Source: an uncultured Candidatus Rokubacteria bacterium
Lineage (GTDB): Bacteria; Methylomirabilota; Methylomirabilia; Rokubacteriales; DASRDR01
Length of the DNA: 64,000 bases
Reading direction: 5' to 3'
NCBI GenBank assembly: GCA_963805625.1
Contig: CAWDVE010000013.1
Location: 480,001 to 544,000 of the forward strand
Shown here: positions 1 to 64,000 of the stretch, in pieces
Position numbering within the stretch: the stretch's first letter is position 1
Layout of the letters: each line of letters starts with the position of its first letter
Notes under the pieces: generated by a model
Databases searched by the model: none
Told to the model about the DNA's origin: nothing
The model's input: only the letters and a program-made list of their open reading frames with translations
Program-made: the position numbers and the translations under genes

Positions 1-204
1 GTCTCCTTTGACTTACGCGGGGCGGAGGGGTGTCCGGGGCGGTCGCGGCTCAGTCTCACCTCCCTGGAAGGATCGAGGTACCCGGCGCGCGGGGGACGGG
101 GGGACACGCGGGAACGGATCCGAGCGGCTCGCTCAGCGGCGTGTGAGGACCCAGGATCGAGGCAGAGAGGACACGCTTGAAGACCGGTTGCTGAATTTGC
201 GGGG

Positions 205-233
205 ACGATAGCAAGGGGGTCTGCCGGCGTCAA
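205..233 (-). promoter_or_regulatory. sigma70-type promoter for a gene starting just left of the window
   Basis: Minus strand TTGACG-17 nt-TATCGT with extended TGn; AAAGGAG SD at positions 3-9 on the minus strand; leader about 200 nt. Confidence 0.6.
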
Positions 234-279
234 CTCCAAAAAGCGCCGCCTCTCATTTGGGCTCGCCCCCGGGTGTGTC

Positions 280-1188
280 TCAGGGAAGCCGCTCGACCTG
301 CGCTCCTCGGATGTCGGCGCGCAGGACGTGTCCGCGCCCCACGTGGCCCGCGCTTGCCAGCGCCGCGGTCATGGCCCCGGCGACCCCGTCGCCGCTGCCC
401 GTAAGCGCCAGACCCAGGACGGACGGCCCCGCTCCCGAGAGGGCCGCGCCCAGCGCACCCGCCCCGCGTGCGGCGGCCAGTACCCCGTCGAGCCAGGGGA
501 ACATGGCGCGGCCACGGTATGGCTGGTGCAGCCGATCGCTCATCGCCTGCCCGACCAGGTCCCAGCGACCCTGTGTCCACGCCGCCACCAGGAGAGCCAC
601 GCGCACCACGTTGTAGACCGCGTCCGGCCGCGGGTAGCTCGCTGGCAGCGCCGCTCGAGCCGCCGCCGTGGAGGCCTCGAAGTCCGGGACGAGCACCGCG
701 AACTCGACCTCTTCGGGCACCGGTAGCGACACGATGGCCCGCGTCTCGGCATCCCAGCAGGTCACCGTCACGCCGCCGTGTAGAGAGGCGCCCAGGTTGT
801 CCGGATGACCCTCCTGCCCGACCGCGAGGTCCATCACAGCGTCCCGCCCGAGCGGATCCCCGAGGAGGGCGTTGGCCCCGAGGATGCCGGCGAGCCACGC
901 GCTCCCGCTCGATCCGAGCCCCCGGCCGGGCGGGATGCGGTTCCGCTGGCGGACGGCCAGCCCCCGGAAAGGCTGGCCCGCGGCCTCGTAGACGAGCCGG
1001 GCACCCCGCACCACGACGTTCCGCCCGTCCCGGGGAAGACTCGCCTCGCCCTCGCCCTCGACCAGGACCGTGAGCCCGTCGGCCTCGGCGAGCTCGGCGA
1101 CGTTGTGAAGGGCGAGCGCAACCCCCAGGACGTCGAACCCCGGCCCGAAGTTGGCCGAGCTCGCCGGAACGGTCACGCGGACGCGCAC
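280..1188 (-). CDS. thrB: homoserine kinase
   Basis: VPASSANFGPGFDVLG, GHMP motif IPPGRGLGSS, EGHPDN, LSGAGPS. Confidence 0.95.
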   Translation of the reverse strand: MRVRVTVPASSANFGPGFDVLGVALALHNVAELAEADGLTVLVEGEGEASLPRDGRNVVVRGARLVYEAAGQPFRGLAVRQRNRIPPGRGLGSSGSAWLAGILGANALLGDPLGRDAVMDLAVGQEGHPDNLGASLHGGVTVTCWDAETRAIVSLPVPEEVEFAVLVPDFEASTAAARAALPASYPRPDAVYNVVRVALLVAAWTQGRWDLVGQAMSDRLHQPYRGRAMFPWLDGVLAAARGAGALGAALSGAGPSVLGLALTGSGDGVAGAMTAALASAGHVGRGHVLRADIRGAQVERLP

Positions 1189-1232
1189 GGATCAGGCGCG
1201 CGGGCGGTCGCGACCGGGAAGGCCGGAGCGCC

Positions 1233-1973
1233 CTACAGGCGCTTGAGGAGCCACTGGGGCGTGAGGCTCAGCGCGTACGAGTTGAGGACGATGAAGTAGT
1301 TGGTGGCGACCAGGACGCCGACGACGACGAGGAGGGCGCCCGCAGTCCGCTCGACGACGGGAATCCACGGGCGGAACCGACGGAACGCCGCGAGGAACGC
1401 CCCGAGGGCGACCGACGAGAGGACGAACGGCAGCGCGAGCCCGGCGGAATACGCGACGAGCAGCGCCACTCCGGACGACACCGTCTCCGCCGTCCCGGCC
1501 AGCGAGAGGATGGATCCGAGAATCGGGCCGACGCAGGGCGTCCAGCCGATCGCGAACGTCACGCCGACGAGCCACGACCCGATGAGGCCGGCCGGCTTGG
1601 AGCGGAGCTGGAGCTGCTGGTAGCGCCCCAGGAAGCCGAGCGGGAGCATGCCGGCGACGTAGAGCCCGAAGACAATGATGAGAAGCCCGCCCACGAGGCG
1701 GATCCGCTCGCGGTAGTCGAACAGGAGCTGTCCGAGCGCGCTGAAAGACGCTCCCATGCCGACGAAGACCATGGAGAAGCCAACCACGAAGGCCAGGGAG
1801 TTGGCGAGGATCCACCGGCGGCCCCGCGCGTCCCCGGCCGCCGACTGGAGCTGGTCGATAGACATCCCGGTGATGAAGGAGAGGTACGAAGGAAAGAGTG
1901 GCAGCACGCACGGCGACAGGAAGGAGAACAGCCCTCCCCCGAACGCCACCAGGATTGACAGCTCACCCGCCAT
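1233..1973 (-). CDS. ccdA: cytochrome c biogenesis protein CcdA
   Basis: SFLSPCVLPL and GWTPCVGP motifs; about 6 TM segments. Confidence 0.93.
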   Translation of the reverse strand: MAGELSILVAFGGGLFSFLSPCVLPLFPSYLSFITGMSIDQLQSAAGDARGRRWILANSLAFVVGFSMVFVGMGASFSALGQLLFDYRERIRLVGGLLIIVFGLYVAGMLPLGFLGRYQQLQLRSKPAGLIGSWLVGVTFAIGWTPCVGPILGSILSLAGTAETVSSGVALLVAYSAGLALPFVLSSVALGAFLAAFRRFRPWIPVVERTAGALLVVVGVLVATNYFIVLNSYALSLTPQWLLKRL

Positions 1974-2051
1974 CAGCTGCGCGCCACCGGCCCGCTGGGG
2001 CAGTTGTAACAGACGCCTCGCCGGGGCGCAACGGGCGCGCGGGCCGGCGAG

Positions 2052-2945
2052 TCAGCCCCGCGGGAGCTGGGCGAGCACGGACTTCGGGATCACCAGCCGC
2101 ACGCCCATGATGGGCCGCGGCGAGGTGCCGACGACGAGGTCGCCCACGAGCGACAGGAGCATGTACGCGTCCTCCTCGTCCATCCCGTGGTCCTCGACGA
2201 GGTAGACGACACCCTGCTCGACCGCGTCGCGCGCCGCGGTGTCGAGACCGGGACCGAAGCCGACGATGTGGAGCGCGGTCGGCGTCTCGATGCGGGGCCG
2301 GGCGACGGTCTTCGGCAGCACCCCGAAGCGGAGCCGCGCCGTCGCCGCGCACTCGACCCCGGTTCCGCAGGCGATCCCGTCCGAGATGATCGCGTGCGGG
2401 TCGCCGAGCGCGAACAGGGCGCCCGGGACGAAGACCGGGAGGTACACGCGGTTCCCCGCCGCCACCTCCTTCTGGTCGAGGTCGCCGCCGTGGAAGCCCG
2501 CGATCCCCGCGCGCCCCCCCGCGGCCGGGGTCGTGGAGAAGGTGCCGAAGTTCGGATAGGCGGGAATGCGGAGCCCGTCGAAGAGGACCGCCCCGTCGCG
2601 GATCGGGATGCGCTTGATCCGGGGCGTGGGGAAGCGCTCGGGCAGGAAGCCCGCATTGCGCTGGATGGCGACGAACCCCTCGGCGGCCGCCACGATCTCG
2701 AGAATGTCGATGACGAGTGTCTGCCCCGGCGCGGCACCCTCGATGTAGACGGGCCCCGTGGCTGGCGGCGTCGGGTGCCCCTCCCACTCAGGCGTGAACG
2801 GGTCGGGGACCCGCGCGATGTCGCGCTCGCCTCCGAAGGCGTCCTGGACCTCGATGAGGAGCTCCTCGCCCGGCTTGATCCAGAGCGCCGGCGGGTGCGT
2901 CGGATCGAAGTGGAAGATGGCGTGCTTGGCCGACAGCCGCTTCAT
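2052..2945 (-). CDS. acetamidase/formamidase family protein (divergent)
   Basis: PATGPVYIEGA, GGDLD, YLPVFVPGALFALGDPHA, AYMLLSL. Confidence 0.85.
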   Translation of the reverse strand: MKRLSAKHAIFHFDPTHPPALWIKPGEELLIEVQDAFGGERDIARVPDPFTPEWEGHPTPPATGPVYIEGAAPGQTLVIDILEIVAAAEGFVAIQRNAGFLPERFPTPRIKRIPIRDGAVLFDGLRIPAYPNFGTFSTTPAAGGRAGIAGFHGGDLDQKEVAAGNRVYLPVFVPGALFALGDPHAIISDGIACGTGVECAATARLRFGVLPKTVARPRIETPTALHIVGFGPGLDTAARDAVEQGVVYLVEDHGMDEEDAYMLLSLVGDLVVGTSPRPIMGVRLVIPKSVLAQLPRG

Positions 2946-2996
2946 GGCCGAGCTCCCACGCTCGCGTTCATCCGAGTCCCACCACTCACGCCCTTC

Positions 2997-4343
2997 CTAC
3001 CTGCTCCAGCGGGCGAAGATGCGGCGCATCTCCGCCTCGGCAGCGCGCACGGAAGCCTCGGGAGTCTGCTCGCCGCGCGCGGCGCGCGCGAACATCGCGG
3101 GAATGACCCCGCGCTGCAACGTCTCGTCGATGGCCGGCGTGACGGGGCCCGGATGCCCCGGCAGGGCGCTCCAGCGGTCGGCCTCGGCGAGAAGCGCGTA
3201 GCGGTCGGCGGGCTGGGCGGGCACGCCCTTCCGGGCCGGGACGGCCTTCACGCGGCCGAGCTTCCGCCGGAGGTCGTGCACCGCCCGGGGGAAGCACGGA
3301 AGATTGTAGAACTCGCTGGCGCGGAACCCCTCGTCGGAGGCGGCCAGGAGGTCGACCAGGAAGCGCTTGGCCAGCTCGATCCTGTCGGAGAACTTCCAGA
3401 TCACGTAGCAGTGGAGCACGTTCGCCGGCGCCAGACGCCCGGCAGGCCCGGCGGCAGGGGGCGCGAGGACCACCTGCTGGGCGAGCAGGGGGTTGCTCTT
3501 CTCCATGCTCCGGATGGCCGAGATCGGGTTCTGGATGATCGAGGCCTGGCCCCACACGAATGCGCGATTGTTCGAGGCCGCGTCCCACATGAACACGTCC
3601 GAGGTCATGGACTCTCGGTAGATGGTCGCCATCAGCTTGACCGCCTCGATGGTCGCCGGAGAGTTGATGGCGACCTGGCCCGCCTCGTCCTGCTCGGCGG
3701 CGCCGAACGCCCAGAGGAGACCGCGGAGGGTCATGTTGCTGTCGGGCTCGGGCGCGAGGCCGAACCCGGCCGGGACCCCGCGCTTCTCCCGGATCTTGCG
3801 CGCGCCCTCACGAACGAGCTCCCAGGTATCCGGCTTGGTCCCGGCCTCTCCCCAGAGATCGCTCCGGTAGTGGAGCGGCGCAGCGGCCCAGCTCTCCGGC
3901 AGGGCGAAATGCTGCTTGGTCCTGGGGCTGAACGTGCCCTTCTGGACGAAGGCCGGGAGGTGCCCGAACCGGCGCTCGCACTCCGTCACGACGTCGGTCA
4001 AGGGTGTCACGTGCGGCTCGTACCCGACCGGCGACTCGGGGAACGCGAAGAGGTCATGCCCCTGCTGCGTCGCAACCTCGGTGTCGGCGCGCACACGGAG
4101 CTCGCTCAGCGAGAGATGGTCGATCTCGACGGTGACGCCGTTTCGCTGGCCCCACTCGCGGGCGAACTTCCGGTCGAACCAGTCGTCGTAGGCAGGGACG
4201 AAGTGCACCCACTGGGCGATACGGAGGACCGGCTGTGCCGCCGGGGATCGCCGTGGGAAGGCGACGGGCAGGCCGCCGGCCGCGATCGCGGTCGCCGCGC
4301 CGGCCAAGAGAGCGCGCCTGCTGGGACCCGTAGAACGCGGCAC
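2997..4343 (-). CDS. Tat-exported ABC sugar-type solute-binding protein
   Basis: SRRALL twin-arginine signal; QWVHFVPAYDDWF, DSN, WDAASNN shared with the neighbouring SBP. Confidence 0.85.
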   Translation of the reverse strand: MPRSTGPSRRALLAGAATAIAAGGLPVAFPRRSPAAQPVLRIAQWVHFVPAYDDWFDRKFAREWGQRNGVTVEIDHLSLSELRVRADTEVATQQGHDLFAFPESPVGYEPHVTPLTDVVTECERRFGHLPAFVQKGTFSPRTKQHFALPESWAAAPLHYRSDLWGEAGTKPDTWELVREGARKIREKRGVPAGFGLAPEPDSNMTLRGLLWAFGAAEQDEAGQVAINSPATIEAVKLMATIYRESMTSDVFMWDAASNNRAFVWGQASIIQNPISAIRSMEKSNPLLAQQVVLAPPAAGPAGRLAPANVLHCYVIWKFSDRIELAKRFLVDLLAASDEGFRASEFYNLPCFPRAVHDLRRKLGRVKAVPARKGVPAQPADRYALLAEADRWSALPGHPGPVTPAIDETLQRGVIPAMFARAARGEQTPEASVRAAEAEMRRIFARWSR

Positions 4344-4372
4344 GGTCGATGTCCTCCCGTCGAACGCTGGGG

Positions 4373-4402
4373 TATTTAGCCTCCGGGCCCCCGCTCTGTC
4401 AA
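4373..4402 (-). promoter_or_regulatory. possible sigma70 promoter of the left SBP
   Basis: Minus strand TTGACA-18 nt-TAAATA. Confidence 0.35.
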
Positions 4403-4599
4403 GGCGTGATCGTCGGTTTGACGGGATAGGCGGCGGACGCCTCGAGATCCAGCGGACCCAAGGGCGGCCCGCCGGATGCCCCGGGCACCGTGATATCCTT
4501 TACGACATTCGAAGACTGCCGTCGTGAGCCCCAACGTGGGGCCCAACATGGCGCGCCGCCGTCATGGTGTGGAGCCGAAGCTCCAAGAGGAGGGGCAGC

Positions 4600-6015
4600 A
4601 TGCAGACTCGTCGCCAGTTCATGATCCGGGGAGGCAAGCTGGTCGCTGCGGCCACCGCAGCCACCGCCGTCGGACCGACGGTGTTCACGCGCGACGTGCG
4701 CGCCGCCTCCACGCTCAAGATCCTCCAGTGGAGCCACTTCGTGCCGGCCTACGACGCCTGGTTCGACCCGTGGGCCAAGAAGTGGGGCGCGACCAAAGGG
4801 ATCGAGGTGACGGTCGATCACGTCGGGTTCGCGGACGTCGTGCCGCGGGCGACCGCGGACGTCGCCGCCCAGTCCGGTCACGACATCCACATGTTCATCG
4901 GCCTCGGCAGCGCCTTCGAGGAGCATGTGATCGACCTCACGGACGTCCAGACCACGCTCGAGAAGAAGTACGGGCCCCAGATCGAGCTGGCCAAGAAGAG
5001 CACGTACAACCCGCACACCAAGAAGCAGTTCGCCCTCTCCGACATGTGGGTGCCCGATCCAGGGGACTACCTCAAGTCCCACTGGACCGAGTTCGGCATG
5101 CCCGAGGGGCCGGTGACCTGGGAGGATCTCGTCAAGGCGGCGCCGGAGATCAAGAAGCGGCACCCCGAGATTCAGATTCCGATCGGAATCGGGCTCTCGC
5201 AGGACATCGACTCGAACATGGCGGTTCGCAACATACTCTGGTGCCACGGGGGCTCCATCCAGGACAAGGACGCGAACGTCGTGCTCAACTCCCCGGAGAC
5301 CCTGGCCGCGCTCGAGTACGCGAAACGCCTGTACTCGGTGGGCATGACGCAGGCCGTGCTGAGCTGGAACGCAGCGTCGAACAACCAGGCGCTGATCGCG
5401 AAGGAGACGACGTACATCCTGAACTCGATCTCTGCTTACCGGACCGCCCAGGACAACAAGCTGCCAGTGGCGGATGACATCTACTTCACAAGAACCCTGA
5501 AGGGCCCAACGGGGATCCAGCTCGGTTCCGAGCACGTCATGTCGGGCTACGCCATCTGGAAGTTCTCCAAGAACCAGGATGCGGCCAAGGAGTTCCTGGT
5601 CGCGCTGGTCGACGCCTCCCGCGAGTCCACGATGTCGAGCAAGCTCTACAACTTCCCGTCCTTCTACGGCGCGGTCGCCGAGCCCAACACCCCGATGAAC
5701 AAGAAGATCGAGTCGGGGGCGGCCTGGCTCGTGAAGCAGTGCCAGGCGGATCCGTTCGGCTCCAAGCCTATCGACAAACTGGCCTTGCTCACGTCCTTCG
5801 ACCGGACGTCCACCAACCTGGGGTACCCGGGCTACGGGAACCCGGCCGAGGGCGAGATCTTCGACACCTACGTGCTCACCGACATGTTCGCCAAGGCGGC
5901 GACCGGTGTCCTATCTCCAAAGGACGCGATGGCCGAGGGGAACACGCGGGCGAAGGAGATCTTCAACAAGTGGCGCAAGAAGGGCTTCGTGGCTGGCGGA
6001 GCGAAGGACAAGTAG
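4600..6015 (+). CDS. Tat-exported ABC sugar-type solute-binding protein
   Basis: GAGGAGG SD before ATG 4600; TRRQF signal; QWSHFVPAYDAWF; followed by two permeases. Confidence 0.9.
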   Translation: MQTRRQFMIRGGKLVAAATAATAVGPTVFTRDVRAASTLKILQWSHFVPAYDAWFDPWAKKWGATKGIEVTVDHVGFADVVPRATADVAAQSGHDIHMFIGLGSAFEEHVIDLTDVQTTLEKKYGPQIELAKKSTYNPHTKKQFALSDMWVPDPGDYLKSHWTEFGMPEGPVTWEDLVKAAPEIKKRHPEIQIPIGIGLSQDIDSNMAVRNILWCHGGSIQDKDANVVLNSPETLAALEYAKRLYSVGMTQAVLSWNAASNNQALIAKETTYILNSISAYRTAQDNKLPVADDIYFTRTLKGPTGIQLGSEHVMSGYAIWKFSKNQDAAKEFLVALVDASRESTMSSKLYNFPSFYGAVAEPNTPMNKKIESGAAWLVKQCQADPFGSKPIDKLALLTSFDRTSTNLGYPGYGNPAEGEIFDTYVLTDMFAKAATGVLSPKDAMAEGNTRAKEIFNKWRKKGFVAGGAKDK

Positions 6016-6041
6016 CTCCCCCGATTGCGCTCGAGGATTGG

Positions 6042-6073
6042 AAACCGGCGGCCAGACACCTGGCCGCCGGTTT
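6042..6073 (+). terminator. strong stem-loop between SBP and permease (attenuating or mRNA-stabilising)
   Basis: AAACCGGCGGCCAG-acac-CTGGCCGCCGGTTT, perfect 14-bp stem. Confidence 0.7.
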
Positions 6074-6090
6074 GCCATTGACAGGATGCG

Positions 6091-7026
6091 ATGGCCGTCG
6101 CTGAGCCGGTAGCTCTCGCGCCAACCGCGAGGTCGCTCGGAAGCCTGAGCCGCCTGGATCGGACGCTCGGGGCCGTGATGCTGGCCCCGGCCTTGATCTA
6201 CATTGCGGCGCTCGTCGGGCTGCCTTTCCTGCTCGCGGTGTTCCTGAGCCTGACCAACTCGTCGGCGGGCAGCCTGGACTTCTCCTTCGTCGGGTTCCAG
6301 AACTTCGCGAGCGTCATCCGGAACCCCGTGTTCCAGCGATCCCTCAAGAACACGTTCATCTTCACTTTCGTCTCGCAGCTGACCGTGATCGTCTGCGGCA
6401 ACATCCTCGCCCGCGCCCTGATGAAGCGCTTCCCCGGCAGGGCGCTCGTGCGCTTCATCATCCTGATGCCCTGGGCGGCACCGGTGTCCCTCGCGACCCT
6501 GGGCTGGCTCTGGATCTTCGACTCCACCTTCAGCGTGATCAACTGGATGCTCAAGGTCGTCGGCTGGCTGGGTCCAGGGCAATGGTACTACTGGCTCGGC
6601 GACACGACCCTCGGGATGGTCGCGATCATTACGATCCATGTCTGGCGGATGCTGCCGTTCTCGACGGTGATCCTGCTCGCGGGCCTCGGCTCCATACCGC
6701 CAGAGGTTCACGAGGCGGCCGACATCGACGGCGCCGGACCGCTCGCCAAGACCTTCCGGGTGACGCTACCCATGATGCTCCCGATCCTGACCGTCGCCCT
6801 TCTGTTCGGTGTCGTCTTCACGTTCACCGACATGAGCGTGGTCTACCTCCTGACCCGCGGCGGTCCTTATAACAGCACGCACGTGCTCGCCAGCCTCGCC
6901 TTCCAGGATGGTGTCCTGGGGTCCGACGTCGGCCGGGGCGCCGCCATCGCCATCTTCCTCCTGCCCATGCTCGTGGTCATGGCGGTACTGATGCTCCGCG
7001 TGTCACGGCGGGCGGAGGTGAGCTGA
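6091..7026 (+). CDS. carbohydrate ABC permease (MalF-like)
   Basis: TM helices; EAA loop EVHEAADIDGA; LLTRGGP. Confidence 0.92.
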   Translation: MAVAEPVALAPTARSLGSLSRLDRTLGAVMLAPALIYIAALVGLPFLLAVFLSLTNSSAGSLDFSFVGFQNFASVIRNPVFQRSLKNTFIFTFVSQLTVIVCGNILARALMKRFPGRALVRFIILMPWAAPVSLATLGWLWIFDSTFSVINWMLKVVGWLGPGQWYYWLGDTTLGMVAIITIHVWRMLPFSTVILLAGLGSIPPEVHEAADIDGAGPLAKTFRVTLPMMLPILTVALLFGVVFTFTDMSVVYLLTRGGPYNSTHVLASLAFQDGVLGSDVGRGAAIAIFLLPMLVVMAVLMLRVSRRAEVS

Positions 7027-7027
7027 G

Positions 7028-7888
7028 GTGGCCCGCCAGGGCCGGCGAAAGCTGCTGGCCCTCGTCGGCCACCGGGCCCTCGTTCTCTTGTTCACCCTGT
7101 TTGCGGCGTTCCCCTTCTACTGGATGTTCGTGACCAGCTTCAAGCAGAACAGCGACCTCTACGTCGGTGCCACCAACACGGCCCACAATCCGTTCATCTT
7201 CAACGCACCCCCGACCCTCGAGCACCTCCAGATCCTATTCCAGCGGACGCTCTACCCCGTCTGGCTCATCAACACTCTCTTCGTGGGCGTGGTCGTCGTC
7301 GCCATCACGCTCGTGCTGACGGTACCCGCTGGCTACAGCCTTGCCCGGCTCACGGGACAATGGGGGGAGCGGCTCAGCATTGGCATCTTTCTCACTTATC
7401 TCGTGCCGTCCACGCTCCTCTTCATCCCGTTCTCGCGCCTGGTCTCGGTCCTGGGCCTTCAGAACAGCCTGTGGTCTCTTGTCCTCGTCTATCCGACGTT
7501 CACGGTCCCCTTCTGCACATGGCTTCTCATGGGCTTCTTCAAGTCGCTGCCGAAGGAAATCGAGGAATCGGCCATGGTGGACGGCTGCAGCCGGGTGGGG
7601 GCGATCTGCCGGATCGTGCTGCCGCTCTCGGTGCCCGGTCTCCTGACCGTCGTGATCTTCGCCCTGACTCTCGTGTTCCAGGAGTTCGTGTACAGCCTGA
7701 CCTTCATCTCCTCCGTCCAGCGAATGACGGTCAGCGTCGGGGTGCCGGTCGCGCTGATCCGCGGCGACGTCTACTACTGGGGGTCCCTGATGGCGGCCTG
7801 CCTCATCACCAGCGTGCCGATCGCCATCCTCTACAACTTCTTCCTCGACCGCTTCATCGCCGGCTTCACGGTGGGAGCGGTGAAGTGA
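7028..7888 (+). CDS. carbohydrate ABC permease (MalG-like)
   Basis: EIEESAMVDGC EAA loop; WGSLMAA. Confidence 0.92.
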   Translation: MARQGRRKLLALVGHRALVLLFTLFAAFPFYWMFVTSFKQNSDLYVGATNTAHNPFIFNAPPTLEHLQILFQRTLYPVWLINTLFVGVVVVAITLVLTVPAGYSLARLTGQWGERLSIGIFLTYLVPSTLLFIPFSRLVSVLGLQNSLWSLVLVYPTFTVPFCTWLLMGFFKSLPKEIEESAMVDGCSRVGAICRIVLPLSVPGLLTVVIFALTLVFQEFVYSLTFISSVQRMTVSVGVPVALIRGDVYYWGSLMAACLITSVPIAILYNFFLDRFIAGFTVGAVK

Positions 7889-7904
7889 GAGGCCCCGCCC
7901 GCCC

Positions 7905-8030
7905 CTCCGCCGCCCGGTGAGTCCACGTCTTGCCGGCGTTCGACGAGTGGGGCCACCGGACGTTCGCCAAGGCGTGAGCCTGGCTGGTGGTCTAGCCGCG
8001 AAATCGGTGTTCGACTAGCGCTACGCCTCG
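7905..8030 (+). pseudogene. decayed remnant of a third SBP paralog (N-terminal motif)
   Basis: Translates *VHVLPAFDEWGHRTFAKA*, versus WVHFVPAYDDWFDRKFAREW in the 2997-4343 SBP. Confidence 0.6.
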
Positions 8031-8163
8031 ACCCCGAGGACGGGCTCCGTCGTGATGCCCCCCAGCCGCGAAGCGTCCGCGCCACCGGGTAGCGGCCCTG
8101 GTCGGCGCCGTGCGCTCGCTCCGCCGCCTCGCGCTGCTCCGCGCACAGCTTGACGCGTGTCTC

Positions 8164-9036
8164 CTACGACTCCGGCGCCACAGACATGCGATAGATGGCG
8201 GTGTGGCGGATGCGAGCGATGGGACGGGTGCCGCCAGCGACGATCAGGAGATCGAGGTCGACCCAGCCACGCCCCTTCCGCTCGTAGAGCTGGGCGACGT
8301 GACCCCGGGTCTCGAGCCGGTCCCGCGCCCGCGCCAGATCGCAGTGCGCCACGTCGCTCGAGACGTGGATCCAGGGGCCGAGGGCCACGTTCTCTGAGAG
8401 CGCCCGATTCGCCTGGCGGAGGAGGAGGCCCGGATGGGCGATCGCCTCGGGGCCACGATAGCTCGGCGACGGATCATCGAGATCCGCCGCAGCCCGGGCG
8501 AGCACCGTCGTGTCCAGGAGCAGCGCCGGAGCGCCGAGCGGATCGAGGCGGGCGAGCGTCGCCGCGGTCGCCGGTGGAGGCGATGCCGGGAGCGGCGCCG
8601 CCGGGTATCCACGAGGATCGGCCGCGATGACAGGTCCGCCCCATGCCAGGCCCGCGGTCAGGCTCGCAGCAACGTCACCACGAGGGCCGCGCGCCTCGAT
8701 CTCGGCGACGACTTCCCCCGCTTCCCCTCGCCCGGATCGTCCGACGATCCGTCCCGAGAGCGCCAGGAGGTCGCCGTCGTAGACGGGTCGCGCGAACCGA
8801 ACCGTGGCCGTCCCCCGCCGGAGCCAGTCGACACCGAACGTCTCGACGACGACCCGCGCGAGGTATCCATAGATCGTGACGCCGGCGACGAGCGCGCCCG
8901 CGTACCCGTGCTGCCGAGCCACGGCGTCGTCATGGATGCGGTTGGCCGCGTCGCGGAAGAGGTTACGCGCGTGTACGCCGCGCTCGGGCAACGCCGCGCC
9001 GGGCACGAGCTCGTGCGACACCGCCTCGCCCGTCAC
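8164..9036 (-). CDS. double hot-dog fold (MaoC-like) protein
   Basis: NRIHDD...GALVAG hydratase-like motif, VRFARPVYDGD; GTG 9036 lies 7 nt after a -10 box, and the ORF-track start at 9072 coincides with the -35 box. Confidence 0.7.
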   Translation of the reverse strand: MTGEAVSHELVPGAALPERGVHARNLFRDAANRIHDDAVARQHGYAGALVAGVTIYGYLARVVVETFGVDWLRRGTATVRFARPVYDGDLLALSGRIVGRSGRGEAGEVVAEIEARGPRGDVAASLTAGLAWGGPVIAADPRGYPAAPLPASPPPATAATLARLDPLGAPALLLDTTVLARAAADLDDPSPSYRGPEAIAHPGLLLRQANRALSENVALGPWIHVSSDVAHCDLARARDRLETRGHVAQLYERKGRGWVDLDLLIVAGGTRPIARIRHTAIYRMSVAPES

Positions 9037-9043
9037 GAGGCGG

Positions 9044-9072
9044 ACTCTATGCTCGCGGATGGCCCGCGTCAA
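9044..9072 (-). promoter_or_regulatory. sigma70 promoter, leaderless MaoC-like transcript
   Basis: TTGACG-17-TAGAGT-7-GTG. Confidence 0.6.
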
Positions 9073-9099
9073 CGCGCAGCGGCAACGAGCGCCGCCTGC

Positions 9100-9128
9100 T
9101 TGACCCTCCCCGGGGGGCGGGCTAACGT
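9100..9128 (+). promoter_or_regulatory. sigma70 promoter, leaderless kinase-pdxA2 operon
   Basis: TTGACC-17-TAACGT-6-ATG. Confidence 0.6.
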
Positions 9129-9134
9129 GGCGCC

Positions 9135-10271
9135 ATGATGGTGGGGATCCAGGCGGACGACCTCACGGGCGCGTGTGACACGGGGGCACCGTTCGCCGTG
9201 CGCGGGCTCGAGACCCTGGTCGTCATACAGGACGGAAAGAACCCGCCGGCCTGGACTGACACGAGTGCGGACGTCCTCGTCATCGACACCGAGACTCGAG
9301 AGCAGTCGGTGGAGGAGGCGCGCGAGCGAGCCCGCGCAGCCGGCGCTGCCCTCAAGGCCGGTTCGCCCCGTGTCCTCTACAAGAAGGTCGACTCCACGCT
9401 TCGCGGGCGGGTGGCGGCCGAGATCGACGGGATGCTCGACGGCGCGAGGCTCGGGCTGGCGCTCCTCACGTCCGCCTTCCCCGCCCAGCGCCGCACGGTC
9501 ATCGACGGGTGTGTCCGCGTCGGCGGCCGGCTCGCCGACGAGACGCCGATCGCGCGCGACCCCGCCTTCCCGCGCACGGGGGCGAGCGTGCTCGGGCTCC
9601 TGGCCGCTGGCGGCGTGCGGCCGACCGCCGCCTTGCCGCTCAGGACGGTGCGTCGAGGCCGGGATGCCGTCGCGGCGCGGCTCCTGCGCTTCGGCGGGAT
9701 CGGCGGACGGGTTCTCGCCGCGGACGCAGATACCGATGCGGATCTCTCGGTGCTGGCGGAGGTGGCCCGCGGCCGGCCGGTACTCCTGGCCGGGTCGGCC
9801 GGGCTGGCGACGGCGCTCGCCGAGTGCGAGAGCCCCGCGGCGTCCGGCGTCCAGCGGGTTCTTCCCCGCCGGCCCTTGGTCGTGGTCGCCGGGAGCCCGC
9901 ACCCCGCCACCCGGGCGCAACTCTCACGGCTCTCACAGCGGGCGGGCCTCGACGTGCTGGCGCCGCCCGAGAAACAAGGAGTCGACGATCCCCTTCGGCG
10001 CCGCGAGACGGCCGCCCGCCTGGCGGACGCCGCGCGACTCCGCATCGAGCGCAGGAGGCCGGGCGCGATCCTGCTGACCGGCGGCGAGACGGCGATCGCG
10101 GTGCTCCGGACCCTCGGCGCCAGCGGGCTCCGTCTGGCCGGGGAGATCGAGCCCGGCCTCGCCCTGGGAACCCTCGCGGGCGGGCCGTTCGACGGCCTGG
10201 TCGTGATGACCAAGGCGGGCGGTTTCGGCGACGCGGACGCGCTGGAACGCGCCTGGGAGGCCTGCGCGTGA
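9135..10271 (+). CDS. four-carbon acid sugar kinase (DUF1537, DtnK/DenK-like)
   Basis: ADDLTGACD, YKKVDSTLRG, TGGETA, TKAGGFG; adjacent to pdxA2. Confidence 0.9.
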   Translation: MMVGIQADDLTGACDTGAPFAVRGLETLVVIQDGKNPPAWTDTSADVLVIDTETREQSVEEARERARAAGAALKAGSPRVLYKKVDSTLRGRVAAEIDGMLDGARLGLALLTSAFPAQRRTVIDGCVRVGGRLADETPIARDPAFPRTGASVLGLLAAGGVRPTAALPLRTVRRGRDAVAARLLRFGGIGGRVLAADADTDADLSVLAEVARGRPVLLAGSAGLATALAECESPAASGVQRVLPRRPLVVVAGSPHPATRAQLSRLSQRAGLDVLAPPEKQGVDDPLRRRETAARLADAARLRIERRRPGAILLTGGETAIAVLRTLGASGLRLAGEIEPGLALGTLAGGPFDGLVVMTKAGGFGDADALERAWEACA

Positions 10272-11314
10272 CCCGGCCGGTGCTCGGCATCACGATGGGA
10301 GACCCCGCCGGGATCGGACCCGAGATCGCGGCGAAGGCGCTGGCCGAGCCCGAGGTGCGGGAGAAGGCGCGCCCGCTCGTCATCGGCGACGCCCGGGTGA
10401 TGGTCTCGGCCGCCCGGGTCGCCCGCGTCGATCTGGAGGTGCGGGCGCTCGCGCGCGTCGGCGAGGCCACCTTCGCGCCGGACCGGATCGAGGTGCTGGA
10501 TCTCGCCAACGCCGACCCCGCGGCCTTCGCCGTCGGCCGGGTGAGCGCGGTCTGCGGGCGCGCGGCCTACGAGTACATCGAGCGCGGCGTGCGACTCGCG
10601 CAGGAAGGCGCCATCGCCGCGATCGTCACTGCTCCCGTCAACAAGGAGGCGCTCGCCGCAGCGGGCGTCCGCCACTCGGGGCACACCGAGATCCTGGCCG
10701 AGCTCACCGGAACGAAGGCCTACGCCATGCTCCTGATGGGCAAGGAGCTCCGCGTGATCCACGTGACGACCCACGTGGCGCTCCGCCGCGTCCCCGAGCT
10801 CGTCACGCGGGAGCGCGTCGCGCGGACGATCCGGCTCGGTGACCGGGCGATGCGGGACCTCGGGATCGCTCGCCCGCGCATCGCCGTGTGCGGTCTGAAT
10901 CCCCACGCCGGCGAGAACGGGCTCTTCGGGGACGAGGAGCAGGTGGCGATCAGCCCCGCAATCGCCGATGCGCGCGCCGAGGGCATCGACGCGACCGGCC
11001 CCTACCCCGCGGACACGCTCATGAGCCGCGCCGCCGGAGGCGAGTTCGACTGCGTCGTCGCCATGTTCCACGATCAGGGGCACACGCCCGTCAAGGCGCT
11101 CGGCTTCCGGTACGACGAGGCGAAGAAGGCGTGGACCGGCCTGTCCGGTGTGAACGTGACCGTCGGGCTCCCCATCCTCCGGGTCTCCGTGGATCACGGC
11201 ACCGCCTTCGACCGGGCGGGCACCGGGACCGCGAATCCGGAGAGCATGGTGGAGGCCATCCTCGTCGCCGCCGAGATGGCGCGGAGCCGCGAGCGCGCGG
11301 CGTCCCAGCCCTGA
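10268..11314 (+). CDS. pdxA2: PdxA2-type 4-phospho-threonate/erythronate dehydrogenase
   Basis: MGDPAGIGPE, GHTE, LNPHAGE, MFHDQGH, VDHGTAFD; GTGA overlap with the kinase stop. Confidence 0.9.
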   Translation: MTRPVLGITMGDPAGIGPEIAAKALAEPEVREKARPLVIGDARVMVSAARVARVDLEVRALARVGEATFAPDRIEVLDLANADPAAFAVGRVSAVCGRAAYEYIERGVRLAQEGAIAAIVTAPVNKEALAAAGVRHSGHTEILAELTGTKAYAMLLMGKELRVIHVTTHVALRRVPELVTRERVARTIRLGDRAMRDLGIARPRIAVCGLNPHAGENGLFGDEEQVAISPAIADARAEGIDATGPYPADTLMSRAAGGEFDCVVAMFHDQGHTPVKALGFRYDEAKKAWTGLSGVNVTVGLPILRVSVDHGTAFDRAGTGTANPESMVEAILVAAEMARSRERAASQP

Positions 11315-11316
11315 CC

Positions 11317-12420
11317 GTGCCGCTCTACCGCATCGCGGTTCTCGCCGGGGACGGCATCGGGCCCGAGGTGATCGCCGAGGCACTCAAGATCCTCGACGCC
11401 GTCGCCGTGCCGGGGCGGCTCGAGTTCGTCTTCGAGGAAGCGGCCGCGGGAGCGGACTGCTACCGGCGCACCGGCGAGGAGCTGCCGGGCGAGACGCTCG
11501 AGGTCTGCCAGGCGGCGGACGCGATCCTGTTCGGCGCGGCGGGACTGCCCGACGTGCGCTTCCCGGACGGAACGGAGATCGCGCCCCAGCTCGCGCTCCG
11601 GATCGCCCTCGACCTCTACGTGGGCCTCCGGCCCATCCGGCTTCACCCGGGAGTGCCCACGCCCCTCCGGCTCGGCGAGCGCGAGCGGATCGACTATGTC
11701 ATCCTGCGCGAGAACACCGAGGGGCTCTACGCCTCGCGCGGGGCGGGCGTCCTGGTCGGCGGCCACGTCGCGACGGACACCCTCGTCGTCACGCGGCCCG
11801 GCGTCCTCCGGATCTGCCGCCAGGCGTTCAAGGTGGCGCGCCGGCGCCACGGCGCCCCCCGGGACGGAGTCCGGCGGGTGACGCTCGTCGACAAGGCCAA
11901 CGTGCTCAAGAGCTACGCCTTCTTCCGCGCGCTGTTCGACGAGGTGGCGGCCGACTACCCCGACGTCCAGGCGGAGCACGCGTACGTCGACGCGATGACG
12001 ATGTATCTCGTGCAGCGCCCGGGCCACTACGACGTGATCGTGGCCGAGAACATGTTCGGCGACATCCTCTCGGACCTGGCCGCCGCCACCGTGGGCGGGC
12101 TCGGCATGGCACCGTCCGGGGACATCGGTGACCACCACGCCCTGTTCCAGCCCTCCCACGGGACGGCGCCCGACATCGCGGGCAAGGGTATCGCCAATCC
12201 CCTGGCGACCATCCTTTCGGCCGGGCTCATGCTGGAGTGGCTCGCGGAGCGCGACGGCAACGATGACGCCGCGAGCGCGGCCGCGCGGATCGAGGCAGCC
12301 GTGGACGCGGTGACCGGCGCCGGCCGCGTCCTCACGCCGGACCTCGGCGGTCCCGGCACGACGGGCGCCGTGGGTGACGCCGTGGTCGCGGCGCTCGCCG
12401 CCCTGCCCGCCCGGACCTGA
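11317..12420 (+). CDS. isocitrate/isopropylmalate/tartrate dehydrogenase family (beta-decarboxylating)
   Basis: [47 protein letters not shown]. Confidence 0.9.
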
Positions 12421-12430
12421 CCGACCGGCA

Positions 12431-13466
12431 ATGCGGGCGATCGTCATCCACCGGCATGGCGGGCCCGAGGTGCTCACCTACGAGGCCCACTGGCCCGACC
12501 CGGTGGCCGGACCGGGCGAGATGGTCGTCCGCGTCCACGCGTGCGCCCTCAACCCGCTCGACATCTTCACCCGCGAGGGCATGCCCGGAGAGCCGACGCC
12601 GCTCCCGCACATCACGGGGGGCGACATCGCGGGCACGGTCGCCTCGGTCGGACCCGGCGTGGAGTGGCCTCGTGTCGGGGACCGGGTCGTGCTCAACCCG
12701 TCCTGGGGGTGCGGCGCGTGCGAGTACTGCCGGGACGGCGAGGTCCCGAAATGCATCCGCGTCCACATGCTCGGCGAGATGGATCCGGGCGGGCTGGCGG
12801 AGCTACGTGAAGTGCCCCGCGCGCCAGGCGATCCTCCTTCCCGAGCACTACCCCTTCGAGGAAGCCGCGTGCCTCCCGATCACCTTCGGCACCGCCTGGC
12901 GGATGCTGGTGACCCACGCGCGGGTCCAGCCCGGCGAGGACGTGCTCGTCCACGGCGCGGTCGGCGGCGTCGGCCTCGCGGCGATCCAGATCGCCAAGCT
13001 GGCGGGCGCGCGTGTCTTCGCCACCGCGTCGACGGCGGAGAAGCTCGAGCGCGCGACCGAGCTCGGCGCCGACGTCGCCATCAACTACGCCGAGGACCGG
13101 GAGTGGGACGCGACGGTCCGCCGCCTCACCGGCAAGCGCGGCGTCGACGTCATCGTCGAGACGGTCGGCACGGCGACGTGGGAGCGCTCGATCCGCGCCC
13201 TCGGCAAGGGCGGGCGCCTCGTCGTGAGCGGCGCCACGTCGGGGCCGATCGGCCCGACGGACCTCCGCTATCTCTTCCGCCGCGAGCACACGATCCAGGG
13301 CTCGAACGGCTGGACGCAGAACGACCTGCTCACGATCACGCGTCTGGCCTTCGCAGGAAAGCTGCGCCCGGTGATCGACCGCGTGCTGCCTCTCGAGCAG
13401 ACTGCCGAGGGTGAACGAGCCTTGGAGCGACGCGAGGTCATCGGCAAGGTCGTGATCCAGCCCTAG
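12431..13466 (+). CDS. zinc-binding MDR alcohol dehydrogenase/quinone reductase; +1 frameshift at about 12803, probably a sequencing error
   Basis: N-half carries a CGACEYC...C structural Zn site; removing C12803 gives GGLAE-YVKCPA and continues into HGAVGGVG...GKVVI. Confidence 0.85.
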
Positions 13467-13504
13467 GCGGGACGCTCCCGGACCCTCATCGCGCGGTCCG
13501 CCGC

Positions 13505-13534
13505 TTGACCCCCGGCCGGCCACCGGACTACCTT
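13505..13534 (+). promoter_or_regulatory. possible sigma70 promoter of the signalling locus
   Basis: TTGACC-18-TACCTT upstream of 13600. Confidence 0.35.
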
Positions 13535-13599
13535 CGGGGCCGTCAACCTCTGCTCGCTGGACCACCGGGGCCATCAGCCCGAGTTCCGGAGACTGATCA

Positions 13600-16500
13600 A
13601 TGGGAGTTCGCGCAGCCAGGATCCGAGGTCAGTCGAGGGCGCCCGCCAAGGGCGATCCAGATCGCCGCCGCGCGCTTCGGGCGGGCCCCCGATCGCCAGG
13701 CGACCCCCCGGCCATACTGCAGGCCATCGCACGGACAGCCGCCCGCCTCTGCGACGCGTCAAATGCCCACATCTACCGACTGGAGAGTGACCAGCTCCGG
13801 CTGGAAGCGATTCAGGGATCCGAGCCTGAGCGATGGCTCGGTCAGGCGGTCCTGGTCACCCGGGAGCTCCCGAGCGGCTGCGCCGTTCTGGACCGCCGCA
13901 CGATCCACGTCCGCAATGCCCAGTCGGCCACCGCGGAGCGACGATATCCGGGGCTCAAGCACATACCCCATCTCCGCACCATGCTCGCGATGCCGCTGCT
14001 ACAGGATGGTGCCGCCGTCGGGCTCATCATCATCTGGCGGGCACGCGTCCGACCGTTCACCGCGAAGCAGATCGAGCTCCTCCGGACCTTCGCCAACCAG
14101 GCGGCGATCGCCCTCGAGAACGAGCGCCTCGCCCAGGCGCTCGCCGCGCGGAACGCCGAGCTGACCGAGGCGCTGGAGCAGCAGACGGCGACCAGCGAGA
14201 TCCTGCGGGTCATCTCGAGCTCGCCCACCGACATCCAGCCGGTGTTCGACACGATCGTCAGGAGCGCGGCGACGCTCTGCGCCGCGACGACCGCCGGCCT
14301 GTTCCGGTTCGATGGCAGCCTGATCCATCTCGGGGCCTACCACAACTGGGACCCGGAGATGCTCGAGAGTGTCCGGCAGGCCTTCCCCGGCCGCCTGGCC
14401 GAGGCACCCTGACTGCCCGCGCCATTCTCTCCGGCCAGGTGATCACGTGCCGGACATCACCGTCGACCCGGAGTTCGCCGCCCCGAGCATCGTCCAGGCC
14501 GGATTTCGATCCGAGGTCTCGGTGCCGATGCTCCGTGCGAGCACGCCGATCGGCGCCATCACGGTCACGCGTCAAGAAGTGAAGCCATTCTCGGACAAGC
14601 AGATCGAGCTGCTCAAGACCTTCGCCGATCAGGCCGTCATCGCCATCGAGAACGTCCGCCTCTTTCAGGAGCTGGAGGCTCGAAACCGAGACCTCACGGA
14701 GGCGCTGGAGCAGCAGACGGCGACGAGCGAGGTCCTGAAGGTCATCAGCCGCTCGACGTTCGATCTCCAGCCCGTGCTGAAAACCCTGATCGAGAGTGCC
14801 GTGAGACTCTGCCATGGGGAGAAGGGCTTCATCTACCGGCAGGACGGGGATGTTTATCGCGCGGTGGCAGCCCACGGCGCCTCGCCCGAGTTCATGGAAC
14901 AGGTCGTGGAGAGGAACCCGATCCGCCTGAATCGGGAATCCGCGACCGGAAGGGCAGCGCTCGAGCGCCGGGTCGTGCACATCCCCGATATCCTCGCGGA
15001 CCCCGAGTACAAGTGGGCCATCGATCAGCTGGGCGGGGAGATCCGCACGATCCTCGCCGTCCCCATGCTCAGGGAAGCTACGGTCATCGGCGTGATCGTG
15101 ATCCGGAGGATCGAGGTCCGGCCTTTCACCGACAAGCAGATCGAGCTGGTGAGGACCTTCGCCGACCAGGCCGTCATCGCCATCGAGAACGTCCGCCTGT
15201 TCCAGGAGCTGGAGGCCCGGAATCGAGATCTGACCGAATCCCTCGAGCAGCAGACGGCGACGAGCGAGATCCTGCGGGTCATCTCGAGCTCGCCCACCGA
15301 TGTCCAGCCCGTGTTCGACACGATCGCTGCGAGTGTCGTCAAGCTCTGCGACGGCCTCTTCAGCGGCGTGTTTCGCTTCGACGGTCAGCTGATCCACTTC
15401 GTCGCGCACCACAACTTTACAGACGAGGGGCTCCAGGCGTTTCGCCGCACCTACCCGCGGGCGCCGAGTCGGGAGACGCAGGTCGCAACGGCCATCCTGG
15501 ACCGCACCGTCGTCGAGGTGCGTGACTTCGAGAACGACCCCGACATTCGCCCACCGTCGCTCGCTCTCGCCAGAGCCCTCGGCTATCGTAGCAACCTGTC
15601 GGTCCCGATGGTGCGCGAAGGAAATCCCATCGGGGCGATCGCCGTCGCGCGCGCCGAGGCGGGGCCGTTCTCGGACAAGCAGATCGAGCTGCTGAAGACC
15701 TTCGCCGACCAGGCCGTCATCGCCATCGAGAACGTCCGCCTGTTCCAGGAGCTGGAGGCCCGGAACCGTGATCTCACCGAGGCACTGGAGCAGCAGACGG
15801 CGACGAGTGAGATCCTGCGCGTCATCTCGAGCTCGCCGACGGACATCGAGCCCGTCTTGAACACGGTTGCTGAAAACGCCGCGAGGCTGTGTGAGGCGAT
15901 CGACGCTCAGATCTTTCGAGTGGAGGGGGATTTCCTGCGTCAGGCTGCCTCGTTCGGATCCATTCCGGTTCATACTGGACGCGCCATCAGTCGCGGTTGG
16001 GTGACCGGACGTTCCGTCGTTGACCGAAGAACGATTCATGTCCATGACCTCGCGGCGGAATCGGAGGCGGAGTTCCCCGTCGGCAGGGAGGCACAGGAGC
16101 TCTTTGGCCATCGGACCACGCTCGCCACGCCCCTTCTGCGGGAGGGGCAGCCGCTCGGGGCGATCCTCATTCGCCGCATGGAGGTCCGGCCGTTCTCGGA
16201 CAAGCAGATCAAGCTCCTGGAGACCTTCGCCGATCAGGCCGTCATCGCCATCGAGAACGTCCGCTTGTTCAAGGAACTGGAGGCCCGCAATCGCGATCTG
16301 ACCGAGGCCCTCGAGCAGCAGACGGCGACCAGCGAGATCCTCCGCGTCATCTCGAGCTCCCCGACCGACGTCCAGCCGGTGTTCGACACGATCGCGCGGA
16401 GCGCGGCGCGGCTGTGTGAAGCCCTCGACGCCGTCGTCTACCGAGTCGACGGAGATGTCCTGCGCCCCGCGGCGCATCACGGCTCGATCACGACCGGCTC

Positions 16501-19500
16501 CGTGCCACTGATCCCGGGAACCCTCGGCGGGCGCAGCGTGATCGCGCGACGAACCATCCACGTCGCCGACGTCCGGGGGGAGGTGGACGAATTCCCGGAG
16601 GGAGCCGCGATTGCTCAGCGGGAACGGACCCAGTCGATGGTCAGCGTTCCATTGCTGCTGGAAGGCAACGCGATTGGCACCATCGGGGTCCGCCGCATCG
16701 AAGTCCGGCCATTCAGCGAACAGCACATTGCGCTCCTCGAAACGTTCGCCGCTCAGGCGGTCATCGCCATCGAGAACGTCCGCCTCTTCCAGGAGCTGGA
16801 GGCCCGGAATCGCGATCTGACCGAATCCCTCGAGCAGCAGACGGCGACGAGCGAAGTCCTGAAGGTCATCAGCCGCTCGACGTTCGATCTCCAGCCCGTG
16901 CTGGAAAGCCTCATCGAGAGCGCGGCCAGGCTCTGCAACGCCCACCGGGGCTCGATCTATCGTCAGGATGGCGACGTCTATCGGATGGCCGTGACCTACG
17001 GGGAGTCTGCGGAGGCCATCGAGGTCCTGAGGCGACACCCCCACCGCCCGGATCGAGAGTCTGGAACGGGCCGGGCCCTCCTCGAGCGCCGAGTCATCCA
17101 CATCCACGACGCCATGGCCGATCCCGAGTATCGCTGGGCCGAGACCGAGAGAGGCGCGGAGGTGCGGACGATCCTGGCCGTCCCCCTGCTGCGGGAAGCC
17201 ACCGTCATCGGCGTGATCACACTCCACAGGGTCGAGGTCCAGCCCTTCAGCGACAAGCAGATCGAGCTGGTGAAGACCTTCGCCGACCAGGCCGTCATCG
17301 CCATCGAGAACGTCCGGCTCTTCCAGGAGCTGCAGGTCCGGAATCGCGATCTGACCGAGGCACTGGAGCAGCAGACGGCGACGGGTGAAATCCTGCGCGT
17401 CATCTCGAGCTCGCCCACCGACGTTCAACCCGTGTTCGATACGATCGTGCGGAGCGCTGTCCGACTCTGCGACGGGCTATACGGCGCCGTCAACATGTTC
17501 GACGGCGAGATGATCCTCCACCCTTCTGCCAACTACAACTACACGCCCGAGGCGATGGCCGCCGTGAAGCGCATGTATCCGAGGCGCCCAAGCCGCCAGC
17601 AGCTAGTCGGTCGAGCCGTTCTCAGCCGAACGGTGGCCCAGATTCCCGACGTCCTGAACGATCCCGAGTACGCACCGGACATAGCGCTGGCCGGAGGCTG
17701 GCGTAGCGCCCTCGCCGCGCCCATGCTCCGGGACGGGCATCCCGTCGGCACGATCCTCGTCACACGGACACAGACCGGGCCCTTCTCGGAGCGCCAGATG
17801 GAGCTCCTCAAGATCTTCGCCGACCAGGCGGTCATCGCCATCGAGAACGTCCGGCTGTTTCAGGAGCTCGAGACCCGCAACCGCGATCTCACTGAAGCGC
17901 TGGACCAGCAGACCGCCACGAGCGAGGTCCTGAAGGTCATCAGCCGCTCGACGTTCGATCTCCAGCCGGTCCTCCAGAGCCTCATGGAGAGCGCGGTGAG
18001 GCTGTGCGGCGCCGACAAGGGCTTCATCTACAGGCAGGAAGGGGACGTCTACCGCGCGGCGGTCGCGTACGGGGAATCGCCGGACTTCATCGAGGTGGTG
18101 AAGCGGCATCCTCATCGCCCCGGCCGGGAGTCCGCGACGGGCCGGGCCCTCCTCGAGCGCCGCGTCATTCACATCCACGACGCCATGGCCGATCCCGAGT
18201 ACCGCTGGGCCGAGACCGAGAGAGGTGCCGAGGTCCGGACGATCCTGGCCGTCCCCATGCTGCGGGAAGCCGCGGTCATCGGCGTCTTCATGATCAGACG
18301 GACGGAGGTTCGGCCTTTCACCGACAAGCAGATCGAGCTGGTGAAGACCTTCGCAGACCAGGCCGTGATCGCGATCGAGAACGTCCGGCTCTTCCAGGAG
18401 CTCCAGGGCCGGAATCGCGATCTGACCGAATCCCTCGAGCAGCAGACGGCGACGGGCGAGATCCTGCGCGCAATCAGCGGTGCGCAGACGGACGCGCAGC
18501 CCGTGTTCGAGGCGATCGTGAGGAACGCCGTTCGACTGTGTGACGGCTTCTACAGCGTGCTGTTCGCGTTCGACGGCGAGTGGCTTCGGGTGCGGGCGCT
18601 GCACAACATGTCATCGGAGATGCTTCAGGCTTTCACGCAGAGGTACCCGATGCGGGCGGAGGAGCGAAGGGGCATGGCGGCCCTGGCCGTCGTCGAGGGA
18701 CGAATGGTCCGCGTGCGGGACATGCAGGAAGATCCGGAGGTCCCCCCGGAGTCGCGGCGCTTCGCGAAGGTGATAGGCCACCGTTCGTTCGTTGCGGTGC
18801 CGATGCTGAAAGACGAGCGATCCGTGGGCGCCATCGTCGTGTCCCGCAGGGACGTGGCGCCGTTCTCGGACTCGGAGGTGGCCCTCCTCCAGACGTTCGC
18901 CGACCAGGCGGTCATCGCCATCGAGAACGTCCGATTGTTCCAGGAGCTCGAGGCTCGGAACCGGGACCTCACCGAGGCGCTGGAGCAGCAGACGGCCACG
19001 AGCGACGTCCTGAAGGTCATCAGCCGCTCGACGTTCGATCTCCAGCCCGTGCTAGAAACTCTCATCGAGAGCGCGGTGAGGCTCTGCGGCGCCAACACGG
19101 GCTTGATCGTCAGGCAGGACGGGGAGCTCTACCGCGTGGTGCTCGGCTACGGGATGACCCCGGAAGCCATCGAGCTCCACAAGAAATACCCAATGAGTCT
19201 GAATCGGGAGTCCGCGACGGGCCGGGCCCTCCTCGAGCGCCGCGTCATCCACCTCCACGACGCCATGGCGGATCCCGAGTACCGCTGGGCCGAGGCCGCG
19301 AGACGCCCCGGGGTCCAGACGGCCCTGCCCGAGGTCCGGACGATCCTGGCCGTCCCCATGCTGCGGGAAGCCACCGTCATCGGCGTCATCGTGGTCGAAA
19401 GGGCCGAGGTTCATCCCTTCACCGACAAGCAGATCGAGCTGGTAACCACCTTCGCCGACCAGGCCGTCATCGCGATCGAGAACGTGCGGCTGTTCCAGGA

Positions 19501-21577
19501 GCTTCAGGCCCGGACCCGAGAGCTGACGCGGTCCGTGGAGGAGCTGGAGGCCCTGGGTGCGGTCAGCCGGACCGTCAGCTCCACGCTCGACCTCCCGACC
19601 GTCCTGACCACGATCGTCAGCCGCGCGGTGCAGCTGTCCGGAGCGGCCGGCGGCGTGATCTACGAGTACGACGAGACCACTCAGGCGTTTCCGCTCCAGG
19701 CGAGCCACCGAATGGAGGAGGAGCTGATCGAGGTGCTGCGCGCCGCCCCGATCCAGCCCGGGGAAGGCGCCACCGGCCAGGCGGTGCTGCGCCGCGAGCC
19801 GGTCCAGGCGCCCGACATCGGCGACGAGAAGGCCTACGCCACGACCCGGCTCCGGGCGGTCCTCCTCCGGCTCGGCTATCGTTCGGTCCTCGCCGTGCCG
19901 CTCCTGTCCGAGCAGCGAATCCTGGGTGTCCTGACGGTGTGGCGACAGGCAGTTGGACTGTTCCCGGACGAGGTCGTGAAGCTTCTCCAGACCTTCGCCT
20001 CCCAGTCCGCCCTGGCCATCCAGAACGCCCGGCTCTTCCGGGAGCTCCAGGCGAAGAGCCGGGAGCTCGAGGTCGCGAGCCGCCACAAGTCGGAGTTCCT
20101 CGCGAACATGTCCCACGAGCTCCGGACGCCGCTCAACGCCATCATCGGCTACAGCGAGATGCTCCAGGAGGAAGCCCGGGACCAGAACGCCGAGGGCTTC
20201 GTCCCCGACCTCCAGAGGATCAATGCGGCCGGCAAGCACCTCCTCGAGCTCATCAACGGCGTGCTCGATCTCTCGAAGATCGAGGCCGGGAAGATGGAGC
20301 TCTACCTGGAAACCTTCGAGGTTGGGCCACTCGTGCGCGACGTTGCAGCCGTGCTCGAGCCCCTCGCCCAGAAGAACGCGAACCGCCTCGAGGTCCACTG
20401 CGCCCCGGAGATCGGGGCCATGCGCGCGGACCTGACCAAGCTTCGTCAGGCGCTCTTCAATCTCCTGTCGAACGCCTGCAAGTTCACCGAGCGCGGCGTC
20501 GTGTCCGTGGGGGTCGCGCGGGAGGCGACCGCCGACGGCGACTTCATCGTCTTCGCGGTGAGCGACACGGGGATCGGGATGACGCCCGAGCAGATGGCGC
20601 GGCTCTTCGAGGAGTTCGGCCAGGGTGACGCCTCAACCACACGCCGATATGGGGGAACTGGGCTCGGGCTCGCGCTCTCCCGGCGGCTCTGCCGGATGAT
20701 GGGGGGTGACGTCGCAGTAACGAGCGAGCCGGGGCGCGGCAGCACGTTCACGATCCGGCTGCCAGCAGAGGTGCCGGAGCCGTCGCGGGAGATCCCACCC
20801 CCGGCCGTGCGCGACGCGGGCCCCGCGGGCACGAGCACCGTGCTCGTGATCGACGACGACGGCGCGGTGCGCGACCTCATGTCGCGGTTCCTGGGGAAGG
20901 AAGGCTTCCGCGTCGTGGCCGCCGGCGGCGGGGAGGATGGCTTGCGGCTCGCCCGGGAGCTCATGCCCGACGTGATCACTCTCGACGTCCTCATGCCCGG
21001 CATGGACGGCTGGTCGGTACTCGCGGCGCTGAAGGCGGACGCCGCCCTGGCGGAGATCCCGGTGGTGATGCTCACCATGCTGGACGACCGGAATCTCGGC
21101 TACGCCCTCGGCGCCGCCGACTACCTCACCAAGCCGATCGACCGGGAGCGGCTCGTGGCCGTGCTCGAGCGCTACCGCCGGGACCTCCCCGTCCTCGTGG
21201 TCGACGACGACCCCGATTTCCGTGAGCTGGCGCGACGGATGCTGGAGCGCGAGGGTTACACGGTGGTCGAGGCTGAGAATGGGCGCGCCGCCCTCGACCG
21301 GCTCCGCGACACCGTCCCCGGCGTGGTCCTCCTCGATCTCATGATGCCCGAGATGGACGGGTTCGACTTCGTCGCCGCGGTCCGGGCGGACGCGGCGTGG
21401 CGGTCCGTGCCCATCGTCGTCATCACGGCCAAGGACCTCTCCCCCGAGGACCACGAGCGGCTCAACGGCTACGTGACGCGCGTCGTCCAGAAGGGCGCCC
21501 TGAGCCGCGAGGCACTGCTCGGCGAGGTGCGCGATCTCGTGACCGCATCGGCCCGCCACGGCCGGGGGAGGCGCTAG
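13600..21577 (+). CDS. giant hybrid sensor histidine kinase: 12 GAF + HisKA + HATPase + 2 REC (about 2660 aa; two 1-nt deletions near 14388 and 14445)
   Basis: Eleven FA(D/N/A)QAxIAxENxRL linkers plus [14 protein letters not shown]; [16 protein letters not shown]-box, [23 protein letters not shown]; two receivers ([18 protein letters not shown]); three overlapping frames rejoin as [27 protein letters not shown]. Confidence 0.9.
14089..19500 (+). repeat. intragenic ~100-bp near-identical GAF linker repeats
   Basis: TTCGCNGACCAGG...GAGAACGTCCG...CAGCAGACGGC units start at 14089, 14621, 15158, 15701, 16226, 16745, 17279, 17816, 18350, 18896, 19451. Confidence 0.9.
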
Positions 21578-21636
21578 TGGCGAAGATCCTTCTCATCGAG
21601 GACAATGAGATGAATCGCGATATGCTTTCGCAGCTG
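21578..21636 (+). pseudogene. truncated copy of the response regulator N-terminus
   Basis: [20 protein letters not shown] matches MAKILLVEDNEMNRDMLSRRL at 25576, then homology stops. Confidence 0.8.
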
Positions 21637-21734
21637 GTCCCGCGGGCTCCGAGGTCCTGGCCGCCCGCGATCCACCCGCGCAGACGCACACGGAAGCAGA
21701 CCAGGGTTGTGTCGTAGCAAGGGAGAATCGGTCC

Positions 21735-22838
21735 ATGGGCAATCTCACGCGCCTGCTTCTTGTCGCAGCCACACTCGTGGCGCTTCACACGACATCCGTG
21801 CGAGCGGAGATCACGATCGGATCGGCCGGCCCACTCAGTGGGCAGTGGACGGGAACTGGCGAGCAGCAGCGGCGCGGCGTGGAGATGGCGGTGGCCGACC
21901 TCAACAGCCGGGGCGGTGTCCTCGGCCAGCGAGTCAGGCTCATCGTCGTCGACGACGCCTGCGACCCCGATCAAGCGGTTGCGGTCGCGAATCAGCTGGT
22001 CAGTGAGCGCGTCGCGATGGTCGCCGGCCACCTCTGCTCCGGGTCCTCGATCCCCGCCTCGAAGGTCTACACGAAGGCGGGCATCGTCATGATCTCCCCG
22101 GCCTCGACGAACCCGAAGCTCACCGACGAAGGCGGGGCCAACGTGTTTCGCGTGATCGGTCGGGACGACCAGCAGGGCTTCATCGCCGGCAACTACCTGG
22201 CCGACCACTGGGGAACGAAGAAGATTGCGATTCTCCACGACGGCCAGGCGTATGGCAAGGGCCTCGCCGAGGAGACCAAGAAGCGGTTGACCAAGCGCGG
22301 CGTGCAGGTCGCCATGTACGAAGAGTACCCGCCCGGCGCGAAGGACTACTCGGACCTGGTCTCGAAGCTGAGGGACGGGGAGATCGCCGTCGCCTACGTC
22401 GGGGGTTATGTGACCGAGGCGGCGCTCATCCTCCGCCAGGCCCGCGATCGGGGCTATGGCCTCGAGCTCGTGTCGGGTGACGCGATGGCCAACGACGAGT
22501 TCTGGCTGATCACAGGTCCGGCGGGCGAGGGTACCGCGTTTACCTTCGGCCCCGATCCGCGCCGGAACCCCGAAGCGGCCGCCGTCGTCGCACGGTTTCG
22601 TGCCGCGAAGTACGAACCCGAGGGCTATACGCTCTACGCCTACGGGGCGATCCAGACGTGGGCCCAGGCCGTCGCGCGGGCAGGTTCCTTGGACTCGAGC
22701 AAAGTGGTCGCGTCTCTCCGCAGCCACCAGTTCGAGACCGTGCTGGGCAAGATCCGCTTCGACAAGAAGGGTGATCTCACCTCCGCCGGGTTCCTCTGGT
22801 ACGTCTGGAGGCAGGGAAAATACGTGCCGAAGCAGTAG
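21735..22838 (+). CDS. branched-chain amino acid-type SBP (LivK/LivJ-like), no permeases adjacent
   Basis: Signal peptide; DDACDP, GHLCSGSSIPAS, ISPASTNPKLT, GRDDQQG. Confidence 0.92.
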   Translation: MGNLTRLLLVAATLVALHTTSVRAEITIGSAGPLSGQWTGTGEQQRRGVEMAVADLNSRGGVLGQRVRLIVVDDACDPDQAVAVANQLVSERVAMVAGHLCSGSSIPASKVYTKAGIVMISPASTNPKLTDEGGANVFRVIGRDDQQGFIAGNYLADHWGTKKIAILHDGQAYGKGLAEETKKRLTKRGVQVAMYEEYPPGAKDYSDLVSKLRDGEIAVAYVGGYVTEAALILRQARDRGYGLELVSGDAMANDEFWLITGPAGEGTAFTFGPDPRRNPEAAAVVARFRAAKYEPEGYTLYAYGAIQTWAQAVARAGSLDSSKVVASLRSHQFETVLGKIRFDKKGDLTSAGFLWYVWRQGKYVPKQ

Positions 22839-22907
22839 GTGTCTCGCCCGAGTCCGTCGAAGACGGGGTGGTCGTGACAACAGTTTCCCGGTCGACGAAG
22901 AGGCGCG

Positions 22908-25343
22908 GTGCTTAGGAACCTCGGCGTCCGCGGACGGCTGCTCCTGGCCTTCTTCGGGATCAGCGCTTTCGCCGTCCTTGCCGCGGCCGCCGCCATGTAC
23001 TCCTTTCTCCAGGTGGGTCGGACACTGGACCGCATCACCGCGCAACGACTGCCTCCGGTCCTCGCGTCCCTGCAGCTATCCGGCCAGGTCGAGCGGATCG
23101 TTGCCGTGGCGCCCGCGCTGCTGACGGTCACGTCGGCGACACAGCACGAGCCCCTGTCGAAGACGATCGCCACCGAGGCCGACCAGCTGAGCCGGCTCGT
23201 CGCCGAACTGGAGAGGGGAGATCTCGCCCGCCCGGCCATACCGCAGATCAAGTCGGTCGTGGCGCGGCTCCGCGTCAATCTCGATACCCTCAACGCACTG
23301 GTGGCGAACCGGCTCGCGGCTCGCCAGCGCAAGAGGGATCTACTCGGGGAGCTGTCCGGGGCCCACATCGCCACGCAGCGGGTGCTCACGACGGGCATCG
23401 CGGTGATGGACGCGAAGATCTCGCACTCGCGTCGGACGACGAGGCAGGCGCCCGTGGCCCCCCAGGCGCTCCTGTCGTCAGTGCTGTCCCTCGATGAACT
23501 GCTGTCCTCCGTGGCGCTCCGAGACGTCCAGTCAACGGTTGCGATCATCAACCACACCCTGCTCCAAGCCGCACTGGTCGAGAGTGCCGCCGAGCTCCAG
23601 GTCCTGGCGTTCCCGCTGCGCCGGTCGCTGAGCGCGCTGGAGACCGCGTCCGCCGACGTCGACCCGACGCTCCGGCAGCTCCTGGCTCCCCGAATCGAGG
23701 AGTTCCGGAGCTTCGTCACCGGACCCAACAGCATCCTCGATGTGCGCACGCGCGAGCTCGACATCGTCGCCGACGGTGAGCGCCTGCTTGCCGAAAACAG
23801 GACGCTCTCCGGTGAGCTGACCAAGGCGGTGAGGACGCTTGTCGACGGTGCGGAGCAGGACATCGGCAAAGCGAGCCTTGAGGCGCACTCCGTCCAGCGA
23901 TTCAGCCTCGGCATCGTGATTGCTGCGGTCGCGTTGAGCCTGACCAGCTCCACGCTCATCGTCTGGCTCTACGTGGACCGTAATCTGATCGCCCGCGTGG
24001 CCGCTCTGAGGGACAGCATGCTGGCGATTGCGGGCGGCAACCTGCAAGCAAACATCCCGGCCCAGGGCCAAGACGAGCTTGGCCGCATGGCTCAGGCGCT
24101 GGTCGTCTTCCGCGACACCGCGAGAGAGGTCGAGGCGGCGAACCTCAGGGAGATTCGAGAGGCGCGGGGGCGGCTCACGGATGCGATCGAGAGCATCTCG
24201 GAGGGGTTCTCGCTCTATGATGCGGATGACCGGTTGGTACTGTGCAATAGCCGCTATCGTGAGCTCTTGTATCCGGGCCTGAGCGATACGATCACACCTG
24301 GCATGTCCTTCGAGATGATCGTTCGGCAAGCTGTCGAACGGGGCTTGATCCGCAGCGCCGAGGGACAGAAAGATGCCTGGGTCACGGAGCGCGTGGCCCA
24401 GCATCGCAGTCCCGGCAGACCCCTCGTGCAGCGGCGCAGCGATGGCACGTGGATCCGGATCAACGAGCGACAGACGGAGGACGGCGGCACCGTCGGCGTG
24501 TACACGGACATCACCGAGCTGAAGCGGCGAGAGGAGGAACTGGAGCAGGCGCGAGACACGGCACAGCAGGCGACCGAGGCCAAGAGCCGATTCCTCGCCA
24601 ATATGTCCCACGAGCTCCGGACCCCGCTGAACGCCATCATCGGCTACAGCGAGATGCTCCAGGAGGAAGCCCGGGACCAGAGCACCGAGGGCTTCGTCCC
24701 CGACCTCCAGAGGATCAACGCGGCCGGCAGGCACCTCCTCGAGCTCATCAACGGCGTGCTGGATCTCTCGAAGATCGAGGCCGGGAAGATGGAGCTCTAC
24801 CTCGAGAGCTTCGACATCCCGACCATGGTGCGCGATATCGCCGCCATGATCGCTCCTCTTGCCCAGAAGAACTCCAACCAGCTCGACGTCCGGTGCGACG
24901 AGACTGTCGGCGCCATGCACGCCGATCTGACCAAGGTCAGGCAGGCTCTGTTCAATCTGCTCAGCAACGCCTGCAAGTTCACTGACCACGGCATCGTCTC
25001 CCTGTCAGCGGCGCGCGAGGCGGCCGACGGCGGCGACTGGATCGCCTTCCACGTACGCGATACCGGCATCGGCATGACATCCGAGCAGCTGGGCCGGCTA
25101 TTCCGGGAGTTCTCCCAGGCGGATGCGTTGACGACACGTCAGTACGGCGGCACGGGGCTGGGCTTGGCGCTGAGCCAGCGGCTCTGCCGGATGATGGGGG
25201 GCGACATCACGGTGGCGAGCGAGCCGGGGCGCGGGAGCACGTTCACCATGCGGCTGCCGGCCAACGTGGTCGAGCCCAGGGAGGCGGCACCCCCTGCCGG
25301 CTCCGCGAAGCCAACCCAGGCGCGGACCTCCTCGACCTCATGA
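22908..25343 (+). CDS. membrane sensor histidine kinase: TorS-like periplasmic helical domain, HAMP, PAS, HisKA, HATPase
   Basis: Two TMs flanking a ~300-aa helical region; [16 protein letters not shown]; [26 protein letters not shown]; [10 protein letters not shown]. Confidence 0.88.
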
Positions 25344-25576
25344 TGCCCGAGATGAACGAGTTCGAGTTCGTCGCCGCCGTCCGGGCGGACGCGGCGTGGC
25401 GGTCCGTCCCTGTCGTCGTCATCACGGCCAAGGACCTCACTCCCGAGGACCGGGAGCGTCTCGACGGCTCCGTGCCACGCGTCCTCCAGACGGGCGCCCT
25501 GAGCCGCGAGATGCCGTTCGGCGAGGTCCGCGATCTCCTGGTCGCGTCGGCCCGCCACAGCCCGGGGAGGCGATGA
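25340..25576 (+). pseudogene. C-terminal half of a receiver domain, duplicate of the giant kinase tail; may be fused to the upstream kinase if one C is missing at about 25317
   Basis: [33 protein letters not shown] versus [33 protein letters not shown]. Confidence 0.8.
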
Positions 25577-25941
25577 TGGCGAAGATCCTTCTCGTCGAGG
25601 ACAACGAGATGAACCGCGACATGCTCTCGCGCCGGCTGGCCAGGCGCGGCTACGAGGTCGTGGTGGCAGTGGACGGCCGGGAGGGGGTGGCGAAGGCCCG
25701 GGCGGAGGCCCCCGCCCTCGTCCTCATGGACATGAGCCTCCCCGTGCTCGACGGCTGGGAGGCAACCCGGGAGCTCCGCGCCGACCCGGCCACCCGGTCG
25801 ATTCCGATCATCGCCCTCACCGCCCACGCCATGGCCGGCGACCGGGAGAGGGCCCTCGCCGCGGGCTGCGACGATTTCGACACGAAGCCGATCGAGCTCG
25901 AGCGGCTTCTCGGGAAGATCGAGGCGCTCCTGGCCCGATGA
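25573..25941 (+). CDS. single-domain response regulator (DivK-like)
   Basis: LVEDN, MDMSLPVLDGW, ALTAHAM, DTKP. Confidence 0.93.
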   Translation: MMAKILLVEDNEMNRDMLSRRLARRGYEVVVAVDGREGVAKARAEAPALVLMDMSLPVLDGWEATRELRADPATRSIPIIALTAHAMAGDRERALAAGCDDFDTKPIELERLLGKIEALLAR

Positions 25942-27539
25942 CCCACGACCCGGCCAGCCTCGCGCACCTCCGCCACGAGCTGCGCACGCCGCTCAACCAC
26001 GTCCTCGGTTACAGCGAGATGCTGCTCGAGGACGCGGGCGATGCGAGCGCGCTGGCCGCGGAGCTCCGGCAGGTCCGCAGCGAAGGCCGAGCGCTCTTGG
26101 CCGTCGTCGAGGAGTCGCTGTCGCCGGCCCGCGGCGAGGAAGGCGGGCCGGATCTCGGCCGCTTCGCCTCGGCGCTGTCCGCCCCGCTCAACCGGCTCGG
26201 AGAGGCAGTGGACCGGCTCGGACGGCTGGCGAGCGAAAGTGGCTCTGGAGCAGTCTCGGCGGACGCGGAGCGCATCGCCGCCGCGGTGTCGAGGCTGCGG
26301 ACACTGGTCGAAGGCTGGGGGGCCGGACCCGAACGGGGCGCCGGGCCGAGTCCGGCCGTCGCGGCGCCGTCGGGCGCGACGGCCCTGGGGAAAAGTCGGG
26401 CCGCCGTTCGCGGCCCCGCGGTAGCGCCAGCCACAATCCTGGTCGTCGACGACGACGAGGAGAACCGGGAGCTGCTGACGCGGCGGCTCGCCCGGGAGGG
26501 TCACAAGGTCCGGGCAGCCACGGGCGGCCTCGAAGCGCTCGCCCTCCTGCAAAGCGAGCCCGTGGATCTCGTCCTCCTCGATGTCATGATGCCGGACCTC
26601 GACGGGCCCGCTGTGCTGGAGCGGCTCAAGCAGGACCCGGAGCGGCGGCACATCCCCGTCCTGATGATCTCGGCGCTCAACGAGACGGCGAGCGTCGTGC
26701 GTTCGATCGAGCTCGGGGCCGAGGACTACCTGCCGAAGCCGTGCGACGCCGTGCTGCTGCGGGCGCGGATCGGGGCCTGTCTCGAGAAGAAGCGCCTCCG
26801 CGACCAGGAGGCGCGGCACACCGTGGAGCTAGCCGAGTGGAACCGCACCCTCGAGCAGCGCGTCGCGGAGCAGGTGACTCAGGTCGAGCGTCTCGGCCGG
26901 CTGAAGCGGTTCTTCTCGCCCCAGCTCGCCGAGCTGATCGTGGCGGGCGGGGCCGATGACCCGCTCCGCACCCACCGGCGCGAGATCACCGTCGTCTTCC
27001 TGGACCTCCGCGGCTTCACCGCCTTCGCCGAGACCGCCGAGCCGGAGGAGGTGATGGGCGTCCTCCGCGAGTACCACGAGGCGATGGGGCAGCTCATCCT
27101 CGAGCACGAGGGCACGCTCGAGCGCTTCGCCGGCGACGGCATGATGGTCTTCTTCAACGACCCGGTGCCGGTCGAGAACCCCGCGGAGCGCGCCGTGAGA
27201 ATGGCGGTGGCCATGCGCGACCGCGTCCGTGGGCTCCGGAGCGCCTGGCGGAAGCGCGGCCACGACCTGGACCTCGGGGTCGGGATCGCGCAGGGCTACG
27301 CGACGATCGGCGCCATCGGCTTCGAGGGTCGCTGGGACTACGGGGCGATCGGCACCGTGACGAACCTCGCCGCGCGGCTCTGCGCCGAAGCCCAGGGCGG
27401 GCAGGTCCTGGTCACCTCGCGCGTCGCTGCCAGCGTCGAGGGGCTCGTGGATGTCGAGGAGGTCGGCGCGCTCGCGCTGCGCGGGCTCACGAAGCCTGTC
27501 CCGACCTCCAACGTCGTCAGGCTTACGCAGCCGTCCTGA
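25938..27539 (+). CDS. class III nucleotide cyclase with N-terminal HisKA/DHp (no ATPase) and receiver domain
   Basis: [11 protein letters not shown]; VVDDD...DVMMP...LPKP; VFLDLRGFT, AGDG, NLAARL. Confidence 0.9.
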   Translation: MTHDPASLAHLRHELRTPLNHVLGYSEMLLEDAGDASALAAELRQVRSEGRALLAVVEESLSPARGEEGGPDLGRFASALSAPLNRLGEAVDRLGRLASESGSGAVSADAERIAAAVSRLRTLVEGWGAGPERGAGPSPAVAAPSGATALGKSRAAVRGPAVAPATILVVDDDEENRELLTRRLAREGHKVRAATGGLEALALLQSEPVDLVLLDVMMPDLDGPAVLERLKQDPERRHIPVLMISALNETASVVRSIELGAEDYLPKPCDAVLLRARIGACLEKKRLRDQEARHTVELAEWNRTLEQRVAEQVTQVERLGRLKRFFSPQLAELIVAGGADDPLRTHRREITVVFLDLRGFTAFAETAEPEEVMGVLREYHEAMGQLILEHEGTLERFAGDGMMVFFNDPVPVENPAERAVRMAVAMRDRVRGLRSAWRKRGHDLDLGVGIAQGYATIGAIGFEGRWDYGAIGTVTNLAARLCAEAQGGQVLVTSRVAASVEGLVDVEEVGALALRGLTKPVPTSNVVRLTQPS

Positions 27540-27730
27540 CCGACGCGCCAGCAGCCGCGCCCGAGCGATCATCCGCGACTCCCCGCTCCGCGCGCTGGTC
27601 ACCCGCCCGCGCCGCGCCCGACGCGGCGGCCCTTGTCGCGCCGCGACGGTCGCGCGTACACTCGCTCCTGGGGCACCCGCCGCCTGGCGCGGCCGGCCCG
27701 ACCGACACCGCCCCCGGAGGACCGCGCTCG

Positions 27731-29287
27731 ATGCTTCCCGACACCCTGGGCCACATCTTCGACGTCCCGCTGCGGCTCGCCCCGTCGTCGGTGGCAGTCA
27801 TCCAGGGCGACACCACGTTCACCTACCAGGAGCTCGACGCCTGGTGCAACCGCGCGGCGAACGCGCTGGCGGGACTCGGCGTGCGCCCGGGCCACCGCGT
27901 CGCGCTCATGTTCTCGAACGACTGGCGGTTCCTTCCCGCGTTCCTCGGCCCCATGCGGATCGGTGCGGTATCGGTACCGCTCAATATCCGGATGGGGGAC
28001 GAGGCGCTGGCCTACGTGGTCCAGAACGCCGAGGCGACGGTGCTGGTGGCCGGCCGAGATCAGGCGGAGCGCGCCCGGCGCCTCGCGAGCCAGGCCAAGG
28101 GACTGGCCCACCTCGTGATGGACGCGCCGCCCACCGACGGCACCCTCGAGTGGGACGCGTGGCTCGCCGCCGCCTCCCCGCGCTTCCGGCGGCGCCGGCT
28201 CGATCCGGATTCGGTCTGCATGCAGCCGTACACATCCGGCTCGACCGGCAAGCCCAAGGGCGTCCTCCTGGCCCACCGCGGCCAGGTGTGGAACGCCGAC
28301 ATCATCCGGAAGATGGCGTGTCTCGACGACACGGAGCGCGCGCTCGTCGCCGTGCCCCTCTACCACAAGAACGCGATGATCGGCGCGGTGAAGCCGTTCC
28401 TCCTCGCGGGCGGGTCGCTCGTCATCCTCCCCGGCTTCGACCCCGTCGAGGTGATCCGCGCCATCGACCGCCACAAGGTGACCTACCTCACCGGCGTGCC
28501 GGCCATGTACAAGCTCATGCTCGCCGAGAAGGCCACCCTCGCGCGCCACAGCGTCCGCTCGATCCGCTACGCGCTCTGCGGGTCGGCCGAGGTGCCGGAG
28601 GAGCTCCTGATCGAGTTCCAACGGGTGTTCGGGGCGCCCATCGGCGAGTCGTACGGGCTGACGGAGGGCGGGCCGGTGCCGATGGCGAACCCGCGCTACG
28701 GGCTCAAGAAGCTCGGCTCCTGCGGCGTCGACGTCGCCAACTGCCAGAACCGCATCGTCTCGACGGCTGACGGGGTCACCGACTGCGCGGTCGACGAGGT
28801 GGGCGAGCTCGTCACGCGGAACCCCGGTCTCGCCAAGGGGTTCTGGAAGCTCCCGCAGGTCACGGCCCAGAAGATCCGCGACGGCTGGCTCTACACGGGC
28901 GACCTGATGCGCCGGGACCGGGACGGCTACTACTACTTCGTGGGCCGCAAGGACGACATGATCAACGTGGCCGGGGAGAACCTCTACCCGAAGGAGGTCG
29001 AGGACGTCCTGCTCCGGCACCCGGGGCTCAAGGACGCCTGCGTCGTATCCGCGCCCCACGCGACCAAGGGCGAGGCGCCGGTCGCCTACGTCGTCGCTCG
29101 CGATCCCGGGGCCGCGCCGGACGAGGAGGAGGTCAAGCGGTTTTTCCTCGAGCGCGGCGCCCCCTACGCCCACCCCCGCCGTGTCTTCTTCCTGGACCGG
29201 CTCCCGCTCGGCGGGACCGGCAAGCTCGACCGCTCGGCGCTCAAGCGCCTGGCTGCCCAGCTCTCGCCCCTCGAGTCCCTGAGATGA
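27731..29287 (+). CDS. acyl-CoA ligase (AMP-binding, class I adenylate-forming)
   Basis: YTSGSTGKPKG, YGLTE, TGD, GRKDDMI, GKLDR. Confidence 0.92.
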   Translation: MLPDTLGHIFDVPLRLAPSSVAVIQGDTTFTYQELDAWCNRAANALAGLGVRPGHRVALMFSNDWRFLPAFLGPMRIGAVSVPLNIRMGDEALAYVVQNAEATVLVAGRDQAERARRLASQAKGLAHLVMDAPPTDGTLEWDAWLAAASPRFRRRRLDPDSVCMQPYTSGSTGKPKGVLLAHRGQVWNADIIRKMACLDDTERALVAVPLYHKNAMIGAVKPFLLAGGSLVILPGFDPVEVIRAIDRHKVTYLTGVPAMYKLMLAEKATLARHSVRSIRYALCGSAEVPEELLIEFQRVFGAPIGESYGLTEGGPVPMANPRYGLKKLGSCGVDVANCQNRIVSTADGVTDCAVDEVGELVTRNPGLAKGFWKLPQVTAQKIRDGWLYTGDLMRRDRDGYYYFVGRKDDMINVAGENLYPKEVEDVLLRHPGLKDACVVSAPHATKGEAPVAYVVARDPGAAPDEEEVKRFFLERGAPYAHPRRVFFLDRLPLGGTGKLDRSALKRLAAQLSPLESLR

Positions 29288-29332
29288 GACACCACGCCCG
29301 CGTCCTCGTCACCCACCTGTGGATCCATGCGG

Positions 29333-29395
29333 TGGGGGGGTCTGGGGCCACAGGCCGAAGGCCGTGGAACGGAGCGCCGCCGCTCCCCCCCAGGG
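29333..29395. repeat. REP-like palindromic element
   Basis: GGGGGG...CCACAGGCCGAAGGCCGTGG...CCCCCCC; the core CCACAGGCCGAAGGCCGT recurs at about 29832. Confidence 0.5.
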
Positions 29396-29402
29396 TGAAC
29401 CA

Positions 29403-29792
29403 GTGAGCGAGCACCTTCACGTCGACCAGTCGCCCTTCCATCGCCTGATCGGGCTCGAGATGGTCCGCGCCGAGGCCGGCACGGTGGAGATGCGCCTGCC
29501 CTGGCGGGACGAGCTGGGCCGCGCCGACGGCTCCGACTGGTTCCACGGCGGCGTGATCTCGGCCTTGATCGACATCGCCGGCGACTATGCCATCGCCTCG
29601 AAGCTCGGCCGGGGCGTGCCGACCATCGACCTCCGCGTCGACTATCTTCGCCCCGCCCGCCGCGGCGACCTCCGGGTGCTCGCCCGTGCGGTCAAGGTCG
29701 GGCGCACCGTGGGAGTGGCCGACGTCGAGCTCCGGGACGCCAACGACGCCGTGGTCGCGATCGGCCGCTGCGCCTACTCCACCGCCGGATGA
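29403..29792 (+). CDS. PaaI-family thioesterase
   Basis: HGGVISALID, PTIDLRVDYLRPA. Confidence 0.92.
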   Translation: MSEHLHVDQSPFHRLIGLEMVRAEAGTVEMRLPWRDELGRADGSDWFHGGVISALIDIAGDYAIASKLGRGVPTIDLRVDYLRPARRGDLRVLARAVKVGRTVGVADVELRDANDAVVAIGRCAYSTAG

Positions 29793-29831
29793 CACGACCG
29801 GTAGACCGCCGCGGCCCGCCGCAGCAGGCCG

Positions 29832-29885
29832 CCACAGGCCGAAGGCCGTCCAAAAGGCCGTCCAACAGGCCGTCGAACGGCCGCA
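29832..29885. repeat. REP-like core followed by a 12-bp tandem repeat
   Basis: AAGGCCGTCCAA AAGGCCGTCCAA CAGGCCGTCGAA. Confidence 0.55.
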
Positions 29886-29925
29886 GGCGCGAGGCGCGCC
29901 GGCCGTGTTGAAAGGAGCGAGCCCC

Positions 29926-30936
29926 GTGACCAAGGCCCGCGTCGTGCTGGTCCATCCTCCGTCGAAGATGTTCCCCTACGAGGTCTGGCCCCCCGCGTTC
30001 GATGGGCTCGACGTCGAGATCGTGGCGGTCGAGTGCCGGGCGCGGGAGGAGGCGCTCGAGGCGGTTCGAGGAGCGGACGTCGTCATGATCGGCGGCTTCC
30101 GGGTCGATGCCACGATGATCGGGGCGATGGATCGGGCTCGCGCGATCTGCGGGTTCGGCCACGGCTTCGAGGGGGTCGACGTCGACGCCGCCACCCGCGC
30201 GGGCATCCTGGTTACGAACGCGGCGCACATCTGCCACCTCGAGGTCGCCAACCACGCGGCGGCGCTGATCCTGGCGCTGAACCGGAAGCTCGTCCAGTAC
30301 GACCGCGCGATGCGGCAGGGCGTGTGGGACCGTCCCGCCGGCCGGCCGATCACACCGCTCGACGGCGAGACGGCCGGGCTCGTGGGCCTGGGCGCGATCG
30401 GCCAGGCGCTGGCGCGGCGCCTCCAGCCGTTCGGGCTTCGCGTGATCGCCTACGATCCCCACGTCGAGGAGCACGTGCCGCGGGAGCTCGGCGTGCGGAT
30501 GGCCGGTGACCTCCACGCCCTCCTCGGCGAGTCGGACTGGGTGTCGGTCCAGGTCCCCCTCAATTCCGAGACCCGCCACCTCCTGGGCGAGCGCGAGTTC
30601 CGGGCGATGAAGCGGACCGCGTACCTCGTCAACTGCTGCCGTGGAGGCGTCGTCGACGAGGCCGCCCTCACGCGCGCCCTCGAACAGGGCCGGATCGCCG
30701 GCGCCGGCCTGGACGTCTTCGAGCAGGAGCCCACCGATCCCGCCAACCCCCTGCTGCGTCTCGAGAACGTCGTCGCCACGCCCCACGCCGGCGGCGAGTC
30801 GACCGAGTCCGCCGCGCTGTCGGCCCGCGTGGCAAGCCGTCAGGCTGCCGCGGTCCTCCGCGGGGAGTGGCCGGACCGCGTCGTCAACCCCGCCGTCTAC
30901 GGACGCCTCTGCATGGCTGGCAGGCTCTCGCGATGA
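29926..30936 (+). CDS. D-isomer-specific 2-hydroxyacid dehydrogenase
   Basis: AAGGAG SD; GLGAIG, NCCRG, DVFEQEP, TPHAG. Confidence 0.92.
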   Translation: MTKARVVLVHPPSKMFPYEVWPPAFDGLDVEIVAVECRAREEALEAVRGADVVMIGGFRVDATMIGAMDRARAICGFGHGFEGVDVDAATRAGILVTNAAHICHLEVANHAAALILALNRKLVQYDRAMRQGVWDRPAGRPITPLDGETAGLVGLGAIGQALARRLQPFGLRVIAYDPHVEEHVPRELGVRMAGDLHALLGESDWVSVQVPLNSETRHLLGEREFRAMKRTAYLVNCCRGGVVDEAALTRALEQGRIAGAGLDVFEQEPTDPANPLLRLENVVATPHAGGESTESAALSARVASRQAAAVLRGEWPDRVVNPAVYGRLCMAGRLSR

Positions 30937-31024
30937 GCGCCCAGCCAGGTCTCGAGCGGCACCCCCCCGCCCCCGGGTCGGTGGGGCGGGGTCGGGGGTG
31001 GGGGTGGGGGTGGGGGGCGTTCCG

Positions 31025-31942
31025 ATGACCGGCCGCGCGACGGAGCCGACGACCTGGTACCTCTTCTCGGTCAACGCCGATACGCCGCCGACCATGACGA
31101 TCGCCTCGGGCGAGGAGGTGACGCTCGTCGTCCGCGGCGCGTTCGCCGACGTCCGGGACATCCGCGACGTGCCCACGCCCTTCACCCCGGCGTGCGACGG
31201 CCACCCCCTCGCGCCCATCGCGGGACCGGTGCACGTCCGCGGCGCCGAGCCCGGGGACGCGGTGGCGATCGATCTCCTCGAGATCACGCCCCACGGGGAC
31301 GGCATCACGGCGATCCTGCGCGACTTCGGCGTGCTCCGGAAGGAGTACGGCGAGCCGAAGGCCCTCGCCTGCCCGGTCCGCGACGGTCACGCGTGGTTCG
31401 GCGGCCGCATCCCGATCCGGCTCAATCCGAACCTGGGCACCGTGTCCACGATGCCGCCCGAGGGGTACAAGCCTTCCTACGCGGGGCCGTACGGCGGCGA
31501 CTTTGACCAGAAGGACGTCAAGGCCGGGAGCCGAGTCCATCTCCCGGTCATGGTGCCGGGCGCCCTCGTGTTCTTCGCCGACCCGCACGCGGCGATCAGC
31601 GACGGCATCGTCACGGGCACCGGCGTCGAGTGCACGTCGACCGTGCGGGCGCGCATCACCCTCCACAAGCGGCGAACGGTGGCGCGCCCGATCATCGAGG
31701 TGGACGGCACCGTCCAGGTGCTCGGCTTCGGCCCGACGGTGGAGGAGGCGACCGAGGATGCGACGCGGGCGGCCATCGACGTGGTCGCCCACGGCGCGCG
31801 CATGGATCCGGAGGAGGCCTACATGCTCCTCTCGATCATCGGTGAGCTCCGCATCGGGACGTCGCCCCGGCCCGTCATGGCCGCGCGGCTCATCATTCCC
31901 CTCGAGACGCTCACCGCGGCGGGCTGGACGTCGCCCTGGTGA
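31025..31942 (+). CDS. acetamidase/formamidase family protein (paralog of 2052-2945)
   Basis: PIAGPVHVRGA, GGDFDQK, DPHAAISDG, AYMLLS, GTSPRP. Confidence 0.85.
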   Translation: MTGRATEPTTWYLFSVNADTPPTMTIASGEEVTLVVRGAFADVRDIRDVPTPFTPACDGHPLAPIAGPVHVRGAEPGDAVAIDLLEITPHGDGITAILRDFGVLRKEYGEPKALACPVRDGHAWFGGRIPIRLNPNLGTVSTMPPEGYKPSYAGPYGGDFDQKDVKAGSRVHLPVMVPGALVFFADPHAAISDGIVTGTGVECTSTVRARITLHKRRTVARPIIEVDGTVQVLGFGPTVEEATEDATRAAIDVVAHGARMDPEEAYMLLSIIGELRIGTSPRPVMAARLIIPLETLTAAGWTSPW

Positions 31943-33243
31943 GCCTGCTGGTCATCCGGGACGTCCGCGTCTTCGACGGGGTATCGGAGCGCGCCATCGA
32001 GCGCGCGTCCGTGGTCGTCGAAGGCGCGCGGATTCGCGAGGTCGTCGTCGGCACGGCCGCGCTGCCCCGCGACGCCCGGGTGCTCGACGGTCGCGGGGGC
32101 ACGCTTCTCCCGGGCTTCGTGGACATGCATTCCCATCTCGTCTCGGAGCTCGGGGCGCGCCTCTACCTCGCGAACGGCGTCACGACCGTCCGCTTCGCCG
32201 GGAACGACCCCGACGCGGTCCTCGCGCTCCGGGACGCGGTCGAGACCGCGCGCATCCCGGGGCCGCGAATCTTCTCGCTCGGCCCGCTCCTCGACGGGAT
32301 CTCCCCCGACTATCCCGCGATGTCCTGGCCTCTCTACTCCGCCGTGGAGGCACGCCTCGCCGTCCAGCGCCTCAAGAGGGACTACCGGGTCGACGGGATC
32401 ATCCTGACGCAGAAGCCGGCCCTCGAAGTCGCCCGCGCCGCCGTCGACGAGGCACACCGGCTTGGGATCGGGGTGACGGGACAGACCTGGAGCCTGACCG
32501 GGCGCGAGGCGATCGCCCTGGGCTACGACGGCCTCGAGAACACATCGCGGCTCCCGGAGGCCCCGCGCGCCCTGCCCGAGGTCGCGCTCCTCCGGTACCG
32601 GACCATTCCCGAGCGGTCGGCCATGCTGGCGCTCCTCTGGGCTCGCGCCGAGGGGAGCCGCCTGGAGCGCCTCGGTCACCAGATGGTCAAGAACGAGACC
32701 TATCTGGTACCGACGCTCGCCGGGATGGACGCAATCCTGGGACGGTACACCGCCCGCATCCGTCGGGACGGCGACACGCGCCGGCTCCCCGCCGGAGCCC
32801 GGCGGGACCTCGGCAGCTGGCTCGGCCAGCGATTCTTCGGCGCCGCATGGACGTCGCGCGACTTCGCGAACTGGACGCGTGGCCTCGCTCGCTACCAACG
32901 CTTCATCCGGGACTACGCGCGGCTGGGCGGGCGTGTCCTCGTCGGAACGGACGCCCTCAAGCCCTGCGGCGGGTTCCTCTTTCACGAGGAGCTCCACCGG
33001 CTCCGAGCGTGCGGGCTGTCGAGCGCCGCCGTGCTGCGGGCCGCGACCGCGGCCGCCGCGGACACGCTCGGCCGACCCGACCTCGGCCGCATCGCGCCGG
33101 GCGCCCAGGCCGACCTCGTCCTCGTCGCCGGCAACCCTCTCCACCGTCTCGCCGACGCCCGGGCCGTCCGGGCCGTCGTCGTGCGCGGGCGGCTCCTCGA
33201 GCCCGACACCCTGCTCCCCCATCCTCGAACCCGAACCTCGTGA
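31939..33243 (+). CDS. amidohydrolase superfamily protein with degenerate beta-metal site
   Basis: LLPGFVDMHSH, GVTTVR, VGTDA, GRIAPGAQADLVLV. Confidence 0.85.
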   Translation: MSLLVIRDVRVFDGVSERAIERASVVVEGARIREVVVGTAALPRDARVLDGRGGTLLPGFVDMHSHLVSELGARLYLANGVTTVRFAGNDPDAVLALRDAVETARIPGPRIFSLGPLLDGISPDYPAMSWPLYSAVEARLAVQRLKRDYRVDGIILTQKPALEVARAAVDEAHRLGIGVTGQTWSLTGREAIALGYDGLENTSRLPEAPRALPEVALLRYRTIPERSAMLALLWARAEGSRLERLGHQMVKNETYLVPTLAGMDAILGRYTARIRRDGDTRRLPAGARRDLGSWLGQRFFGAAWTSRDFANWTRGLARYQRFIRDYARLGGRVLVGTDALKPCGGFLFHEELHRLRACGLSSAAVLRAATAAAADTLGRPDLGRIAPGAQADLVLVAGNPLHRLADARAVRAVVVRGRLLEPDTLLPHPRTRTS

Positions 33244-33253
33244 GGAGGCTCAC

Positions 33254-34390
33254 ATGACCATGCTGCGTATCCTCGGAGTCCTGTTGCTCGTGGGGGCGGC
33301 CACGCTCCCGGCGAGTCCGGCCGCCGCCCAGGACGTCGTCATCGGCGTCGCTGCACCCATGACCGGAAACCTGGCCCAGATCGGCAAGCAGTTCGCGGAG
33401 GGCGCCCAGCTTGCCGCGGATGAGGTCAACGCCCGAGGCGGGATCAAGGGCAAGAAGGTCGTCATCCGGGTGGAGGACGACAAGGGCGACCCGAAGGAGG
33501 CGGCCACCGTCGCCCAGAAGTTCGCCTCGGACGACGCGATCCTCGCGGTCCTGGGCCACTACTCGTCCTCGGCCTGTTTCGCGGCAATCCCCATCTACAC
33601 GAAGGCGCGCCTCGCCACGATCACGCCCTCGGCGTCGCACACGGACCTCACCAAGCAGGGCGGCAAGTACATGTTCCGCATGTGGTCGCCGATCTCCGTG
33701 TACGTCCCCGACCTCGCCCAGTACACGGTCAAGAAGCTCGGCAAGAAGAACATCGGCGTGGTCTACGTCCAGAACGACTGGGGCATCCAGACGAAGGACT
33801 ACTTCGTGAAGGAGCTCGAGAAGCTCGGCGCGAGGGTCGCCGCCCTCGAGGTGGTGTACGACAAGGACACGGACTTCAAGGCCCAGCTGACGAAGGTCAA
33901 GGCGGCCAACCCCGATGCCCTCGCCATCCTGACCTACTACACCACTGGCGCCCTCGTGACGCTTCAGGCGCGGAACCTCGGCATCACGGCGCCGCTGGTC
34001 GGCACCGGCACCCTCTACGAGGACAAGTTCATCGAGCTCGCCGGCAAGGGCAACGCGGAGGGGCTCGCGGTGAACACCGAGTTCAACGCCGACGACCCGG
34101 CGCCGGTCGTCAAGAACTTCGTCGCCATGTACCAGAAGCTCCACCCGAACGAGAAGCCCGAGCCCTACCACGCGACCACGTACGACGCCGCACGGATCAT
34201 GCTCGGCGCGATCGACAAGGCCGGGACCGACCGTGACGCCATCCGCGATGCCATCGCCGCGACCAAGACGTTTGCCGGCGTCACCGGTACGTTCTCGTTC
34301 AACGACCAGCGGGAGCGTGAGGCGAAGGACCAGGTCTACCTCTTGGTGAAGGACGGCAAGTGGACCTTCATCGGGCGGCAGACGTACTGA
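33254..34390 (+). CDS. branched-chain amino acid-type ABC SBP, no permeases adjacent
   Basis: GAGGAGG SD; signal peptide; EDDKGDPKEA, GHYSS, QNDWG. Confidence 0.9.
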   Translation: MTMLRILGVLLLVGAATLPASPAAAQDVVIGVAAPMTGNLAQIGKQFAEGAQLAADEVNARGGIKGKKVVIRVEDDKGDPKEAATVAQKFASDDAILAVLGHYSSSACFAAIPIYTKARLATITPSASHTDLTKQGGKYMFRMWSPISVYVPDLAQYTVKKLGKKNIGVVYVQNDWGIQTKDYFVKELEKLGARVAALEVVYDKDTDFKAQLTKVKAANPDALAILTYYTTGALVTLQARNLGITAPLVGTGTLYEDKFIELAGKGNAEGLAVNTEFNADDPAPVVKNFVAMYQKLHPNEKPEPYHATTYDAARIMLGAIDKAGTDRDAIRDAIAATKTFAGVTGTFSFNDQREREAKDQVYLLVKDGKWTFIGRQTY

Positions 34391-34411
34391 GCCGCTGAGC
34401 TCACGCACCCC

Positions 34412-34457
34412 GACCGCCGGCCGGACTCGTGCCCCTCGACGGGTCCGGCCGGCGGTC
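34412..34457 (+). terminator. stem-loop ending the ligase-SBP operon
   Basis: GACCGCCGGCCGGAC...GTCCGGCCGGCGGTC inverted repeat. Confidence 0.65.
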
Positions 34458-34466
34458 AGCGCTCCC

Positions 34467-35036
34467 GTGCCCGACAAACCCCCTCCGCCGCCGCGCCGGT
34501 TCGGCTACTACGAGCGCCTGACCCGCGCCCAGCAGCGCATCTACCGGGACAGCGACGCGGTCACGAGCCTGCGTCTTCCCGGCGCGGCCGAGCTTCACCC
34601 TCGCGTGGCGGCGCTCGACGCGTCCCTCATCTCCGAGGACCGCCTCGCCGTCCAGGTGGCGTCCCAGATGCTCTTCACCGCGCTCACCCAGGCGTTCGGC
34701 ATCGGGCCCTGCCGTCTGGAGGTGCTGGCCGCCCGCCCACACGGTCGCTGGGGTGAGCTCCAGGGCCTCTACATCGAGGACCGCCGTTTGCCTCGCGTCC
34801 AGCTCTGGATGCGCACGGCGCGTCAGCGGCGAGTCGTGGCGTTCCGGACGTACCTCAGGACTCTCCTCCACGAGCTCGGCCACCACGTCGACTACCGGTA
34901 TCTCAAGCTCGCCGATTCCTTCCACACGCAGGGCTTCTACCAGCGCGAGTCGAGCCTCTTCCACCAGCTGGTGCCGGACGCCCGCGAGGAGATCCCGACC
35001 CAGGACCCGGCCCCGACCGACGACACCGAACGCTAG
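34467..35036 (+). CDS. small HExxH zincin-like (SprT-like) protein
   Basis: TLLHELGHHVDY with downstream SFHTQGF. Confidence 0.7.
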   Translation: MPDKPPPPPRRFGYYERLTRAQQRIYRDSDAVTSLRLPGAAELHPRVAALDASLISEDRLAVQVASQMLFTALTQAFGIGPCRLEVLAARPHGRWGELQGLYIEDRRLPRVQLWMRTARQRRVVAFRTYLRTLLHELGHHVDYRYLKLADSFHTQGFYQRESSLFHQLVPDAREEIPTQDPAPTDDTER

Positions 35037-35113
35037 GATCCGGCGGCCGCCCAGAAACCGCAACAGAAGTGTAATATTCCGGTGCCGGGGAGATCCGGCG
35101 AGTCGAATCCTCC

Positions 35114-35281
35114 GTGAGCGAGCCGAAGATCCGCGTCTCCGCCTGCCTGCCGGCGGCAAGACGACGCTCCGGATGGTGGCGGGGTTCGAGACGCCGGACG
35201 ACGGGAGCGCGATCGTCGACGGCCAGGACCTGCTGGCGCTTCCGGCTCACCGTCGTGGTATGGGCGTCGTCTTTCAGAGCT
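35114..35281 (+). pseudogene. remnant of a PotA/MalK-type ABC ATPase
   Basis: VSEPKIRVS, then out-of-frame GKTTLRMVAGFETPDDG...LPAHRRGMGVVFQS; the rest is missing. Confidence 0.75.
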
Positions 35282-35366
35282 CCCGTCGCAGCCTGCCGCC
35301 TGCTCCCGGCGACGGAGTCCGGCGGCACGGAAGCTCCCGTATGACCGAAACCGACTGGAGATCGGC

Positions 35367-36125
35367 ATGGAACTGACAATCCTCGGAGCCGGCACTGCCG
35401 TACCCTCACCGGGCCGGAGCCCGGCGGGTTACCTCCTGCGCGTCGGCGGGATCCCGCTCCTGTTCGACCTGGGGCCGGGCACCCTCGCCCGTCTCGCGAC
35501 GGCCGGCGTGAGTCACCGGGAGCTCCGCCGGGTGTTCATCTCGCACCTGCACTCCGACCATGTGCTCGATCTCGTGACCCTGCTGCAAGCGAGCAACGCG
35601 ACGCCCGGCTGGAGGCGGGAGGATCCGCTCGAACTCTACGGCTGCCGCGGGCTCGCCACGCTCGTCAGCCAGGTGATGGCGGCGTTCGACGGGACGACCC
35701 CGGAGGGCTTTCCGCTCCGCATCATCGAGCTCGGCGAGGAACGCCACGACCTCGGGGGCTTCACGGTCGAGACCGCCCTCACCGCCCACACCGAGACCAG
35801 CCTGGCCTTCCGCATCGAAGCCGACGGTCAAACGGTCGTCTATTCGGGTGACGCGATCGAAACCCCGGCGCTCGCGCGACTCGCGCAGGAGGCCGACGCC
35901 TTCGTCTGCGAATGCTCCTTCCCGCGCGGCTGGCGGACGGCCAACCATGTCACCGCCGATGGCGCGGGCCGCCTGGCCCAGTCGGCCGGCGCCCGACGGC
36001 TGGTGCTCTCGCACCTCTACCCGCCCGCGCAGGAGGCGGACGTCGCCGGGCAAGCGCGAGCCGAGTACGAGGGGGAAGTGATCGTGGCAGTCGACGGCAC
36101 CGCGGTGGACTTGAGGCCGCGATGA
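35367..36125 (+). CDS. MBL-fold hydrolase (RNase Z/BN-like)
   Basis: ILGAG, DLGPG, SHLHSDH, YSGD, LSHLYP. Confidence 0.9.
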   Translation: MELTILGAGTAVPSPGRSPAGYLLRVGGIPLLFDLGPGTLARLATAGVSHRELRRVFISHLHSDHVLDLVTLLQASNATPGWRREDPLELYGCRGLATLVSQVMAAFDGTTPEGFPLRIIELGEERHDLGGFTVETALTAHTETSLAFRIEADGQTVVYSGDAIETPALARLAQEADAFVCECSFPRGWRTANHVTADGAGRLAQSAGARRLVLSHLYPPAQEADVAGQARAEYEGEVIVAVDGTAVDLRPR

Positions 36126-36280
36126 CGGCAGCGCAGCCAGGGCGCGGCCAGCCGGCCGGTGGCTCACGACGGGTCTGGCGCTGGCGCCATTCTTCCGGTT
36201 CGGGCTGGCCTTCGAGGTGGCGTCCTCCTCCGCTCGAGCCTGCTCGTCGCGAGCGCTCCGGTCGCTGAGCCTCGGTGAGC

Positions 36281-36471
36281 GGCGCCGTGCTGTTCTCGGA
36301 CGCGATCTTCGACTCGGTCTACAGCTCGCTCAGCCGGGCCTTCGTCCACACCTCGACCTACAGTTGAGAACGGGCTCGCCATGCGGGCGGGGTTGGCCAC
36401 CCTCGACGTGCTCGAGGACGAGAAGCTCGGTGCTCGCGCGACCGACCTTGGCGAATACCTGCGACGGAGCT
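36281..36471 (+). pseudogene. internal fragment of a class III PLP aminotransferase
   Basis: GAVLFSDAIFDSVYSSLSRAFVHTSTYS/ENGLAMRAGLATLDVLEDEKLG with a +1 indel. Confidence 0.7.
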
Positions 36472-36711
36472 CTACGGGAACACGCAGCGAAAGAATGGAG
36501 CGGTGACCGTGGAATCTCCCGTCATGCGGTAGTACGCGGTCACGTAGCCGAACCGGTCTACCTCGTAGTTCGTGACCTCCGGGTGGGCCCGCATGCACTC
36601 CTGGGCCCTCGTCTGCAGCTCGCTTTGGCGCTCTGCGCTCACTGTCGCCGATGTCGCGCAGGCGTTCAGAAAGAACGGGAGCAAGGTCAACGCCAGGAGT
36701 GTGGGCTTCAC
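36472..36711 (-). CDS. small lipoprotein (79 aa)
   Basis: AAGGAG SD, GTG start; MKPTLLALTLLPFFLNA-C lipobox; two more Cys. Confidence 0.75.
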   Translation of the reverse strand: MKPTLLALTLLPFFLNACATSATVSAERQSELQTRAQECMRAHPEVTNYEVDRFGYVTAYYRMTGDSTVTAPFFRCVFP

Positions 36712-36771
36712 GAGTGGTCTCCTTTCCCCGAGGTGATCGATCGAGGGGGATGACACCGCCAGGTGCAGTCA

Positions 36772-36906
36772 TCACCGAGCCTCGGCAAAGCCGTCGCGAC
36801 CCTGTCGCTCTCGGGTTCGCGACTCCGCCCGCGCCGCGCACCCGATCTGCGCCAGGAACAGGGATGTAAGGAGGTATGCCCCGCATCGTCCTCGCGATCT
36901 GTTCAT
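36772..36906 (-). CDS. 44-aa lipoprotein-like small ORF (not in the ORF track)
   Basis: MNRSRGRCGAYLLTSLFLAQIG-CAARAESRTRERQGRDGFAEAR; first ORF downstream of a sigma54 promoter; imperfect lipobox. Confidence 0.4.
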   Translation of the reverse strand: MNRSRGRCGAYLLTSLFLAQIGCAARAESRTRERQGRDGFAEAR

Positions 36907-36969
36907 CCGCCTGCCCCCCAATCGGTCGCCGCTCTCACGGGTCCGCCCCGCTCGTGCACCGTAAGGAGC

Positions 36970-37098
36970 GCAAGCAGGGTGCCAGCTGCGTCGGCGCGAG
37001 GACTGATCGTGAAATCAGCGACTTGGGCGTGTCGACACTCCATGACGAGCCGGCGGCGCAGGCCCTCAGCCGGGGCCTGGGTGGGGGAAAATTCGGCA
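36970..37098 (-). promoter_or_regulatory. sigma54 promoter with IHF site and candidate enhancer
   Basis: TGGCAC-CCTGC-TTGC (36984-36970); AATCAGCGACTTG fits IHF WATCARNNNNTTR (37013-37025); GGGGAAAATTCGGCA (37084-37098). Confidence 0.7.
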
Positions 37099-37234
37099 AG
37101 CCGTTCCGGCCGAGACGCTTCACGTCGGTCGGGCGGGGCGTACGGAAGCGGGCGCGCGGCCCGAGAGCGCCGCTCAGCCCCGTGAAAGGGAGCGGACCGG
37201 TCCGGTGCCTGGCGGTCAGCCGGAAGCGGGGACC

Positions 37235-38905
37235 TTACATCAGGAAGTAGCGGCGGTTCATCGGCAGGTCGTCGTCGGGGATCGGCGGGAGCGGCTGGCC
37301 GTCGATCTGGATCTCCGCCGAGCCGGGGTCGATCTCGATCCGTGGATTCGCCTGGTTGTAGAGCATGTGGCGCTTGGCCACCTGCCGGGTTCCCGCCACC
37401 GGAATCGCCCGCCGCCGGGTCCCGAGCCGCCGGCGAAAGCCGCCGGCCGCCGCCGCGGCGGAGACGAAGTCGATGCTGAGGCTCGCGGCCGCCAGCCCGC
37501 TGCCCCCCCAGTGCGGCGCGTAAATCTGGGGCTCGGTCTGCGCGACGGACGCGTTGCCCTCGCCGAGGGCGCCCCAGGCGGGGTAGCCGCCCTTGATCAC
37601 CAGCTCCGGCTTGACCCCGAAGAACTCGGGGCGCCAGAGGACGATGTCGGCGCTCTTCCCCGGCTCGAGCGACCCCACCCACCGGTCGACGCCGTGGGCG
37701 CGCGCGGGGTTGATCGTGTACTTCGCCAGGTACTGGAGGATCCGCGGGTTGTCGTGCAGCGGGCGCTCGGCGCGCATGCGCTTCATCTGGTGCGCGAGCT
37801 GCCAGGTCCGGCGGATCACTTCCCCGATCCGCCCCATCCCCTGGGAGTCCGAGTTGATGATGCTGATCGCCCCCAGCTCGTGGAGCACGCTCTCCGCCCG
37901 CATCGTGGAGTCGCGGACGCGGTCGGCGATCATCGCGCGGTCGCTGGGCACCCGCGGGTTCATGCCGTGGACCGACCACATCATGGCGTGATGCTCCGCC
38001 ACCACGTTCCGGCCATACGGGATCGTCGGGGTCGTCGACGAGCCGATGACGTGGCCGATCCCCGCGATCGCCAGGATGTCCGGCGAGTGGCCGCCGCCGA
38101 TGCCCTCCACGTGGTACGCGTGGATGCTGCGCCCGGCAATGGCGGCGACCGTCTCACCGAGCTCGCACGACTCGTTGATGCCGTCGGTATGCATCGCGAT
38201 CTGGACGTCGTACACGTCGGCGACGGTGAGCGCCTCGTCGACGATGCTCGGGTACCCCGCGTAGTCCTCGTGGACCTTGAGCCCACAGGCGCCCGACTCG
38301 ATCTGGCGCTCGAGCGGGGCCGCGGTGTAGCTGGCCGCCCGCCCCAGCACGCCCAGGTTCACGGGAAAGCCCTCGAAGGCGAGGAACATGTGGTCCAGGT
38401 TGAACGCGGGGTTGTCGTTGAGGCCGCCGGTGATCAGCGTCGTCATCCCGGCAGCCAGCGCCGACGGGATGAGGCGCGGCTGGACCAGGTGGACGTGCGT
38501 GTCGATGCCGCCGGGCGTCGCGATGAAACCCTGCCCGTAGACCGGCGCGGTGTTGGAGCCGATGAGGAGATCGGGGTTGTCGACCACGTCCGGGTTGCCG
38601 GCCCGGCCCACACCGACGATCACCCCGTCCTTCACGCCGATGTTCGCCTTGAACACGCCGAGCACGGGATCCAGCACGATCACGTTCGTGACGATCAGGT
38701 CGAGCTCGCTCGCGGCCGGCAGCTCGGCGCTCATCATGATGCCGGTGCGCAGGGTCTTCGCCCAGCCGCGCAGCACCTCGTCCCCGTAGCTCGACTCGTC
38801 CCGCTCGATCCGCGCCAGGAGGTCCGTGTCCCCGAGACGCACCCGGTCACCAGTCGTGGGGCCGTAGCGCGCCGAGTACTCGGGGCGGCTCAGCTCACCG
38901 GCCAT
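37235..38905 (-). CDS. ureC: urease alpha subunit-like protein (divergent)
   Basis: YGPTTGDRVRLGDTDL, DTHVH, LKVHED, MHTD, YHVEG.GGGH, SDSQGMGR, KYTINPA. Confidence 0.9.
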   Translation of the reverse strand: MAGELSRPEYSARYGPTTGDRVRLGDTDLLARIERDESSYGDEVLRGWAKTLRTGIMMSAELPAASELDLIVTNVIVLDPVLGVFKANIGVKDGVIVGVGRAGNPDVVDNPDLLIGSNTAPVYGQGFIATPGGIDTHVHLVQPRLIPSALAAGMTTLITGGLNDNPAFNLDHMFLAFEGFPVNLGVLGRAASYTAAPLERQIESGACGLKVHEDYAGYPSIVDEALTVADVYDVQIAMHTDGINESCELGETVAAIAGRSIHAYHVEGIGGGHSPDILAIAGIGHVIGSSTTPTIPYGRNVVAEHHAMMWSVHGMNPRVPSDRAMIADRVRDSTMRAESVLHELGAISIINSDSQGMGRIGEVIRRTWQLAHQMKRMRAERPLHDNPRILQYLAKYTINPARAHGVDRWVGSLEPGKSADIVLWRPEFFGVKPELVIKGGYPAWGALGEGNASVAQTEPQIYAPHWGGSGLAAASLSIDFVSAAAAAGGFRRRLGTRRRAIPVAGTRQVAKRHMLYNQANPRIEIDPGSAEIQIDGQPLPPIPDDDLPMNRRYFLM

Positions 38906-39293
38906 GAGGCCTCTCCGGCGTGCCGGCCTCCCGGTGGCCGTAGCCGCCCTCGCGCACGCGCGCCAGGCCCTCGGCGAGCCGATCGGGCGTGGCGGCGCCC
39001 TCGGTCAGCCGGTTGAAGCCGCGCACCGCCCGCTGGCCGCCGTACGCCACGAGCCGCACTGTCCGCGTCTCGCCGGGACGCCAGCGCACCGAATCGCCCG
39101 CGGGCACGTCGAGGTGCATGCCCCAGGCCCGGCGCCGGTCGAACACGAGGCGGCGGTTGATCTCGAAGAACGGAAAGTGCGAGCTGATGAAGATCGTGTG
39201 ATCCGAGGTGTTCGTCACCGTCACCTCGGCCGTGGGCCGGCCCGCGTTCAGCGGAATCGCGCCCTCGGCGAACAGGATCTCGCCCGGCTTCAT
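38895..39293 (-). CDS. ureB: urease beta subunit-like protein
   Basis: MKPGEI, VTNTSD, SHFPFFEIN, LDVPAGDSVRW. Confidence 0.9.
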   Translation of the reverse strand: MKPGEILFAEGAIPLNAGRPTAEVTVTNTSDHTIFISSHFPFFEINRRLVFDRRRAWGMHLDVPAGDSVRWRPGETRTVRLVAYGGQRAVRGFNRLTEGAATPDRLAEGLARVREGGYGHREAGTPERPHGR

Positions 39294-39613
39294 GCGGTCC
39301 CCTTCCTGCCCGGTCCGATCGGCCGCTCCACGTGGAGGATCCGGGTTCCGTCCCCGAACAGGCACTCGAGCTTGACGGTACCGACGAGGTCGGCGACACC
39401 TTCCAGCACGTCGTCCTCGGTGAGAACGCTCCGGGCCGCAGTCACCACCTCCTCGTAGGAGGCTCCGCCGCGGGCGGCCTCGTGCATCTCGTCGCAGATG
39501 AGAGCCAGGGCCTCCGGGTATGTGAGCCGCCAGCCCTTGGCCCGCCGGCGGCGCGCGAGCTCCGCGGCGGTGAAGATCGTCAGGCGATCCAGCTCGGTCG
39601 GTGTCAGGCGCAT
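39290..39613 (-). CDS. ureA: urease gamma subunit-like protein
   Basis: MRLTPTELDRL, YPEALALI, FGDGTRI. Confidence 0.9.
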   Translation of the reverse strand: MRLTPTELDRLTIFTAAELARRRRAKGWRLTYPEALALICDEMHEAARGGASYEEVVTAARSVLTEDDVLEGVADLVGTVKLECLFGDGTRILHVERPIGPGRKGTA

Positions 39614-39664
39614 GGGTGCACTCCGTCTTGCCGGTCCTGCGGCTCGGCGGTTACGGGCGCCGGC

Positions 39665-39693
39665 ATGATAGACGACGGGTCCCGGCCAGACAA
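39665..39693 (-). promoter_or_regulatory. sigma70 promoter of ureABC
   Basis: TTGTCT-17-TATCAT. Confidence 0.55.
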
Positions 39694-39699
39694 CCGCGG

Positions 39700-40836
39700 T
39701 CAGACGTCGCGCGCTCCGAGCTTCAAGAGCTCGCCGATGGCGGCCGACGCCTTGAGTCCGGAGCCCGTGAGAACCAGCACCGTCGTCTCCCCCGGCCGGA
39801 TGGTTCCGCTCGCCTGGAGCCGGCTCAGTCCCGCGGCGGCCGCGGCCGCCGTGGGCTCGACGTAGAGCCCCCGGCGCGCCAGGTCACGGAGCGCCTCGAC
39901 GATCTCCGCCTCGTCCACCGCGACCACGGCCCCGCCGCTCTCGCGCACGGCGCGCAGGACCTCGGCCACCCGCGTGGGCTTGGCCGACGCGATCCCCTCC
40001 GCCACCGTCGGAGCGATCGAGGTGGGGACGAGGTGCTCGACGCCCGCGAGGAAGGCTGCGTGGTAGGGCGCGCAGTTCGCTGCCTGGACGCCGAAGAGAC
40101 GCGGAACCGCGCCGATCTCGCCCCGGCGGAGCAGCTCGCCGAAGCCGCGGTCGCACCCCAGCACGTTGCTCCCATAGCCGAGGGGGACGACCACGTTGTC
40201 GGGCGGCCGGAAGCCGAGCTGCTCCCACAGCTCGTAGGCGAGCGTCTTCACGCCCTCCACGAAGAAGGGCTGCCAGTTGTGGCTCGCGTAGAAGATCTCG
40301 GCGCTCTGGCGGAGCGCGGCGTCGGCCACGTCCTGCCTGGAGCCCCTGATGGTGACGACGTCGGCGCCGCACGCGGCGATCTGGGCGATCTTCGGGTAGG
40401 ACGCAGTTTCGGGCACGAGGATGCGGCACGAGAGGCCGCTCCTCGCGGCGTACGCCGAGAGCGAGGCGCCGGCGTTCCCCGACGAGTCCTCCAGCACCCG
40501 CCGGATGCCGCGGCTCTTGAGGTAGCTCACCATCACGGTCATGCCGCGGTCCTTGAACGATCCCGTCGGCATCGTGAACTCGAGCTTGAAGAGGACGGCC
40601 GCGCCGCCCCAGTCGCCCGGCACGAGCGGCGTCCAGCCCTCACCGAGGCTGACGGCATCCTCGGCCTCGACCAGGAGCGCCTTCGCGTACCGCCAGACCG
40701 AGTGGCGCGAGGTCTCGATCTCCTCACGCCCGAGCCCCGGCGCCGGCCCCAGGTTCAGGTAGTGGCCGTTATCCGCGCACCACCGCGCCTCGGTGAGCGG
40801 ATACGTGCGTCCGGTGGAAGGGTCGACGTAGTTCAC
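39700..40836 (-). CDS. threonine synthase-like PLP enzyme (fold type II)
   Basis: LGEGWTPL, PTGSFKDRG, DSSGNAG, VEPT, LTGSGLK; start GTG at VNYVDP. Confidence 0.88.
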   Translation of the reverse strand: MNYVDPSTGRTYPLTEARWCADNGHYLNLGPAPGLGREEIETSRHSVWRYAKALLVEAEDAVSLGEGWTPLVPGDWGGAAVLFKLEFTMPTGSFKDRGMTVMVSYLKSRGIRRVLEDSSGNAGASLSAYAARSGLSCRILVPETASYPKIAQIAACGADVVTIRGSRQDVADAALRQSAEIFYASHNWQPFFVEGVKTLAYELWEQLGFRPPDNVVVPLGYGSNVLGCDRGFGELLRRGEIGAVPRLFGVQAANCAPYHAAFLAGVEHLVPTSIAPTVAEGIASAKPTRVAEVLRAVRESGGAVVAVDEAEIVEALRDLARRGLYVEPTAAAAAAGLSRLQASGTIRPGETTVLVLTGSGLKASAAIGELLKLGARDV

Positions 40837-40874
40837 GGTGTCGGAGCGACGGGGAGTCCCCGGATCAGCCCACC

Positions 40875-43169
40875 TCAGCCGGCATCTCGCCCCGCACCAC
40901 CGTCGAGCGCCTCGACGACGTCCTGAGCGGTGATCGGGAGCGACGTGAACCGATGCCCCGTGGCAGCGGCGACGGCGTTCGCGATCGCGGCCGGCACCCC
41001 GATCACCGGAGGCTCCCCGACCCCCTTGGCGCCGAACGGTCCGTGCTCGGACGCGACCTCCAGGAGCACGGACTCGACGAGCGGCACCTGGTCGCTCTGC
41101 GGCAGCGCGTAGTCCATGAGCGTGGCGGCCAGCAGCTGGCCCTGGGCATCGTAGGGCATCCGCTCGAGCAGCGCCCAGCCGATCCCCTGCACCACCCCGC
41201 CCTGGATCTGACCCTCGACCGCGGCGGGATTGATGGCCCGGCCGACGTCCTGCACGGTGAGGTGACGCGTCACCCGGACGGCCCCGGTCTCCGTATCCAC
41301 CTCGACCTCGCTCAGGTGGGCGGCGAAGGCGGGCGAGCGCGCGACTGTCGCGCTCCCGCCCCGGCCGTACACGGGCTCGTACTTGGCGCCGAACTGCATG
41401 CTCGCCTTCGCGAGCTCGCCGAGCGGAACGGCACGGCCCGGCACCCCGCGCACCCGGACCGCGCGGTCGACGATCTCGAGATCCTCGACCGCCGCCTCCA
41501 GCCGGTCGGCGGCGATGGCCAGGAGCTGGCGCCGGGCGTCTCGGGCGGCACGCTCGACGGCCAGGCCCACGGTGTAGGTGATTTTGCTGCCGCCGCTCGC
41601 GCCGGCGTAGGGCGCGGAATCGGTGTCGCCGTTGACCACCTGGATGTCCTCGACAGGCAGACCGAAGGCCTCGGCCGCGATCTGTGCCAATGCCGTGTTG
41701 GTCCCGCTCATGTCGACGGTCCCCACGAGGATGCTGAGCGTGCCGTCCCGATCCAGCCGACAGGCCGCGTTGGCAGGCTCGATCCCGCCCATCCACCCGC
41801 CGATTGCCACCGCCGCCCCTCGCCGGTAGCGGCCGTTGGCGGGACTGGCGGGCGCGGCCTGCCGCCCGCGGTCGACCCGGAGCCGCTCGAGGCACTCGAC
41901 GAGGCCCATCTTGGGCCATGGCTGTCCGTTCACCATGGGGTCGCCCGGGCGAGAGGCGTTCCGGAGCCGCAGGTCGATGGGGTCGAGACCCGTCGCCCGC
42001 GCCAGCTCGTCCATGACGGACTCGATCGCGAACGTCCCCTGCACCGCGCCGGGCGCGCGGTAGGCGCCGTTGCCCGGCTTGTGGGTGAGCACCTCGTAGC
42101 CGCGCAGCTCGAGATTCGGCACCTGATAGTAGCTGCCCATCAGCAGGAGCGCGATCCCGAGCGGCGCACCCGCGTAGGCGCCGGCATCGAACACGGCCCG
42201 GCCCTCGAGGGCCGTGAGCGTCCCGTCGCGCCGCGCCCCCACCTTCAGCTCGATCACGGCGGGCGGCGCCGGCGTCGTCGCGAGGAACTCCTCCGTCCGC
42301 GTCATGACGATGGAGACCGGCCGGCGGAGCCGGAGCGCGAGGGCCCCGGCCAGGGGCTCCAGGAGCACGAACTTCGCCCCGAAGCCGCCGCCCAGCGGCG
42401 TCGCCACGATCCGCACCCGGTGCTCCGGCAGCCCGAGCACCTCGCACACCTCCGACCGCGTGAAGAAGAGCGCCTGCGTCGCGGTCCAGATGGTGAGCGC
42501 GCCGAGCGGATCGACGTCGGCCACCACGGCCCGCGGCTCGAGGTAGCCCTGGTGGACCATGGGGGTCTCGAAGCGGCGCTCGACCACCACGTCGGCCTCG
42601 GCGAAGCCGCGGGCGAGGTCTCCTCGGTGGAACCGCTGCGTGCTCACCACGTTGGGGCCGACCGCCTCCCGGAGCTGCTCCCCGCCGGTCGCCGCCCCGT
42701 GCATCGCGAGCTCCGCCTCGCCTCCGGCGCCGGCCGCGGCCCGCACGCGCGGGGCGTCCAGTCGCATGGCGCCCCGCGCGTCGAGCGCCGCCGGGAGAGG
42801 CTCGTACTCGACCTCGACGAGCGCGGCTGCGTCCTCGGCGATCGCCGCCGTCTCGGCGACGACGGCGGCCACCGGATGCCCCACGAACAGTGCGTGGCCG
42901 AGCGCGAGGGGCGACTTACTCCGCGCGGTGGGATCGACGTTGGCGAGGCCGAGATCGGCGGCAGCGAAGACGCCCAGGACCCCGGGCCGGGCCGCGGCCT
43001 CGCTCCCGTCCACCCGCGCGATCCGCGCGTGGGCGTGGGGGCTCAGGACGAGGCGGGCGTGAAGCATGCGAGGCAGCTGGAGATCGCCCGCGAAGCGGGT
43101 GAGGCCGGTCACCTTCTCTCCGCCGTCGAGGCGGCGAACGGACCGGCCAATGGACGAACCCTGGGTCAT
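40875..43169 (-). CDS. xanthine dehydrogenase-family molybdopterin-binding large subunit
   Basis: KVTG, GGGFGAK, AYRAPG, GQIQGG, AKGVGE. Confidence 0.92.
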   Translation of the reverse strand: MTQGSSIGRSVRRLDGGEKVTGLTRFAGDLQLPRMLHARLVLSPHAHARIARVDGSEAAARPGVLGVFAAADLGLANVDPTARSKSPLALGHALFVGHPVAAVVAETAAIAEDAAALVEVEYEPLPAALDARGAMRLDAPRVRAAAGAGGEAELAMHGAATGGEQLREAVGPNVVSTQRFHRGDLARGFAEADVVVERRFETPMVHQGYLEPRAVVADVDPLGALTIWTATQALFFTRSEVCEVLGLPEHRVRIVATPLGGGFGAKFVLLEPLAGALALRLRRPVSIVMTRTEEFLATTPAPPAVIELKVGARRDGTLTALEGRAVFDAGAYAGAPLGIALLLMGSYYQVPNLELRGYEVLTHKPGNGAYRAPGAVQGTFAIESVMDELARATGLDPIDLRLRNASRPGDPMVNGQPWPKMGLVECLERLRVDRGRQAAPASPANGRYRRGAAVAIGGWMGGIEPANAACRLDRDGTLSILVGTVDMSGTNTALAQIAAEAFGLPVEDIQVVNGDTDSAPYAGASGGSKITYTVGLAVERAARDARRQLLAIAADRLEAAVEDLEIVDRAVRVRGVPGRAVPLGELAKASMQFGAKYEPVYGRGGSATVARSPAFAAHLSEVEVDTETGAVRVTRHLTVQDVGRAINPAAVEGQIQGGVVQGIGWALLERMPYDAQGQLLAATLMDYALPQSDQVPLVESVLLEVASEHGPFGAKGVGEPPVIGVPAAIANAVAAATGHRFTSLPITAQDVVEALDGGAGRDAG

Positions 43170-43262
43170 GTCGGGGCTCCCTTGAGCGAGTGGGGTCGGC
43201 GACACCTCCTCGATCTTACTGCGAGGGATGCGTCAGGGCGAGTGGATGCGCCTCACTCGACC

Positions 43263-43694
43263 TCAGGGCGCGAGCAAGGCGTCGACCGACCACAGGCCGG
43301 CCCCACCCAGGATCAGCGCGAGCGCGACGCCGAGGACCAGGAGGTGGAACTCGAAGCCTTCCCCCTTCTGGCTGCCGTACCAGTTCATGAAGAATCCGTG
43401 CGGCGTGTGGGTCGTCAGCACCGCGACCACCATCACGCACGCGATCCCGAACGCCGCCACCCGGGTGAGCAGGCCGATGGCGAGGCCGATCGGCCCGAGG
43501 AACTCGGCCACGATGGCCAGGAATCCGAGCGGCGCCGGGAATTTCTGGTTGAAGTACCCCATCGTGCCCTTGAAGCCGTAGCCCCCGAACCACCCGAGCG
43601 CCTTCTGGGCGCCGTGCGGGAACATAACGATGGCGAGGGTCCATCGGAGGATGAGCTGGATCACGCTGGCGTCGGTCGAGAGCAGCCATCTCAT
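43263..43694 (-). CDS. DoxX family membrane protein
   Basis: HGAQK, AEFLG, GFEFHLL, GAGLWSVD. Confidence 0.92.
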   Translation of the reverse strand: MRWLLSTDASVIQLILRWTLAIVMFPHGAQKALGWFGGYGFKGTMGYFNQKFPAPLGFLAIVAEFLGPIGLAIGLLTRVAAFGIACVMVVAVLTTHTPHGFFMNWYGSQKGEGFEFHLLVLGVALALILGGAGLWSVDALLAP

Positions 43695-43769
43695 TGGCGG
43701 ACCTCCTACTGGGAAGTGGTGGTCCCGAGTCAGGATGCCCGTTGGGGCCAGCATCCTGGACGCTCTCGG

Positions 43770-44750
43770 TCACGGATAGAAGGTGCGGCGCCCTTCCTCT
43801 CGCGTCCAGACCCGGAGCAGGTGACGCTTCCGGCTCGGCTCCGGCGCGTCCCGGAAGTCGGTGCGGCTGTGGGCGAACTCACGGTTGTTGAGGTACTGGA
43901 TCTGGCCGCGGTCGATCGTGAACTCCACCCAGAGGTCGGGCGAGTCCACGACGAGGCGCATGGCCTCGAGCGCGTCCTTCCCCTCCCGGTCGAGCGGCGT
44001 GCCGGCCAGCTCGGCCCCCGCCTCGATCAGCCGCTCGTTGAAGCGCCCCACGAACGAGCGGCCGTCGTACTGGAAGATCGGCTGCGCGCCCACCTTCGAA
44101 TCATCGGGCGCATGCTCGGCCTGGCGGTCCCACGGGAACGGCTGGTAGAGGCGCGGGAGGAGGTCCGGGTGGCGCCGCCGGAGCTCGTTGTGCACAGTGC
44201 ACAGGCTGACGAAGCGGCTCACTCCGCCCTCCTGCGCCGGGTTGATGCAATAGAGCCCGACCAGGTGGGGCGGCAGATCGAGCCACGGGCCGTCGGTGTG
44301 AAACGTCAGGTCGAGGTTGGTGATCGACCGCCGCACTCCGTACTCGAGCGGCTTCCCCGTGTCCCGGACGTCGTACAGCATGGCGCCGTTCCACGCCTGC
44401 GCAACCGGGCGCTGGAGGAGCTGACTCAGGAGCCAGCACAGCACTCGGTTCTCCTCCGGCTCGTATCGCTCCACGGGCAGCCGATCCACCACGGCCAGCC
44501 CGATGCCGGTGGAGAGCCGGGCGCGGACGTCGTCCATCAGCGCGCCACACGCGGGGAGCGCGAACTGGTCGGGGCTCAAGAGGAGCATCGGCAATGGGTT
44601 CCGGCGAACCTGCCGGACGACCTGATCTAGCTCGTCGACGCACCGGGGCGACAGCGGCACCAGCCAGTCGCGCGGGGACAGCGTCTCCCGACGCCATGTC
44701 CGCCTGTCCCGAACGTCGTGGGTCAGCATGAGTGGCGCGAGACCGGGCAT
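43770..44750 (-). CDS. TauD/TfdA-family Fe(II)/2-oxoglutarate dioxygenase
   Basis: FHTD...HSR facial triad; RHLLRVW; start uncertain. Confidence 0.88.
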   Translation of the reverse strand: MPGLAPLMLTHDVRDRRTWRRETLSPRDWLVPLSPRCVDELDQVVRQVRRNPLPMLLLSPDQFALPACGALMDDVRARLSTGIGLAVVDRLPVERYEPEENRVLCWLLSQLLQRPVAQAWNGAMLYDVRDTGKPLEYGVRRSITNLDLTFHTDGPWLDLPPHLVGLYCINPAQEGGVSRFVSLCTVHNELRRRHPDLLPRLYQPFPWDRQAEHAPDDSKVGAQPIFQYDGRSFVGRFNERLIEAGAELAGTPLDREGKDALEAMRLVVDSPDLWVEFTIDRGQIQYLNNREFAHSRTDFRDAPEPSRKRHLLRVWTREEGRRTFYP

Positions 44751-44876
44751 CGTCAGGAAGCCTCCGGCGCCACTATAGCTCTGTCGCGTCCGGCCGGCAT
44801 CCCGCCCCAGCCCGGCGGTAGAGCCCGTCACCTGCGGGCGCGGACCCCGCGCCCCGCACCCCTCGGCGCGCTCCCG

Positions 44877-45542
44877 CTACCCCTTCAGCAGGGACTTCAG
44901 CAGCGTGCTCACGCCGTTCCAGATGATCTGGACGCCGATGCACAGCGCGATGAAGGCCGAGAGGCGAAGGAGGACGCTGGTCCCCGTCGGTCCGAGCACC
45001 CGCGCGATGCCCTCGGCGAAGCGGTAGCAGAGGAAGATGAAGAGCGCGATGAGGGCCACGCCGATGACCATCGCCACGATCATCGCCACGATGTTGATGC
45101 CGGTCTGCGACGTGTTGGCGCCGAGGGTGATGGCCACCGACATCGAGCCCGGTCCCACTGTGAGCGGCAAGGTGAGCGGGTAGAAGGCCCGCCTCGCCAG
45201 CTCCTCGGGTCTCCACGTCGTGGCGGCGGGCGCCGCCACCTCCTCTTCACCCTGATGGAGGAACCTCCAGCCGAAGGACATGATCAGAAGGCCGCCTCCG
45301 ACCTGCACGATGGGAAGCGACAGCCCGAAGAAGTCGAGGATGTACGACCCGATGAACATCGACACCACCAGGATGAAGAAGACGTTCACGGCGATCCGCC
45401 AGGCCAACGCCTTCCGCATGGCCGTCGAACAGCTGGCCGTGCTCGCCAGGAAGATCGGCACGCTCGCCGGGGGATTGGTGATGGACGCGAGCGCGGCGAA
45501 CACGAGCGCGACGACCTTCAGCGCCAGGACGAGCTGGGTCAC
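44877..45542 (-). CDS. MarC family membrane protein
   Basis: NPPASVPIF, YPLTLPLTVGPG, CIGVQII. Confidence 0.9.
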   Translation of the reverse strand: MTQLVLALKVVALVFAALASITNPPASVPIFLASTASCSTAMRKALAWRIAVNVFFILVVSMFIGSYILDFFGLSLPIVQVGGGLLIMSFGWRFLHQGEEEVAAPAATTWRPEELARRAFYPLTLPLTVGPGSMSVAITLGANTSQTGINIVAMIVAMVIGVALIALFIFLCYRFAEGIARVLGPTGTSVLLRLSAFIALCIGVQIIWNGVSTLLKSLLKG

Positions 45543-46161
45543 AGGCCGAGCACCGCGCGCCGGCGTCCGGGCCCATCGAGGACTTGGTCCAGCACCCAGT
45601 TGTTGAGTCGGTGCACCGCCGGCTCGCGGAGCGCGAACGGGCCGGGCCGCCTCAGGACGGAGGTGAGGCCGGCCTGCTGCGCCTCGCAGATGTCGTTGTC
45701 CTCGGCGATGCCCGTCTCCCATCGATGCATGTACTTCTTCACTCCGGCCTCGAAGTCCGCCCGCGCCACCGTGGTCCGCGGGAAGCAGAAGCCGACGCCG
45801 AGCCGGGAGCGCGCGGGCCCGAGCGGGACGACCCGGAGCCACCACATGCAGTCCTGCGTGCAGGCGAACTGGGTGGCGGGGTGGAGCATCGTGAAGTACG
45901 TCCCCCGGGCGGCTCGCCCGGAGAGACCGGGCACCGGCGGGAACGGCGCCGTCTCGCCGGGCAGGACGGCGATGCTCGTCTCCTGCGGGATGTGGATGGC
46001 GTCCCAGTGCCCGCGGGTGTCCTCCTGCACCGCGTACTGCTGCCCGAGGCTCGCGTGATGGACCGTCCCGGTCTGGGCGTGTAGCACCACGCGGGGAGCG
46101 TCTCGGCCTCGCCGACCGGCCGGCGGACGCCGCGGTACTGCGCGGGATCGAAGAGATCCAT
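45539..46161 (-). pseudogene. Rieske oxygenase alpha subunit lacking the whole Rieske domain
   Basis: N-terminal AETLPAWCYT jumps out of frame to TGTVH...EDNDICEAQQAGL; no CxH/CxxH. Confidence 0.75.
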
Positions 46162-46235
46162 GGAGACCGTCCTATCGCGTCACGGACGTCGCGTCCACCC
46201 GGGGCAAGGGCACGGCGCGGCCAAGGCGGTCATCG

Positions 46236-47441
46236 TCATCGGGTCGCCCGGAGCGACCCCAGCGCTCCGGCCAGGCGCTCGTAGTCCGCGGCCACGTTGT
46301 AGAGTTGGGCGGAGACGCGGAGGATGCGGCACGCGAGCGCCGGCCAGGTGAAGACCGGGAGCTCGAGTCCGAAGCGATCGAAGAGGGCGGTCTGGAGCGG
46401 GTCGCGCTCGCCGTCCACCGGGGCCGGGCCAAAGCCCGGCGGCACGGGCAGCGCGACGAGGGATCCGATCATCGAGTCCGGCGCCGGAGGCGGCACGCCC
46501 AGTGCGGCGGACAGGCGGTCGCGGGCCGCGAGGGCAGTGCTCCGGTTGTGCGCCATGAGCGCTGGCCAGCCACCGGGGAGGAGCGACCCCATGTAGCGGA
46601 TGGCCTCCGGGACGGTGAGGTAGGCCGTGGGGTCAGCCGTGCCCGTCCAGTCGAACTCGAGCCGGAACGTCGAGCGGTCCGTTCGCGGCGAGTTGGCGCC
46701 GTGGCTGATCACCAGCGGGCGCACCCCCTTCTGGCGGTCACGCCTCACGTGCAGGAACCCCGAGCCCTTCGGCGCACAGATCCACTTGTGACAGTTCCCC
46801 GTGTAGTAGGCGGCACCGAGCGCTCGAAGGTCGAGGGGGACCATCCCGGGTGCGTGCGCGCCGTCGACCAACGTGTCGACCCCGCGCGATTCGAGCCCGC
46901 GGACGAGTCGCTCGATCGGAAGGATCAGGCCCGTCGGGCTCGTCACGTGGTCGACGAGCGCCAGCCGTGTCCGCGGGCTCACCCGCGACAGCACCGCTTC
47001 GAGCGCCCGCTCCGGGGTGGCGGCGGGGAACGGCAGGGTGGCCACGACGACGCGCGCGCCCGCGCGAGCCGCGACGGCCTCCAGCGCGTTCCGGCAGGCG
47101 TTGTAGGTGTGGTCCGTGGCGAGGAGCTCGTCGCCCGCTCCGAGATCCAGCCACCGGAGCACCGTGTTGGCGCCCGTCGTGGCGTTCGGGACGAAGACGA
47201 GGTCGTCCGGATCGGCGCCCACGAACGCGCCGAGCGCGTCTCGCGCCTGGTCGAGCAGCCCCTCCAGCTCCCGGCTCAGGAACCGCACCGGCTCCGCCTC
47301 CAGGCGGTCGCGGAGACGCCCTTGCGCGTCCAGCACCGCGCGGGGGCAGGCCCCGAACGAGCCGTGGTTCAGAAAGGTGACGTCGGGGTCGAGCGGCCAG
47401 AGTCGGCGCCAGCCGTCGGAGGAGGGTCCTGGAAGGGTCAC
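46236..47441 (-). CDS. class V PLP aminotransferase (isopenicillin N epimerase/C-S lyase-like)
   Basis: FLNHGSFGA, DHVTSPTG, DGAHAPG, NCHKW. Confidence 0.9.
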   Translation of the reverse strand: MTLPGPSSDGWRRLWPLDPDVTFLNHGSFGACPRAVLDAQGRLRDRLEAEPVRFLSRELEGLLDQARDALGAFVGADPDDLVFVPNATTGANTVLRWLDLGAGDELLATDHTYNACRNALEAVAARAGARVVVATLPFPAATPERALEAVLSRVSPRTRLALVDHVTSPTGLILPIERLVRGLESRGVDTLVDGAHAPGMVPLDLRALGAAYYTGNCHKWICAPKGSGFLHVRRDRQKGVRPLVISHGANSPRTDRSTFRLEFDWTGTADPTAYLTVPEAIRYMGSLLPGGWPALMAHNRSTALAARDRLSAALGVPPPAPDSMIGSLVALPVPPGFGPAPVDGERDPLQTALFDRFGLELPVFTWPALACRILRVSAQLYNVAADYERLAGALGSLRATR

Positions 47442-47607
47442 GACCCGCCATCCTCGGCCACCTGACGCGCCTCGTCAACGGCCACCTCCCGCCGGACGAG
47501 AGCCCCGCCCAGCCGGGTGGAACCTCCGGTCACGCCTCGGCGTTCCCCGGATGGGCGGCGGGGACCGACCGCGCTACTTCGGCACGCCCCGGCGGTACGG
47601 GCTCTGA

Positions 47608-48055
47608 AATATAATAAAATTAATAAATATATGTTATATGGAATGTGCGCTGTGTGTGTGCGACGCGTGGGGATGAGGACGTGAGAGATGAGTATGAACG
47701 CAGTGCACAGAGTACGTGACGAGAGTGCGGCGGCGATGAAGCGCGAAGGCGATCGACGAAGCGCCGCACCGGAGCGTATGGAAGAGGGTCGTGCACGAGC
47801 AGGCGCTAAGGACGACGGCGGAAGACGTGAGCGACCTACTGGCTATCATGCTCGGCTCATCGTGATCGCGATATGATGGCTTTGACGCGTTCACGCTGAT
47901 GGCTGATGTTTGGTATGATTTAAGAGAACTGTCAGAACAAGATTTGATGATGGTGCAGGAAGTACGGTGATAAAAATTTATGTTTGTGTTATTAATATAG
48001 TTAATGTTAAGTATGGTTGGTTGTGTAATTGTGTGGGTTTGGTATGTTGGTGTAT
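47608..48055. other. low-quality or garbled sequence, probable assembly artefact
   Basis: Abrupt AT/GT-rich low-complexity tracts enclosing indel-ridden traces of a DctM-like N-terminus. Confidence 0.7.
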
Positions 48056-49156
48056 GGCCGCCGCGGTGGCGAGCGTGCCCGGTGGCACCGCGGACCACGC
48101 ACCAGACCTCGGGACGGCGACCGCGCGCGCGCGGCGGTGAGGAGAAGCCCCAGGAGCTCGGGCCGCGGAACCGAGGTGGCGGAGATCGAGCCGCCGGCCT
48201 ACGATGCGCCGCCGAGGAGATGACGTCCGCGCGGGCCAGACCGCGGCTCGACGGCGAGCAAGGTTCCCGCGCATTTTACAGTGGTTCTGGCTGACCCTCT
48301 CCGCGCTCTGCTCCTAGTCTACTTCTGGCGCATGGACGGCGAGCAGCTCGAGATCCTCAAGGAGCTGATCGCGTCGGTCGTGCCGCTCGGAGTGCTCACC
48401 GCCGTCGTGCTCGCCGTGATCCTGTTCGGATCTGCACCGCCACGGAGTCGGCGGCGATCGGCGCGCTCGGCGCCTCTACTGGCCGTGATGTCGAAGTTCG
48501 CGCGCGAGGCACTGTGGTGGAGCCTGGTCGGGGCCATTCTCGGCTTCGGTCTCGGATGGTACGAGGGTAGAGCTTCGCGTCGCTGCTCGTGGCGGCTCGA
48601 TCAGCGGAGCTTCCTGGACCGTGGTGCCGACCTTCGACCGTGGCACGTGAGAGCTCGCCCAAGCAGTCGACGTTCCTCACCGCGAAGACGACCGCCATGG
48701 TGTGCTGGCTGTTCGTCGGCTCGGCGCTGTTCTCGGCCGTCTTCGCGCTGCACGGCGGTCAGGGGCTGATCGAGCGGTGGGTACTGAGCATGAACCTGTC
48801 GCCGCTCGGCTTCAGATCACGGCGCAGCTGATATCTTCCTGCTCGGCTGGCCGCTCGAGTGGACCGAGATCATCGTGATCTTCTGCCCGATCTTCATTCC
48901 GCTGCTGAGCCACTTCCACATCGATCCCATCCTGTTCGGCACATGGTCGCGGTGAACCTCCAGGCCGCGTTCCTCTCGCCGCCGGTGGCGATGTCCGCCT
49001 TCTACCTCAAGGGCGTCGCGCCAAAGCACGTGACGCTGAACCAGATCTTCGCCGGGCATGATGCCGTACATGATCATCGTGTGCATCTGCCTGGTCTTCA
49101 TGTACATCTGGCCGGGCATGACGCTCTGGCTGCCCGAGTTCCTGTACGGGAACTGA
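47830..49156 (+). pseudogene. TRAP transporter large permease (DctM) with many frameshifts
   Basis: Fragments LLVYFW..EQLEILK, STFLTAKTTAMVCWLFVGS, LGWPLEWTEIIVIF, VAVNLQAAFLSPPVAMSAFYLKG, WPGMTLWLPEFLYG. Confidence 0.75.
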
Positions 49157-49237
49157 GATGCCGGAGCGGGCCCCTCTTCGCCTATCCTCGCGAGCACTCC
49201 AGCCGGCCGGGCTAGTTCTTGGAGGACCAGCTAGGAC

Positions 49238-49505
49238 ATGGACCTGACGAACCTCCACGCGCTCTCCGCATCGGACGGGGCTCGGCTGATCCGGGAGGGG
49301 GCGATCAGCTCGGCGCAGCTGGTGGAGGCGTGCCTGGCGCGGGTGCGCGAAGTCGAGCCGGAGGTCCAGGCGTGGGTGTTCCTCGATCCGGGCCACGCGC
49401 TCGAGCAGGCGCAGGCGGCCGACCGCTGGCGGCGCGAGGGCATACCGGTCCTCACGGTCGTCGGCGTGAAGGACATCATCGACACCGCGACATGCCGACG
49501 AGAAC
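49238..49505 (+). pseudogene. amidase-signature (GatA-like) N-terminal fragment
   Basis: ISSAQLVEACLARV..VQAW...VGVKDIIDTA. Confidence 0.75.
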
Positions 49506-49534
49506 GGCTCGGCGCTGCACGCCGGGCGCACGCC

Positions 49535-49855
49535 TCGCGCGCGGCGCGGATCGTCGTCGACACGAGCCTCCATGCCGACGACATGGCGCTGGAGGACGCG
49601 CAGCGCTTCATGGTCGAGCGGGCGAACCTCACCGAGCCGACGGCGCGGGCCGAGGTCGCGCGCTACGCCGCCTGGCCCACCCAGGCGTCGGCCTACCTGG
49701 TGGGCTGCCTCGAAATCCTCGCGATCCGGGCGCGCTACCTCGCGCGCGTGGGCGGCAGCGGCGCGGCGACCCTCCGCGCCTTCCACGACCGTCTGGCAAG
49801 CAGCGGGGGACTCCCGCCCGCCCTGGCGGAGCGCGCGCTCACGAACGAGCGCTGA
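49535..49855 (+). pseudogene. DUF885 family C-terminal fragment
   Basis: RAARIVVDTSLH, AEVARYAAWPTQASAYLVG, LRAFHD...GGLP. Confidence 0.75.
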
Positions 49856-51047
49856 GCGGGCCGCGCTCCTCGGTGGCGCGCGGGGCGGAGCTTGTCAGGG
49901 CCTCGGCGGCCACGAGCGCGCCGATCAGGCAGAGAGCCAGGAAGAAGTAGGGCCCGTCGCGGTCGATCCACCCGCCGGCGAACAGAAGCCAGGCGGCGGC
50001 GAGACCGACGAGACGAAACCGGGCCCGGGGTCCGGATCCTGCCGGTAGCGAGCGGAGAGCGAGCAGCCCTGCCGCCGGAACAGCGTAGACGAGATGGTGG
50101 ACCTCAGAGAGCGGGGTAATCAGCGGCTGGGCGAGGAGATAGAGGCAGAAAATCCAGAGCTCCTGCCCGGCCGTTCGCCGTCGCCGGGACAGGATCTCCA
50201 CGACGGCGAGCCCGAGCAGCGGCAGGCTCGCGCCCACCGCCCGTCTCCAGAAGGCCTGGTCCCACGCCGGCACGAGCGCCCCGAGAGCGCCGTTCACCGA
50301 GAAGCGGACGCCGCGATGTGCAGGGTACTCCGAATGCAGACGCGGCAAGAGGACGGAGTGTAGATAGTTCCGGTAGGCCTGTCCGCCCTGCGCGCCGGGG
50401 AAGACGACGGGAGCGAGCACGAACGCGGCGCTCAGGCCAAGGCACAGGACAATCGCAGCCCATCGTCGACGGATAGCCAAGAAACCGAGAAACAACGCCG
50501 GGGTGAGCTTCACGGCGATGGCGGCCGCCAATGGCCACGCCGACCCGAGCGTCCGGCGCCTGAGATACGCTCTCAGGCTCAGCACACAGAGCAAGAGAAT
50601 CTGGAAGTTGACTTGTCCGTTGAGCAGGTTGTTCTGGATGGGATCGAAGAGCAGGAACCAGAGCGCGACCAGCGGGACGGTCAGCGGCACGTCGGGCCGG
50701 ATGACGCCTTCCGCACGCGCCAGGCCAACGGTCACCCGGACCGCGCCGAGAAGCGACGCCACGCTCGCGAGGAACCACACGATCGTGGCCACGTCTGGCG
50801 GCACGGCCGTCAGCGGCCCGAGCACTGCGGCGAGGAACAGCGGGTACATGTACGGCAAGGTCCCGCCGATCGCATACGGGTTCCGCCCAGCGATCAGGGC
50901 TCGGGCGGCGTCGAGATACATCGTGAAGTCGTTGCCGTTGACCCGATGCGCCTTGTGGAGCACCCCGAGGGCCAGGACCACGACCGAGATACCCCACAGG
51001 CACGCGCTGCTCACCCGGGCGAGACGGCTCGAGAGAAGGGCACCCAC
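49839..51047 (-). CDS. GT87/DUF2029 membrane glycosyltransferase
   Basis: NDF..Y, YMYP, NGQVN, AVKLTPA, HHLVY; polytopic. Confidence 0.82.
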   Translation of the reverse strand: MGALLSSRLARVSSACLWGISVVVLALGVLHKAHRVNGNDFTMYLDAARALIAGRNPYAIGGTLPYMYPLFLAAVLGPLTAVPPDVATIVWFLASVASLLGAVRVTVGLARAEGVIRPDVPLTVPLVALWFLLFDPIQNNLLNGQVNFQILLLCVLSLRAYLRRRTLGSAWPLAAAIAVKLTPALFLGFLAIRRRWAAIVLCLGLSAAFVLAPVVFPGAQGGQAYRNYLHSVLLPRLHSEYPAHRGVRFSVNGALGALVPAWDQAFWRRAVGASLPLLGLAVVEILSRRRRTAGQELWIFCLYLLAQPLITPLSEVHHLVYAVPAAGLLALRSLPAGSGPRARFRLVGLAAAWLLFAGGWIDRDGPYFFLALCLIGALVAAEALTSSAPRATEERGPLSARS

Positions 51048-51206
51048 GCCGGACCACTCTAGCCGCGCCGGGAGGCTGGCGGCAAGACGGCTGGACGCGC
51101 CTCATGGACCGGCGGGCGGCGACGGCGAGCGTGTACACTGACCCGGGTGGCGTGGCAGCTTCTTGAGCGTTCGTGCCGACAATCCTCGCGAGCGGAGGCG
51201 GTCTTG

Positions 51207-53207
51207 ATGAGCGCACGAAAGATGGACCGAGCGGCGATCGGGTTCGACGAGATCGTCGGCAGCTCGGCGGCGACGTCGGGGCTTCTCGACGTTCAAACGG
51301 TGGGAGCGGGACCGGCGGGCAGCCTGCCGCTGACACCGGAGATGCTCCTCGACGGGCCGAGCGGCGATCTCTTCGGCTGGACCCAGAACGCGGGCATGGG
51401 GTGGGATCCCCGCGAGCTCGGGCGCCCCCAGTTCCTGATCCTCTCGACCCAGGGCGGCATCCGCGCGCCTGACGGCCGGCCGATCGCCCTCGGCTACCAC
51501 ACGGGCCACTGGGAGGTGGGCCTCCTGATGGAGGCGGCCGCGGGCGAGCTGCGCCGGCTCGAGTGCCTGCCGTTCGCCGGCTTCGTCACCGACCCCTGCG
51601 ACGGCCGGACCCAGGGCACGGTCGGGATGATGGACAGCCTCCCGTACCGGAATGACGCCGCCCAGGTCTTCCGCCGGCTCATCCGCTCGCTCCCGACGCG
51701 GCGCGGCGTCCTCGGAGTCGCCACGTGCGACAAGGGCCTCCCCGCGATGATGATGGCGCTCGCCGCGATGCGGGATCTGCCCTGCGTCCTGGTCCCGGGC
51801 GGGGTGACCCTCCCTGCCCGCGATGCGGAGGACGCCGGCACGGTGCAGTCCATCGGCGCGCGCTTCGCCCACGGCGAGATCACGCTCGCACGCGCGGCCG
51901 ACATGGGCTGCCGCGCGTGCGGGTCGGCGGGCGGAGGCTGCCAGTTCCTCGGGACGGCGGCGACGTCTCAGGTCGTCGGCGAGGCGCTCGGCCTCGCCCT
52001 GCCCCACTCGGCCCTGGCGCCGTCGGGCCAGCCGATCTGGCTGGACGCGGCCCGGCGATCTGCGCGCGCGCTGGTGGAGCTCGAGGCGCGCGGGCTCGCC
52101 ATCCGCGACATCCTCACCGACGCGGCCGTGCGGAATGCCATGATGGTCCACGCGGCGTTCGGGGGATCCACCAACCTCCTGCTCCATCTCACGGCGATCG
52201 CCCATGCAGCGGGCCTCCGGCGCCCCACCGTCGACGACTGGACCGAGATCAATCGCCGGGTCCCGCGGATCGTCGACGTCCTGCCCAACGGACCGCGCTA
52301 CCACCCGACGATCCGCGTCTTCATGGCCGGCGGCGTGCCCGAGGTGATGCTCCACCTCCGGCGACTCGGGCTCCTCGAGCTCGGCTGCCTCACCGCCTCC
52401 GGTGACACGCTCGGGCGAACGCTCGACTGGTGGGAGAGCTCCGAGCGCCGCCTCGCCCTGCGGGAGCGACTGCGCGCGCAAGACGGGGTGGATCCCGACG
52501 ACGTGATCATGTCACCGGAGCAAGCGCGAGCCCGGGGGCTCACCAGCACGATCACGTTCCCGCGCGGCAACCTCGCGCCCGAGGGATCCGTGATCAAGAG
52601 CACCGCCATCGATCCCACCGTGGTCGACGCCGACGGCGTCTACCGGAAGACGGGGCCAGCGCGCGTCTTCACGACGGAGCGCGCGGCGATCGCCGCAATC
52701 AAGAGCACGGGGCCCGAGCGTGTGAAGGCGGGCGATGTCCTGGTGCTGATCTGCCGCGGACCGCTGGGCACGGGCATGGAGGAGATCTACCAGATCACGG
52801 CTGCGCTCAAGCACCTGTCGTTCGGCAAGCACGTCGCCGTGCTCACGGACGCGCGCTTCTCCGGTGTCTCCACGGGTGCGTGCGTCGGGCACATCGCGCC
52901 CGAGGCGCTGGCCGGCGGCCCGATCGGCAGGCTTGTCGAGGGAGACCGGGTCCGGATCGTGATCGACCGGAACCGGCTCGAGGGCTCGATCGACCTGGTC
53001 GGCCACGGCGACCGCGAGTGGGACCCCGCGGAGGGTGCCCGTGTCCTCGCTGGCCGGCCGCCCCGACCCGACCTCGCGGCTGATCCCGATCTCCCGCCGG
53101 AGACCCGGCTCTGGGCGGCGCTCCAGGCAGTCGGCGGAGGCACCTGGGGCGGGTGCGTCTACGACGTCGACGCGATCACCGAGGTGCTCGGGCGCGGAGC
53201 CCGCTGA
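51207..53207 (+). CDS. YjhG/YagF-family sugar-acid (D-xylonate-type) dehydratase
   Basis: [50 protein letters not shown]. Confidence 0.92.
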
Positions 53208-53474
53208 CGCGCGTGGACGGTCGGCGGCGCCCGGATCCCCCCGCCGGGATGCCTGGCGCAGCGTCGCCCTCCGCACGGGCCGATCTCCTCGCATCACTCC
53301 TCATGCCGAGGGACAGGGCGCATTGAGCAATCGGCCCCTGGGGGCATCCTCCTCCTCGGCACGCTCACCATCCTCGGGGGCGACAACTGGCCCGCCAGTC
53401 TGGGGACTCACGGGCGGAGCGCCCGAATCGATGCCCGGGCATCAGGCCGTCTCAACAGCCAGGAGGGAGTCGAG

Positions 53475-53903
53475 ATGACGGCCGTGGCCCTGTCCGTCCA
53501 CCAGCGTTCCTCCCATCCGGTCCTGCGGCTGCTCCCGGTGCTCGCCATGCTGGCGACCGTGGCGGGGTGCGCCGCCGCTCCCCGGATCGATGTCCCGGCC
53601 GAGCTTCCCCTCCAGACCAACGACCAGCTCTTCACCATCCGGTGGGCGCTCCAGCGGGAGGCCTCCGTCGTGCGGGCGGTGGGACGGACGACTCCCTCGA
53701 TCGACGCCGAGGCCCGGCTGACTCTCGCCTTCTTCGGCCTGGACGCCGGGGGACGCATCGTCAGCCGCGGCACGACCTACCTGCGATCGGAGTTCGGCAC
53801 CCCGTCCATCCCGTTCGCCGTCGAGCTCACGCCGACCGGCAGCGAGGCGAGCTTCGAGCTGCGCATCCTGGACTACCACGTCCCGGGACTTCGCACGAAC
53901 TGA
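53475..53903 (+). CDS. hypothetical lipoprotein
   Basis: AGGAGG SD; LAMLATVAG-C lipobox. Confidence 0.65.
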   Translation: MTAVALSVHQRSSHPVLRLLPVLAMLATVAGCAAAPRIDVPAELPLQTNDQLFTIRWALQREASVVRAVGRTTPSIDAEARLTLAFFGLDAGGRIVSRGTTYLRSEFGTPSIPFAVELTPTGSEASFELRILDYHVPGLRTN

Positions 53904-54077
53904 GCCGCGGCCGCTCGGCCCTCTCTCGCTGCCGCTCTCACACGGCGGCGATTGCAGCAAGCAGGCGATCGCCTCTTGTGGATCGCGGGAGTCCTCGACT
54001 ATCCTGAGCGCGCCCGGACAGGACATCCCTGCCGCGTCGTGCGCGGGGCCTCCCAGAGCCGGACACGGACGCCCCAC

Positions 54078-55029
54078 GTGACGCCAGAACCGCCCTCGGC
54101 ACAGCTCGCCCACATCGGCGGGTCCGGCACGTGGGCTTTCCCTTACCCGGATGGCGCCCTGGACGGCCACCCGCACCTGTCGGTCGAGGTGGTGCAGGCC
54201 GGACATCCGGGTTGCGACCCCGTATGGCCCGTCGCCCTCCTTCCGCCTCTGCCGGCTGACCGACGGCCGCACGCGCCGGTCGACGGACTACCTTTACGTA
54301 TGGATGCACGGAATCGACCCTGAGAACCGATCGGAAGCCCCGGGCACCAGCGGGCGGGCCAGCGAGCGCGTGTTCGACGTGCTGCGGCGCGCCGGGGTCC
54401 GTCGCGTGATCGTCGACAACAGCACGGGCGGCGTCGCCGAAGACCTCCGCCCCTGGGACCTCGCTGTGGTGGGCGACGTCCTCGACCTCTCCAGCGTCGT
54501 GCCGCGCCCGGTGCCCCCGGGGCTCATCCGGTTCCGCGAGGCGCTGTGCCCCCGGCTCGGCCGCAACCTGGAGGGGGCCGCGCAGCGTGGCCTGCCGCGC
54601 TTGGCGGCGCAGGCTGGGGCCGGCGTGAGTCCCAAGGTCAAGCCTGGCGCCCTCTACGTTCACAGCCCCGGCCCCTGGTTCGAGACGCCGACAGAGGACC
54701 GCCTCTACCGCCGGCTCGGGCTCGATCTCGTGGGCAAGACGGCCGGCCCCGAGTATCGCCTGGCCCGGATGTACGGCATGTGTCTCGGCATTCTCTCGAT
54801 CGTGGTCAACCCGGCGGAGGGGCTCGGGGAGTTCGAGCACGCCGACCTCCGCGCGATCTATCGCCGCTGCGGACCGGCCATGGCCCGCATGGTCGTGGAG
54901 GCTCTCGCCGAGGCCGCCGCCGAACCCCACCGCGCCGACGGCTGTCACTGCGCCGATGAGCGCAGTGGCTCGCTCTTCCGGGAATTCTCCGTTCACGCCC
55001 GCTATGGAGGAGACCGCCACCATGGCTAG
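54078..55029 (+). CDS. MTAP/purine nucleoside phosphorylase-like protein (+1 indel at about 54200)
   Basis: HIGGSG in one frame, then TPYG, GPWFETPTE, PEYRLAR, VVNPA and C-terminal CHC in the next frame. Confidence 0.8.
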
Positions 55030-56071
55030 CCACCGCACCCTGCTCCCGCTCGCCCTCTCGCTCCTCCTGGGTCTCGGTTGGGGCCTCGGCTGGACCGCGC
55101 CGCCCCCGGCCGCCGCCCAGACGGAGGTCCGGACCCAGCTCGGGTGGCTCCGCAACGGGGAGTTCGCGCCCGTCATGGTCGCCGAGGCCAAGGGCTTCTT
55201 CACCGAGGAAGGCATCCGGCACCGCATCATGGACGGCGGCCCGGGCAAGAACCCCGTGCCCATCGTGGGGGCGGGGCAGGCGACTTTCGGGATCACGGCT
55301 GGCGGCAACAACGTCTTCCAGGCCCGGCTCGCGAAGGATCCCGTGGATGTCGTGGCGGTGGGAACGCTCCTCCAACGGGGCCCCTACAGCTACATCACCC
55401 TGGCGAATCTCGCCGACCCTGACCCGAAACCGAAGGACCTCGAGGGCAAGGTCGTCGGGATGCAGTCCGACGGCGAGATCTTCCTCAAGGCGTTCGCCAA
55501 GAAGCACGGAGTGGATCTCTCGAAGGTGAAGGTGGAGGTCGTCCAGGCCAATGCCGAGCCGCTCCTGGTGGGCCGCGTCGACTTCTTCACGGGCTGGGTG
55601 ACCAACCAGCCGTACCTGATCGAGCAGGAGATCGCCAAGCCCGACGCGATGCCCCGCCTCCGGGGCAAGACCTGGAAGGCGATGCGCTACGCCGACTGGG
55701 GGATCCGGAGCTACTCCGACGTCATCTTCGCGACCGGGAAGACCGTCCGCGAGAACCCCGATCTGGTCCGGCGTTACGTGCGGGCGGTGGCGCGGGCCAT
55801 GCAGTACATCCTCGAGAACCCCGAGGAGACGGTGCAGATGGTGGCGAGCTTCCCGGACCAGGTCGAGAAGGCGGACAAGCTCGCGTGGCGCTGGAAGATC
55901 CAGAACGCCCTGTTCACCAGCGAGGACACCAAGAAGAATGGTCTCCTCTGGATGAACCCGGCCGTCTGGGACGAGATGATGGCCTTCTACAAGGAGTACG
56001 AGCAGATTCCGCGTGTCGTCCCGGCTGACGAGATGATGACCAACGGGTTCAACCCCGGCATCAAGCGCTGA
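55022..56071 (+). CDS. NMT1/THI5-type ABC substrate-binding protein
   Basis: Signal peptide; QLGWLRNGEFA, KGFFTEEGI, DLEGKVVG. Confidence 0.88.
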   Translation: MASHRTLLPLALSLLLGLGWGLGWTAPPPAAAQTEVRTQLGWLRNGEFAPVMVAEAKGFFTEEGIRHRIMDGGPGKNPVPIVGAGQATFGITAGGNNVFQARLAKDPVDVVAVGTLLQRGPYSYITLANLADPDPKPKDLEGKVVGMQSDGEIFLKAFAKKHGVDLSKVKVEVVQANAEPLLVGRVDFFTGWVTNQPYLIEQEIAKPDAMPRLRGKTWKAMRYADWGIRSYSDVIFATGKTVRENPDLVRRYVRAVARAMQYILENPEETVQMVASFPDQVEKADKLAWRWKIQNALFTSEDTKKNGLLWMNPAVWDEMMAFYKEYEQIPRVVPADEMMTNGFNPGIKR

Positions 56072-56154
56072 CCGGGCGGCGAGTCGAGAAAAGGTCCGCC
56101 GGGACGTCCGGCCGCGCGCCTGGCACCGCGGCTGGTCGATCGGAGCCTGATCGC

Positions 56155-56931
56155 GTGCTCCCGATCTCGATCCGCGGCGTCTCCCGCCGCTTCGACGCGA
56201 CGCTCGCGCTGGACCGAATGGATCTCGAGGTGCGCGCCGGGGAGTTCGTCGCCCTGGTCGGCCCCTCCGGCTGCGGCAAGACGACGCTCCTCCGGATCGT
56301 CGCCGACCTCGAGTCCCCGTCGAGCGGCGAGGTCCGGATCGGCCCCCAGCCTGCCGGCGCCGCCCGCGCGCAGCGCCTGCTGGGGCTCGTGTCGCAGCGG
56401 CCCGCCGTCCTGCCCTGGAAGCGCGCCATCGACGACGTCCTGTTCACCCAGCGCATCGCGCGGCGCGCGGGCTTCCCCGCCGGCGAGCTCCTGCGGGAGT
56501 TCGGGCTCGAAGGGCACGAGGAGAAGCGCCCTCACCACCTCTCGGGCGGCATGCTCCAGCGAGTCAACATCGCGAGCGCGCTGGCCCACGATCCTCCCGT
56601 GCTGCTGATGGACGAGCCTTTCTCGGCCCTCGACGAGATGAAGCGGGAGGAGCTCGGGGAGTGGCTCGGCCAGGAGCTCGCGCGGCGGCCCAAGACGGTC
56701 CTGTTCGTCACGCATCACATCGACGAGGCGGTGCTCCTGGCGGACCGCGTGCTGGTCTTCTCCCCCGCCCCGGGCCGCGTCCTCGAGCTGGTCCCGGTGC
56801 CGGCGGCGCGCCCCCGCGGTCCGGAGTTCCGGCGCGATGCGGGATTCGTGGAGACGGCAGCCCACATCCGGCGGCTCCTCTTCCGGGCCTCGGGGGCCGG
56901 CGCCCGGGTGTCCGCCACGGTGCCGAAATGA
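56155..56931 (+). CDS. ABC ATPase (TauB/SsuB-like)
   Basis: GPSGCGKT, LSGGM, MDEPFSALD, VTH. Confidence 0.93.
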   Translation: MLPISIRGVSRRFDATLALDRMDLEVRAGEFVALVGPSGCGKTTLLRIVADLESPSSGEVRIGPQPAGAARAQRLLGLVSQRPAVLPWKRAIDDVLFTQRIARRAGFPAGELLREFGLEGHEEKRPHHLSGGMLQRVNIASALAHDPPVLLMDEPFSALDEMKREELGEWLGQELARRPKTVLFVTHHIDEAVLLADRVLVFSPAPGRVLELVPVPAARPRGPEFRRDAGFVETAAHIRRLLFRASGAGARVSATVPK

Positions 56932-57695
56932 CACGCGCCCTCGGCCGAGCTCTGGTACAGGTCGTGATGCCGGTCGTCTCGATCCTGATCCTCTGGTATC
57001 TCGCGATCCTGACCACGGGCCTGCCGGCCTTCGTCATCCCGCGCCCCGAACGTGTCTTCCAGGCGCTGGTGGCCGATCGGGGGCTCATCACGCGTCACCT
57101 GATCGAGACGCTGAAGGCCGCGGCGGTGGGGTACGTCCTCGCCAACGTCGTGGGGATCGGTCTCGCCGCACTGCTGGTCGCGCTCCCCGTGGCGCGCCAG
57201 CTGGTCATGCCGGCTGCGATCACGCTCCGGAACGTGCCCTACGTGGCTCTGGTCACGGTCCTGTCGCTGGCGCTCGGTGACACCCTCGGCTCCAAGGTCG
57301 CGATCGTCGTGCTGGCGGGATTCTTTCCTGTCATGGTCAACACGTACCGGGGCTTTCTGGCCGCGGATCCGGTGGTGCTCGACCGGATGCGCGTCCTCAG
57401 CGCGAGCCCGCTCGAGACCTTCCTCCACGTTCGCCTGCCCTACGCGCTTCCGTACATCGTCTCCGCGCAGGAGATCACCGGCAGCGGGAGCATCATCGTG
57501 GCCATCGCCGCCGAGTGGATGATCTCGGGCTCGGGGCTCGGCTACGTGATCAACCGCGCCATGCAGCAGTACCGCGGCGACCAGGTGTACGCGGTCGCGC
57601 TCCTGGCGGCGCTCCTCTCGTTCCTCGTGTACTCCGCGGTCCACGTCATAGGGCGGCGCCTCGACTGGCAGGGAGCCGCGCGGGACCGCGCGTGA
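56928..57695 (+). CDS. ABC permease (TauC/SsuC-like)
   Basis: FFP, RLPYALP, AEW...GLG. Confidence 0.9.
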   Translation: MTRALGRALVQVVMPVVSILILWYLAILTTGLPAFVIPRPERVFQALVADRGLITRHLIETLKAAAVGYVLANVVGIGLAALLVALPVARQLVMPAAITLRNVPYVALVTVLSLALGDTLGSKVAIVVLAGFFPVMVNTYRGFLAADPVVLDRMRVLSASPLETFLHVRLPYALPYIVSAQEITGSGSIIVAIAAEWMISGSGLGYVINRAMQQYRGDQVYAVALLAALLSFLVYSAVHVIGRRLDWQGAARDRA

Positions 57696-57708
57696 GCGCC
57701 TCCGCTCC

Positions 57709-58335
57709 GTGATGCGCGCGTCCTCGCATACCTGGGGTCTCGCCGCGGTCGCAGCGGCGGGCATCGTCGCCGTCAGCGCCGTCGTGGCCGCAACCGGCGT
57801 CCTGCCGGGCGAGTCGGCGGTGCGTGCCGTGGTCCGCGGAGCTTCGTCCCCCGAGATGAGGTCCCTTGCCCGTACCATCCGCCCCCTGGGCACGTGGTGG
57901 GGGATCGTTCCCGGGGTCCTGCTGCTCCTGGCCATGTCGCGTCACGCCCGCCGGCGGTGGTGGCTGTGGGGCCTGGCCCTCATCGTGGCACCGCTGGCCG
58001 GCGAGGCCCTGCAGGAGCTGGTGGGTCGGCTCCGGCCCCGGGGCCCGGCCCTCGGCTTTCCGAGCGGACACGCCACCGCCGTCGCGGCCTTCGCTGTCGC
58101 GACGATTTACCTGGTCGAGCGCTCGAGACTGCCGCGCGCCCTGCGGGCGGCCATCGCGCTCCTGGCCGTGATCCTGACACTCGCCGTCGGACTTTCGCGG
58201 ATCGTGCTCGACGCCCACTGGCCCCTCGACGTCGTCGCGGGATTCGCGCTCGGCGCCGCCGGCACCGCCGCCGCGGCCTGGTGGGACACGTCCCACCCGC
58301 CAGAGCAGCCAGAGAAGCCTCCGCGTAGCCGATAG
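57709..58335 (+). CDS. PAP2 family phosphatase
   Basis: GRLRP, FPSGH, SRIVLDAHWPLDV. Confidence 0.88.
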   Translation: MMRASSHTWGLAAVAAAGIVAVSAVVAATGVLPGESAVRAVVRGASSPEMRSLARTIRPLGTWWGIVPGVLLLLAMSRHARRRWWLWGLALIVAPLAGEALQELVGRLRPRGPALGFPSGHATAVAAFAVATIYLVERSRLPRALRAAIALLAVILTLAVGLSRIVLDAHWPLDVVAGFALGAAGTAAAAWWDTSHPPEQPEKPPRSR

Positions 58336-58827
58336 CGCCTCGGTTCAGATTGAGACTCTGTGCCATCGCCAACCGCCACCTCGAGGGCACCCAGCGCGCG
58401 TACCGGGAGGCCGGGCTCGAACACGCGAAACGGGAGCTCCTTCCTCGCCACGCATGCCTGTTCAGATGTGGGCCTGATCTGGAAGACGCTCTCCCAGGTG
58501 GCGGACATTCCCGTCATCGGGACCCCGCTGCGGTTCATCTCGTCGGCGCCGGCGGGGTGCCTCGCGCCGGAGGCCCCATCGGGCCCCGGCACGTCGCCCG
58601 CGATCCGCTCGGATCCCGCGCTCCCCCGGCCTAACCGCGCTGTACACGGTTCCCAGCTGAGCCCACGCGCCCGTTCACCCATACAATTGGGCAGGCGCGG
58701 GGCGGGCCGGGCGGTCGGCAACCACGTCCGGTGCCACGAGCCGGCTCTCCGGAGTGGCGGGTCGGCCGGCCGACGCCTCCACCGGCAGCTCGAGCGGTCT
58801 CCCTAGAGGACGAAGGCGAGGGTCTGG

Positions 58828-60546
58828 ATGCAGAGATGGCAGCCCCGGACGCTGACCGGGGTGGCGTTCCTCCTGGCCGCGGTGCTGTTCTTCGCCCGGC
58901 TCGGCGACCTGCCGCTCATCGACCCCGATGAGGGGCGAAACGCCGAGGTCGCGAGGGAGATGGCCGAATCCGGCGCGTGGGTGGTGCCGACCTTCAATGC
59001 GATTCCCTACCTCGACAAGCCGGCGCTCTACTTCCGCGCGGTCGCTTTCTCGTTCAGCGCCTTCGGGCGCAGCGAGACCACCGCCCGTCTGCCCTCCGCG
59101 CTGAGCGCCGCGGCCCTGGTCGTCATGATGTTCGTGTTCTGCCGGCGCGTCTATGGCGAGCGGACGGCCGCGTTGACCGTGCTCGTCCTGGCGACGACCC
59201 CCCTCGTGATCGGCTTCGCGCGGCTGGTCATCTTCGACATGCCGCTCGCACTGTTCATGTCCGCTGCCATCCTGGCCGGCCACCTTGCCGAGGAAGACGC
59301 GGAGCCGACGCGCCGGCGATGGCTCCTGCTCGGCGCGGCCTCGAGCGCGGTCGCCACCCTGATCAAGGGGCCGGTGGGATTCCTCGTGCCGGGCGCGGTC
59401 CTGGCGGTCCTCCACCTCGTCGAGCGGCGCCCGCGGGCGATCCTGCGCATGCTGGCGCCGGTGAATCTCCTCGTCTTCCTCGCCCTCGTCCTGCCGTGGT
59501 TCGTCGCCCTCCTCCACGAGCACCCCGAGTTCCTCCACTACGGCCTGGTCGAGGAGACCATGCGCCGCTACCTCACCACGACCTTCCGCCGGAGCGAGCC
59601 CGTCTACTACTACGGGCCGATCCTGCTGCTGGTCTTCTACCCGTGGAGCGTGCTCTTGCCCGAGGCCGTGGTGGCGGCCTGGCGGAGCCGCGCCCGGTGG
59701 ACGCGGACCGACCGCTTCTTCATCGTGTGGGCGGTGGTCGTGGTGGTCTTCTTCTCGAGCTCGCAGTCCAAACGCCCGGGCTACATCCTCCCGGGCATCG
59801 TCGCGCTCGCGGTCCTGACGGGGCGCCTGTTCGACCACGCCCTCGCCGGAAGGGAGAACCGGGCCGTCCGGCTCATCCTCCGCGGAGCGCTCGGGGTCGC
59901 GATCCTCAGCGCTGTCGCTGCCGGCGCGCTGTCAGTCAACCTGGGCGGACCGGAGCGCCTCGAGACCCTGCTCGGCTTCGAGAGCAACGAGTTCCGCCGG
60001 CTGCAGCCCGACGTGGGCATTCTCGTCGCGTCCCTCCTGGGCGTGGCGATCATGGCCTCCGCGGTCCGATTCTGGCGCGATGTCCGGCTGGCCCTCGGGG
60101 TGTTCGCGCTCCCCGCGGTCCTGTTCCTGTCGGCCGGTTTCGGCACGGCCGCCCGCTACGCGGAGGCGAGCTCGGCGCGCGCGCTGGCGCGCGCGATCTC
60201 ACCGCTGCCGCCCGGCGCCACGGTCGCCTGTCTCGAGTGCTTCGCCGTCGGTCTGCCCTTCTACGTGGGTCAACCGGTGATCTACATCACCCAGCGTGGC
60301 CGAGGGGGGCTGACCAGCAACTATGTCCGCTACCGCCTGAAGCACGATGCCAACTGGCCGGCGGTGCTCGTCCGGCTGGACGACCGGACGCGGTGGCTGG
60401 CAAGCCAGACGGTGCCCGTGTACGTGCTGACCAAGGACCACGGTCGGCCCTTGCTCGACGACATCGCCAGGTCCCGGGGTGTCCCCGTGGTGGAGCTCCG
60501 CCCGGGCTGGTGGGGCGCCCTCGTGCCTCCGCCGACTCGGTCCTGA
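58828..60546 (+). CDS. ArnT-like (GT83/39) membrane glycosyltransferase
   Basis: DPDEGRNAEVAREM, YLDKP, ARLPSAL, KGPVG, SKRPGYILP. Confidence 0.9.
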   Translation: MQRWQPRTLTGVAFLLAAVLFFARLGDLPLIDPDEGRNAEVAREMAESGAWVVPTFNAIPYLDKPALYFRAVAFSFSAFGRSETTARLPSALSAAALVVMMFVFCRRVYGERTAALTVLVLATTPLVIGFARLVIFDMPLALFMSAAILAGHLAEEDAEPTRRRWLLLGAASSAVATLIKGPVGFLVPGAVLAVLHLVERRPRAILRMLAPVNLLVFLALVLPWFVALLHEHPEFLHYGLVEETMRRYLTTTFRRSEPVYYYGPILLLVFYPWSVLLPEAVVAAWRSRARWTRTDRFFIVWAVVVVVFFSSSQSKRPGYILPGIVALAVLTGRLFDHALAGRENRAVRLILRGALGVAILSAVAAGALSVNLGGPERLETLLGFESNEFRRLQPDVGILVASLLGVAIMASAVRFWRDVRLALGVFALPAVLFLSAGFGTAARYAEASSARALARAISPLPPGATVACLECFAVGLPFYVGQPVIYITQRGRGGLTSNYVRYRLKHDANWPAVLVRLDDRTRWLASQTVPVYVLTKDHGRPLLDDIARSRGVPVVELRPGWWGALVPPPTRS

Positions 60547-60547
60547 G

Positions 60548-62416
60548 ATGTGCGGCGTCTGCGGCATCGCGGCTCCCGGCGGAGGGCTCGACAGCGCCCA
60601 GGCGAGCCACCACGTCCGCGCGATGGTCGACGCGCTCGCTCACCGGGGACCGGACGACTCGGGCCTCCACGGGACGAGCGCGGCGGTGCTGGGAGCGACG
60701 CGGCTCGCGATCCGCGGCCTCGCGGACGGCCGGCAGCCGATGGTCGACGCCGGGAGCGGGGTCGTGGTGGTCTGCAACGGCGAGATCGACAATCACGCGA
60801 GCCTCCGAGCGTGGCTGGCGGCGCGCGGGCGTCCCGTCGCCTCCGCCACCGACGTCGCGGTCATTCCCGGTCTCTACCTGGAGCTGGGGGACAGCTTCGT
60901 CGAGCGGCTGGCCGGGGTGTTCGCCGTCGCCATCTGGGACCCCCGCGAGGGCCGGCTGCTCCTGGCCCGTGACCGGGCCGGGGAGCGCCCCCTGTTCTAC
61001 TGTCAGGCGAACGGCATGGTGCGCTTCGCGACCGAGATCGCGGCCCTGAGAGTGGACCCCGCCCTCGAGCTCACGCCGGACCGGAGTGCCCTGGCCCGCT
61101 ACGTCCGGTTCGGATACTTCACGGCGCCCGAGACGCCGTTCACCCAGGTCCGCAAGGTCGCACCGGGAGAGGTGGTCGTCATCGAGCCGGACCGGGTGAC
61201 GCGACGCCGATACTGGCGCTGGGCGATCACGACAGCCCCGAGACGGGTCCCGACGGTCGAGGCGTTCGATGAAATCTTCCGGGAGGCCGTCCGCCGCCAG
61301 TCCGACGCCGAGGTCGAGTGCGGCGTGTTCCTGAGCGGGGGGCTGGATTCCTCCCTCGTCGCGGCGGTCGCGAAGAGCCTCGCGCCCCGCCGCCGGCTCC
61401 GCGCCTACACGCTCCGCTTCGCCGAGACCTCCTACGACGAGGGAGTCTTTGCCGAGCAGATCGCTCGACACCTCGGGCTCGACTGGACCCCTGTCTCCGT
61501 CACGCCGGAGGTGCTCCAGGAGGGCATCCCGGAGCTCATCCGCGTCGTGGGCGAGCCGCTCGCCGATCCGGCCTGGGTGCCCACGGCCCTGCTCGCCCGC
61601 CGGGCGTCACGGGACGTGAAGCTCGCGCTCGTCGGCGAGGGTGCGGACGAGCTGTTCGGAGGGTATCCCACGTACGTCGGCGCCACCCTGGCCGAGCGCT
61701 ACACGCGCCTCCCCAGAGCGGTGCGCGCCGTGCTTCGGGCCCTGGTCGACCGGTGGCCGCCCAGCGACCGCAAGGTGACCCTGTCCTATCTGCTCAAGCG
61801 GTTCGTGGCCGCTGCCGAGCTCAAGGCGGTGGATCGACACCGGCACTGGACGTCGAGCATCTCCCCCGAGCTCCTCGAGCGGCTGGGCATCGAGCACGAC
61901 ACGTCCGACGCGCCCGACGTGGACGGGGAGGTCCTCGACGTCCTCCAGCGAATCGACCTGGAGACCTCCCTGGCAGAGGGGCTCTTGACGAAGGCCGACC
62001 GCGCGAGCATGAACTCGGCCCTCGAGCTCCGCGCTCCCTATCTCGACCAGGCGGTCATGGAGTTCGCCGCGACGCTCCCCGTCGAACAGCGGGTGCGGGG
62101 CGTGGCGACGAAGGTCTTCCTCAAGCGCTTCGCGCTCCGTTACCTGCCGTCCAGGATCGTGTCCCGCCGGAAGCGTGGGCTCTCGGTCCCGCTGGCCCGC
62201 TGGCTCCGGGGGCCGCTCCATGCCTGGGCGGCCTCCCGTCTCGGCGACGATCGGCTCCGCATGGCGGGAGTGGACCCGAACGCGGCGGTCGCACTGCTCG
62301 AAGCGCACCGGAAGCGCCGCGGTGACCACGCGAGAGCCCTCTGGACGCTCATTGTCCTGGCGGAGTGGGTCGCGTGGGCGTCCTGCCAGGGCAGCGCTCC
62401 TGGGGGGGCCAAGTGA
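60548..62416 (+). CDS. asnB: asparagine synthase (glutamine-hydrolysing)-like amidotransferase
   Basis: MCG, HRGPD, NGEI, SGGLDSS, GEGADELFGGY, KADRASM. Confidence 0.9.
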   Translation: MCGVCGIAAPGGGLDSAQASHHVRAMVDALAHRGPDDSGLHGTSAAVLGATRLAIRGLADGRQPMVDAGSGVVVVCNGEIDNHASLRAWLAARGRPVASATDVAVIPGLYLELGDSFVERLAGVFAVAIWDPREGRLLLARDRAGERPLFYCQANGMVRFATEIAALRVDPALELTPDRSALARYVRFGYFTAPETPFTQVRKVAPGEVVVIEPDRVTRRRYWRWAITTAPRRVPTVEAFDEIFREAVRRQSDAEVECGVFLSGGLDSSLVAAVAKSLAPRRRLRAYTLRFAETSYDEGVFAEQIARHLGLDWTPVSVTPEVLQEGIPELIRVVGEPLADPAWVPTALLARRASRDVKLALVGEGADELFGGYPTYVGATLAERYTRLPRAVRAVLRALVDRWPPSDRKVTLSYLLKRFVAAAELKAVDRHRHWTSSISPELLERLGIEHDTSDAPDVDGEVLDVLQRIDLETSLAEGLLTKADRASMNSALELRAPYLDQAVMEFAATLPVEQRVRGVATKVFLKRFALRYLPSRIVSRRKRGLSVPLARWLRGPLHAWAASRLGDDRLRMAGVDPNAAVALLEAHRKRRGDHARALWTLIVLAEWVAWASCQGSAPGGAK

Positions 62417-62501
62417 CGCGTTGCCGTCACCGGCGGGATTCGTGCCCCGCCGTCGCCTGGTTCTTCGCTCGGACGGGAGCGACGAGGCGTTGCCGCGGCG
62501 C

Positions 62502-62894
62502 CTATAACAGTCGGCGCAGCCGGTCGGCGATCTCGGTCGGGCCGACCGTGGCCGGGAACACGAGATCCGCACCCGAGCGCGAGGCCGTACGCCCCATTCG
62601 AGCCGCCGCCTCCGCGACGAGAACGAACGGGACCTTCTCTGCGACGGGGTCGCGGCGCAATTCCGCGCAGAATTCGAGGAGCTCCATGTCGGGAACGGTG
62701 CCGGCCAGAACGACGAGGTCGGGGCCTTCGCCCAGACGCGCCAGGGCGGTGGCGCCGTCCTCGACCTGCACGACCTCGTAGCCAGCACGCTCCAGCGCAC
62801 CCTTCAAGGTCTGGCCACGACGCATGGCGGATCGCTCGGTCCCCGATGGCTGCTCGGTCCCGGTTCCCCCGCTCACCAGCAGCAGTGTGCCCAT
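62502..62894 (-). CDS. atypical (pseudo-)receiver domain protein
   Basis: REC-like LERAGYEV..VEDG...PDLVVLAG..PDM; lacks the acidic pocket, phospho-Asp and Lys. Confidence 0.7.
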   Translation of the reverse strand: MGTLLLVSGGTGTEQPSGTERSAMRRGQTLKGALERAGYEVVQVEDGATALARLGEGPDLVVLAGTVPDMELLEFCAELRRDPVAEKVPFVLVAEAAARMGRTASRSGADLVFPATVGPTEIADRLRRLL

Positions 62895-62917
62895 GGTCGA
62901 TACCGAGATGGCTTGAA

Positions 62918-63033
62918 TGCGAAGGGCGTGCCACGGCGGGGACGCCCCCGCAAGCCGCCGTTGAACCTCAAGTGGATGGACCAGGCCAGCCGCGCCGGCA
63001 TGGCGGAGCGCCACACCGTGTCAAACTTCGGCA
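62918..63033 (-). promoter_or_regulatory. sigma54 promoter with palindromic candidate enhancer
   Basis: TGGCAC-GCCCT-TCGCA (62933-62918); TGTCAAACTTCGGCA at 63019-63033. Confidence 0.6.
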
Positions 63034-63183
63034 ACGGGGGTGACCCCGCGCGTCAGAGCACCGAGCCTCACCCCGAGGCACGGTCAGGACACGGCGGTCG
63101 ACGGGGTTGACTTCTACGGGCACGCCTACCACGCTCTAGCGCGTGAAGCCCGTCACGCGCGTCCATTCGGCTCGCTCCCGCCG

Positions 63184-64000
63184 ATGAGTCCCGGCCACAA
63201 CGGCTGTCTCTGCGATCTCGACCCGAGCGTGCCGTACGAGGGGCCGAGCGCGGCGATCGCGACGCTCGGGGGAAGCCCCACGTGGGGCCTCGGAGATCGC
63301 TTCCACGAGCTGGCGGCAGAGCAAGGGCACGCTCGGCTCGGGGTCCATCGCCCCCGGACCCCGTACGGTCTCGGTCCGCAGATCGAGCACTACCGGGCGC
63401 CGGGCGGCCGCGAGTTCCTCCGCATCCCGACCTACGGCCAGGTCGTCGGCGAGGACCCGCTGCTCCGCGCGAGCGAGTGGAAGACGTTCTGGATCCTCTG
63501 GCAGGCGGGCGTGCGGGTCCTCCTGGTCGGCGGCACCAGCGGGAGCTGCGACTGGCGGCGGAGCGTGAGCGACGAGGACGCCGTCCGCCCGGGCGACCTC
63601 GTCCTGCCGCGGAGCTACCTGCCGCGCGATACGATGCCGACCGGGCTCCCGGGCACCGAGCTCGAGTTCTGTCTCGCCCGCCAGGTCGCGATCATGGACG
63701 ACCCCTTCTGCCCGGCGCTCGCGGGAGCGATCCGCGAGGAAGCCCATCGCGTGCCGGGGTTCCGCTTCCGGCGCGTCCACGGCCCCGAGGGAGGCGTCGT
63801 CCTCAATCGCTGGCTTGCTGGCAATGGCTTCGAGTCGCTGGCGAGTTGCCGGGAGCTCGAGCTGTACGGGCGCCTGACCGGGATGCCGGTCATCACCGGC
63901 GACTGCGTCAGCCCGGTGCTGGCCCGGGTCTGCGGGATGCATCTCGGCTACTACCACGTCGTCGCCAACTGGGGAACCGGGCTCGAGCCCGATGATCCCA
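63184..64000 (+). CDS. second, highly divergent MTAP/PNP-like protein, runs off the window (missing from the ORF track)
   Basis: TLGGSPTWG, RTPYG, GVRVLLVGGTSGS, VRPGDLVLP, DPFCPAL, GFES, LARVCGMHLGYYHVVANW. Confidence 0.75.
   Translation, partial: MSPGHNGCLCDLDPSVPYEGPSAAIATLGGSPTWGLGDRFHELAAEQGHARLGVHRPRTPYGLGPQIEHYRAPGGREFLRIPTYGQVVGEDPLLRASEWKTFWILWQAGVRVLLVGGTSGSCDWRRSVSDEDAVRPGDLVLPRSYLPRDTMPTGLPGTELEFCLARQVAIMDDPFCPALAGAIREEAHRVPGFRFRRVHGPEGGVVLNRWLAGNGFESLASCRELELYGRLTGMPVITGDCVSPVLARVCGMHLGYYHVVANWGTGLEPDDP

Follow-up and report, generated by a model that had tools for sequence, protein, structure and literature searches.

The urease-like genes ureABC on the minus strand of the window, as we call the whole 64,000-nt stretch that was analysed, are predicted to encode a self-assembling two-metal amidohydrolase that hydrolyses N-substituted ureas (R-NH-CO-NH2) in preference to urea; we put the probability of this reading at roughly 0.5. 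Urease is the textbook urea-specific enzyme and requires a four-protein nickel-delivery machine. In the enzyme described here one pocket wall, the docking sites and the helper genes are lost while the catalytic residues are kept, a combination that, at the level of sequence, would make a substituted urea the likely substrate over plain urea. The clade to which it belongs is a variant of the known urease family. A full-text literature search, largely without subscription papers or supplements, returned no published description of it. New here are the clade-wide loss of docking residues, the helper-free loci and the absence of UreD, UreF and UrtA from genomes that carry only the variant.

Gene trio, fold and metal site

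The earlier note had recognized a urease-like ureABC, and three intact, overlapping open reading frames were confirmed between 39613 and 37235 of the minus strand. The ureA-like gene (39290..39613) encodes a gamma subunit of 107 aa (TIGR00193, 103.5 bits, cut-off 82.3) and the ureB-like gene (38895..39293) a beta subunit of 132 aa with the motif SHFPF (TIGR00192, 117.3 bits, cut-off 90.3). The ureC-like gene (37235..38905) encodes the catalytic alpha subunit of 556 aa, assigned by its ligands, proton relay, profile match and model. Its score of 628.4 bits against the equivalog profile TIGR01792 lies under the cut-off of 680; it passes the broader subfamily profile NF009686, and databases label its homologues 'urease subunit alpha'. 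The host genome is of the Rokubacteria type and 99.9% complete.

All three subunits have the urease fold (PF00449; UreABC), as in the canonical nickel ureases of K. aerogenes (2KAU/1EJW), S. pasteurii (4UBP) and H. pylori (1E9Y/1E9Z). The AlphaFold model of UreC (pLDDT 81, pTM 0.88) matches solved ureases with a TM of about 0.9 (Foldseek), and its matches in the ESM Atlas are urease-alpha clusters only. Canonical ureC copies are about 48-52% identical to the variant. The next structural neighbours after the ureases are the hydantoinases and dihydropyrimidinases (TM about 0.5, about 15% identity), which differ in having a single subunit type, cyclic substrates and no urease flap.

The metal ligands, an HxH pair (H137, H139), a carbamylatable Lys (K210), two His (H239, H265) and an Asp (D353), coincide in the alignment with the ligands of H. 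pylori UreB and bear out the set listed in the earlier note. The catalytic residues, including the proton relay H212, D214, H313 and R329, are also retained: canonical His222, the Asp224-His323-Arg339 triad, Gly280 and Asp363 are present as H212, D214, H313, R329, G270 and D353, and G270 is invariant. The variant thus shares with canonical nickel urease the six ligands, His212, the Asp214-His313-Arg329 triad and Gly270. That the genes are a decaying urease copy, or one without catalytic activity, would agree with the missing helper genes and with one relative (L025) in which ureC is split across two frames. Such decay is nevertheless very improbable, as dN/dS for ureA, ureB and ureC is 0.03-0.14 in all eight pairs, the ligands are invariant in 120/120 homologues, and close homologues with 74-99% identity occur in at least five phyla.

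A remodelled substrate pocket

The canonical Ala170 loop is replaced by a shortened loop, TGGLNDNPAF (ureC residues 159-168; 38402..38431, minus strand). The interval G153-L170 comprises 18 residues compared with 28 in canonical ureases, so that the shortening, estimated earlier at about 10 aa, is exactly 10 and clade-wide: the short loop was found in all 120 top homologues and all 21 GTDB loci, the long loop in 15/15 and 9/9 canonical controls. The mobile flap and switch II (residues 304-331; 37913..37996, minus strand) are remodelled according to the alignments, with W310, V312 in place of the lost Cys, the retained H313, G314, R323, M325 and A327. The motifs MMWSVHGM, SQGMG, RGWAK and, in UreB, SHFPF all occur in the sequence as first described; most relatives have RGWGK and SH(F/Y)PF at the positions of RGWAK and SHFPF. 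In comparison with canonical urease, the differences are therefore the 10-residue deletion of the Ala170 loop, flap Cys to Val, Met to Trp, Ala366 to Gly and FGG to RGW.

Three of these differences, the loop deletion, Cys to Val and Ala to Gly, concern the pocket itself and are fixed in 120/120 homologues (V312 in 119) and 21/21 GTDB loci (V312 in 20). The UreC of the window has neither the Ala170 loop nor the flap Cys-His-His nor Ala366, and it lacks the canonical urea pocket. The accessible part of PMC7433671 lists 10 pocket residues for K. aerogenes urease and names four acceptors of the urea amide hydrogens. Seven of the 10 are kept, and the changed residues, Ala167, Cys319 and Ala363, are three of the four named acceptors. 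In the same part of that paper Ala170 and Ala366 contact urea through backbone carbonyls and the flap Cys has a steric role. For this reason the loss of Cys and the exchange of Ala for Gly, taken in the earlier note as signs of a changed substrate, are real but weaker signs than claimed, and the lost backbone carbonyl contacts could still be made by Gly356 or from within the short loop.

Helper genes and UreD-docking residues

No intact ureD, ureE, ureF or ureG was found across the genome (UreD, UreF and UreE_C profiles; UreG none over cut-off), and accessory genes gave no match within the window. NicO, the only nickel-transporter family searched, had no match in the genome. The initial observation of a window free of ureD/E/F/G and nickel transporters thus extends to the genome for UreD/E/F/G and, for transporters, to NicO only. 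What the genome search for ureDEFG did recover is a ureD relic on contig C10, a 3' remnant of 79 codons; together with an operon comparison it indicates that the canonical operon was lost in the genus. A weak UreG match turned out to be HypB within a NiFe-hydrogenase cluster, and a DNA match to the canonical operon on contig C17 belongs to an acetyltransferase-like gene, not to a second ureA.

Accessory genes adjoin none of the 102 clade loci, as against 24 of 28 control loci, and UreD and UreF occur in none of 19 variant-only genomes. The residues given UreD-docking roles in the available portion of PMC10121161 (H. pylori Y543, V332, D336 and UreA E177) are lost throughout the clade; the UreB-like subunit has Arg72 at the position of the UreD-binding Glu (E177). 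By these features the enzyme falls outside the canonical ureases and with the accessory-independent, UreA2B2-type enzymes.

Ureases that work without helpers are known, and B. subtilis UreABC hydrolyses urea. Like the variant, B. subtilis has the structural genes without accessory genes, and the H. mustelae iron urease UreA2B2 (3QGA) works without accessory proteins beside a complete nickel urease, as stated in the accessible part of PMC6737895. The variant could accordingly be a true urease that needs no helpers; it would then probably be slow, might use a metal other than nickel and would recycle intracellular urea, and the loop deletion would admit CO2 and metal without UreD and have nothing to do with substrate size. 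We give this a substantial minority chance. Every catalytic residue is retained, UreA2B2 also lacks equivalents of E177, D336 and Y543, and loss of the canonical operon in the genus fits a replacement by the variant. Since UreA2B2 accompanies a complete nickel urease, co-occurrence of variant and canonical enzymes is no proof of a different substrate. However, UreA2B2, a urea-hydrolysing enzyme with fused gamma and beta subunits, keeps the long loop, the flap Cys-His-His and SQAMG, from all of which the variant differs. Helper loss therefore does not demand the pocket changes seen here.

Phylogeny and distribution

In quick, unrooted trees without an AU test the variant formed a separate branch outside the canonical ureases (SH-aLRT 100 for the split once the trait columns were taken out). 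The proposal of a distinct urease-fold clade therefore holds: it is conserved and decoupled from UreDFG and UrtA. Among 200 Methylomirabilota genomes the variant is present in 14 and is the only ureC found in eight; in the other six, and in one Dehalococcoidia genome, it is accompanied by a second, about 50% identical ureC of the canonical type, which adjoins UreD or UreF in 6/7 cases. We count this coexistence in favour of a substituted urea as substrate. The urea importer UrtA scored over cut-off in 0/19 variant-only and 20/23 UreD-bearing genomes; the genomes compared are kin. This missing link to urea import speaks against a plain urease, as do two of nine same-genus genomes (98% complete) with neither enzyme.

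Sister subfamilies have the short loop in common and a distinct flap in each; one genome encodes two paralogues, 67% identical, with differing flaps, whereas the 15 canonical Rokubacteria copies show a single flap type. A more distant short-loop member lies inside a conserved NRPS cluster on four Streptomycetaceae plasmids; no members of the variant clade itself were detected on plasmids (best match under 60%). One small substrate would hardly account for both the flap diversity and the NRPS-cluster member. We tentatively propose, as a broader idea that is rather unlikely in its full form, that the urease scaffold has radiated widely a second time, in the short-loop branch, into chaperone-free two-metal enzymes, with each subfamily decarbamoylating its own N-substituted urea. 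In this scheme the MMWSVHG subfamily, to which the enzyme of the window belongs, would hydrolyse ureido acids in the breakdown of cyclic ureides by soil and subsurface bacteria, and other members would tailor non-ribosomal peptides.

Genomic neighbours and candidate substrates

The window's own neighbour genes point to no substrate. A hydantoinase/dihydropyrimidinase or carbamoylase gene is found at 14/102 clade loci (hydantoinase/dihydropyrimidinase at 10), in 3-4 branches and about 2-3 independent arrangements. The rate expected from the gene counts of this genome, ignoring the clustering of catabolic genes, is about 1% per 16 kb. Such a ureide-type partner is missing at the other 88 loci, and none is conserved clade-wide; gene calls at unannotated loci came from a simple codon-score script that missed some genes. 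At L022/L097/L127 the operon reads carbamoylase-ureABC-ABC-deacetylase-CobW-hydantoinase. The ureABC genes of the best operon have a carbamoylase beside them already, and a route of the allantoin type would finish in plain urea. N-carbamoylputrescine is not supported as a substrate of this subfamily: PF04371 (agmatine deiminase) is missing from the genome and from the annotated subset of neighbours.

An agmatinase-family gene, closest to guanidinobutyrase, lies directly 3' at three of the 102 loci, all in one branch. This urea-releasing neighbour favours plain urea, as does the fact that the variant is the sole urease-like enzyme of a host that also encodes urea-forming enzymes: the genome has two agmatinase-family genes and no other urease, and neither urea carboxylase nor allophanate hydrolase scored over cut-off. 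The neighbour genes thus point both ways, to substituted and to plain urea.

An improbable third substrate class is a carboxamide, carbamate, imide or related C-N compound of the R-CO-NH2 type. The kept half-site needs just one carbonyl and one leaving nitrogen, and, going by a title cited in PMC7433671, work on jack bean urease has used formamide, acetamide and N-methylurea. Neighbouring genes often encode amidases, formamidases and amidohydrolases (amidase family at 14/102 loci), but such genes are abundant (six amidase-signature hits in this genome) and often on the opposite strand, and no specific partner is conserved. Guanidino substrates, suggested earlier, and biuret found no support in these analyses.

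Proposed mechanism

Hydantoinases have a carbamylated-lysine two-metal site that forms without dedicated chaperones, and other carbamylated-lysine amidohydrolases likewise load their metals without them. In the proposed N-substituted urea hydrolase, Lys210 would be carbamylated by CO2 and two divalent ions (Ni, Fe, Co, Zn or Mn) would enter without the UreGFD tunnel. Metal 1 and His212 would hold the substrate carbonyl oxygen, the bridging hydroxide would attack the carbonyl, and Asp353 with the Asp214-His313-Arg329 triad would protonate the leaving nitrogen. With ammonia gone, the carbamate would decay to R-NH2 and CO2. The R group may occupy a space beside metal 2, opened by the deletion of the Ala170 loop and the exchange of Ala for Gly and lined by the new invariant residues Asn165, Trp310 and, from the N-terminal segment, Arg46/Trp48. 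Weak hints from Arg46 and from the hydantoinase and carbamoylase neighbours favour ureido acids derived from cyclic ureides (hydantoins, dihydropyrimidines, allantoin). Methylenediurease acts on substituted ureas and has urease-like subunits, and is likened to the variant by description alone. The accessible part of PMC8540861 lists methylenediurease/isobutylidenediurea hydrolase as a nickel enzyme.

The clade bears on how a urease site is carbamylated and metallated without UreDFG and on the loop that determines specificity for urea. A differing substrate would mean new nitrogen-cycle biochemistry in abundant uncultured lineages of soil, groundwater and sediment, and inflated ureC-based counts of ureolytic potential. 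The earlier warning that the gene misleads ureC surveys is borne out in that databases annotate it as urease although it scores below TIGR01792, and otherwise depends on a differing substrate. Were the radiation real, 'urease' would name one specialised form within a larger enzyme family, and some of the ureC signal in the environment would come from activities other than ureolysis. If the enzyme is a true urease, it would be practically useful as one that needs no helpers, and the absence of ureDFG would be no reason to score a genome as urease-negative.

Promoter and transcription

The search for a terminator after ureABC found none. In a look-up of ureABC expression, at most 0.11 of the words were present in each of 15 runs; four RNA runs contained short contig pieces of relatives, without strand, level or silent control. 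A sigma70-like promoter candidate, TTGTCT-17-TATCAT, precedes ureA (39665..39693, minus strand; 9/12 matches), where one promoter-like match was found compared with 0.1 +/- 0.3 in shuffled sequences. Among eight aligned close relatives it is common to three (L003, L004 and L005), which keep the -10 hexamer and 5/6 of the -35 bases with a varying spacer, and is absent from L006, L007, L010 and L013. Apart from the three that share the promoter, four aligned relatives have ureA starting within about 50 bases 3' of the upstream threonine-synthase-like gene. The promoter-like sequence noted earlier is thus present, but a stand-alone gene trio with its own promoter is only a local state. The threonine-synthase-like PLP enzyme is encoded upstream (39700..40836, minus strand, start approximate; profile match and synteny). 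Its gene is syntenic in close relatives, in some of which it is probably co-transcribed with ureABC, and was not found at distant clade loci. A candidate ribosome-binding site, GGAG (39621..39624, minus strand), lies 7 bases 5' of the ureA start and is retained in L003-L006 and L008.

Structure and active site of the urease-like enzyme

The genes ureA (39613-39290), ureB (39293-38895) and ureC (38905-37235) are intact and overlap on the minus strand of the window. Their GC content equals that of the window (0.707 vs 0.701) and dN/dS was 0.03-0.14 in 8/8 pairs; that they are a silent copy appears highly improbable. A promoter-like site at 39693-39665 is common to the related loci L003-L005 only, and in L006, L007, L010 and L013 a threonine-synthase-like gene is followed by ureA within about 50 bases. 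UreA and UreB passed the TIGR cut-offs, whereas UreC fell below the cut-off of the urease equivalog TIGR01792 (628 vs 680 bits) and passed the broad subfamily model NF009686. Using an AlphaFold model of UreC (34-sequence alignment; pLDDT 81, pTM 0.88), a structure search returned ureases in all top 39 rows (TM about 0.9), followed by dihydropyrimidinase-like proteins (TM about 0.5).

The earlier note had described six retained metal ligands and a series of active-site substitutions. Alignment with H. pylori UreB located all six ligands and each of the substitutions. Seven of the ten residues listed for the K. aerogenes urease pocket in the review PMC7433671 are conserved in the window UreC (H212, E213, D214, G270, H313, R329 and M357), and so is D353. 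The other three are altered: the loop with Ala167 is deleted, Cys319 is replaced by Val and Ala363 by Gly. Four acceptor groups for the amide hydrogens of urea are named there, and three of them are those altered in the clade, the short-loop relatives with the flap MMW(S/G)VHG. The loop has 18 residues in the best 120 of 7988 homologues (120/120) and at 21/21 GTDB loci, and 28 residues in 15/15 canonical Rokubacteria copies and 9/9 canonical representatives. W48, N165, G242, W310, M325 and G356 are invariant over all 141 clade rows, and R46 is present in 120/120 homologues and 19/21 GTDB loci, two sets that overlap and consist of kin. We take the R46-W48 segment to face the pocket of the neighbouring subunit. 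The window UreABC thus has the fold, ligands and relay of urease with the amide side of the pocket rebuilt. It is a member of the urease structural family with a predicted urease-like chemistry, and by the tests applied it is not a canonical urease. According to PMC7433671, the Ala contacts to urea are backbone carbonyls and the role of the Cys is steric, so the pocket changes alone cannot exclude urea as substrate.

Distribution and phylogeny of the clade

The best 120 of 7988 scored homologues range from 81 to 94% in identity and from 541 to 568 aa in length. GTDB contributed 23 clade loci (74-99% identity) from Methylomirabilota, Chloroflexota, Planctomycetota, Nitrospirota and Pseudomonadota, and a clade-specific DNA pattern found 111 metagenome stretches, with flanks for 79 among those listed; a plasmid search found no clade member. 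In quick, midpoint-rooted trees of 50 and 33 selected rows the MMW(S/G)VHG proteins form one branch (SH-aLRT 99-100) nested in a larger short-loop set. This set stands apart from the canonical ureases, and the split kept a support of 100 after removal of the loop, flap and docking columns. A literature search in a limited collection of main texts without supplements found no published description of the clade.

The sister subfamilies, from Dehalococcoidia and elsewhere, also have the 10-residue deletion, but their flaps are different. Their loci L194-L204 (Dehalococcoidia G356, G400, G324, G414, G341, G306, G428, G233, G448 and G372) are often wedged amid very large repetitive proteins. G414 has a tandem duplication, and G356 carries two paralogues with unlike flaps (376/558 identical), one of them with HEY replacing HED and with SQGFG. 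A clade member in a Gammaproteobacteria bin (L025:8001-9670) has a ureA-ureB fusion (240 aa) and a ureC broken across two frames. Two intermediate ureases (L055 in G127; L056 on a Klebsiella plasmid, with accessory genes) have loops of 24-25 residues and SQGMG, retain the UreB Glu and branch adjacent to the canonical ureases.

Probable independence from urease helpers

According to PMC10121161, UreD binding requires H. pylori UreB Tyr543 and UreA Glu177, UreB Val332 docks into UreD, Phe334 is the gate of the nickel tunnel and Asp336 a conserved acidic residue of it. Among the best 120 of 7988 homologues these UreB positions hold Ala/Val/Ile, Arg/His and Met (each 120/120), and the fourth is acidic in 0/120, with Glu kept at 2/21 GTDB loci. 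The canonical Rokubacteria copies have Tyr, Leu/Val, Phe and Glu (15/15). Glu177 is replaced in all 52 clade loci with a parsable UreB motif (of 102) and retained in 15/15 controls. The Helicobacter mustelae iron urease, active without helpers according to PMC6737895, also lacks equivalents of Glu177, Asp336 and Tyr543 but retains the long loop, flap Cys and SQAMG; helper independence therefore needs no pocket changes.

The genome holding the window (G000; 7.27 Mb, completeness 99.9%, contamination 6.3%) has a single ureA, ureB and ureC; its closest named relatives belong to the Rokubacteria/Methylomirabilota. Profile searches of it gave no match to UreD, UreF, UreE_C or NicO and no UreG over the cut-off. 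A weak UreG match proved to be HypB, whose gene shares a NiFe-hydrogenase cluster with those of the small and large subunits (C13:446000-449500, L026). The cell thus handles nickel, and this cluster, at a distance of about 70 kb from the urease-like genes, may be a source of it.

A 79-codon relic of the ureD 3' end (C10:1126602-1126838, plus strand; L214:1103-1339) is 50-54% identical to the Rokubacteria UreD C-terminus. Of five genomes searched, two gave a match to it: the intact UreD frame of G183, from the sister genus, and in G191 a relic that is shorter and contains a stop codon. This suggests that the lineage formerly had a canonical urease operon, since lost. The genes flanking the 79-codon relic are, as we judge from motifs, efflux-adaptor-like and DegT-like aminotransferase genes. 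Canonical Rokubacteria operons contain a presumably acetyltransferase-like gene between ureA and ureB (L211:7617-8231, L213:7150-7770).

Accessory-gene queries matched at 0/102 clade loci (913 kb), 0/12 sister loci and 24/28 canonical controls. The variant occurs in 14/200 Methylomirabilota genomes (G000 counted, one partial), eight without other ureC and six with an additional, about 50% identical copy. Among 29 selected genomes UreD was found in 0/9 of the window's genus and 20/20 with the 50% copy, whose contig it shares in 5/6 double carriers; it was found in 7/17 genomes behind the GTDB loci, a set overlapping the 29. In Dehalococcoidia (23 matches in 301 genomes) UreF was found in 0/11 genomes with short-loop copies only and in 12/12 with the 50% copy, which read SQAMG in seven, SQGMG in one and were unparsed in four. 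The urea importer UrtA passed the cut-off in 0/19 variant-only, 20/23 UreD-bearing and 0/2 genomes with neither. Since kin are not independent, these counts represent two or three replicate patterns and not a statistical test. Taken together, helper genes and docking residues are absent and the enzyme is decoupled from urea import; helper independence of the clade is well supported.

Proposed function and gene neighbourhood

We predict, with a probability of about one half, that UreABC is a helper-free hydrolase of N-substituted ureas (R-NH-CO-NH2 to R-NH2 + CO2 + NH3). Lysine carbamylation and metal loading would be spontaneous, a bridging hydroxide would attack as in urease, and a side pocket would accommodate the N-substituent. 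Ureido acids from cyclic-ureide breakdown are our leading guess for the substrate. A true urease working independently of helpers is a tentative second reading. In its favour, this genus has lost the canonical operon, and G000 has two agmatinase-family genes and no urea carboxylase or allophanate hydrolase over the cut-off.

No clade-wide conserved partner gene was found among the clade loci. Five loci (L022, L068, L097, L112, L114) show the clearest context, carbamoylase (M20)-ureABC-ABC transporter-HP0310-like deacetylase-CobW GTPase-D-hydantoinase, which is partly present in L071, L082, L088, L099, L107, L118 and L127. L075 and L084 have a divergent dihydropyrimidinase and carbamoylase, and L091 and L131 a cytosine-deaminase-like gene, L091 additionally a dihydropyrimidinase-like one. 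Overall, 14/102 clade loci on 3-4 branches carry a hydantoinase/dihydropyrimidinase or carbamoylase gene, compared with a background of about 1% per 16 kb, which is calculated from G000 (three dihydropyrimidinase-like and two carbamoylase-like genes) and ignores clustering. A guanidinobutyrase-like, urea-releasing gene lies immediately 3' at 3/102 loci of a single branch and counts against the ureide evidence; an allantoin route would likewise end in urea. Hydrolysis of an amide or carbamate instead of a substituted urea seems unlikely.

Four Streptomycetaceae plasmids (L057, L208, L209, L210; Streptomyces, Embleya, Kitasatospora) carry a more distantly related short-loop protein, with a loop of 24 residues and without accessory genes, in a conserved cluster, NRPS-condensation-phosphotransferase-ureAB-ureC-oxygenase. 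The condensation domain stands alone, the oxygenase is 2OG-Fe(II), and a 528-aa protein had no Pfam or NCBIfam match. Here the urease homologue is possibly a tailoring enzyme, in cultured strains.

The upstream genes in the window's genus (Rieske oxygenase, MarC, TauD-like, DoxX-like, a xanthine-dehydrogenase-family molybdenum subunit and a threonine-synthase-like enzyme) name no substrate. Downstream of ureC lies a 94-aa lipoprotein-like ORF (36472-36756, minus strand); neither it nor a 189-aa ORF (34467-35036, plus strand), kept in six related loci, gave an NCBIfam or Pfam match at the thresholds applied. Compared with the 383-aa copy in L005, the Rieske alpha-subunit gene of the window (46161-45539, minus strand) is missing about residues 29-205, and it is broken over two frames, either by a recent deletion or by an assembly fault.
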